Assembly (NCBI GenBank): GCA_050246455.1
Contig: JBFWWA010000001.1
Location: forward strand, 1 to 36,643
Reading direction: 5' to 3'
Length of the DNA: 36,643 nucleotides
DNA from: Planctomycetaceae bacterium
GTDB lineage: Bacteria; Planctomycetota; Planctomycetia; Planctomycetales; Planctomycetaceae
This document shows, piece after piece, positions 1 through 36,643 of the stretch (position 1 is the first letter of the stretch; each line of letters starts with the position of its first letter). Made by a program: the position numbers and the translations under genes. The notes beneath the pieces are model-generated. The model was not told the DNA's origin. It made no database searches and worked only from the letters and a program-made list of their open reading frames with translations.

Positions 1-734
1 CCTCAGGAGACCTTTTTACGGCAGGGGGCGATGATCCATATCGAGGGGTGTCGCTCGATGTTTTTTCGTCAATCCCCCGAAGGTCCGCGACTGGGTTCAA
101 ACCTCGTAATCGCACGGCTGCGGTTAGACCGGTTGCCAGGTCTCGTCCAGCGTTTTGCATATCACACCGTAATTGGATGTGGGCCCGCTTGGATCAGTCG
201 TCGGCGACAGACGGTGACGTCAACCTCGATCAGCTGGGCCGGGACGCTCACGGCGTTTCCGCGGCCGGGGTTCTCATCACAATGCGCTCGCCGAAGTCCT
301 GACGTGAAAAAGATTCTTCGACTGCTTCAATTATCGAAACGTGAAATGACTGTCGAAACATGAGATGGCGCAGGGAATTACATCATTACGATCGGAGATT
401 CACAAGGTGGACTGCCGGAAATGGTAGACACTTTCGCACTCGTGAGGTAAACACCTCAAACCCGATGCCCCGATGAAACGGATGTGAGTTCCATGAGGAG
501 TCCCACCCAAGGACTTCCACTCCCGGGCGAATACTGACTCCGGCCGCGCTGGGGCAGTGACCTCGTCAGCGCGCGAGCTTAAGTCGAATTTGACGCCGCG
601 AGCCGGGGTGAATTCACTTCCACATGGTCCGGTCCGGTGTTTTGGTTCCGTCTGGGACGACTGCACTTTCAAGGGAATCGGTACAGACGTTCCAGCCGGA
701 ACCCGGAATCGGATGGGGTGTGCCATTCCCCCGC

Positions 735-761
735 TTGCCTTCGAAGTTCCTGTCCTATACT
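735..761 (+). promoter_or_regulatory. Possible sigma70-like promoter upstream of cheX (TTGCCT - 15 nt - TATACT)
   Basis: TTGCCT lies at 735-740 and TATACT at 756-761, about 55 nt upstream of the cheX ATG. The spacer is short, and this is a pattern match only. Confidence 0.2.
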
Positions 762-815
762 CGCAACGTGCCGCGACCGGTGCGGCAGTTTTCCGGTGAG
801 TTCAAGGAACACAAA

Positions 816-1307
816 ATGTCGACGGCGGTTGCACAAAGTTCGGCGATGACGGCGGAATACATCAATCCGGTCATCAGCGCGACACGGACGGTCTTCGAGA
901 CGATGCTCAACTGTACGCCGACACGGACCGGCCTGGCGCTCAAGGACGACCGATCGCCGCTCTACGAGCTGAGCGCCGTCATCGGAATCTCCGGGAAGGC
1001 GGCCGGGACGATCGTCGTGAGCCTGTCGCATCGCGCGGCCCTGCAGGTCCTGAGCCGCATGGTCGGAATCGAAGCGACTTCGATCAACACCGAAGTTTGC
1101 GACGCGGTCGGCGAGCTGACGAACATGATCGCCGGTTCGGCGAAAGCGCAGATGGAGCGGTTGCAGCTGTCGATCAGCATTCCCAACGTCGTATCCGGCA
1201 AAGACCACGAAGTTCACTTCCCGTCGAACGTGCGGCCTATTTGCATTCAATTCGACTCGGAGATCGGGGAATTCGCGATTCTCGTTGGCTTCAGCGGGCT
1301 GAATTGA
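816..1307 (+). CDS. cheX: CheX/CheC-family chemotaxis protein (CheY-P phosphatase-like)
   Basis: ORF 624..1307 was trimmed to the ATG at 816 (MSTAVAQ...). The translation carries DAVGELTNMIAG, which fits the D-x3-E-x2-N motif of CheC/CheX phosphatases, with a Pro about 20 residues later. The gene sits directly upstream of a CheY gene. Confidence 0.75.
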   Translation: MSTAVAQSSAMTAEYINPVISATRTVFETMLNCTPTRTGLALKDDRSPLYELSAVIGISGKAAGTIVVSLSHRAALQVLSRMVGIEATSINTEVCDAVGELTNMIAGSAKAQMERLQLSISIPNVVSGKDHEVHFPSNVRPICIQFDSEIGEFAILVGFSGLN

Positions 1308-1332
1308 TTCTTACATTGCGGAGAACATTGCG

Positions 1333-1698
1333 ATGAAAGTGCTTCTGGTTGACGATTCGGGCACGATGCGCACGATTCAAAAGCGTTGTCTCAATAAACT
1401 GGGCGTCGAGGACGTCGTCGAGGCGGAAGATGGATGCAACGCTCTTGAGCATTTCGGCAAGCAGTCGTTCGATATCATCCTCAGCGACTGGAACATGCCG
1501 AACATGGACGGCCTCGCGTTCCTCCAGGAAGTCCGCAAGCAGAACACGCAGATTCCGTTCATCATGATCACCACCGAAGCGGAACGGGCCCGCGTGCTCG
1601 CCGCCATTCAGGCCGGCTGCTCCGACTACCTGGTCAAGCCGTTTACGCCCGATGCGCTTCGCGACAAGCTTGAGAAGTGGATTGGCTGCAACATCTGA
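1333..1698 (+). CDS. cheY: CheY-like single-domain response regulator
   Basis: This is a 121-aa REC domain. It has the acidic pair VDDSG, the phospho-acceptor context DIILSDWNMPNMDG, the conserved T in MITTE, and the K in LVKPF. GGAGAA lies 7 nt upstream of the ATG. Confidence 0.9.
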   Translation: MKVLLVDDSGTMRTIQKRCLNKLGVEDVVEAEDGCNALEHFGKQSFDIILSDWNMPNMDGLAFLQEVRKQNTQIPFIMITTEAERARVLAAIQAGCSDYLVKPFTPDALRDKLEKWIGCNI

Positions 1699-1722
1699 AC
1701 CTCGCACGGATGAGCTTCCGCA

Positions 1723-3684
1723 ATGGTTGATCCCCAGAAAATCTGGAATTCATCGCAGCTCCCGACGTTGCCGACCGTCGCGGTCCGCCTGCTTGATCTT
1801 TCCCGGGATCCCGAAGCGGAAATCCGCGACGTCATTGAAGTCCTCAAGAGCGATCCGGCGCTCTCCGCGAAGATTCTGAAATCGACGAACTCGTCCTTCT
1901 TCGGATTCAAATCGCAGGTCACGTCGATCGATCGCGCTGTTCCGCTCCTGGGAACCACGGTCGTCACTTCGCTCGCGCTCAGCTTCTCGCTCGTGGAAGC
2001 GGCCATGACCACCGGGCCGATGGCCGGGCACTACAACAGCTACTGGAAGCAGTCGATCGTTCAGGCCTCCGCCGCCGAGATTCTCTCGAAGTACAGCGGC
2101 AAGGGGCTCGAGTGCGAATTCTTCCTCGCCGGGCTCCTCGCCGACCTTGGACGCCTGGCGATGCTCAAGACCGTCCCGCGCGATTACCAGCCGGTCATCG
2201 AGGCGGCCAATCAGGAACAAGGTCCGCTCATCGAGTTCGAGACCAGGATGCTCGGCGTCAATCACGTCGAGATCGGCTCGAAGCTGATGGAAAACTGGAA
2301 GCTGCCGGCCGCACTGGTACAAGCGGTCCGGATGCATCACGCCGACCTCGCGGAGTTCGCCGCACTGGAGAGCACGGGCGAGTACGGACTGGTGCGAACG
2401 GTGGCCCTCGCGGCCGCAGCCGGCGAATACTTCTGCACAACGAACAAAGGCCAGGCGCTCGACCGACTGCAGAAACTCGGAGCCGAATTCTTCGACTTCT
2501 GCCCGCAGGAGACCGAAGAGTTCCTCGCGAACACGCGGTCGCGCATGGAACAGGCGGGAGACCTCTTCGCCGTCAATTTCGACGAACTCGGCGAGCCGAG
2601 CGAACTGATGGCCATGGCCAACGAACAGCTGGCGCAGCTTGCATTGCGCGAGCACGTCGCCAGCACGCAGGCTGTCGCCCAGCGCGAGGTCGCGGAGCGG
2701 GAAAACATCGAGCTGGCTTCGAAGAACGTGCAGCTCCAGAGGCAGGCGCTCCATGATCCGCTGACGCTTGTTTACAACCGCCATTTCTTCGACGAAGCGC
2801 TCGCGACCGCGGTCCATGCCTGCAGTCGCTCTTCCGAAGCGATCGGAATCGTCTTTGCCGACATCGACAAGTTCAAAACGCTCAACGATACCTACGGCCA
2901 CCCGTTCGGCGACCAGGTGCTGCAGCAGGTCGCCGCGGCTTACTCGGAAACCGTTCGCAAGTCGGACATTGTCGCACGCTACGGAGGCGAGGAGTTCGTC
3001 GTCGTCGTGCGCCAGCCGACCGAAAAGGGACTTCAGAAACTGGCCGAGAGACTCCGGGAACGGGTCGAATCGCTCGAAATCTTCTTCGGCGAGACGCGTG
3101 TTCCTGTAACGATCAGCGTCGGCGCCGCCATCGGAATTCCGGAGCGGAAAGCAACCGATTTCGGCAGCCAGCTGATTGCTGCGGCCGATGAATCGATGTA
3201 TCAGGCGAAGCAAGGGGGCCGCAACCAGGTTCGCTTCAAGTCGCTTCTCAACGAGGGCGAACGACGCCTGGCGCAGCTTTCGCTCGAATACCGTTTCAGT
3301 CGCTGGCTCGTGAAGCGGGGTTACTTCGATATCGCCGCCGTTTCCAAAGCGGTGCTCAACTGCCAGCCGCCGCGGCTTCGCATTGGCGAAATCGCGCAGC
3401 AGCAAGGTCTGCTCAACCAGCCGCAGATCAGCCGGATTCGGCAGATTCAACAGCAGACCGGCGATCGCTTCGGCCAGATCGCAATGCAGCAGGGCTACAT
3501 CTCGGAAGATCAGCTCGCGGTGCTCCTGGCACAGCAGTCCGAGGATCCGGTGCTCCTCAGCCGCGCACTCGTCTCGGTCGATCTGACGACAGCCGACATT
3601 GCCTCGGTGATGCTCAACCAGTATTTCGCGGAAACCGGATCGCAGGCCGTGACGCCGGTTGTCCCGCAAGTCGCATCCGTCTGA
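1723..3684 (+). CDS. HDOD domain - GGDEF diguanylate cyclase with C-terminal MshEN/T2SSE_N-like repeat region
   Basis: The N-terminus matches an HDOD pattern (LPTLPTVAVRLLDLSRDPEAEIRDVIEVLKSDPALSAKILKSTNSSFFGF). A coiled coil follows. The GGDEF domain has DKFKTLNDTYGHPFGD and GGEEF (2983-2997), with an RxxD I-site (RKSD, 2956-2967) five residues upstream. The C-terminal roughly 130 aa carry RxGxxxxxxG-type 24-residue motifs. Confidence 0.9.
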   Translation: MVDPQKIWNSSQLPTLPTVAVRLLDLSRDPEAEIRDVIEVLKSDPALSAKILKSTNSSFFGFKSQVTSIDRAVPLLGTTVVTSLALSFSLVEAAMTTGPMAGHYNSYWKQSIVQASAAEILSKYSGKGLECEFFLAGLLADLGRLAMLKTVPRDYQPVIEAANQEQGPLIEFETRMLGVNHVEIGSKLMENWKLPAALVQAVRMHHADLAEFAALESTGEYGLVRTVALAAAAGEYFCTTNKGQALDRLQKLGAEFFDFCPQETEEFLANTRSRMEQAGDLFAVNFDELGEPSELMAMANEQLAQLALREHVASTQAVAQREVAERENIELASKNVQLQRQALHDPLTLVYNRHFFDEALATAVHACSRSSEAIGIVFADIDKFKTLNDTYGHPFGDQVLQQVAAAYSETVRKSDIVARYGGEEFVVVVRQPTEKGLQKLAERLRERVESLEIFFGETRVPVTISVGAAIGIPERKATDFGSQLIAAADESMYQAKQGGRNQVRFKSLLNEGERRLAQLSLEYRFSRWLVKRGYFDIAAVSKAVLNCQPPRLRIGEIAQQQGLLNQPQISRIRQIQQQTGDRFGQIAMQQGYISEDQLAVLLAQQSEDPVLLSRALVSVDLTTADIASVMLNQYFAETGSQAVTPVVPQVASV

Positions 3685-3706
3685 TCAAGACGCGGTGAAC
3701 GACCCG

Positions 3707-3737
3707 AAGCACAGACATTCCTGTCTGTGCTTTTTTC
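3707..3737 (+). terminator. Rho-independent terminator built from a REP-like palindrome
   Basis: AAGCACAGAC-ATTCCT-GTCTGTGCTT forms a stem-loop (core 3709-3730). It is followed by T6 (3731-3736), 23 nt after the GGDEF gene stop. Confidence 0.8.
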
Positions 3738-3871
3738 ATTTGCCCTCTGCGCCCGGGGAGGTCGGCCGGCTTGATGCGATGCGACGGCGGTGATTGTGTC
3801 GCAATTTCGGCTCCGATACTCTGGACGCGTGTGCGTCGTTCCTTGAAACCGTGTCTGGTGGAGTGGTCGTG

Positions 3872-4633
3872 ATGTCGAGCCGGGATTTTGCGGGGCGGAA
3901 CGTGCTGATTACCGGAGGGACGCGCGGGATCGGCCGCGCGACAGCCAAACGTCTGGCGGAAGAGGGGGCCCGCGTCACAGTGAATTACCTTTCGCGGAAA
4001 GCGGAAGCCGATTCGCTCATCGCCGAAATTCACGACGCGGGAGGAAAGTGCGCGGCGGTGAGCGGCGACGTCTCGCAGCCCGAGGATGCGCAGCGGATTG
4101 TCGGTGCGGCGCGCGAGGCCTTCGGGCCGATCGACATGCTGGTGCACTGCGCAGCGTACAGCGTCGTCGAGCCCGCGACGGACGTGACGTGGGAGTCGTG
4201 GAAGAAGACGATGAACGTCAATCTCGACGGCACCTACAACATGGTCTACGCGGTGAAGGATGAAATGATCGCCCGCAAGTTCGGGCGGATCGTCACCATC
4301 TCGTCCATTGCCGCGCTGCGCGAACGCGAGAACCAGGTGCATTATTCGTCGTCGAAGGCGGCGGTGATCGCCTTCACGCGCTGCGTTGCCCAAGCCTGGG
4401 CGAAGCACAACATCCGCGTCAACTGCATGTGCCCCGGACTCGTCGAGACGGAAATGGCCCACGTCCTTTCCGATGAAGCGCACAAGAACATCATTGCGCA
4501 GACGCCGATGGGACGCATCGGCCAGCCGGAAGAGATCGCATCGGTCATCCGCTTCCTGTTGAGCGACGAGTCAAGCTTCATGACCGGCCAGACAGTCGTC
4601 GCCAGCGGCGGCCGCGTGATGCTGCCAGGGTGA
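3872..4633 (+). CDS. Short-chain dehydrogenase/reductase (FabG-like 3-oxoacyl reductase family)
   Basis: ORF 3794..4633 was trimmed to the ATG at 3872 (MSSRDFAGRNVLITGG...). It has the TGGTRGIG cofactor motif, the YSSSK (YxxxK) catalytic motif, and PGLVETEM, all typical of classical SDRs. Confidence 0.85.
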   Translation: MSSRDFAGRNVLITGGTRGIGRATAKRLAEEGARVTVNYLSRKAEADSLIAEIHDAGGKCAAVSGDVSQPEDAQRIVGAAREAFGPIDMLVHCAAYSVVEPATDVTWESWKKTMNVNLDGTYNMVYAVKDEMIARKFGRIVTISSIAALRERENQVHYSSSKAAVIAFTRCVAQAWAKHNIRVNCMCPGLVETEMAHVLSDEAHKNIIAQTPMGRIGQPEEIASVIRFLLSDESSFMTGQTVVASGGRVMLPG

Positions 4634-4637
4634 GGAA

Positions 4638-4721
4638 GCGAGGGGTTAGGATTTAGGACGTAGGGGCTAGGATCTAGGAAGTCGGGGTTAGGGAAATCCA
4701 AGCCGACGGCTTCGCCGTCGG
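4638..4721 (+). repeat. Phased 7-nt (TAGG-type) array followed by a CCGACGGC hairpin
   Basis: AGG recurs every 7 nt at 4641, 4648, 4655, 4662, 4669, 4676 and 4690, with CGG at 4683. TAG occurs at 4647, 4654, 4661, 4668, 4675 and 4689. The hairpin CCGACGGC-TTC-GCCGTCGG follows at 4703-4721. Confidence 0.85.
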
Positions 4722-4782
4722 ACCGAGTTCCGGGTCTCGACTGGAACCGGACCGGTCGACCAGACGCGAAGGGGCGTAAGCC

Positions 4783-5103
4783 ATGCAAATTCGTCGAGTT
4801 GGTGTTCTGTCTCTCGCAAAAGTGACGGCGCTCATCTACGCGGCATTGGGAGTTTTCATCGGAATCTTTGTGGCAGCAGCCAGTGTGATTGGTGAGGAGA
4901 AAGGGACGCCGCAGATTTTTTTCGGGTTCGGTGCAATCATCGCGGCGCCGCTTTTTTACGGTGGCGGCGGATTTGTTAGCGGATTACTTCTGGGATCGCT
5001 TTACAACGTGGTATCGAGCATCGCGGGTGGAATCGAAATCGAACTGAGCGGCTCGTCGCAGCACGTTTCGCAGGATGGAACCGACGGCAGGCCGTCGGCT
5101 TGA
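4783..5103 (+). CDS. Small two-TM membrane protein (hypothetical)
   Basis: The 106-aa ORF has two hydrophobic segments (VTALIYAALGVFIGIFVAAASVI and FGFGAIIAAPLFYGGGGFVSGLLLGSL). AAGGGG lies upstream of the ATG. GC3 is about 58% by hand count, lower than in the neighbours. The last 7 codons are encoded by a repeat hairpin. Confidence 0.55.
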   Translation: MQIRRVGVLSLAKVTALIYAALGVFIGIFVAAASVIGEEKGTPQIFFGFGAIIAAPLFYGGGGFVSGLLLGSLYNVVSSIAGGIEIELSGSSQHVSQDGTDGRPSA

Positions 5104-5152
5104 GTTTCCTCCCTATCCCCTGCCTCCTGATTCCTACCTCCTCATTTCCTCC
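5081..5152 (-). repeat. Inverted copy of the hairpin + 7-nt array module
   Basis: The hairpin CCGACGGC-AG-GCCGTCGG lies at 5081-5098. CCT then recurs in 7-nt phase at 5112, 5119, 5126, 5133 and 5140, which gives AGG heptads on the minus strand. Confidence 0.8.
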
Positions 5153-5165
5153 CCCACAAACGGAG

Positions 5166-5202
5166 TGTGCCCGGGAGAAAGCGTTGCTCTCTCCCGGGCA
5201 CA
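5166..5202. other. 12-bp GC-rich stem-loop (possible terminator/insulator)
   Basis: GTGCCCGGGAGA (5167-5178) pairs with TCTCCCGGGCAC (5190-5201) around an 11-nt loop. No adjacent T-tract is present. Confidence 0.35.
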
Positions 5203-5393
5203 TGACCTCACGTTCTTTTGCCGAGCATGTATTTGAGCGTATTGCCGGAATCGGCCAACGACTCAGTGTTTTTTGCTTCTCGGCAGCGGGAAACGCGTTT
5301 GAGGTGTTTCAACGGTGGTGAGCCGGAGTTTCGACGTCGCTGGGTGACGACCGTCGTTTTGCTTCAGTTCAGAGGTCCGTCGAAGATTCCGTG

Positions 5394-5422
5394 ACGAGCC
5401 GGCCGCAACCCGGCCGGCTCGT
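5394..5422 (-). terminator. Stem-loop downstream of the Cys-rich protein gene
   Basis: ACGAGCCGGCC (5394-5404) pairs with GGCCGGCTCGT (5412-5422), about 20 nt after the minus-strand stop at 5443-5445. The U-tract is weak. Confidence 0.45.
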
Positions 5423-5442
5423 GTCTCCATGATCCGACAGGA

Positions 5443-5976
5443 TTAGCCACCGCATCCGCAAGACGGAGCCGGCGCACAGCAGCTCGGCTGGCAGCAGTCG
5501 TTGTGGCGGTGCTTGTTGAGGAAGCGCTTGATGAAGCACTCCTTCTTGCAGCCACAGCTCTGCTGTTCGCAGCAGCTCTGCTGGCAGCAGCCGTTGTTGC
5601 GGTGACGGTGCAGAAGGCGCTTGAGGAAGCATTCCTTCTTGCAGCCACAGCTCTGCTCGCAGCAGGTCGGGGCCGGAGCGCAGCACGACGGAGCAGCCGG
5701 CGCACAGCACGAAGGAGCAGCCGGAGCGGCACAGGTCGGAGCAGCCGGCGCACAGCACGAAGGAGCAGCCGGAGCCGCACAGGTCGGAGCAGGCGCACAG
5801 CAGGAAGGAGCCGGAGCGCAGCAAGACGGGGCCGGCGCACAGCACGAAGGCTCAGGCGCACAGCAGCTCTTCTCGCAGCAGCTCTTCTTGTGGAGGCAGC
5901 CGAACAGGCCGGCGTCAGCCGAATTCACGGTGGCGCTACACAGAACGAGCGCCGCGGTCAAAGAAAGCCATTTCAT
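5443..5976 (-). CDS. Secreted Cys/Pro-rich repeat protein (CCAPAPS repeats)
   Basis: ORF 5443..6024 was trimmed to the ATG at 5976, which has GAGGAGAA upstream. The signal peptide is MKWLSLTAALVLCSATVNSADA. The mature region contains about 37 Cys in about 156 aa, with SCCAPAP(S/T) repeats and a duplicated SCGCKKECF(L/I)KR(L/F)L..HR.N.CCQ.SCC block. Confidence 0.7.
   Translation of the reverse strand: MKWLSLTAALVLCSATVNSADAGLFGCLHKKSCCEKSCCAPEPSCCAPAPSCCAPAPSCCAPAPTCAAPAAPSCCAPAAPTCAAPAAPSCCAPAAPSCCAPAPTCCEQSCGCKKECFLKRLLHRHRNNGCCQQSCCEQQSCGCKKECFIKRFLNKHRHNDCCQPSCCAPAPSCGCGG
5691..5786. repeat. Tandem 48-nt direct repeat inside the Cys-rich gene
   Basis: GAGCAGCCGGCGCACAGCACGAAGGAGCAGCCGGAGC(G/C)GCACAGGTCG occurs at 5691-5738 and 5739-5786 with one mismatch. 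Degenerate copies flank both sides. A second duplication with a 93-nt period is marked by GCGCTTGA at 5524 and 5617. Confidence 0.85.
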
Positions 5977-6257
5977 CTCAATTCTCCTCGTTGACGTTGA
6001 TTCCGGGGGAAGAACGTGAGTCACTCCGGCTGGTTACCACCGGTCTGTACCGGCGATGAGCGCGAGTTTGACTTCACTGGGTACTTTGGGTAACGCTGAG
6101 AAGATTTTCGACATTGGCAAACTGAAAGTCTCAAATAAATTGCTCCGGACCTATTGCCGAGCCTGAAGTCAGGGGATGGTAGCGGACGTGACGGTTATCA
6201 GGCAGACTGATGACCACCGATCGTTCCGTTCAAAGCACGTGAGGATATGCAGTTACG

Positions 6258-7133
6258 ATGACAGCGGCGCTTCAGATTCTCGCGGTGGCGGCAGTCGTAT
6301 CGACGCTGCCGGTCGTGATCCGGGCGCGCTCTGCGGTGCGACACACAACACTGACGACCGCGTGGACCTGGAGCCTGGCTGCACTCATCGCCTGGTGCGC
6401 CGCGGCCCTCCTGTTCCTCGGGGCGAAGCTGGCGAATCATCCCCTCGCCGACCAGGCCTGGTATTTCGTGTCCGTCATTTCCCTTTGCCCGCCCGTCGCC
6501 GTCCTCGGAGCGAAGCGCCCCGGCTCGCGCGTCTGGAACTTCTTCGTGCTCCTCCCGCTCCTGTTCGTCCTCGGCTCACCCGCCGTGACCGCATGGAACT
6601 CCGATCTGACGGTCACTCCCCTTTCCATCGAAACGCCGTGGCTCATCGGGCATGGGCTTGTCATTGTGATGGGGCTCGGGAACTACCTCGGAACCCGCTT
6701 CACCCTGGCTGCTCTTCTGGCTGCGGTCGCGATGATTCTGTTGCTCGTTCCGGTTGGCGGAGCGGGAGGCGACGCGGCATCACTCCGTTCGATCGCCCTC
6801 CTGCTGTTGAGCGCCGCAATCTGGTCGGCGCGCTTCGCGGCCCGCGGCCAGTCGCACCCCGCCGGGTTCGACCGGGTCTGGAACGACTTCCGGGACCAGT
6901 TCGGAATCGTCTGGGCCAGGCGCGTTCAGGAACGGCTCAACGACACCGGCCGCAAGGAAAAGTGGCCCTGCCGACTCGAACTCAGCGGATTTCATTGGAA
7001 CGAACCGCTCGACCCCTCCGCCGGGGAGACGGCGAATCCGCAGATCGCCCATGCGCTCCGCTGGATTCTCCGCCGCTTCGTCGATCCGGAATGGATCGAC
7101 GCCAGAATCCGATCTGATTCCGGGGTTGGATAA
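6258..7133 (+). CDS. Polytopic integral membrane protein (hypothetical)
   Basis: The 291-aa ORF has about 6-7 hydrophobic helices followed by a soluble C-terminal tail (FDRVWNDFRDQFGIVWARRVQERL...). It has high GC3 and lies just upstream of the GAF-PP2C gene on the same strand. Confidence 0.7.
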   Translation: MTAALQILAVAAVVSTLPVVIRARSAVRHTTLTTAWTWSLAALIAWCAAALLFLGAKLANHPLADQAWYFVSVISLCPPVAVLGAKRPGSRVWNFFVLLPLLFVLGSPAVTAWNSDLTVTPLSIETPWLIGHGLVIVMGLGNYLGTRFTLAALLAAVAMILLLVPVGGAGGDAASLRSIALLLLSAAIWSARFAARGQSHPAGFDRVWNDFRDQFGIVWARRVQERLNDTGRKEKWPCRLELSGFHWNEPLDPSAGETANPQIAHALRWILRRFVDPEWIDARIRSDSGVG

Positions 7134-7245
7134 TCAGCACTCGAACGGCTATTTTGGACGAGTCGGCTTTTTCGACGGACGTCGTTCGACAACCTCATCC
7201 GGCCGACCGCACTTCACGCGTTTCACTTCGCGGGACGGGCCAACG

Positions 7246-8556
7246 ATGACCGGTGAGCTTCTCGACGCCGATACCATGCAGAAGCAGCTGAGCGGCTCGA
7301 TGAAGCTCGTCGAGGTGACCTGCGAGCTGGCGGCGCTGCACGATCTGGACCGCATTCTCGAAACCGTGACATCCCGCGTATGCGAAGCGCTCCGTTGCGA
7401 ACGGGCGAGCCTCTATTTGTACGACGAGGCGAAACAGACGCTCCGGACCCACGTGGCCACCGAGCTCGAGATCGCGGAAATCCGCACACCGGTCGAGAGC
7501 GGCGTCACCGGGTGGGTGGCGCGGCAAAGGGAAGTGGCGAACATCCGCGACCCGCAATCCGATGAGCGCTGGAATTCGTCGATCGATCGGAAGACCGGCT
7601 TCCAGACCAAGAACATCCTGGCCGCCCCGCTCATCTCGGTGCATGACGACCGGCTCATCGGCGTGCTGCAGCTTCTCAACAAGAATGACGGATGTTTCGA
7701 CGCATTTGACGAGCAGCTCGTGCAGGCGTTCGCTCTGCACGCAGCCACCGCGCTCGAACGCGCGCAGCTTCTGGAAGACGCGCGGCAATCGCACGAGCTC
7801 CAGATCTCGATCAACATGGGTCACCGGATCCAGGCCAGCTTCCTGCCGAGCCGGTTGCCGGACGTCCCCGGATACGAGCTCGCCGCCTGGTGGGAGCCGG
7901 CGCAATCGGTCAGCGGCGACTATTACGACCTCGTGCAGCTCCCCGACGGCCGTCTCGGACTGGTCGTGGCGGATGTCAGCGGGCATGGCGTCGGGCCGAG
8001 TCTGATCATGGCGTCCGTGCGGGCGATGATGCACGTCCTGTCGCGGACCCGTTCCGAGCCGGAACAGATCCTTTCACTGCTTTCGGAAACGATCGCGCCC
8101 GATCTTGGTGAAGGACGATTCATCACCTTTCTGATGGTCGCCCTCGATCCGGAATCGCACGAGCTGACGTTCGCCAATGCCGGACACGGCCCCGCCCTGC
8201 ACTTTCATCGGGGGAGCGGTACCTTCTCGCCGCTCAAAAGCACCGGGCTGCCGCTCGGCTTCGCCACCGATTTCAACGTTCCCGCCGGCAATACCGTGAA
8301 GCTCGAGCCGGGGGATCTGCTGTTGCTCGCGACCGACGGGACGATTGAAGTTCCGAACGCGGAAGGGGAGCTGTTCGGCCGCGAGCGCCTCGAAAAGCTG
8401 ATTGCGGAGAATCCGCACCTCCCGGCCCCGGCGCTGCTCAAGGTCATTCGGAAAGCGATCAGCGAGTACCACCCCGCCACGCATCCCCCCGATGACGTGA
8501 CGGTCATGATCCTCGAACGCAAGTTCCGCAACGACGCGCCGACGTCGAGCAAGTAA
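7246..8556 (+). CDS. GAF domain - PP2C/SpoIIE-family serine phosphatase (RsbU-like)
   Basis: ORF 7051..8556 was trimmed to the ATG at 7246, which avoids overlap with the upstream gene. The N-terminal half is GAF-like (ILETVTSRVCEALRCERASLYLYDE...GVLQLLNK). The C-terminal half has the SpoIIE/PP2C motifs SGDYYD, VADVSGHGVGPSL, NAGH and ATDGTIE. Confidence 0.9.
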   Translation: MTGELLDADTMQKQLSGSMKLVEVTCELAALHDLDRILETVTSRVCEALRCERASLYLYDEAKQTLRTHVATELEIAEIRTPVESGVTGWVARQREVANIRDPQSDERWNSSIDRKTGFQTKNILAAPLISVHDDRLIGVLQLLNKNDGCFDAFDEQLVQAFALHAATALERAQLLEDARQSHELQISINMGHRIQASFLPSRLPDVPGYELAAWWEPAQSVSGDYYDLVQLPDGRLGLVVADVSGHGVGPSLIMASVRAMMHVLSRTRSEPEQILSLLSETIAPDLGEGRFITFLMVALDPESHELTFANAGHGPALHFHRGSGTFSPLKSTGLPLGFATDFNVPAGNTVKLEPGDLLLLATDGTIEVPNAEGELFGRERLEKLIAENPHLPAPALLKVIRKAISEYHPATHPPDDVTVMILERKFRNDAPTSSK

Positions 8557-8568
8557 CGCCCCGCGCGC

Positions 8569-8685
8569 TTTCCGGAGCACAGACTTCGTGTTTGTGTGCA
8601 CTGCATTCCGGAGCACAGACATTCCTGTCTGTGCCCTTCGCAAATCCGTCCCCCCACAGCACAGACAAGAATGTCTGTGCTCCGG
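8569..8685. repeat. Cluster of REP-like GCACAGAC-N6-GTCTGTGC palindromes
   Basis: A degenerate copy lies at 8577-8599. Perfect copies lie at 8613-8634 (loop ATTCCT, core identical to the 3709-3730 copy) and 8659-8680 (loop AAGAAT, so inverted orientation). TTCCGGAGCACAGAC is directly repeated at 8570 and 8606, and its inverted partner GTCTGTGCTCCGG lies at 8673-8685. The cluster sits between the convergent PP2C and purE genes. Confidence 0.85.
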
Positions 8686-8693
8686 GGAGTGCG

Positions 8694-9191
8694 TTAAACG
8701 AGCTTCTCGGCGAGGATCTGCTTCGCCTGCTCTTTGCGGCTTTCTTTCAGGCGTTCGCGCAACTCCGGACGGCTCAGCGAGAGAATGCTGATCGCCAGGA
8801 GAGCGGCATTCACGGCTCCTGCCTTGCCGATGGCGAGCGTTCCGACCGGAATCCCGCGCGGCATCTGCACCGTCGAAAGAAGCGAATCGAGACCGTCGAG
8901 CGACCACCCTTTCATCGGCACGCCGAGGACCGGCAGCACGGTATGGGCGGCGACGACGCCGGCCAGGTGAGCGGCGCCGCCGGCGGCGGCGATGAACACT
9001 TCGGTGCCGTTCTTCTCGGACGAGGTCACGAATTCCGCCGTGTCGTGCGGAGTGCGATGCGCCGACAGGACGCGGCACTCGTGAGAAATTCCGAATTGCG
9101 TGAGGGTCTCGTGTGCGAGCTGCATGGTCTCCCAGTCGGACTTGCTCCCCATGAGAATTCCGACGAGAGGCGACGAGCTGGTATTCGACAT
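8694..9191 (-). CDS. purE: 5-(carboxyamino)imidazole ribonucleotide mutase
   Basis: The 165-aa translation has [24 protein letters not shown] and VLGVP, which are hallmark PurE motifs. Confidence 0.95.
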
Positions 9192-9429
9192 GTTGCGGGT
9201 TCTCCTCTGAATTGGTAACCCAGAGGGTAATTAGCGCGCGGTTCGCGGGCAAGCGAAGCGAATTCCTCCGTTATGGCTTGGTCTCCTGACCACGCCACTC
9301 GGGACGACCGCAGGTCTCCACCCCGATTGATGGGGACCTCCGGTCACGCGGGAGTGGCTCGGTCGGGAGACCGGCCACCACAGAGCGCGAAATCCAGTCA
9401 AGAGTTCGGTCCCCCCTGACGGCTAAACC

Positions 9430-9843
9430 ATGACAGACGCACCGTTGACGACATACCAGAGCGGGCGGATCGGCGAGCCTGCCGAGCCGCGCACGGTCGT
9501 TGTCTTCGAGCGGCGGCCGCGCTGGTTTCCGGAAATGCAGCGGCAGTTTGTCGGGGAGGAAACCCGGATTCGCTGGTGCACGGAGCTGCGCGATGTCGAA
9601 CGGCATCTGGCGGCGGATGGAAGCTTCGTCGTCGTTCTCGATTTCGACGAATGCCCGGGAGAATGTCTGCAGCTGCTCGGCCGATCGGTCGGCGCTTCGC
9701 AGTCGGTCCCGTTCGTCTGCATCGGTTCGCAGCAGACCGCGGAACTCGAATGGATCGTCCGCGAACTCGGCGGACTCGCGTTCTTTCCCGATCACGTCAC
9801 CGGCGACCGCATCGCGGCGCTCTGCCGGCGACAATGGACGTGA
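9430..9843 (+). CDS. Hypothetical protein (possible receiver/flavodoxin-like fold)
   Basis: The 137-aa ORF has alternating beta-alpha-like hydrophobic blocks (TVVVFE, FVVVLDFDE, FVCIG). No recognisable catalytic motif is present, and GC3 is moderately high. Confidence 0.5.
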   Translation: MTDAPLTTYQSGRIGEPAEPRTVVVFERRPRWFPEMQRQFVGEETRIRWCTELRDVERHLAADGSFVVVLDFDECPGECLQLLGRSVGASQSVPFVCIGSQQTAELEWIVRELGGLAFFPDHVTGDRIAALCRRQWT

Positions 9844-10383
9844 CGGGACTCGCACTGCGCCGCGAACGGTCGCCGCGCATCGCCTCGATCTGAGCCGGTT
9901 TTGAGTGACGTTCGGCGTCCGAGCGCCCGCGCATCATCTGCGCCTCAATCATTCGACATTGAAGTTACAGAAATCTTTGGATTTTACAGTGATGTTTCAT
10001 GCAAAAAGTCATTGACGAGATTCGGATCCCGCGCAAGATGGGATTGCCGGAAACGAGTCATCGAGTTTGCAGCGGGTGTCAGCTCGATCGATCGAAAACG
10101 ACAGGAACTTCCGCACGCGGGATCCGAGAATGAACATCACGACACGAACCCAATCGAAAGCGATCAGCGCCGTCACGCAGCGCAGAGACGCGACGCTCGA
10201 AGTCGACGTTGCCGCCGAATTCTCCGTCGAACGATCAGCCCTCAGTCTTTCCGGGATTGCAGAAGCGCTCGCGTGGCCCCGATTGCTTGCCAGCGACTGT
10301 CCGGGAATTCGCCGCGATGTCGCAGTGCCTGATCGTCGAGCCGTGCTTCGCGCAACGTGTCCCGGAGGGACGATCGAGAATAG

Positions 10384-10565
10384 CCCAGCACTTTCAGTGC
10401 TGGGGAAACTTCATCCCCAGCGAAGGCTAGTCCCGTCGGGACGGCTGAATCGACTCGTCAATCCTGGCCGTCAGTCGTCCCTTTGGGACTCAAGGGATTT
10501 CGAAGCGTCCGCATTCCCGGCACTCGAAGTGCTCATCAATTCTCACGCGGTCCCTGCGGGACGCG
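10384..10565. repeat. Cluster of short GC hairpins, including three GTCCC-N3-GGGAC units
   Basis: The hairpins are CCCAGCAC-TTTCA-GTGCTGGG (10384-10404), GTCCC-GTC-GGGAC (10430-10442), GTCCC-TTT-GGGAC (10477-10489), GCACT-CGA-AGTGC (10520-10532) and GTCCC-TGC-GGGAC (10550-10562). Confidence 0.8.
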
Positions 10566-10893
10566 AAGAGGACGGCGGCCGAACGCACGCATCGGAAGCA
10601 CGGAAACTTCGACACTCCCGGCGCTGTGCCTTTAATGCGGCAACCTTTGGCGCCGATCCGTGCAACATTTGGAAAATCGTGCGGAATTCCCAAAGGATGC
10701 GGCAAAAACGGGAAGATCTCGCATGCCGCGTGCCGCGGAGCGAATCGGTCGATTCCCGTTCGCGAGAACCGCAATGGGCTCGATTGCACGAGCGCCGACA
10801 GACCGCTACAACGCAAGTTCCCCCGGACAGGGACGCCCAGTGACGATCGGCGGAGCCACAACGAGTCCGTTTCAGCAGAGAGGTTGAGTCAGC

Positions 10894-11964
10894 GTGAAGC
10901 CGAACGATGCGGAAATTCGAGCCACAGTGCAGGATGTCGCCGATCCGGAAATCGGGCGTTCATTCGGCGCGCTCAACATGGTGAAGGGGGCGGCGATCCA
11001 GGGGGACGTGATCAAAGTCCAGATCGAGCTCCCCACCCCCGCGTACCCGAAGCAGGAACGGATCACGGAAGCGATTCGCTCGGCCCTCGCGAAATTCGGC
11101 GCCGACCTCAAGACCGAAGTCGAGCTTTCGTCAAAGGTGCGCGGTAAGGACACCGGCGGCTCGGTCGGACTCAAGGTGCACAACATCATCGCCGTCGGCA
11201 GCGGCAAGGGAGGCGTCGGCAAGAGCACGATCGCCGCGAGCCTGGCCTTCGGCCTCAACCATTTCGGGGCGCGCGTCGGCCTGATGGACGCCGACGTCTA
11301 CGGACCGAGCATTCCGCATCTGCTCGGCGTGACGGAAGGAAAGCCGGCCGCTCTCGAACAGAAAACAGCCAGCGGCGAATCGCTCACGCGCATCGAGCCG
11401 GTCAATGCGAACGGCCTCAAAGTGATCTCGATGGGATTCTTCGTGAAGCCGGAGCAGGCGGTCGTCTGGCGCGGCCCGATGCTGCACCGCGCGATCACGC
11501 AGTTCCTTAAAGACACCGACTGGGGGGAGCTCGACTATCTCATCATCGATATGCCGCCGGGAACCGGGGACGTCTCGCTGACGTTGTCGCAATCGGTCGG
11601 GCTCGCCGGAGCGGTCGTCGTCTGCACGCCGCAGCAGGTCGCGCTTCTCGATGCGGTGAAAGCGATCAGCATGTTCCGCCAGGTGAATATTCCGATCATC
11701 GGCATGGTGGAAAACATGAGCGGCGATGTCTTCGGCCGCGGCGGGACGCGCAAGAAAGCCGAAGAGCTGAAGGTTCCCTTCCTCGGCGAGATTCCGATCG
11801 AAGCGCAGATTCGCGTGCGCGGTGACGAAGGGCGGACCGCTTCGCTTTACGATGCCGACAGTCCGGCGCGGCCGCATCTGCTCAACATGTGCGAGCAGAC
11901 GGCAATTCAAGTCGCACGGCAGCTTCTGGAAACGCCGAAGATGCCGACGCTCGAGATTCTGTAG
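10894..11964 (+). CDS. Mrp/ApbC/NBP35-family P-loop ATPase with N-terminal DUF59-like domain
   Basis: The start is GTG at 10894 with AGAGAGG upstream. VADPEIGRSFGALNMV is DUF59-like. The deviant Walker A is GSGKGGVGKST. DADVYGPSIP and IIDMPPGTGD are typical of Mrp/ApbC. The usual CxxC segment after ENMS is absent. Confidence 0.9.
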   Translation: MKPNDAEIRATVQDVADPEIGRSFGALNMVKGAAIQGDVIKVQIELPTPAYPKQERITEAIRSALAKFGADLKTEVELSSKVRGKDTGGSVGLKVHNIIAVGSGKGGVGKSTIAASLAFGLNHFGARVGLMDADVYGPSIPHLLGVTEGKPAALEQKTASGESLTRIEPVNANGLKVISMGFFVKPEQAVVWRGPMLHRAITQFLKDTDWGELDYLIIDMPPGTGDVSLTLSQSVGLAGAVVVCTPQQVALLDAVKAISMFRQVNIPIIGMVENMSGDVFGRGGTRKKAEELKVPFLGEIPIEAQIRVRGDEGRTASLYDADSPARPHLLNMCEQTAIQVARQLLETPKMPTLEIL

Positions 11965-12003
11965 TTCCGGCCGACGAACCACCCGTTGGGAGAGGACGCC
12001 GAT

Positions 12004-12540
12004 ATGGCGGAGTCAAAGGAACGGAGTCCCCTGCTCGTCCTGGCGGGAGTGGTGCTGGTTGCAACGCTCCTGTCCGTCTGGATTCGCAGCGGTGCGAATG
12101 CCGAGAAGCGCGGCGGACTGGAACCGGGGAACCGGATGCCCCCCGTCGCGGCATACGCCTGGTTGAACGGCCCGGCGCCGACGGCCGAGAGTCTGCAGGG
12201 AAAGGTGCTCGTCATCGATGCCTGGGCGACCTGGTGCGTCCCTTGCCGGATGGCAGCGCCGGAGCTTGTTGCGCTACACAAGAAGTTTTCGGAGCGCGGC
12301 GTCGTCTTCATCGGATTGACGGCGGAAGGCCCCGACGATTTACCGGAGATTCAATCCTTTCTGAGTTCGACCGGCATCACCTGGCTGAATGGATACGGCG
12401 CGCGAAACACGCTCATTGACCTCAAGGCCGACTACATTCCCGGGATGTGGGTTGTCGACAAGAGTGGAACGATTACCTGGAACCGCGATTCCGGCGAATC
12501 GATCGAAGAAGCGATCGAGAAGGCGCTCGCTTCGAAGTGA
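12004..12540 (+). CDS. TlpA/ResA-like membrane-anchored thiol-disulfide oxidoreductase
   Basis: The ATG at 12004 is preceded by GGGAGAGGA. An alternative TTG lies at 11986. The protein has an N-terminal TM helix (LLVLAGVVLVATLLSVWI) and a thioredoxin-fold WATWCVPC active site. Confidence 0.85.
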   Translation: MAESKERSPLLVLAGVVLVATLLSVWIRSGANAEKRGGLEPGNRMPPVAAYAWLNGPAPTAESLQGKVLVIDAWATWCVPCRMAAPELVALHKKFSERGVVFIGLTAEGPDDLPEIQSFLSSTGITWLNGYGARNTLIDLKADYIPGMWVVDKSGTITWNRDSGESIEEAIEKALASK

Positions 12541-12575
12541 CCGGGACCGGATGATCCCCGCGCGGTCGAGAACGC

Positions 12576-15422
12576 CTAGAGGACTTCCTCAATCACTTTT
12601 TGCAGCTCCGGGCGTCGGATCGGTTTGGCGACGTAGCCATCCATTCCCGCCGCCAGGCATTCTTCGCGATCTCCCTTCATCGCGTTTGCGGTCATGGCGA
12701 CGATCGGGATGCGGCCTCCTTTGCGTGCTTCGCGTTCCCGGATGACGGCCGTCGCCTGATAGCCGTCCATCTCCGGCATCTGAATGTCCATCAGCACCAG
12801 GTCGAACGGCTTGGCCTCAACGGCAGCGACGGCCTCGCTTCCATTACTGACAACGGTCACGCGATGTCCCCACCTGGTCAGTAACCCGACCGCGAGCCGC
12901 TGGTTCGCATAGCTGTCTTCAGCGAGCAGGATTCGCAGCGGCCGCGTCCCTGCCGGTGCTTCCGGCGGCTCCGGCGTGACGCTCGGGCTCGGCTGCACGT
13001 CGGCCGATGCGACATGGAGTGCCGTCGCAATCGCGTCGAAAAGATCCGACTGCTTGACCGGCTTGATGAGATGGGCCGCCCCTCCGACCTCGCGACAGCG
13101 ATTGACATCGTCGGGACTGTCCCCCGAAGAGAGCATCAGGATCACCTGGCCCCCGAGTTCACTTTCACTCTTGATGCGTTCCGTGAGTTGGAAGCCGTCG
13201 ACATCCGGCATGTGCACGTCGGTGAGAACGACCTGATACGGTGTGCCGGCCTGACGCGCCCGGTGCAGTTCGTCGAGTGCCGACTTCGCGTCCGCGACCG
13301 TTGTGGAAAGCATCTCCCAGCTGGTGAGCATCTCGCGAAGGATGAATCGGTTCGTTTCGTTATCGTCGACGATGAGCACGCGAAGGCCGAGCAATTGCTC
13401 GATCGAACCGGGGGCGGGAACGTTCTCCGCCTTCCCGCGCTGGAACCGGGCGGTGAAGTGAACTCGGGTGCCGCGTCCGACTTCGCTCTCCAGCCAGATG
13501 CGGCCACCCATCAGCGAAACGAGACGCGCGACAATCGCGAGGCCGAGGCCCGTGCCGCCGTAGCGGCGCGACGTCGAGGCATCCACCTGCGAGAACGCGT
13601 TGAAGACCTCGTGTTGTTTCTCGGCCGGGATGCCGATCCCGGTATCGCGCATGGTGAAATGCAGAACCAGTTCGCCGTCGGAGGAAGATTCTTCCGCCAC
13701 ATCGAGCACGACCTCTCCGTGGTCGGTGAACTTGACGGCATTGCCGGCGAGATTGGTCACCACCTGCCTCAGCCGGTGCGGGTCGCCGATCAGAACTTCG
13801 GGAACGGTCGGATGGATGTGGCAGGCGATCTCGACATCCTTGCCGCGGGCGCGAAGCCCCACCGCCTTCATCGTATCTCCCAGAACATCGCGAAGCTGGA
13901 ACGCGACGCGGTCCAGATCGAGCCTCCCGGCTTCAATTTTGGAGAAGTCGAGAATGTCGTTGATGAGAGTCAACAGCGATTCGGCCGAGTCCTTGACGAT
14001 ACCGAGGTACTCGCGCTGGACAGGACTCAGTTCGGTATCGAACAGCAGCTCCGACATTCCGATGACGGCGTTCATCGGCGTGCGGATCTCGTGGCTCATG
14101 TTGGCGAGGAACGTGCTCTTGGCGCGGTTGGCCGTCTCGGCGGCTTCCATCGCGGTGCGGAGGCTCCGTTCCATTTCGATCCGCTCGGTGATGTCGACGA
14201 CGATGCCGAGGACCGCCGGCTGCCCTTCGTACTCGATGACCGCGGCCGCGAAGTCGACCCAAAGCTCACGGCCGTCCTTGCGCACGATTTTGATCTCGTA
14301 GCGGGATGGGGCGTACTCACCGCGTTGGCGGGCGAGGCTCCGTTCCTTGACGAGCTGCTGGAAATCGGGATGCACATAGTCGAGAAAGCTGCGATGCAAC
14401 AGTTCGTCGCGCGTGTAGCCGAGCAGCCGCTCCGTCGCGGGGTTCACGTAGGCGTGGCCGGTTCCCTGAAAGATCGCGAGCATTGTCGGAGTGGTTTCTG
14501 CAATGGTGCGAAAACGCTCCTCCCCCGCCCGGCTGACGTCTTCCGCCTTCCTGCGGTCGGCGGCTTCGCGCGCGAGCCGCTCATTGGCCAGGCTCAGCTC
14601 CGCCGTCCGCTCCGCGACCTGAGATTCCAGCGCCTTCGAATCGCGAGCCAGCTTCCCCGCGACGAGCGAAACGCCCGCGAGTGCCAGCGCCGAGACGATG
14701 CCGACGATCACGAACGTCTCGCGCATGCCGGTTTCCGCGGTTGCCGTCATGTTTCCGAGCGGGCGAATCACCTCCAGAACGCCGCGCACGTCGCCGACCT
14801 TCCAATCGGTCCTGGGGCTGTCGGGGTGGGAGTTGTGACATTCAACGCACTGCTTCCGCATGATGTCGGCGCGGGCCAGCCTGAGCGACTGCCGCCCTTC
14901 GACTTCCTCGAACCTCGTGAACGTGCGTTCGGGGTTCTGTCGCAACCACGTCAGGGCTTCGCGTTCGAAGTCATCCTTCGGTCCACCCTCCTTTCGCCAC
15001 GGGAAGGGATGATCGCTGAAAAGACGAACCGAGAGACCGGATTCATCGGTTTGCAATCTCTCCCCCAGCTTGATGGTGAACGTCGCCGGAAGGGGAATTG
15101 CCTTGCCGTCGTTTGCCGGGTCGTCGTAGTTGTGCGTCACTGCCACGCCGTGCGCGCGAATTCGGTCGACCACTTCCGAAGTGTAGAGCGAACGGAACTC
15201 CTCGAGCATCCGGCTTTGCAATTGGGCGCCGTGCAGCGCGGCCGTTTCGACAAGCCGCCGCTGCAGGTTGCTCGCGTGCCAGATCAGAAGCGCGACTCCC
15301 CCCAGCCAGAGAAACGCGAGCAGGCCGACCACATGGCGATACAACGGTTGAACAAATCGACCGGCACTTCGCGTCCGGGAAGCGGAAGGGACCGTCGGCG
15401 ATGGGTTGTCGGGAAGTGACAT
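12576..15422 (-). CDS. Hybrid sensor histidine kinase: Tll0287-like (DUF3365) heme-c sensor, PAS, HisKA, HATPase_c, two REC domains
   Basis: Two TM helices flank an extracytoplasmic domain that carries CVECH (14835-14849). A PAS domain follows (FRTIAETTPTMLAIF...). The phosphorylation site is H-box SHEIRTPMN, and G-boxes GTGLGLAIV are present. Two receivers are marked by LTDVHMPDVDG and LMDIQMPEMDG. The start is either ATG 15422 or the upstream TTG at 15473. Confidence 0.92.
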   Translation of the reverse strand: MSLPDNPSPTVPSASRTRSAGRFVQPLYRHVVGLLAFLWLGGVALLIWHASNLQRRLVETAALHGAQLQSRMLEEFRSLYTSEVVDRIRAHGVAVTHNYDDPANDGKAIPLPATFTIKLGERLQTDESGLSVRLFSDHPFPWRKEGGPKDDFEREALTWLRQNPERTFTRFEEVEGRQSLRLARADIMRKQCVECHNSHPDSPRTDWKVGDVRGVLEVIRPLGNMTATAETGMRETFVIVGIVSALALAGVSLVAGKLARDSKALESQVAERTAELSLANERLAREAADRRKAEDVSRAGEERFRTIAETTPTMLAIFQGTGHAYVNPATERLLGYTRDELLHRSFLDYVHPDFQQLVKERSLARQRGEYAPSRYEIKIVRKDGRELWVDFAAAVIEYEGQPAVLGIVVDITERIEMERSLRTAMEAAETANRAKSTFLANMSHEIRTPMNAVIGMSELLFDTELSPVQREYLGIVKDSAESLLTLINDILDFSKIEAGRLDLDRVAFQLRDVLGDTMKAVGLRARGKDVEIACHIHPTVPEVLIGDPHRLRQVVTNLAGNAVKFTDHGEVVLDVAEESSSDGELVLHFTMRDTGIGIPAEKQHEVFNAFSQVDASTSRRYGGTGLGLAIVARLVSLMGGRIWLESEVGRGTRVHFTARFQRGKAENVPAPGSIEQLLGLRVLIVDDNETNRFILREMLTSWEMLSTTVADAKSALDELHRARQAGTPYQVVLTDVHMPDVDGFQLTERIKSESELGGQVILMLSSGDSPDDVNRCREVGGAAHLIKPVKQSDLFDAIATALHVASADVQPSPSVTPEPPEAPAGTRPLRILLAEDSYANQRLAVGLLTRWGHRVTVVSNGSEAVAAVEAKPFDLVLMDIQMPEMDGYQATAVIREREARKGGRIPIVAMTANAMKGDREECLAAGMDGYVAKPIRRPELQKVIEEVL

Positions 15423-15556
15423 CTCTGAAGTTCGTCCCAGCGAGAAGTGTGGAACGTGTTCCTGCCTGGCCAATTGTACGCCGAGGCGCGCTCAGGAACT
15501 TCAGTGTTCTTCCGGAATAGAGACGAAATCTCGCGGCCGGGCGGCCTCGGCTCGCC

Positions 15557-16084
15557 CTACTTTGGCGCGAGCTGGACGTCGCTTCGCAGCGTCATCGCCG
15601 GTGCACTCGCCTGCAGTTTCGTCGCAATTCGCCGGAGCGATTCACCCGTCTCGGGGTGGACACGTTCCGGATCGAGTTCCGCTAAAGTCGCTGCCACAAA
15701 CGGACGCGTGAGAATGTCGGGGTCGGGAATCTTTCGACCTTCCGACTCGATGATGTCGTCGTTGTAAAGGGCGATGTCGATGTCGATGGTGCGCGGCGCG
15801 TTCTTGTTGTCCGGATCGCGGACTCGGCCAAGCCGGCTTTCGATGGCTGCAATTGCGACAGCGCGGAACTGCTGCGCCGTGAGATTCGTTTCGAGGAGCA
15901 CGGCGGCATTGAGAAAATCGGACTGGTCGGTCCAGCCCACCGGAGCGGTCTGCCAGACTTGCGAGACGCGGAGTACTGATCCGAAGCGTTCGAGTTCCCG
16001 CACGGCCGCCGGGAGGTTCTTCTCGGGTTCGATATTCGAGCCGAGGGAAAGAAAGACGCGGGCGGGGTTCGTCTCAGAGGTCAT
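15557..16084 (-). CDS. folK: 2-amino-4-hydroxy-6-hydroxymethyldihydropteridine diphosphokinase
   Basis: ORF 15557..16156 was trimmed to the ATG at 16084, which overlaps the folB stop. The motifs VFLSLGSNI, FLNAAVLLET, RTIDIDI and HPE match the HPPK pattern. Confidence 0.88.
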   Translation of the reverse strand: MTSETNPARVFLSLGSNIEPEKNLPAAVRELERFGSVLRVSQVWQTAPVGWTDQSDFLNAAVLLETNLTAQQFRAVAIAAIESRLGRVRDPDNKNAPRTIDIDIALYNDDIIESEGRKIPDPDILTRPFVAATLAELDPERVHPETGESLRRIATKLQASAPAMTLRSDVQLAPK

Positions 16085-16436
16085 TGCGCGTCCGCTCGAT
16101 CGAGACGCCGACCGATCTTGCGAAGCGGAGGGCGGCCGGCTTTTCAACACGCACACGGACGCGCGTCACGCGGGCATCCTTCAGGCAGACGCGGGCGATT
16201 TCGTCGGCCATATGCTCGACCAGAAAGAACCGCGACGTCTCGACAAGCTCGATGACCTGCTTCGCAATCGTCCGGTAGTTCACTGCGTCGTTGATGTCGT
16301 CGGAACGGCCCGCCGCGCGCGTATCGACATCGAGTATGAGGTTCACCAGCACATCCTGCCGGTCCGTTCGTTCGTCGTCATTGATGCCGATGATCGTTCT
16401 GAGGAACAGGTCATTGATGAGAATCTGGTCGGACAT
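16074..16436 (-). CDS. folB: Dihydroneopterin aldolase
   Basis: The 120-aa translation has GINDDERTDRQDVLVNLIL, AVNYRTIAKQV and VRVRVEKP, typical of FolB. It overlaps folK by 11 nt. Confidence 0.88.
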   Translation of the reverse strand: MSDQILINDLFLRTIIGINDDERTDRQDVLVNLILDVDTRAAGRSDDINDAVNYRTIAKQVIELVETSRFFLVEHMADEIARVCLKDARVTRVRVRVEKPAALRFARSVGVSIERTRNDL

Positions 16437-16457
16437 GGCGGGCCTCGGAATAAGCGG

Positions 16458-16517
16458 CTACGGGCTACCGACTACAGGCTACCGGAACTAAAACCTTTGC
16501 CGACGACTTGTCGTCGG
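16458..16517 (-). repeat. Hairpin + phased 7-nt TAG array between the SDR gene and folB
   Basis: On the plus strand, CTA occurs at 16458, 16465, 16472 and 16479, which gives TAG heptads (GTAGCC-type) on the coding minus strand. The hairpin CCGACGAC-TT-GTCGTCGG lies at 16500-16517, 18 nt after the SDR stop. Confidence 0.8.
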
Positions 16518-16535
16518 TTCGGCGCTACCAATTGT

Positions 16536-17267
16536 TTACAAATGCTCACCGCCGGTGACGTGCATGATCTCGCCGGTGATGAACTCAGAACGGAGCAGGA
16601 AGACTGCGGCGGCGGTCATGTCGTCAGGAGAACCGGAACGCTTGAGCGGAATCTTCGCGGCGATCCGGTCGAGATAGGCATCATCCTTTCCCGGTGGGGG
16701 AAGAATTGCGCCGGGTGCAATCGCGTTCACCTGAACTCCCGGAGCGAGCTCGACCGCGAGAATCTGCGTCAGTGTGACGATAGCGGATTTTGTCAGAGTG
16801 TACGCGAGATGCCCCGGAACGGGATGGGTTCCCCGCCAGTCGGCGATGTTGATGATGTGACCGTTCCGGTTCGAACTCAACTGCGCTGCAAACTCCCGGC
16901 AGAGAAAAAGAGGAGCTTTGAGATTGATCGCCAGGTGACGGTCATACGATTCTTCCGTCGTATCAGCCAGCGTCGCCGCTTCGAAGACGGCGGCGCTGTT
17001 GATGAGAAAATCGACGGCGCCGAATTTCTCGGCCGCATGCTCAACGACTCTGCGGGCCGCTTCCGCGCTCTTCCGCAGGTCCGCCTGAATGACGGTGGCC
17101 CTTACGCCGCAGCTTTCAATTTCAGAAGCGGTCTTTTCCGCTGCGGCGATCGACGAGCCGTAGTGGATACAGACGTTGACTCCCTCGCGCGCCAGTGCGA
17201 TCGAGAGCGCACGTCCGATCCGGACCGCACCGCCGGTGACGATCGCCGATTTTCCGCCGAGATCCAC
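16536..17267 (-). CDS. SDR-family reductase, FolM/pteridine reductase-like
   Basis: The TGGAVRIGRA motif is the TGxxxRxG variant seen in FolM/PTR1-type SDRs, rather than TGxxxGxG. The catalytic motif is YTLTK (YxxxK). The gene lies immediately upstream of folB-folK on the same strand. Confidence 0.8.
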   Translation of the reverse strand: MDLGGKSAIVTGGAVRIGRALSIALAREGVNVCIHYGSSIAAAEKTASEIESCGVRATVIQADLRKSAEAARRVVEHAAEKFGAVDFLINSAAVFEAATLADTTEESYDRHLAINLKAPLFLCREFAAQLSSNRNGHIINIADWRGTHPVPGHLAYTLTKSAIVTLTQILAVELAPGVQVNAIAPGAILPPPGKDDAYLDRIAAKIPLKRSGSPDDMTAAAVFLLRSEFITGEIMHVTGGEHL

Positions 17268-17284
17268 AGGATTCTTTCTGCGTG

Positions 17285-17313
17285 AAAAAGCCCACGGAAT
17301 GCCTTCCGTGGGC
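17285..17313 (-). terminator. Rho-independent terminator of the DUF1080 gene
   Basis: GCCCACGGAA-TGCC-TTCCGTGGGC is a perfect 10-bp stem (17290-17313). A5 follows on the plus strand (17285-17289), which is a U5 tract on the minus-strand transcript. Confidence 0.8.
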
Positions 17314-17347
17314 GTGGATCAAGATCAATGAGCCGCGGCACGTTCGA

Positions 17348-18853
17348 CTACTGCCCGCAACAGCGGTCGTTGTCGTTGCGCAATCGCCCGAACAGGCGCC
17401 GAAGTCGCGACCGATTCTCTTCCGGACAACAATCGCTCGTCGCCGGTACGGGGCAGCTCGCGGTGGGAGTCGGGCTCATCGCGACCTCCGGGGCTGGCAC
17501 TGGTTCCGGCTCAGGATGGGAAAGATCCTTCACGTAGATGTTGCGGAAGTAAAGCGTGTTGCCGTGGTTCTGCAGCTCGATCTGGCCGGTGGCGTCGATC
17601 GGCTTGTCCTTGTCGGTATAGATCTCCATCACGACGTTGTCGGTGACGAGCTTGTCGTTGAGCCACACCGAGACCTTGTCGCCGACCATGCGGATCTTGA
17701 ACGTGTTCCATTCGCCGACCGGGTTATCGGCCCGGACGAGCGGGAACCGCTCATGCTTGGCATTGTTCCAGAGCGAACCCGATCCCTTGTCGGCGCCATG
17801 CTTCTTGTACGACGGTTCATCCGGATCCCAGATCTGCACCTGCGGCCAACCGCGGAGATAGATGCCGCTGTCGCCCGCTTTCAGAATCTTCCAATCGACG
17901 AGAAGCTCGAAGTCGCCGTAGTCCTTCGCGGTGCAGAGGCTGTCCCCCTTGCCGTCGAAGACGAGCGCACCATCTTCAACCTTCCAGTGCGCCCGCATCT
18001 TCTCATCCGCGCTCTTCTGCTCTTCGGCGAGCTTCTCGGGCGCCATTTCCTTGCGCGATTTCGGGTTGCCGACGAGTCCCTTCCAGCCGGAGAGGTCCTT
18101 GCCGTTGAAGAGCGCGGTGTAGCCCTTCGGTGCAACGTTGTGCGTCGCGCTCGGCTGCTTGTCGGCGAAGACGACGACGTCATCGAAGTTGCCGGTGTCG
18201 TCAAACGAGCCGAGGCCGATCTGGCCGTTTTTGAACGTCTTGTCGGTCGCCTGCATCACCGGAGTCTGCATGTCATCGAAGAAGATGTCGATGCGGCCCG
18301 ACTCGACATCGCGGAGCACGCGGACGTGATGCCACTCGTCATCCCAGTTCGTCCCGTCGGTGCTGACGGTCGAAATTTTCTTGCGGGGCTCGCCGTTGAC
18401 GATGAAGATCTGATTCGCATGGTCGTCGGCCTTCTTGCCGAGATGGACGTAGTACATGTGCGCCGGATCCTGGTATCCGAAGAAGACGCACAGGTCGCGG
18501 TGCCCGTAATCTCGCCCGGTCGACTGCAGCTTCACGTCGATCTGGAAACTGCCGACGTTCAGGTCTTTGATCATCGAACGATTGAAAGGCGAACGGACCG
18601 GAGTCTTCACTTTGCTCGCCTGGAACTGCGAGTAGACGTAGTTCCCTTTGATGTCGACCGTTTTCCAGGCATTCGCGTCGCTCGGCTCCCAGCGTTCCGC
18701 GGATGCGGAATTGAAATCATCGGCGAAGACTTGCGGCCAGCCATTGACGGAGGCAGACGTTTTGTCGGCGGCCTCGCATGTGAGCGCAGGAAGAGCGCAA
18801 AGCCCTGCCAGCAGCAATGCGGGAAGTGTCGTTCGAGGGAAGAGCGGCATCAT
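17348..18853 (-). CDS. Secreted protein with two concanavalin-like / DUF1080 (3-keto-disaccharide hydrolase-like) domains and a Cys-flanked basic tail
   Basis: ORF 17348..18949 was trimmed to ATGATG at 18853, with GGAGAG upstream. The signal peptide is MMPLFPRTTLPALLLAGLCALPALTCEA. The second domain has LFNGKDLSGWK, DFELLVDWK, GDSGIYLRG, IELQNHG and FRNIYVK, typical of DUF1080. The tail reads CPVPATSDCCPEENRSRLRRLFGRLRNDNDRCCGQ. Confidence 0.85.
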   Translation of the reverse strand: MMPLFPRTTLPALLLAGLCALPALTCEAADKTSASVNGWPQVFADDFNSASAERWEPSDANAWKTVDIKGNYVYSQFQASKVKTPVRSPFNRSMIKDLNVGSFQIDVKLQSTGRDYGHRDLCVFFGYQDPAHMYYVHLGKKADDHANQIFIVNGEPRKKISTVSTDGTNWDDEWHHVRVLRDVESGRIDIFFDDMQTPVMQATDKTFKNGQIGLGSFDDTGNFDDVVVFADKQPSATHNVAPKGYTALFNGKDLSGWKGLVGNPKSRKEMAPEKLAEEQKSADEKMRAHWKVEDGALVFDGKGDSLCTAKDYGDFELLVDWKILKAGDSGIYLRGWPQVQIWDPDEPSYKKHGADKGSGSLWNNAKHERFPLVRADNPVGEWNTFKIRMVGDKVSVWLNDKLVTDNVVMEIYTDKDKPIDATGQIELQNHGNTLYFRNIYVKDLSHPEPEPVPAPEVAMSPTPTASCPVPATSDCCPEENRSRLRRLFGRLRNDNDRCCGQ

Positions 18854-18920
18854 CGATCTCTCCGGTTGTCGGGCAAAGGTTGAGTGTCGAGTTTGGGTAT
18901 ACAAAAAAGGAGCGGCAGTA

Positions 18921-20405
18921 TCAGGCGAGCAGTCCCTGGATGACTTCACCCCCCTGCACTCCCGTAAGGCGGTTGTCGAGTCCGCCGTAGAAGTACGTCA
19001 GCTTCTGCGGATCGAAACCCATCAGGTGCAGAATCGTCGCGTGCAGATCGCGAATGTGATGACGGTTCGTCACCGCTTCGTGTCCGATCTCGTCGGTCTC
19101 TCCGTAACTGATGCCGGGTTTGACGCCGCCGCCGGCCATCCAGTAGGTGAAGCCCTTCGGATTATGGTCGCGTCCCGACCCGTTCTGCGTCACGGGCTGG
19201 CGGCCGAACTCGCCGCCCCAGATGACGAGGGTGTCGTCGAGCATGCCGCGCTGTTCCAGGTCAGCGAGCAGTCCCGCGATCGGCTTGTCGATTTCGGGAC
19301 CGTGGATTTTCAGATTGTTGTCGACGTCGGAGTGCGCGTCCCAGTTTTCGTCGTTGTGGCCGCCGCCGTGATAAATCTGCACGAAGCGAACGCCGCGCTC
19401 GAGCAGCCGCCGCGCAATGAGGCATTGCCGTCCGAAGGGCTGCGGACCGAACGACAGCTTGTGATCCGGCTTGGGGTCATGCAGGCCGTACATTGTTTGC
19501 GTATCGAGCGATTCTTCATCGATGGCGAGCGCCTCCGGCGCGGTCGACTGCAGCTGAAATGCGAGTTCGTAACTCGAGATTCGCGCCTGCAGTTCGGAAT
19601 AGCCGGGCCGGGTGGCGAGATGTTCGGCGTTGAGGCGATTGATTGCGCGGATCTGTTCGCGCTGCGCATCGACCGAGATATCGGCAGAGGGTGCGAGATT
19701 GAGGATTGGCCTGCCGGTCGAGCGGAGCACCGTTCCCTGATAGACCGCGGGCATGTAGCCGCTCATCCAGTTAGCAGCGCCGGAGATCGGGCCGCCGCGC
19801 GGGTCGAGCATCACGACGAACGACGGCAGGTTCTCGTTGACTGTTCCGAGACCGTAGCTGACCCACGATCCGAGAGCGGGATGACCCTGAATAATTCTCC
19901 CCGAGTTCATCTGCAGAAGCGCCGACCCGTGGGCGAACGAGTCCATATAGAGCGACTTGATGACGGCGAGCTTGTCGACGTGCTTTGCAGTGTGCGGGAA
20001 TGCGTCGGAACACCAGAGCCCTGATTCGCCATGCTGCTTGAAGCTTCGCTTGGAGGCCTGCAGGACCTGGTCGCGGAAGGAGCCGCGGCGAATCTCGATT
20101 TTGACCGTTTTCTTGTCGCGCTTCTGCAACTCCGGTTTGTAGTCGAACGTGTCCATCTGCGACGGACCGCCGTACATGAAGAGGAAGATGCAGCGCTTCG
20201 CCTTCGGAAGAAACGGCGGCAGCTTTGCGGCAAGCGGATTCACATACGCCGGAGGGACGGACGATTCGGCGGCCTTCGCGAAGTAACCATCTTTCTGCAA
20301 CAGCGCCGAGAGAGCGATGCCGGTGAACCCCGCGCCGGTTTCCCAGAGAAACTCGCGACGGGTGCGCCCGCAGAACTCGCCTTTTGATGTCTGGTCACGG
20401 GACAT
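18921..20405 (-). CDS. DUF1501 domain protein (sulfatase-like fold, Tat signal)
   Basis: The twin-arginine signal is RTRREFLWETGAGFTGIAL. The motifs YGGPSQMDTFDYKP and WGGEFGR match the DUF1501 family that partners with DUF1549/DUF1553 proteins. Confidence 0.92.
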   Translation of the reverse strand: MSRDQTSKGEFCGRTRREFLWETGAGFTGIALSALLQKDGYFAKAAESSVPPAYVNPLAAKLPPFLPKAKRCIFLFMYGGPSQMDTFDYKPELQKRDKKTVKIEIRRGSFRDQVLQASKRSFKQHGESGLWCSDAFPHTAKHVDKLAVIKSLYMDSFAHGSALLQMNSGRIIQGHPALGSWVSYGLGTVNENLPSFVVMLDPRGGPISGAANWMSGYMPAVYQGTVLRSTGRPILNLAPSADISVDAQREQIRAINRLNAEHLATRPGYSELQARISSYELAFQLQSTAPEALAIDEESLDTQTMYGLHDPKPDHKLSFGPQPFGRQCLIARRLLERGVRFVQIYHGGGHNDENWDAHSDVDNNLKIHGPEIDKPIAGLLADLEQRGMLDDTLVIWGGEFGRQPVTQNGSGRDHNPKGFTYWMAGGGVKPGISYGETDEIGHEAVTNRHHIRDLHATILHLMGFDPQKLTYFYGGLDNRLTGVQGGEVIQGLLA

Positions 20406-20414
20406 GAACGTTAC

Positions 20415-21161
20415 CTATTTACGAGCCGAACCTGCGGTTGTTCGTTCAGCCTGGGAACGGTCGATCTGGATGCGGCTGGCATTCTGTCCGAACTCGATTC
20501 GCACGACGGTTTCCTTATCAGCGACGACTTCGATTTCCTGCCGTGCAGCCGACATCTCGGGAGAGGCTCCAAGTAGCACGTATTTCCCGGGTTTCAGATC
20601 CTCGAAGAATTCGACGATTCCACCCCGGTTATACGACGACCACGGAGTGCGGACAACCTGCTTTTCGTTCTGATCGAAAAGGATAAATCGACCGGCCACG
20701 TCGTTCGAAATTCCGCGGATCGCACCGTTGCCTGGTGAAGGAACTTGTCGCGGTTCGAAGCGTTTGAACGTCATCGTTTTATCATCGCGCGTCAGACGGA
20801 GCGTATCGCCATCGAGCTTGTAAGCGAACTTCCGGCTCATTTTGCGTAGATGTGTCGTGTTCCCCTTCGTGGCGAAATCGTAGTTGAGGAACTCAAGTTC
20901 GTTCCCATCGACGAACCATACCAGATTAAACGGAAGCGATTGGGCCGTGCGCTGCCACGATCCGTTGTTATTGTTGAAGAGCCGGATCATTTGAGGGAAT
21001 TCCCCTTCCGCCGCGTCGAGCCGCCACATCCCTTTCAACTTGCCGACCACTTCCATCGTGTCGATAATAGCGTCATCGCTTCTCGCGTCCCTCGAAAATA
21101 AAAGTGCGCTCAACAGACACAACATCGCTGCGGCTCGATTCCGGCACATGGCATGTGTCAT
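20415..21161 (-). CDS. Secreted hypothetical protein (N-terminal lipocalin-like region + C-terminal CarboxypepD_reg-like beta-sandwich)
   Basis: ORF 20415..21221 was trimmed to the ATG at 21161, with GAGGAG upstream. A signal peptide is present (AAAMLCLLSALLFSRDARS). The C-terminal pattern is GRFILFD...LKPGKYVLLG...IEVVADKETVVRIEF. Confidence 0.7.
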   Translation of the reverse strand: MTHAMCRNRAAAMLCLLSALLFSRDARSDDAIIDTMEVVGKLKGMWRLDAAEGEFPQMIRLFNNNNGSWQRTAQSLPFNLVWFVDGNELEFLNYDFATKGNTTHLRKMSRKFAYKLDGDTLRLTRDDKTMTFKRFEPRQVPSPGNGAIRGISNDVAGRFILFDQNEKQVVRTPWSSYNRGGIVEFFEDLKPGKYVLLGASPEMSAARQEIEVVADKETVVRIEFGQNASRIQIDRSQAERTTAGSARK

Positions 21162-21232
21162 GACAATCTCCTCACTCACGTTCAACGCCCCGAGGCTTCG
21201 GGGCGCCAGCAGCTCAAACACTCTTCGGAATC

Positions 21233-23755
21233 CTAATCGACGTAGACAAATTCGTTCAGGTTCAAGAGAACCAGGCAGAGCGAACGCTTCGCTTCGCGGC
21301 TTGCCGTCTCGTCGGTCGTTCCGGTTTTTGAGAGGAATCGCTGACGCTGCTCCGCGAGCATTTCGACAGCGACGTTTCGTTCCTGCTCTGACGGATCGCG
21401 GCCGAGTGTGCGGCGGAATGCGATGGTTGCGAACTCGCTGTCGCTTGCTCCTCCCTCGGATGTCGCACGGTCGGTCAATGCGACGGCCTGGCTTCGCAGG
21501 AATTCGCTGTTGAGCAGCATCAGCGCCTGGGGCGCGACGGTTGTGATCGGCCGGACGCCGAGCGTCTCGGCGGTGTTCGTGTAATCGAACGCTTCGAGCA
21601 TCGGGACCATCAGCGTCCGCTTCACGTAGATGTAAACGCTGCGGCGATCTTCCTCGACGGGATTGCTCTTTCCCCAGCCGTGGCCCGGCTTCGATTGCGT
21701 GGCAAGAACTTCCTGCGAGAGCGCCGGAAAAATTCCGCGCCCGGTCATCAATGTGTTGAGGCGTCCGCTTGCGGCGAGGACCGAATCGCGAATTGCTTCC
21801 GCGTCGAGCCGGCGCAGGTTCTGCCGCCAGAAGAGTTCGTTGCCGGGATCGATCGCGTGCGCTGTTGGGTTGTCGGCGGCCGACGACATGCGATACGCAT
21901 TCGACGTCATGATCAGCCGGTGCAGCTTCTTGATCCGGAATCCGCCGTCGATGAACTCGCGCGCGAGCCAGTCGAGCAGTTCGGGGTGCGTCGGCTTATC
22001 GCCGGCCCGGCCGAAGTTGTCGGACGAACTGACGATGCCGCGGCCGAAGTGATGCTGCCAGAGGCGATTCACGAAAACGCGCGCGGTGAGAGGATTGTCG
22101 CTGGAAACGATCCAGTCGGCGAGTGCTCTGCGCCGACCCGGCGATTTCTGGACACCGAGCTCGGAGAGCATGCCGCGCCAGTCGTTCGGCTTGTTCGTCT
22201 CATTGAGTGCGAGCGAAACCGGCTTCGTTGCTTCACTGCCGCCGAAGATCTTCGGAAGTCCCGCTTCGACTTTCTTCCCGGGCGAGAGCGCGCTGCCGCG
22301 AACGAGAACATGCGTGGCCTTCGTCCCTGCGTGCGGCTCGCGGACCGAAAGCGCCACCTCGAACGGAACTCGCTCCAGTTCTTCGCTGACCCGCTTGATC
22401 TCTCCTTCGAGCTTCTTCTTTGCCTCGGCGGTGCCGGGGTTGAGCTGCTTTTCGATCGAAGCGATCTGACCGCGGAGCTGCGTCAGTTCCGCCTGAAGTT
22501 TCTGTTCCCGCGCTTTCCACTCGGCGACCTGGTTCCCCGTGGGGAGAGGGGTGAAGATCCCTTTCTTGTTCGGCCCGAAGTGTGTTTCGGACAGGGCAGC
22601 GCCGTACGGTTCGACGTTGCGGAAGAAGGCGAGGAGCCGGTAGTAATCTTCCTGCGGCAGCGGATCGAATTTGTGATCGTGACAGCGCGCACAACCAAGC
22701 GTGAGACCAAGAAACGCCGAGCCCGTCGTCTTGAGCATTTCGTCGAGTTCGTCGAACTCGGCGGTGCGGCGATCGTCGGGCTCATCATCCCAAACGCCGA
22801 GCCGATAGAAGCCCGTGGCGATGATCGTCTCGCGAGACACGTCGTCGAGCTCATCGCCCGCCAGCTGTTCACGGAGGAATCGGTCGTACGGCTTGTCGGC
22901 GTTGAGCGAGTCGATCACGTAGTCGCGGAAGCGCCACGCTTCGGGCTTCTCGTCGTCGCGCTCATAGCCGTTGGTTTGCGCGAAGCGGACGAGGTCGAGC
23001 CAGTGCCGCCCCCACCGCTCGCCGTAGTGCGGACTCGCCAGTAATCGGTCGATAGCGCGCTCGAATGCGAGGGGCGAATCGTCAGCCGCAAAGGCGCGGA
23101 CATCGTCGGCGGAGGGAGGGAGTCCGACGAGGTCGTACCAGGCGCGGCGCAGGAGAGAGCGCTTGTCGGCCTCGGGATTGGGGGCAATGCTCTTCTCGTC
23201 GAGCCGGGCGAGAAGAAAGTGATCGATCGCGTTCGCGGCTGCCGCCGGTTGCCTGATTGTCGGGACGGAGGGACGGACGAGTGGTTTGAACGACCAGTGA
23301 TTCCGATCGTCATCGGTGATCTGGAAATCGCCTTTACGGGTCACTGCGCCGGGTTGTTCGGCCGGCCAGGGCGCGCCCATCTTCACCCAGTCGGTAATCG
23401 CGGCGATCTCCCCTTCCGCGAGCTTTCCGGTCGGGGGCATCTCGAGGCCGTTGTAGTTGAGCGCCTCGATGAGCAGGCTTTCTTCGGGCTTGCCGGCGAC
23501 AAGTGCGGGGCCGGAATCGCCACCGGCAAGAATTGCGGAGAGGGAGTCGAGGCTGAGCCCTCCTTTGTGCTTCTCGCCCGCGTGGCATTTCTGGCATTTT
23601 GCGGCGAAGACCGGGCGGACTTTGGTCTCGAAGAACTCAATCTGGGCGGGTGTGGGGGTGGGACGGGGAGCTTCGTCCGCGGCGAGCGGCCAGACCGAGC
23701 AGCAGGCGACAAGTGTCGCGCAGGCCAGGAATCGAGTGTGGGCGCGTTGAGTCAT
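21233..23755 (-). CDS. Planctomycete cytochrome c (PSCyt) - DUF1549 - DUF1553 protein
   Basis: ORF 21233..25066 was trimmed to the ATG at 23755 (MTQRAHTRFLACATL..., signal peptide, GGAG upstream). It has the heme motif CQKCH. DUF1549 is marked by NAIDHFLLARL and RHWLDLVRFAQTNGYE. GCARCHDHKFDP is present. DUF1553 is marked by HPELLDWLAREF. Confidence 0.92.
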   Translation of the reverse strand: MTQRAHTRFLACATLVACCSVWPLAADEAPRPTPTPAQIEFFETKVRPVFAAKCQKCHAGEKHKGGLSLDSLSAILAGGDSGPALVAGKPEESLLIEALNYNGLEMPPTGKLAEGEIAAITDWVKMGAPWPAEQPGAVTRKGDFQITDDDRNHWSFKPLVRPSVPTIRQPAAAANAIDHFLLARLDEKSIAPNPEADKRSLLRRAWYDLVGLPPSADDVRAFAADDSPLAFERAIDRLLASPHYGERWGRHWLDLVRFAQTNGYERDDEKPEAWRFRDYVIDSLNADKPYDRFLREQLAGDELDDVSRETIIATGFYRLGVWDDEPDDRRTAEFDELDEMLKTTGSAFLGLTLGCARCHDHKFDPLPQEDYYRLLAFFRNVEPYGAALSETHFGPNKKGIFTPLPTGNQVAEWKAREQKLQAELTQLRGQIASIEKQLNPGTAEAKKKLEGEIKRVSEELERVPFEVALSVREPHAGTKATHVLVRGSALSPGKKVEAGLPKIFGGSEATKPVSLALNETNKPNDWRGMLSELGVQKSPGRRRALADWIVSSDNPLTARVFVNRLWQHHFGRGIVSSSDNFGRAGDKPTHPELLDWLAREFIDGGFRIKKLHRLIMTSNAYRMSSAADNPTAHAIDPGNELFWRQNLRRLDAEAIRDSVLAASGRLNTLMTGRGIFPALSQEVLATQSKPGHGWGKSNPVEEDRRSVYIYVKRTLMVPMLEAFDYTNTAETLGVRPITTVAPQALMLLNSEFLRSQAVALTDRATSEGGASDSEFATIAFRRTLGRDPSEQERNVAVEMLAEQRQRFLSKTGTTDETASREAKRSLCLVLLNLNEFVYVD

Positions 23756-24004
23756 CTGTGCTCCAAGTATGCCGCGCCGGGGAGTGCGGGGAGCCGCGCG
23801 CCCACAGAACATCCATAGATCAAAATATCCGGATCGATGGGAGGTCGCAACACCGCTTGAAGCGGCCTGAATACCCAGGAATCTGCCCGGATTCCGGCAG
23901 ATCCGGTGATTGTGCGGCGGGCAACGCCCAATTGAACGCCTCGCGCCCGTCGGATAGGCTGGTTTCGTGGAACAAATGTTCTCCGGGATCGGAAAAGGAA
24001 GCCC

Positions 24005-25699
24005 ATGTCTGACGCGCTCAACCTGGAAGCGACATACGATTCTGATGCCGACGAAGTCGATCGGAGCCGGCTTCCATTCTCGCTCTTGCTGGAACTCGAC
24101 GTCCGCGATCCCGACACCATCGCGGAGCTCGTCCGGCATGGCGAAGGTGGGGAACGGGAGCACTTCGCGCTCGATGCCCTGCGGATCGGCGTGCTGGCGC
24201 TCAAGCAGGCGCGCGGCCAGATCGATGCCGACCTCGTGCGGCGAGAAAGCGAACGACTCCTCGGCGACCTGGCGACGAGGCTCGACGGGCACTCGCGCCT
24301 CGTCAACGACACACTGACACGGACGCTCAAGGATTATTTCGATCCCGAGAGCGGTCGTTTCGAAGAGCGGGTCAACCGGCTCATCAAGCAGGACGGGGAA
24401 CTCGAGGGGATTCTCCGCCGACAGATCGGCTCGGACGACTCGCAATTGGCGCGAACCCTTGCGACACATTTCGGGGCAGACAGTCCGCTTCTCAAGTGGC
24501 TCAGCCCCGATCAATCGCAGGGGCTCATGGCGGCTCTTCGAGAAACGCTCGAAAACCAGTTGCAGGTGCAGCGCGAGCACGTGCTCAGCCAGTTCTCGCT
24601 CGACAACAAGGAAAGCGCGCTGACGCGGTTCATCTCGGAGCTCACCGATCATCAGGGGAAGTTTTCCGAGCAGCTGCAGGGGAAGATCGACGAGGCGGTC
24701 CGCGAGTTCTCGCTGGATGACGAAACTTCTGCGCTGAGCGGGCTGGTTCGGCGCGTGACCGAAGCGCAGAAGACGATTACGAGCGAGTTCTCGCTCGACG
24801 AGGAGAAGTCGGCGCTTTCCAAGCTGAAGCGGATTCTCGAAAACACGAACGAAGCGATCGAGAGCCATCTGTCGCTCGACGTCGAAGATTCCGCTCTCGC
24901 GCGGTTGAAGCGGGAACTTCTGAAGCTGCACGAAGAACATCACGAAGTGAATCGCAAGTTTCAGGAGGAAGTGCGCGAGACGCTGCAGGCGATGATCATC
25001 CGGAAGAAGGAAGCGGCCCGCTCGACGACGCACGGAATTGAATTTGAAGAAGCCGTTTACGAGCACCTCAGCCGTGAAGCCCAGCGCTACAGCGATGTCG
25101 CGGAACGCTGCGGATCGTCAACGGGGCAGATCAAAAACTGCAAGACCGGCGACTGCATCCTCGTGCTCGGTCCCGAATGCCTGGCGGGTGGTGCGCGAAT
25201 CGTACTCGAAGCGAAAGAAGTTGCGGGCTATTCGCTGACGGACGCCCGGGCCGAAATTGAACAGGCGCGGCAGAACCGGGATGCGCAAGTGGGAGTCTTC
25301 GTCTTTTCGCGAAAATTCGCACCGGAGGGGATCGAGCCGCTGTCACGCTTTGGAAATGATGTGATGATCATCTGGGATGCGGAAGATGCAACTTCCGATC
25401 TTTACTTCCGCGCGGGACTGTCGCTGGCGAGGGCGCTCTGCGTCCGCAACAAGACGATGACGGAAACGCAGAAGGTCGATTTTCAGGAGATCGACCGGGC
25501 GATCCTCGAGATCGAAAAGCGGTCCATGATGCTCGAAGAGATCGACAAGTGGGCGGCGACCATCAAGAACAACGGCGAGAAAATCATCGATCGTGTCCGC
25601 ACCTCTCGAGCGGCACTCGAAAAGCAGGTCGGCATTCTTCGCGAGAAAACGGACGAGTTGAAGGCATCCACCGAAGCGGGCGAAGCGGAAGAGGCCTGA
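24005..25699 (+). CDS. Helical-repeat protein with C-terminal PD-(D/E)xK nuclease-fold block (uncharacterised)
   Basis: The 564-aa ORF has high GC3 and AAGGAAG upstream. It contains four FSLDxxxSALxxL repeats (24593-24919). The block GIEFEE...TGDCILVL...RIVLEAKE...VGVFVFS (about 25034-25320) fits an E / D / ExK nuclease core like those of RmuC- and DUF2130-type proteins. A coiled coil closes the C-terminus. Confidence 0.8.
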   Translation: MSDALNLEATYDSDADEVDRSRLPFSLLLELDVRDPDTIAELVRHGEGGEREHFALDALRIGVLALKQARGQIDADLVRRESERLLGDLATRLDGHSRLVNDTLTRTLKDYFDPESGRFEERVNRLIKQDGELEGILRRQIGSDDSQLARTLATHFGADSPLLKWLSPDQSQGLMAALRETLENQLQVQREHVLSQFSLDNKESALTRFISELTDHQGKFSEQLQGKIDEAVREFSLDDETSALSGLVRRVTEAQKTITSEFSLDEEKSALSKLKRILENTNEAIESHLSLDVEDSALARLKRELLKLHEEHHEVNRKFQEEVRETLQAMIIRKKEAARSTTHGIEFEEAVYEHLSREAQRYSDVAERCGSSTGQIKNCKTGDCILVLGPECLAGGARIVLEAKEVAGYSLTDARAEIEQARQNRDAQVGVFVFSRKFAPEGIEPLSRFGNDVMIIWDAEDATSDLYFRAGLSLARALCVRNKTMTETQKVDFQEIDRAILEIEKRSMMLEEIDKWAATIKNNGEKIIDRVRTSRAALEKQVGILREKTDELKASTEAGEAEEA

Positions 25700-25712
25700 G
25701 GATTCATCGCGC

Positions 25713-26636
25713 ATGATTGTCACCTGCCCGCGCTGTTCGACGCGGTATCGCCCGTATGGCGAAGACTACGACTACGAAGAAACAAAGAAGACCGCGGTCG
25801 ACAACTGGATCAAGGTTGTCTGTCCCGTCTGCGAACAGTGGGTCCGCCTGAACGACGGCAAGAAAATCCCGCCCCCCAACGTGGCGCCCGAGTACCTCCA
25901 GCAGGCGAAAGCGCAGGCGGAGATCGTCGAGGACGGAGAGGTAGACGACGAACCCCGAAAGTCTTCTTCGCGCACCGGATCGGCAACCGTCAGCGGGCGC
26001 TGTCCGGAGTGTCGTGCGAAGTTTCGCGCACCGGGGAAGTTCGCGGGGAAGTCCGTCAAGTGCCCCCGCTGCAAGGGGAGCGTCCCGATCCCGGAAATCG
26101 ACACCGAAGATTGGGGGGATGCCGGCGCGTGGGAGCCGATGCCGTCATCGAGCCGCTCTCACCAAGCGAGCGGCGGGCTTGCCGGCGTCCTGGATTTTGC
26201 GAACTGGCCTCCCGCCAGAAAGTACTGGGCGCTCGGATCCTCCGTGGCGATCCTGCTGGTGATCGGGTGCGCCGTCGCGTTCTCGTACGGTAAGAAAAGC
26301 GCGGCTGGTCCCCGCAAGAACTTCACCGAGATCGAGCGGCATATCCATGGGGATCCGCCGGCGTTCGGAATGCGGGGAGGGATCGGGCCCGCCCCGGGGC
26401 AGCCTTTCCCCCCTCCCGGGTTCGAGGTCCGCGCTCCGAAACATAATGTGAAGTACTCACCCGGTGATCGGGTTCGCGCAAAGTTCGCGGGGCGAATCTT
26501 CGCAGCGGAGGTGGTCGAACAGCTCACCGACAACCTCGTGCAGCTTCGTTCTCTCGGAATCGAAGAAGGTGAGCCGGCGCGGCTCATCGAAAAAGGGAAC
26601 ACCATTGCAATTCGCGTCGACGATATTCTGCCGTAG
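25713..26636 (+). CDS. Double zinc-ribbon, single-TM protein with C-terminal Tudor/SH3-like domain (uncharacterised)
   Basis: The ATG lies 13 nt after the upstream stop, preceded by GAGGA. The zinc ribbons are CPRC...CPVC and CPEC...CPRC. The TM helix is YWALGSSVAILLVIGCAVAF. A P/G-rich linker follows. The C-terminal segment is YSPGDRVRAKFAGRIFAAEVVEQL... Confidence 0.8.
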   Translation: MIVTCPRCSTRYRPYGEDYDYEETKKTAVDNWIKVVCPVCEQWVRLNDGKKIPPPNVAPEYLQQAKAQAEIVEDGEVDDEPRKSSSRTGSATVSGRCPECRAKFRAPGKFAGKSVKCPRCKGSVPIPEIDTEDWGDAGAWEPMPSSSRSHQASGGLAGVLDFANWPPARKYWALGSSVAILLVIGCAVAFSYGKKSAAGPRKNFTEIERHIHGDPPAFGMRGGIGPAPGQPFPPPGFEVRAPKHNVKYSPGDRVRAKFAGRIFAAEVVEQLTDNLVQLRSLGIEEGEPARLIEKGNTIAIRVDDILP

Positions 26637-26647
26637 TCGGACCGCGT

Positions 26648-27022
26648 TCAAGGCGTGATGACGCGCTGCTTGTTCTCGCGGTCGGTCAGCGTCACGCTCG
26701 TTCCTTTCTTGTCTGTCGCAAGACGAACCGTCGGCTCGACGCGGTCGTCGAACAGAAGCAGGCCGGTCCCTCCGTCAATCGAGCTGCCGATCTTGACGCG
26801 GACCTGCCCGTTGCCGTCCCGGAGGCGAATATTGCCGCTGCCGTCCTCTCCGAGAAACAGCTGAGCCCGCGCCTGTCCCTGCTTGTCGACCAGTTCGATG
26901 ACTTCGGCCCGGACGATTTTTTCCGGCCTCGGCTGCTGGTCCGAGACCGCGACCGACCAATGCCCGAGCACCAGCACGATGTTGAGAGCCGTGAGGATGT
27001 AGAAAATCTTTTCGCGTTTCAT
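26648..27022 (-). CDS. Membrane-anchored hypothetical protein
   Basis: The 124-aa ORF has an N-terminal TM helix (IFYILTALNIVLVLGHW) followed by a beta-rich repetitive region (GNIRLRDGNGQVRVKIG...). It is convergent with the zinc-ribbon gene. Confidence 0.55.
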   Translation of the reverse strand: MKREKIFYILTALNIVLVLGHWSVAVSDQQPRPEKIVRAEVIELVDKQGQARAQLFLGEDGSGNIRLRDGNGQVRVKIGSSIDGGTGLLLFDDRVEPTVRLATDKKGTSVTLTDRENKQRVITP

Positions 27023-27148
27023 GATTGTCTGCCTGTATCGGAACGGTGATCATGAACTCGAGACGATTTGACGCTGCATTTCACTCTATTTCCGCTGATC
27101 TCCGAAAACAATCGGTACTTTCAAGTCTGAGTCCATGGAAGCGAAACG

Positions 27149-27625
27149 ATGAGTAAGGCTTCGCTGACGATTCGAACGGCGACTGCCGCGGACGAACCGG
27201 CTGCTGCAAAACTCGCGGACGAGGTCTACGCAGCGCTCCGATCGATCTACCGTCCCACGGAAATGGCTCAGTCGAGCGGCCACCAGCTTCAGTCGAAACT
27301 CGAACGGCTTGTGGCGTTCGACGGCACCGAGCTCGCCGGCACAGTGAAATTCTTTATCGAGCAGGGAAGCCTGCGCGTGATCGGACTGGCAGTCGGCGAG
27401 CAGCATCGGCGACGGGGGACGGCGCGCGATCTGATCGAGGAGCTGATTCGCATCGCGCGCGACCGGGGAGCAACGTCGCTCAGCCTGTACTCGGTCCCCG
27501 CAGCCGGGGCGGTCCCCTTCTACGAGCGGCTCGGCTTTCGAATCGTGCGCGAATGCGAGGAAGGATACTTCGAGACACCCACGGGCGAACCGGTACCTGA
27601 GGTGTTCCTCGAGCGGTCGATCTGA
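27149..27625 (+). CDS. GNAT-family N-acetyltransferase
   Basis: The 158-aa translation has acetyl-CoA motif A (VIGLAVGEQHRRRGTARDLIEEL) and FYERLGF, typical of GNATs. Confidence 0.85.
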   Translation: MSKASLTIRTATAADEPAAAKLADEVYAALRSIYRPTEMAQSSGHQLQSKLERLVAFDGTELAGTVKFFIEQGSLRVIGLAVGEQHRRRGTARDLIEELIRIARDRGATSLSLYSVPAAGAVPFYERLGFRIVRECEEGYFETPTGEPVPEVFLERSI

Positions 27626-27648
27626 AGTCGAGACGACACGAGTTGCCG

Positions 27649-28050
27649 ATGCGAAGCCTGCTGCGATGCTTCCAATATGTCTGGGCGTCACCCGCCACGC
27701 TACTGGGTTTGCTTGCGGTGATTCTCGGCTGGATGACGGGAGGGTCGATTCAGGTCGTTCGCGGGGCGATCGAAGTGCATGGGGGGCTGGTGACGAAATT
27801 CCTGAAGCACGGCCTGCCGCTTCTGGGGGCGGGTGCGGCGATGACGCTCGGGCATGTCATCCTCGGCCGCGATGTCGAATGCCTCGACTACTGCCGGAAT
27901 CATGAGCACGTCCATGTTCGCCAGTACGAGCGATGGGGACCGTTCTTTCTCCCGGCTTATATCGCCGCGAGTCTCTATTTGTGGATCCGCGGGCGTGACC
28001 CGTATCTCGACAATCCGTTCGAACGAGAAGCGTACGAATACGAATCGTGA
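27649..28050 (+). CDS. Small membrane protein with HEHVH (HExxH) motif
   Basis: The start is ATG 27649, with an alternative TTG at 27643. Hydrophobic helices flank the motif CRNHEHVHVRQYERWGP. The family is not recognised. Confidence 0.6.
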   Translation: MRSLLRCFQYVWASPATLLGLLAVILGWMTGGSIQVVRGAIEVHGGLVTKFLKHGLPLLGAGAAMTLGHVILGRDVECLDYCRNHEHVHVRQYERWGPFFLPAYIAASLYLWIRGRDPYLDNPFEREAYEYES

Positions 28051-28080
28051 GATGCACGGCCGTCGTCATTGAACGCGAGG

Positions 28081-30354
28081 TCATTGAACCGCCTGGGCCG
28101 GTTCCAGATCCTTTGCAGGCGTACCACGCTTGGGCGTGGCGGCGATCATCAGGGCAAGTCCTGCAGCGGCTACAATCGCAGCGCCGGCAATCCACGTTGC
28201 GGGGAGATGGGCGTTCTCCATATCGGCCGTTTGCTCAAGGCCGAGCCCGAGTTTCTCGAGCTGATCCTGAAAGCGGAACACCAGCACAATCAGACTGTTG
28301 TGCACGGCGTGCAGCAGCATTCCCGGGAGGATGCTTCCCGTTCGAACGCGCACCCATCCGATGAACAGCCCCATTGTCGCCGTCGACAGGAACCGCTCGA
28401 CGGCAAGCTGGTCTGTCAGGACATGAAACAAACCGAACAGCAGCGCCGAGGCAATGATCGCGTCGCGCGCCTTGATCCGTGTCGAGAGTGCGCCGAGCAG
28501 ATAGCCGCGGAAGAAGAACTCTTCGCAAACGGCGGGAATGATTCCGAACCGGAAAATCAGGAGAGCAAGCGGCAGTTGCTGAACCTGGTCGAGGAGCCGT
28601 TTCGTCAGTTTGAGCTGTTCCTCGCTGAATGAAACGATCCCCCAGTCCTGTTGCAGTGCGACGACTTCGTGTGCGAATGCCCAGAGAGAGACGCCGAGAA
28701 TGGCTGCCGCGACGAACGTGAGAGCCGGAGCAGGCTTGATGCGAAACCCGTCGATGATGCGCACGCGATTCCAGACGGCGACGAGCGCCGGTATTCCCGC
28801 GAACAGCAGCACCGACAATACCGCGGTGAGGGCCACCTGAACGGCCATCGGCATATCGGTGCTCCGGGCGACGAGGTTCGCCGCCAGAAAGTTGCCGGGG
28901 AACATCAGCGCAAGACAAAGGAGCGCGCTTGTAAAGCTTGCCTCGCTCGCCGGACGGCGCGGTCTGCGGAACAGATCTCCCCAGGCCCCTTCACTTCCGT
29001 AGAGGATGGCATCGGTGCCGAAAACTCGCGCCGCAATTCCAATGGCCGCAAGTGCGAAGAGTGCGGTCGTCGCCACAACCACGAGTGTGATGATCGGCGA
29101 GGCTTCTCCCGCGAAGAGATCGCGCGCGAGGAGCACGATATTAATGAGCGGCGTAACGGCAAGCGGGCCGTGCAGGCTGAGTCCGGGGATCATGCTGAGC
29201 AGCCCCGGTGCGATGGAAACCAGCATCAACGGAATCAGGTACGCCTGTGCTTCCTTGAAGCTCCTCGCGAAGCTCGTCACCGCCAGGAGCACCGCTGCGA
29301 AGAATGCCGCGAACAGAACGAGCAGCGCGAAAATCTGAGAGGTCAGCAGCACCGACAGCCCCTGCTCGCCGAAAAGGAGCCTGGTCAGCCCCATGCTCGA
29401 GACCGTGATCATCATCGACGTCAGGTTCACTGTCGCCGTGAGGAGCGCGACCGTGACGACCGCGACGTACTTCGCGAGAAGCAGCTGCAGGCGGGGAACC
29501 GGCGCGGCGATGAGCATCTCGAGCGTCCCCCTTTCCCGTTCGCCGGCAGTCAGATCGATCGCCGGATAGACGGCTCCGGTAATCGTCATCAGAATCAGGA
29601 TGAGCGGAACGAGCGTCGCCAACGTCGAGGTCGGCGCTGCGCCGGTGCCGGTGGCGGCCACGGCGACGCGGTCGGTCCGGACCACCGTGATCCGCCCCGC
29701 GACCCCGAGACCGCGCAGCTGCTGACGATAGGCATCGGCATTAAGCGTGCCGAGAACCCGTTCAATGAAAGCGGCGGCGTCGCGGCTCCGTAACGAAGGC
29801 TCGTAGTACACCAGCTCACAGTCGAGCCCGAGTTCGTCGGCGTCGGAGATTTTGAATTTCTCCCGGTTCGTCAGCCGCACTCCGACGTCGATCGAGTTCG
29901 TCGAGACGTCATGCTCGAAATTATCGGAGACGAAGTACTCGATCGGTTGAGTGCTCTTCGGCGGGTTCCGTTCGTTTTCCTGGGCGACTTCGCCCGCGTT
30001 GTCGTCTCCCGGTTGCTTTTCGTTGCGGCGGCGTTGCGCTCTCCGGCTCCGAAGATCTTCAGCAATCAGACCTCTTTTGAGCGTTGAATTGAGAAGCTTT
30101 GCGTCCTCTTCCGACTCGACTCCGACGCGAAAGGAAACCTGGCGGGACATCCCCGCTGCGCCGGTCAGCAGGAATTTCTGGAAGGCGAGGCTCAACATCG
30201 GATAGACAATGAGCGGCATCAGGACGAGCGTGACGATCGTGCGCCGATCGCGGAGCGTCTCTCGCAATTCCTTGAGCGCGAGCCGTCCAATGCGGCCGGG
30301 TCGGTTGCCGTCGCTCGCAAAGGGGGGCTGGGAAGGCGCCGAGCTGGAGTTCAT
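28081..30354 (-). CDS. ABC-2 type permease (NatB-like) fused to a C-terminal CPBP/CAAX intramembrane protease domain
   Basis: The N-terminus ([26 protein letters not shown]) and a large loop followed by 6 TM helices match ABC-2/NatB permeases. The C-terminal domain has the CPBP motifs EEFFFRG (28510-28524), FGLFHV and HAVHN (28297-28311). The start overlaps the ATPase stop in an ATGA arrangement. Confidence 0.9.
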
Positions 30355-31115
30355 GCCGCGGGGCTTTCCGTTGATGTGTCGACCGACGAATCCCCCACGA
30401 ACTTCATGAACATCTCGACAAGTGTTTCACAGCCGGTCGAGCGCTGAAGCTCCGCGAGCGTTCCCTCCAGCACCAGCTTTCCGCGATGCAGCAGGCCGAA
30501 GCGGTCGCAAAGCCTCTCCGCTTCGTGCAGACGATGCGTGCAGACGATGACCGCGCGCCGATCTTCGCGCAGCTTTGCGATGTATTCGAAGATTGCCTGG
30601 CTGCCGAAGACGTCGAGCCCGCGCGTCGGCTCGTCGAGAAGCATGATCGGGGGGTTGTGGATCAGTGCGCGAGCAAGCTGGACGCGCTGCTTCTGCCCGG
30701 TGCTCAGGGTCGAGCTGCGCTGGTCGAGGAATTTCGTCACTCCCATCACTTCGCTGACGTGCGCAAGCTGTTTCCGCGCGGTTTCCGGCGAGAGGCCGTA
30801 GAGATCGGCGAAGAAGAGAAGCATTTCTCGCGGAGTCAGCCACTGGTACACGCCGGCGCTGGCTGAGACGAGCCCGACGCGCCGCTTCACCTCGTCGGGC
30901 GATTCGGAGGAGCGGAGCCCGTCGACTTCGGCATAGCCGCTCGTCGGGCGGAGCAGGCCGAGGATCATGCGGACGGTTGTCGTCTTTCCGGCACCATTGG
31001 GGCCGAGGAGTCCGTACACCTCGCCGGCACCGACGGTGAACGTCAGGCGATTGACTGCGACGATCTCGCGTCCACCGATTTCAAACGTTTTTGACAGTTC
31101 GTTGACCGAGATCAT
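30351..31115 (-). CDS. ABC transporter ATP-binding protein (NatA-like)
   Basis: It has Walker [10 protein letters not shown], the signature LSTGQKQR, Walker B IMLLDEPT and an H-loop CTHRL. Confidence 0.95.
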
Positions 31116-31430
31116 TTCGCCTCAGGTCCGGGGAGACACAATGCGCAGAAGTTGCTCAGGACGTGATGCACCGACAGGGTTCAACCCCGGCCATCTTACG
31201 CGAAGTCTATGCGGCGTGTTGGTTTCGGTTCGGTGAAGGAGATTGCAAATCGCAGGATTCGTTGCGAGGCCAAACCGAGGGCTCGCCCTGATCCGAAGTG
31301 CGATGTGAATCCGGAGTGTCGGTTTGGCTTCATCAAACTTTCATTTTTTCTGAATTCAACAATGCTCTGCCGGACGCGGAGTTAGAACAATTTTTCGCCT
31401 CCGTCTCAGGGTGAACAAAAGATTGCGAAC

Positions 31431-31458
31431 TTGACTTCCTGGATGGCCGATTTATAGT
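31431..31458 (+). promoter_or_regulatory. Sigma70-type promoter for nrdJ (TTGACT - 16 nt - TATAGT)
   Basis: TTGACT lies at 31431-31436 and TATAGT at 31453-31458, inside an AT-richer intergenic region upstream of nrdJ. Confidence 0.5.
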
Positions 31459-31521
31459 GGCATCCCGTCTCACCGCACAACATCTGGTGCAAGTCGTCTG
31501 GACTCCCCCAACAAATAGTGG
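31445..31521 (+). promoter_or_regulatory. Candidate NrdR boxes (three phased 16-mers)
   Basis: GCACAACATCTGGTGC (31475-31490) matches the acaCwAtATaTwGtgt consensus at 11/16 positions. CCCCAACAAATAGTGG (31506-31521) matches at 12/16. Their centres are 31 bp apart. A weaker box (31445-31460) overlaps the -10 element. Confidence 0.4.
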
Positions 31522-31617
31522 TAAAATCAGGTAATCTGGGTTGGCGCGTTAAGTGAGCTTTTGTTCAGAAAAGCGTCGTCGGCTGCCGAAAACTGACATT
31601 GGCAATCTGTCCCGAAA

Positions 31618-31655
31618 GCACCTTCCCGTAATCGCGGAAGCGTGCGGTTTTTTTT
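31618..31655 (+). terminator. Leader attenuator-like hairpin + T8 in the nrdJ 5' UTR
   Basis: GCAC-CTTCC-CG / loop TAAT / CG-(C)-GGAAG-(C)-GTGC forms a stem (31618-31645). T8 follows at 31648-31655, about 130 nt upstream of the first nrdJ ATG. Confidence 0.5.
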
Positions 31656-31784
31656 GGCTGACATGGATCGGCCGGAACCCCCAGCGGGATCGGAAGCAAC
31701 TACGGGATTGAGTCGGACGCTGCGCAGGATGGTGTCTCAGCGTGATGGTTGGAAGAGTTACGATCAGGAACACTCAAGGAGTGC

Positions 31785-34745
31785 ATGATGCACGAGGCTA
31801 AGGGATTGACTGCGGGCCGGACCGGAGTTTCATCGAACGGCAACGGTGCTCATAAAGCCCCCTACACCGGAGGGGCATCCATGAAAATTACCCCCAGTTT
31901 CTGTCCGCCGAATACCGACCCCTTCGACACCGTCGAATGGGAAATGCGGACGGCACACATCAAAGACGAATCGGGCGATATCCTCTTCGAGCAGACGAAC
32001 TGCGAAATTCCGAAGACTTGGAGCGCCCTCGCAACGAACGTCGTCGTCAGTAAGTACTTCTACGGTGAGCACGGCACGCCGGAGCGCGAATCGAGCATCC
32101 GCCAGGTCATTCACCGCGTCGCGCGCACCATCGCCGATTGGGGAATCGAAGACGGTTACTTCGAGACCACCGAAGATGGCGAGAACTACTACCGCGAACT
32201 GGCGTGGCTCTGCCTCCATCAGCACGGCGCGTTCAATTCTCCCGTCTGGTTCAACGTCGGGTTGTATCATCAGTACGGCGTGCGGGGATCTCAGGGGAAT
32301 TACCACTGGGACGTCAAAGCCGGCGCGATTCACCGTCCGGAAACTCCTTACGAGTATCCGCAAGGCTCGGCCTGCTTCATCCAGTCGGTCGAAGACAACA
32401 TGGAAGACATCATGCGCCTCGCCGCGAGCGAAGCGATGCTGTTCAAGTTCGGCTCGGGGACCGGAACCGATCTTTCGACGATTCGCAGCGCCCGCGAGAA
32501 GCTTTCGGGCGGCGGCATTCCCTCGGGCCCGCTCTCGTTCATGCGGGTATACGACCAGATTGCCGCGGTGGTGAAGTCAGGCGGAAAAACTCGCCGTGCC
32601 GCGAAGATGCAGAGTCTGAAGGACTGGCATCCGGACGTCATGGAGTTCATTCAGGCCAAGTCCAAGGAAGAGAAGAAGGCCCGTACGCTCATTGATAGCG
32701 GAGAGTACGAAGCCAACTTCAACGGCGAAGCCTACAGCTCGATCATGTTCCAGAACGCGAACCTCTCGGTCCGTCTCTCGGATCCGTTCATGCAGGCGAC
32801 CGTCAGCGGCGGCAAGTGGCAGACTCACTGGGTCACCAACCCGGACATGCCGGGCCCCGAGTACGATGCCAAGCAGATGTTCCGCGAAATCGCCGAAGGA
32901 ACTTGGTATTGCGGCGACCCGGGTGTGCAGTACGAAACCACGATCAACAAGTGGCACACCTGCCCGAATTCGGGTCCGATCAACGCATCGAACCCCTGCT
33001 CGGAGTACATGTTCCTCGACGACACCGCCTGCAACCTCTCGAGCCTCAACCTCAAGAAGTTCCAGGAGCCGGATGGTTCGTTCAATGTCGAGCGGTTCCG
33101 TCGTGCAGCGGCGATCTTCATCACCGCGCAGGAAATTCTCGTCGATCATGCGAGCTATCCGACGCCGTCAATCGCCGAGAACAGCCATCGCTTCCGTCCG
33201 CTCGGTCTGGGCTACGCCAATCTCGGCAGCCTGTTGATGTCGATGGGAATTCCCTACGACAGCGACGCCGGCCGCGGTATCTGCGGCGCGCTCACCGCGC
33301 TCCTCAACGGTCAGGGGTATCTCACATCCAGTGAGATCGCCGCCGACCTCGGCCCGTTCGCCGGGTACAAGGAGAACGAGAAGCCGATGCTCCGCGTGAT
33401 GCAGATGCACCGCGACGCCGTCGAGAAGATCGATCCGGCGTGCCCGGTCTATCTGAAGAACGCAGCACGCCAGGTCTGGAACGAATGCCTCGATTCGGGA
33501 CGCCGTCACGGCTACCGCAATGCTCAGGCAACCGTTCTGGCTCCGACCGGCACCATCGCCTTCATGATGGATTGCGATACCACCGGCATCGAGCCCGATA
33601 TCGCGCTGGTCAAGTACAAGCAGCTTGCCGGCGGCGGCATGATGAAAATCATCAACCGCACCGTGCCGGTGTCGCTGAAGACCCTGGGTTATGACCAGCC
33701 GCAGATCGACGGGATTCTCGATTACCTCGAGAAGAACGACACGATCGAAGGAGCTCCCGAGCTCAAGCCGGAGCATCTTCCGGTCTTCGACTGTGCGTTC
33801 AAGGCGGCGAAGGGAACGCGCACGATCGGCTGGCATGCCCACGTCGGCATGATGGCTGCCGCCCAGCCGTTCCTTTCGGGTGCGATCTCGAAGACGGTCA
33901 ACATGCCGCAGGATTCGACCGTCGAGGATATCGAGAATGCGTATCTCGAAGGCTGGAAGCTTGGCTTGAAGGCGCTCGCGATTTACCGCGACGGCTCCAA
34001 GCAGAGTCAGCCGCTGGCGACGACGAAGGAAGGGGATCGCAAGAAGAAGGGTGAAGAGGCTGCCGAGCCGCGCCCGGTGCGACGCCACCTTCCGTCAACC
34101 CGCCATTCGCTGACGCACAAGTTCTCCGTCGGCGGTCACGAGGGCTACATCACCGTCGGCCTCTTTGAGGACGGCAAGCCGGGTGAGCTCTTCATCACAA
34201 TGGCGAAGGAAGGAAGCACGATCGGCGGACTGATGGATACCATCGGAACGCTGACGTCGATGGGCCTGCAGTACGGCGTGCCGATCGATGTCTTCGTCAA
34301 CAAGTTCTCGCACACCCGGTTCGAACCGGCCGGCTGGACGAGCAACCCCGACATCCCGAACGCCAAGAGCGTTGTCGACTACGTCTTCCGCTGGTTCGGA
34401 ATTCAGTTCATCCCGGGTTATCGGGAAGCGAACACTCCGCACCGGGAAGAACCGGCAACGACCGAAACGTCGTCGAAGTCTTCGGCGGAACCGGAAGTGT
34501 CGACGGCGGAGGATGTCGCCAGGAAACTGGTGGCGATTGTCGCGCCGTATTCGAACGGCCATGCGAAATCGGTCGGTGCCGCCGTGGCTCCGCAGCCTGA
34601 TCTCGATGGTCCGGCAATCCGCAGCCAGCAGTTCGCCACGTTCCAGACGGACGCGCCGGCCTGCGACAACTGCGGTGCGATCACCGTGCGTAACGGCAAC
34701 TGCTACCTCTGCCACAACTGTGGAAACAGCATGGGATGTAGCTGA
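31785..34745 (+). CDS. nrdJ: Adenosylcobalamin-dependent (class II) ribonucleotide reductase
   Basis: Diagnostic segments are VEWEMRTAHI, FEQTNCEIPKTWS, NPCSEYMFLDDTACNLSSLNL, TVLAPTGTI and AISKTVNMP. The C-terminal tail is Cys-rich (CDNCG...CYLCHNCG). The start is ambiguous: ATG 31785 (AAGGAG upstream, short spacer) or ATG 31881 (GGAGG with a 7-nt spacer). Confidence 0.95.
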   Translation: MMHEAKGLTAGRTGVSSNGNGAHKAPYTGGASMKITPSFCPPNTDPFDTVEWEMRTAHIKDESGDILFEQTNCEIPKTWSALATNVVVSKYFYGEHGTPERESSIRQVIHRVARTIADWGIEDGYFETTEDGENYYRELAWLCLHQHGAFNSPVWFNVGLYHQYGVRGSQGNYHWDVKAGAIHRPETPYEYPQGSACFIQSVEDNMEDIMRLAASEAMLFKFGSGTGTDLSTIRSAREKLSGGGIPSGPLSFMRVYDQIAAVVKSGGKTRRAAKMQSLKDWHPDVMEFIQAKSKEEKKARTLIDSGEYEANFNGEAYSSIMFQNANLSVRLSDPFMQATVSGGKWQTHWVTNPDMPGPEYDAKQMFREIAEGTWYCGDPGVQYETTINKWHTCPNSGPINASNPCSEYMFLDDTACNLSSLNLKKFQEPDGSFNVERFRRAAAIFITAQEILVDHASYPTPSIAENSHRFRPLGLGYANLGSLLMSMGIPYDSDAGRGICGALTALLNGQGYLTSSEIAADLGPFAGYKENEKPMLRVMQMHRDAVEKIDPACPVYLKNAARQVWNECLDSGRRHGYRNAQATVLAPTGTIAFMMDCDTTGIEPDIALVKYKQLAGGGMMKIINRTVPVSLKTLGYDQPQIDGILDYLEKNDTIEGAPELKPEHLPVFDCAFKAAKGTRTIGWHAHVGMMAAAQPFLSGAISKTVNMPQDSTVEDIENAYLEGWKLGLKALAIYRDGSKQSQPLATTKEGDRKKKGEEAAEPRPVRRHLPSTRHSLTHKFSVGGHEGYITVGLFEDGKPGELFITMAKEGSTIGGLMDTIGTLTSMGLQYGVPIDVFVNKFSHTRFEPAGWTSNPDIPNAKSVVDYVFRWFGIQFIPGYREANTPHREEPATTETSSKSSAEPEVSTAEDVARKLVAIVAPYSNGHAKSVGAAVAPQPDLDGPAIRSQQFATFQTDAPACDNCGAITVRNGNCYLCHNCGNSMGCS

Positions 34746-34772
34746 AGGATTGGCGAGTCACATGCCGACGAC

Positions 34773-34815
34773 GGACACCCCGGTCTTCGGAGGGACCGGG
34801 GTGTTCTGTTTTTTA
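34773..34815 (+). terminator. Rho-independent terminator of nrdJ
   Basis: ACACCCCGGTC (34775-34785) pairs with GACCGGGGTGT (34794-34804). It is followed by TCTGTTTTTT. Confidence 0.8.
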
Positions 34816-35005
34816 TGGGCCGCAACCCGCTCTGTGCGGCCGTCCAGCGCGAGCGCGATCCGGCCTGATCCCCTCTGCCGAAACTCCGCGCGCTAATTTG
34901 CATGCCGGCAGTTTGTCCGATTCACATCGGAAGCGGCGTGATATCTTCGAATCTCCTCCGCCTTTCACTGTAACAGCATCAAAAACAGTGAATCAGGGGA
35001 TTCCG

Positions 35006-35197
35006 ATGGTACTTGCATGTGGAAACATGGGATCGGCGATACTGGTGTTCCTGGGGATGATTGGTGCAGCCGGCGTGGTCCTGGGAACAATCACCTCGGC
35101 GTTCTTCGCCGCCCTCGCGGAAGACAAGCGGGTCTTCCTGGCAATGCCGCTTTTTTCAGTGATGTGGTGCGTCGGGATCTTTCAATTGCTGAGCTAG
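35006..35197 (+). CDS. Possible small two-TM protein
   Basis: The 63-aa translation is MVLACGNMGSAILVFLGMIGAAGVVLGTITSAFFAALAEDKRVFLAMPLFSVMWCVGIFQLLS. It has two hydrophobic segments and acceptable GC3. No homology was recognised. Confidence 0.4.
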   Translation: MVLACGNMGSAILVFLGMIGAAGVVLGTITSAFFAALAEDKRVFLAMPLFSVMWCVGIFQLLS

Positions 35198-35238
35198 CAG
35201 CCGTTGTGGATCACCGCGCAGCGATGCCGGGTGCCGTG

Positions 35239-35667
35239 TCACGCTGCGAACAGTTGCAGGATCGCGCGGGCAAAGATGAGTCCGACGGCCGTTGTCGCGC
35301 CGACTGCGGTCAGAACCACAGTCGCGGCCGCAATGCGGAGCACCGCCCGGCCCTGATCGTCGAAGTAGTGCCCGAGCTTCTGCAGAAGCGACTTCAGCAT
35401 CTGACGGAACATCTCCGCGGAGAAAACGAGCGTGAGCGACGTAACAATCACGCTCCACTCGACCAGCGAAACGCCGAGCGTGAACCCGGCGGCGATCACG
35501 ACGCTTGCGGAGAAGAAGTGAACGAAGAGTGCGCCGTCACCACGCAGGCTGAGTGAGAAACCGCGTTCGATTTCCACAAGTCGTTGCCGCCATACCGGTC
35601 TGCGGCGCGAACTCACGGAAGACGGCAATGTTCGATCGAGGACGTTCGAATGGACTTGTGCCGACAT
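35239..35667 (-). CDS. DgkA (prokaryotic diacylglycerol kinase)-like membrane protein, divergent
   Basis: The 142-aa, three-TM layout aligns by eye with E. coli DgkA (GFSLSLRGDGALFVHF... / ...LVFSAEMFRQMLKSLLQKLG... / GRAVLRIAAATV). Several catalytic positions are substituted. Confidence 0.6.
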   Translation of the reverse strand: MSAQVHSNVLDRTLPSSVSSRRRPVWRQRLVEIERGFSLSLRGDGALFVHFFSASVVIAAGFTLGVSLVEWSVIVTSLTLVFSAEMFRQMLKSLLQKLGHYFDDQGRAVLRIAAATVVLTAVGATTAVGLIFARAILQLFAA

Positions 35668-35690
35668 GCGTCACCTCTGGGGGCAAGCGG

Positions 35691-36643
35691 TCACCGGTCT
35701 TCACCCGACAGGAGTGAGCTCAGCTGTGTCGATGAGCCGCCGCCGAACGGGCCGATGCGCGGCTCGAAGGAGATTGCGATTCCGGCATTATCCTTGCTTT
35801 CGTCGAAGCTCGCTCCGATGTGCATCAGGAAGTCGAGCCCGACGCGCGTGACGGTGAATGACTGCCCGCGGTTCTGGTTCTCGCCGAGGTCATACGCCGT
35901 GCCGAGCGTTGAGATCCATTTCGGACTCATGATGTAGCTGTAGCTGGCGGTGAGGGTCTGACTGTCGAGCCCGCCGGCGCCTTTGATCTGACGAACGCCG
36001 AGATAAACACTGCCGCGCTCGCTGCGCTGGCTGAGAACCGCAACGTTCCAGAGCTGCTGGGCGTCGTCGTAAAGATCGTAGGTTGCGTTCGCGAGCAGCG
36101 AGGTCCGATCTCCGACGTGCCAGGCGTAACGTGCTCCAAGCAGGCCGAACTCTTCGCCGAAGTTGTCGCGCGCTTCGCTCGGGAAGTACGACGCTTCGAG
36201 ATCGAGCGTCATCCAGTCTTTGATTCGTCGCCGCTCCGGAGGTCCGACCTTGGTCTGCAATCGCTGGCGGAGCGCGAACCGCGCGACCTGCTGATCATCC
36301 ACGAGTTCATGCCAAGGGGCGGTGACGGAGCTGCCGGCTCCGGTGCGCACTGCGTAGAATCGCGGCTCGAAGATTCCGGGGAGGGTGCCGCCGTAGGTAT
36401 TGACGAGGAAGCGTTGACGGAAGCGCTCCTGTGCGTCGTCCTCGAATTCGTTGTACTGCGGAATGTCGTTGAGATCGGTCGTCGAATCGGTCCAGCCGTA
36501 GCCCGCTTCAACGAGCATCTTGTGGGCGAGGCCGTTGAGATTGAAAACACGGCTCTGCACCGACGGGTAGACGCGCCAGAACTGCATGCTGCTGCGCACG
36601 CCGGCGGTTGCGACGAAGCGGTCGAGCTGATTGCCGGTGAAGT
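35691..36643 (-). CDS. Outer-membrane beta-barrel protein, LptD/OstA-like C-terminal region (5' end outside the window)
   Basis: The reading frame stays open to the window edge (..FTGNQLDRFVATAGVRSSMQFW..). Alternating beta-strand patterns (SVYLGVRQIK, TLTASYSYIMS, SFTVTRVGLDFLMHIGASF) suggest a barrel. The LptD assignment is tentative. Confidence 0.6.
   Translation of the reverse strand, partial: FTGNQLDRFVATAGVRSSMQFWRVYPSVQSRVFNLNGLAHKMLVEAGYGWTDSTTDLNDIPQYNEFEDDAQERFRQRFLVNTYGGTLPGIFEPRFYAVRTGAGSSVTAPWHELVDDQQVARFALRQRLQTKVGPPERRRIKDWMTLDLEASYFPSEARDNFGEEFGLLGARYAWHVGDRTSLLANATYDLYDDAQQLWNVAVLSQRSERGSVYLGVRQIKGAGGLDSQTLTASYSYIMSPKWISTLGTAYDLGENQNRGQSFTVTRVGLDFLMHIGASFDESKDNAGIAISFEPRIGPFGGGSSTQLSSLLSGEDR

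Follow-up and report, generated by a model that had tools for sequence, protein, structure and literature searches.

Gene A and gene B, which lie next to each other on the plus strand of the window (the whole stretch of DNA that was analyzed, 36,643 nucleotides), are in our preferred reading, which we regard as somewhat probable, two unrelated things: gene A would encode a stand-alone conserved DNA-processing protein with a nuclease fold, and gene B a near-orphan. A coupled two-gene, membrane-tethered A–B module had been proposed in the initial annotation, and could not be upheld in view of the absence of B from 81 other loci carrying A and from the syntenic locus L082, the existence of two homologues only of B, and an adjacency of the two genes that was found again solely in the locus L085. 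Had such a two-gene system been supported, it would have represented a membrane-tethered nuclease module of a new kind. The family of A, in which a protein with a nuclease fold is strongly conserved, comprises several thousand sequence clusters and has neither a name nor a Pfam or NCBIfam model, with clear catalytic residues, a distinctive repeat module and a traceable reach across bacteria and archaea. The features of the locus, with positions given in the window, are as follows.

23970..23981, no strand: GAAC-N4-GTTC palindrome GAACAAATGTTC, 24–35 nt upstream of the ATG of A; candidate operator
24005..25699, plus strand: gene A, ORF of 564 aa; unnamed family with helical repeats and a Mrr-like PD-(D/E)xK nuclease fold
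24593..24928, plus strand: four F/L-S-L-D-x3-S-A-L repeats of A, residues 197–308, within the long helices arrayed at the N-terminus (approximately residues 36–340)
25031..25384, plus strand: PD-(D/E)xK (Mrr-like) nuclease core of A, residues 343–460, as seen in invariant columns, AF2 and Foldseek
25388..25693, plus strand: C-terminal long helices of A, residues 462–563, helical throughout in the AF2 secondary structure
25700..27148, no strand: indel of approximately 1.45 kb carrying B and C, in comparison with the syntenic L082
25713..26636, plus strand: gene B, ORF of 307 aa; near-orphan membrane protein
25713–25847, plus strand: zinc ribbon 1 of B, MJ0042-type, sub-threshold
25986–26087, plus strand: zinc ribbon 2 of B
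26211–26291, plus strand: transmembrane (TM) helix of B, residues 167–193 in the AF2 model
26454–26627, plus strand: Tudor/SH3-like barrel of B, following a Pro/Gly linker (AF2, Foldseek)
26648..27022, minus strand: ORF C, 124 aa, with an N-terminal hydrophobic helix anchor; convergent with B

This ORF layout was the one initially described. The start of B follows the TGA of A on the same strand with a gap of 13 nt, and GAGGA at 25698–25702, overlapping the stop codon of A, precedes the ATG of B. A PSCyt/PSD1 gene (likely ATG at 23755, minus strand) is divergent from A with an intergenic region of 249 bp, whereas the small convergent ORF C has its stop 11 nt from that of B. No family could be assigned to ORF C using Pfam, NCBIfam, PADLOC or PHROG models. 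Native codon usage had also been claimed, and with this the GC3 and codon usage of the A locus agreed; B and C were not flagged as foreign by either composition or codon usage.

Nuclease core and helical regions of gene A

The restriction-endonuclease fold that had been suggested for A was corroborated by an invariant D..ExK, by the core of the AF2 model and by nuclease matches in Foldseek. In an alignment of 36 homologues, the invariant residues of the core include H343, G344, F347, E348, D383, E402, K404, N424 and R425, and the GD...ExK signature was kept in 146 of 150 representatives of the A family (from clusters at 50% identity) as well as being carried by the archaeal homologues. The catalytic candidates D383, E402 and K404 of the initial annotation thereby stood, being invariant in the 36 homologues, whereas E346 is variable, with the conserved acid of the first helix instead being E348. 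The AF2 model has a pLDDT of 86–90 across approximately residues 351–480, with a core in the order of helix (347–361), strand (365–368), strand (384–387), strand (398–404), helix (411–425) and strand (429–435), i.e. an alpha/beta core having the acidic, acidic and lysine residues at the canonical positions of PD-(D/E)xK enzymes.

Searching the PDB with Foldseek, the best matches of the core were Bax1, McrC, MspJI, DdmD, BamHI and SPARDA nucleases, and the best matches in BFVD were again PD-(D/E)xK nucleases, including Mrr-like viral proteins, with modest E-values of 3e-3 to 1e-2. The nuclease domains of McrC, Bax1 and MspJI (PDB 6ut7_G, 8gy8_A and 4f0q) all ranked within the five best structural neighbours found for the core model, with a Foldseek probability of 0.69–1.00 over 129–176 aligned columns, at a sequence identity of 9–17%, E-values of 3e-3 to 2e-2 and an rmsd of 4–5 Å to McrC and Bax1 but 12.5 Å to MspJI. 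The partner domains and the systems of these three proteins differ (McrB GTPase, XPB helicase and an SRA-like reader), and none of them was linked to A. Searches of PDB sequences with either A alone or the profile of its alignment A1 gave nothing meaningful. We hold it as highly likely that A is a member of the PD-(D/E)xK, Mrr-like nuclease-fold family.

Four FSLDxxxSALxxL repeats had been noticed in the helical region of A, and these were recovered using a regular expression in agreement with the AF2 model, in which the helices are interrupted at the FSLD motifs. The repeats start at residues 197, 235, 262 and 289, with a spacing of 38, 27 and 27 aa. Their columns are invariant in the alignment A1 of homologues, exactly one 27-aa unit is missing in 5 of 36 homologues, and the motif was also found in archaeal homologues. 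The AF2 model furthermore displayed the helical array before, and the long helices after, the nuclease core, as had been described, although with a pTM of only 0.32 for A the model does not fix how the helices of the array are placed. Past residue 490 the pLDDT is 55–76. The C-terminal helical region, which is kept in the archaeal homologues as judged from the hhalign alignment, is probably a coiled coil or an oligomerization element, considering the helices modeled there.

Distribution and surroundings of the gene A family

At least 2,710 homologues of A (upon clustering at 90%) were found among 8,000 candidates scored, and at 50% identity the A family made up 2,963 clusters, with 688 of these having E ≤ 1e-30. 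The homologues are mainly from Planctomycetota, with some from Acidobacteriota, and the best 120 matches listed had 56–79% identity across at least 92% of A. No family was assigned to A with Pfam, NCBIfam, PADLOC or PHROG. Using PADLOC-DB 2.0, covering systems up to 2023, the only match was to DndD on the helical region of A, with an E-value of 0.13, and nothing was obtained for B or C; the earlier remark that no named system could be recognized thus agrees with the lack of any defence match in PADLOC.

The sole Pfam model touching the A family was Mrr_cat (PF04471), which has a gathering threshold of 21 bits and gave no match to gene A at E ≤ 1, while weakly matching 4 of 36 members of the family (best E-value 0.0033). 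An archaeal full-length homologue, WP_015313854.1 of M. hollandica, scored 27.6 bits with this model in relation to the cut-off of 21, and this protein gave an E-value of 5e-18 with A in BLASTP, with the repeats included. Upon hhalign comparison of A1 with the archaeal alignment A4, a probability of 99.85% was obtained together with an E-value of 1.4e-30 over 421 columns. Judged by these alignments, A is homologous along its length to an archaeal family that has some members above the Mrr_cat threshold, and A itself appears as a distant relative of Mrr_cat rather than a scoring member. The archaeal family includes proteins of Methanosarcinales and DPANN, as found with the profile, together with haloarchaeal megaplasmid proteins, as found with tblastn and BLASTP.

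Mrr-type domains are classically those of type IV restriction enzymes. An alpha/beta core with E...D...ExK is common to the Mrr domain and A, whereas A differs in having no N-terminal winged-helix or modification-reader domain, but instead a 320-aa helical array with the FSLD repeats and a 100-aa C-terminal helical tail. Its conservation is also core-gene-like and not patchy, and there was no bacterial restriction-modification context. The resemblance to RmuC and DUF2130 proteins that had been pointed out could not be sustained as a membership, with neither RmuC (PF02646) nor DUF2130 (PF09903) matching A at E ≤ 1, nor at E ≤ 0.1 any one of the 36 members examined, and with the detectable affinity instead being that to Mrr_cat. 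In RmuC and DUF2130 proteins, long helices or a coiled coil are joined to a restriction-endonuclease-fold domain. Their general architecture is hence like that of A, and for them as for A a part in the processing of chromosomal DNA is plausible; an analogy in the manner of working is possible, although membership is unsupported. A is without an N-terminal TM anchor, and these families are not known to have the FSLD-type repeat motif of A.

When the ORFs from 84 loci were clustered in search of a conserved partner of A, no neighbour family was present in more than 12 of the loci, and the two commonest "neighbours" turned out to be antisense ORFs within A itself. The surroundings of A are of housekeeping type in Planctellipticum and in DPANN, with the DPANN copies sitting among replication and translation genes. 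A was found neither on phages nor on bacterial plasmids. Archaeal homologues were located on megaplasmids, one of them beside AAA proteins, and the homologue of M. hollandica is plasmid-borne beside a methyltransferase, a DEAD/DEAH helicase and a RelE toxin, which looks like a defence context. In Planctomycetota and some Acidobacteriota, the A family occurs as a single gene without a conserved neighbour.

Gene B, its indel and the alternative readings

With regards to gene B, profiles, cysteines, AF2 and Foldseek all agreed with the domains first read from its sequence, i.e. a pair of zinc ribbons followed by a single TM helix and, at the C-terminus, a Tudor/SH3-like barrel. The N-terminal CPxC..CPxC is like the MJ0042-type zinc finger (TIGR02098), scoring 20.8 bits and thereby just under the curated cut-off of 20.9, and Zn_ribbon_4/5 gave weak matches that were also sub-threshold. 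All eight cysteines of the ribbons are invariant in the three known sequences, in which the C-terminal domain is conserved too. Based upon an alignment of these three sequences, AF2 gave a pLDDT of approximately 80 for residues 250–305, with AF2 and Foldseek both indicating a five-stranded SH3-like barrel that had Tudor, PWWP and KapB as its best matches. The barrel superposes on the Tudor domains of TDRD1, 53BP1, SMN and PHF20 with an rmsd of approximately 2 Å over about 60 columns, reaching a target-normalized TM of up to 0.76 with Tudor folds at E-values of only 0.05–0.3, and the Pfam Tudor/Agenet models gave no match to B. Unlike Tudor/Royal proteins, B is a membrane protein nearly without relatives, and it has no Tudor-type aromatic cage for methyl-lysine or methyl-arginine, since Y248, F258 and F263 are the only aromatic residues within positions 248–307.

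Two homologues of B were found among 5.8 billion proteins. Using tblastn with B and C in the 81 other A-bearing loci gave no matches, nor was any CxxC-rich ORF found after A in those loci; a candidate in the locus L039 turned out to be spurious, its Arg-rich ORF overlapping with a genuine gene. B and C were absent from the syntenic loci L082, L083 and L084. In L082, being the closest long relative with an A that is 79% identical, the stop of A abuts or overlaps the start of a GNAT gene, which is followed by a gene for a 133-aa protein, and these two genes correspond to 27149..27625 and 27643..28050 of the window. Besides the window, B follows A only in L085, where the order A–B–C, the 13-nt gap between A and B and the Shine–Dalgarno sequence are all kept, with identities to the window of 94% for A, 87% for C and 64% for B. 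ORF C is present or absent jointly with B, being found in L085 but not in L082. The distant homologue of B, P0123, has no A-like C-terminus in the 86 nt upstream of it, and an enolase-like ORF downstream (with this domain read by eye). Co-occurrence of A and B outside of this genome, which according to the initial annotation was to be expected of a module, was essentially not found. B is a near-orphan, carried on an indel that separates A from the GNAT gene in a narrow lineage only, and A and B are very likely not a conserved module.

A genuine but evolutionarily young pair in this lineage, with B anchoring or regulating A at the membrane in, for example, defence or DNA uptake, is quite unlikely. 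The 13-nt gap on the same strand with GAGGA before the ATG of B, the identical A–B–C order in L085, and a B that is a genuine conserved protein, its zinc ribbons being intact and its C-terminal domain folded, would all be compatible with such a pair; however, it is spoken against by the 81 loci having neither B nor a CxxC-rich ORF in its place after A, by the three syntenic loci missing B and C, by two homologues of B in comparison with more than 2,700 of A, by the distant P0123 with no A nearby, and by a barrel without the aromatic cage. With cytoplasmic ribbons, a protein having one TM helix only would moreover have its barrel outside of the cytoplasm. In our preferred reading, B probably rides here on the A transcript because of the 13-nt spacing, and nothing points to the function of A requiring B.

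It is also unlikely that A would be a stand-alone type IV (Mrr-like) defence nuclease directed against modified or foreign DNA, with the helical array serving as sensor or autoinhibitor, even though the A family has affinity to Mrr_cat, the nearest structures McrC, MspJI, DdmD and SPARDA nucleases are all defence enzymes, archaeal homologues are on megaplasmids with methyltransferase, helicase, RelE toxin or AAA neighbours, and Mrr-like proteins of giant viruses align along most of the A model. Defence genes are patchy and island-borne, whereas A shows 56–79% identity over many planctomycete lineages in variable surroundings of housekeeping type, keeps synteny with close relatives and has native composition. 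The lack of PADLOC or PHROG matches, the absence of A from bacterial plasmids and phages, the location of the DPANN copies among replication and translation genes, and an A without any recognizable DNA-modification reader domain also argue against such a role. A structural or scaffolding coiled-coil protein, with the nuclease-fold domain being either dead or used for binding only, could be imagined from the approximately 75% of A that is made of long helices and from its variable repeat number. We find this highly improbable considering that E348, D383, E402 and K404 are invariant in the 36 sequences and that 146 of 150 representatives, as well as the archaeal homologues, retain GD..ExK, as such conservation of catalytic residues throughout the family is what selection on a working active site would be expected to leave.

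Putative role and upstream region of gene A

As a stand-alone conserved protein, encoded here by an ordinary chromosomal copy of the family, A would be catalytically active and cleave DNA in a metal-dependent manner. Its N-terminal array of approximately 320 residues, hinged at 4–6 FSLDxxxSAL motifs, may together with the approximately 100 residues of C-terminal helices form a scaffold for oligomerization, spacing or partner binding, and this scaffold could control when the nuclease engages DNA. The role of the protein would then be in chromosomal DNA processing or repair and not in mobile defence. We give about even chances to such a housekeeping function rather than one in defence, based upon the core-gene-like conservation, the housekeeping surroundings, the retention in DPANN archaea, which have reduced genomes, and the GAAC-N4-GTTC box being present in two sequence groups. 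A bolder version, which we regard as doubtful, would be that the whole family is a vertically inherited repair or recombination nuclease combining a Mrr-like core with a new FSLD module, under LexA-type control through GAAC-N4-GTTC in some planctomycetes, and common to Planctomycetota, some Acidobacteriota, DPANN, Methanosarcinales, haloarchaea and perhaps giant viruses; if true, the A-family nuclease would fill a gap in the core machinery with which those groups maintain their genomes. Defining the family would improve the annotation of Planctomycetota and DPANN genomes, and A is a concrete candidate for studies of planctomycete genome maintenance.

A scan of the region upstream of A for sigma-70 promoters and intrinsic terminators gave nothing above shuffled sequences. 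The two palindromes previously suggested as operators in this region are real as sequences, with the first corrected to CCGCTT-G-AAGCGG (6-1-6), but are unsupported as operators, as they are broken in L082, the closest relative with upstream sequence, and occur at chance frequency, palindromes with 6-bp arms being found approximately 0.55 times per 250 bp in the window. The GAAC-N4-GTTC box has a core that is Cheo-box/LexA-like, and was the only palindrome of the type 4-N(0-8)-4 showing enrichment ahead of genes of the A family (observed in 5 loci, with 0.28 expected). The 940 kb of A loci contained 22 exact matches to it, and five of these are situated upstream of an A gene at a distance of no more than 75 nt. 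The box hints at DNA-damage control of A, and this is a lead only, since the five loci (out of 78) that carry it fall in two sequence groups, i.e. the window with L082, and L037, L041 and L046. According to the literature, the LexA motif of E. coli is not the one used in planctomycetes; a source stating which motif their LexA recognizes was not found, and no lexA gene was present in the 940 kb of A loci. In the comparison with L082, the box lies inside an identical block whereas the flanks diverge.

The gene A family and the core of its product

Gene A, the adjoining gene B and the small convergent ORF C were found in the window in the arrangement described by the initial annotation, together with a divergent gene upstream of A. 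The ORF calls were:

24005..25699, plus strand: ORF A, 564 aa
25713..26636, plus strand: ORF B, 307 aa
26648..27022, minus strand: ORF C, 124 aa, its stop 11 nt from the stop of B

The stop codon of A is the TGA at 25697-25699, with GAGGA at 25698-25702 and the ATG of B at 25713. Codon usage was native, as had been claimed, with regard to the composition of A and the GC3 of B and C. The divergent gene contains CxxCH, as planctomycete cytochromes do, and its homologue in L082, the locus of the closest long relative of A, is annotated PSCyt1/PSCyt2/PSD1; in our reading of the sequence this gene probably starts at 23755, leaving 249 bp of intergenic DNA before A. The ORF listing also gave a PSCyt ORF of 1,277 aa (21233-25066, minus strand) running through the intergenic region into the antisense strand of A, which we rejected as a high-GC artefact, as we did the antisense ORFs inside A, recurrent in 73-76 loci, that are not genes.

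Gene A is a member of a very large, conserved and unnamed nuclease-fold family, not an oddity. Among 8,000 candidates scored in a search of 5.8 billion proteins, 2,710 were homologues, the best 120 sharing 56-79% identity with A across 92% or more of its length; their source names were all uninformative, and none carried a precomputed Pfam domain. When a profile was run against 1.84 billion representatives (50% identity clustering), 2,963 proteins reached E≤1e-3, of which 688 reached E≤1e-30. Contigs sampled at one genome per species placed members in Planctomycetaceae, Pirellulales, Lacipirellula and Planctellipticum, and family genes were also found at about 50% identity in Acidobacteriota MAGs (Chloracidobacterium and Pyrinomonadales; loci L047, L051, L055 and L062), with one Acidobacteriota gene on a 2.3-Mb contig, so that the range is wider than Planctomycetota.

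An alignment of 36 members had invariant columns including H343, G344, F347, E348, D383, E402, K404, N424 and R425. Of the catalytic residues proposed initially, D383, E402 and K404 thus stood, whereas E346 was variable, making E348 the conserved acid of helix 1. The GD...ExK pattern was kept in 146 of 150 family representatives. All four FSLDxxxSAL repeats were confirmed (start residues 197, 235, 262 and 289), and as exactly one 27-residue unit was missing in 5 of the 36 members, repeat number varies.

Using the same 36-sequence alignment, AlphaFold2 gave a model with a mean pLDDT of 68.6 and a pTM of 0.32, in which the core at about residues 351-480 (pLDDT 86-90) was predicted as helix-strand-strand-strand-helix-strand. 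Ahead of this core the model has long helices, interrupted where the FSLD motifs lie, and behind it a helical stretch at 462-563. The top Foldseek matches in the PDB were almost all PD-(D/E)xK nucleases (Bax1, McrC, MspJI, DdmD, BamHI and SPARDA), with probabilities up to 1.00 and E-values of 3e-3 to about 0.1, modest because the query is mostly helix. The confident core model, these nuclease matches and the invariant catalytic residues bear out the PD-(D/E)xK fold proposed for A. A matched none of the models in Pfam, NCBIfam, PADLOC and PHROG. When the 36 members were scanned individually, Mrr_cat was the sole recurring Pfam family (4 of 36, best E 0.0033), and the suggested likeness to RmuC and DUF2130 had to be abandoned, as neither model matched. 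By its sequence, A is neither a scoring Mrr_cat member nor an RmuC/DUF2130 protein.

Archaeal relatives, viral matches and the possible role of A

With tblastn, A matched seven archaeal megaplasmid genes at 24-31% identity and no phage sequence, and it was absent from bacterial plasmid, phage and defence libraries. One of the seven, M. hollandica WP_015313854.1 (440 aa), scored 27.6 bits for Mrr_cat against a cut-off of 21 and aligned to A with an E-value of 5e-18, the alignment taking in both the ALxxGxxxLKQ block near the N-terminus and FSLE/FDL...SP repeats; the 61 relatives of this protein belong to Methanosarcinales and DPANN archaea. When the profiles of the two families were compared, they matched with 99.85% probability (E 1.4e-30) along 421 columns that reach from the N-terminus into the C-terminal helices. 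The Mrr_cat score and the profile match make A a distant relative, along its full length, of archaeal proteins that bear Mrr_cat. In two of five archaeal loci inspected (L088:155-3157 and L090:7434-8753), the A-family homologue has a DEAD/DEAH (ResIII-type) helicase gene immediately beside it, and the L088 homologue also adjoins genes for a DNA methyltransferase and a RelE toxin.

Among viral models (BFVD), Foldseek ranked highest a set of uncharacterised proteins from giant viruses, aligned along 314-532 columns, together with proteins that bear an Mrr-like name. Alignments of 308-532 columns were obtained with Heterosigma akashiwo virus 01 A0A1C9C4X3, a Megaviridae protein and a CroV Mrr-domain protein, and of about 200 columns with an Orpheovirus Mrr-like protein, and the modelling suggests that the helical-plus-Mrr-like architecture also occurs in nucleocytoplasmic large DNA viruses.

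The core of A carries an invariant PD-(D/E)xK active-site pattern within a confidently modelled domain, and the protein is conserved over its full length across bacteria and archaea as a single gene. We infer that A would be an active metal-dependent DNA nuclease, that its helical arrays may mediate oligomerisation or the selection of substrates or partners, and that it would serve chromosomal DNA processing or repair. The main rival is that A acts as a stand-alone Mrr-like restriction nuclease, in line with archaeal plasmid contexts where a methyltransferase, a helicase and RelE adjoin the M. hollandica gene. The DPANN copies, on the other side, lie amid RFC, Ogg-type glycosylase, PheRS and ribosomal genes, surroundings that support the housekeeping role. 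What retains value is a nuclease-fold family that is unnamed, very large and conserved, and whose repeat module sets it apart.

Gene B and its pairing with A

The zinc-ribbon cysteines, TM helix and C-terminal YSPGDRVRAKF block of B were all present as annotated. B had two homologues in the 5.8-billion-protein collection, and conservation of all eight ribbon cysteines and of the C-terminal domain among the three sequences marks it as a real protein; it fell 0.1 bit under the MJ0042-type zinc-finger cut-off. In the AlphaFold2 model, residues 167-193 form a TM helix and residues 253-301 a four-stranded barrel (pLDDT about 80), for which the best Foldseek matches were Tudor domains (TDRD1, 53BP1, SMN and PHF20), PWWP and KapB, superposing at about 2 Å over about 60 columns with weak E-values of 0.05-0.3. 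Model and matches uphold the Tudor-like call with regard to fold, but the barrel has only three aromatic residues and thus no Tudor-type cage. As B has a single TM helix, its barrel may be extracytoplasmic; the positive charges found on either side of that helix favour neither orientation. The distant homologue P0123 (506 aa) has a multi-TM insertion.

The proposal that A and B form a coupled module was not supported by the sequence comparisons. In 81 A-bearing loci, tblastn with B and C gave no match and no CxxC-rich ORF followed A, a candidate in L039 being a spurious ORF. L082 (A 79% identical, on a long contig) keeps the upstream PSCyt/PSD1 and DUF1501 genes and, downstream, the GNAT gene (63% identical) and a 133-aa gene (86%), with the A stop abutting the GNAT start and both B and C missing. 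B and C thereby lie on a 1.45-kb indel (window 25700-27148 versus L082:9684-9690), for which their native GC3 does not tell insertion from deletion. The co-occurrence of A and B that a module would predict was essentially nil, the A-B-C order being seen only in L085, a 2.5-kb contig where identities were 94% for the A fragment, 64% for B and 87% for C, which goes together with B. In the 86 bases upstream of P0123 nothing resembled A, and by eye an enolase-like ORF lies downstream. When all ORFs of 84 loci were clustered, every neighbour family was limited to 12 loci or fewer; recurrent neighbours, confined to a minority of the loci, looked by eye like housekeeping enzymes. ORF C, which matched no family in four libraries, reads as a hydrophobic N-terminal anchor and, after it, a domain that is rich in Gly and Asp and apparently also in beta structure.

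DNA upstream of gene A

Besides the coupled module, the two operator palindromes were the part of the initial annotation that fell, its fold-level reading of A and B having stood: both are broken in L082, and palindromes with 6-bp arms occur at a background of about 0.55 per 250 bp in the window. Consensus promoter and terminator scans gave nothing above shuffles. A different element was found instead:

23970-23981: GAAC-N4-GTTC palindrome GAACAAATGTTC, 24-35 nt before the ATG of A, in a block identical in L082

It recurred at L082:7966 and in three further A-family loci (L037:5936, L041:5952 and L046:5927), 24-75 nt upstream of the A-family genes; in the latter three the half-sites are kept and the spacer varies. 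No other 4-N(0-8)-4 palindrome was enriched in front of A genes as this one was (5 loci observed versus 0.28 expected, about 18-fold). The 940 kb of loci held 22 exact matches, and 5 of these fell in the 75 nt preceding an A gene. GAAC-N4-GTTC is the core motif of the LexA (Cheo) box in Gram-positive bacteria, a consensus that may not be that of planctomycete LexA, and no lexA gene was present in the 940 kb. The box may thus be an operator, of the LexA type or another, but with its two sequence groups it is a lead and not a finding. Further upstream, a perfect 8-bp palindrome ATCCGGAT (23827-23834) lies inside an 18-nt block ATCAAAATATCCGGATCG (23820-23837), which is identical in L082 while the surrounding intergenic DNA diverges.
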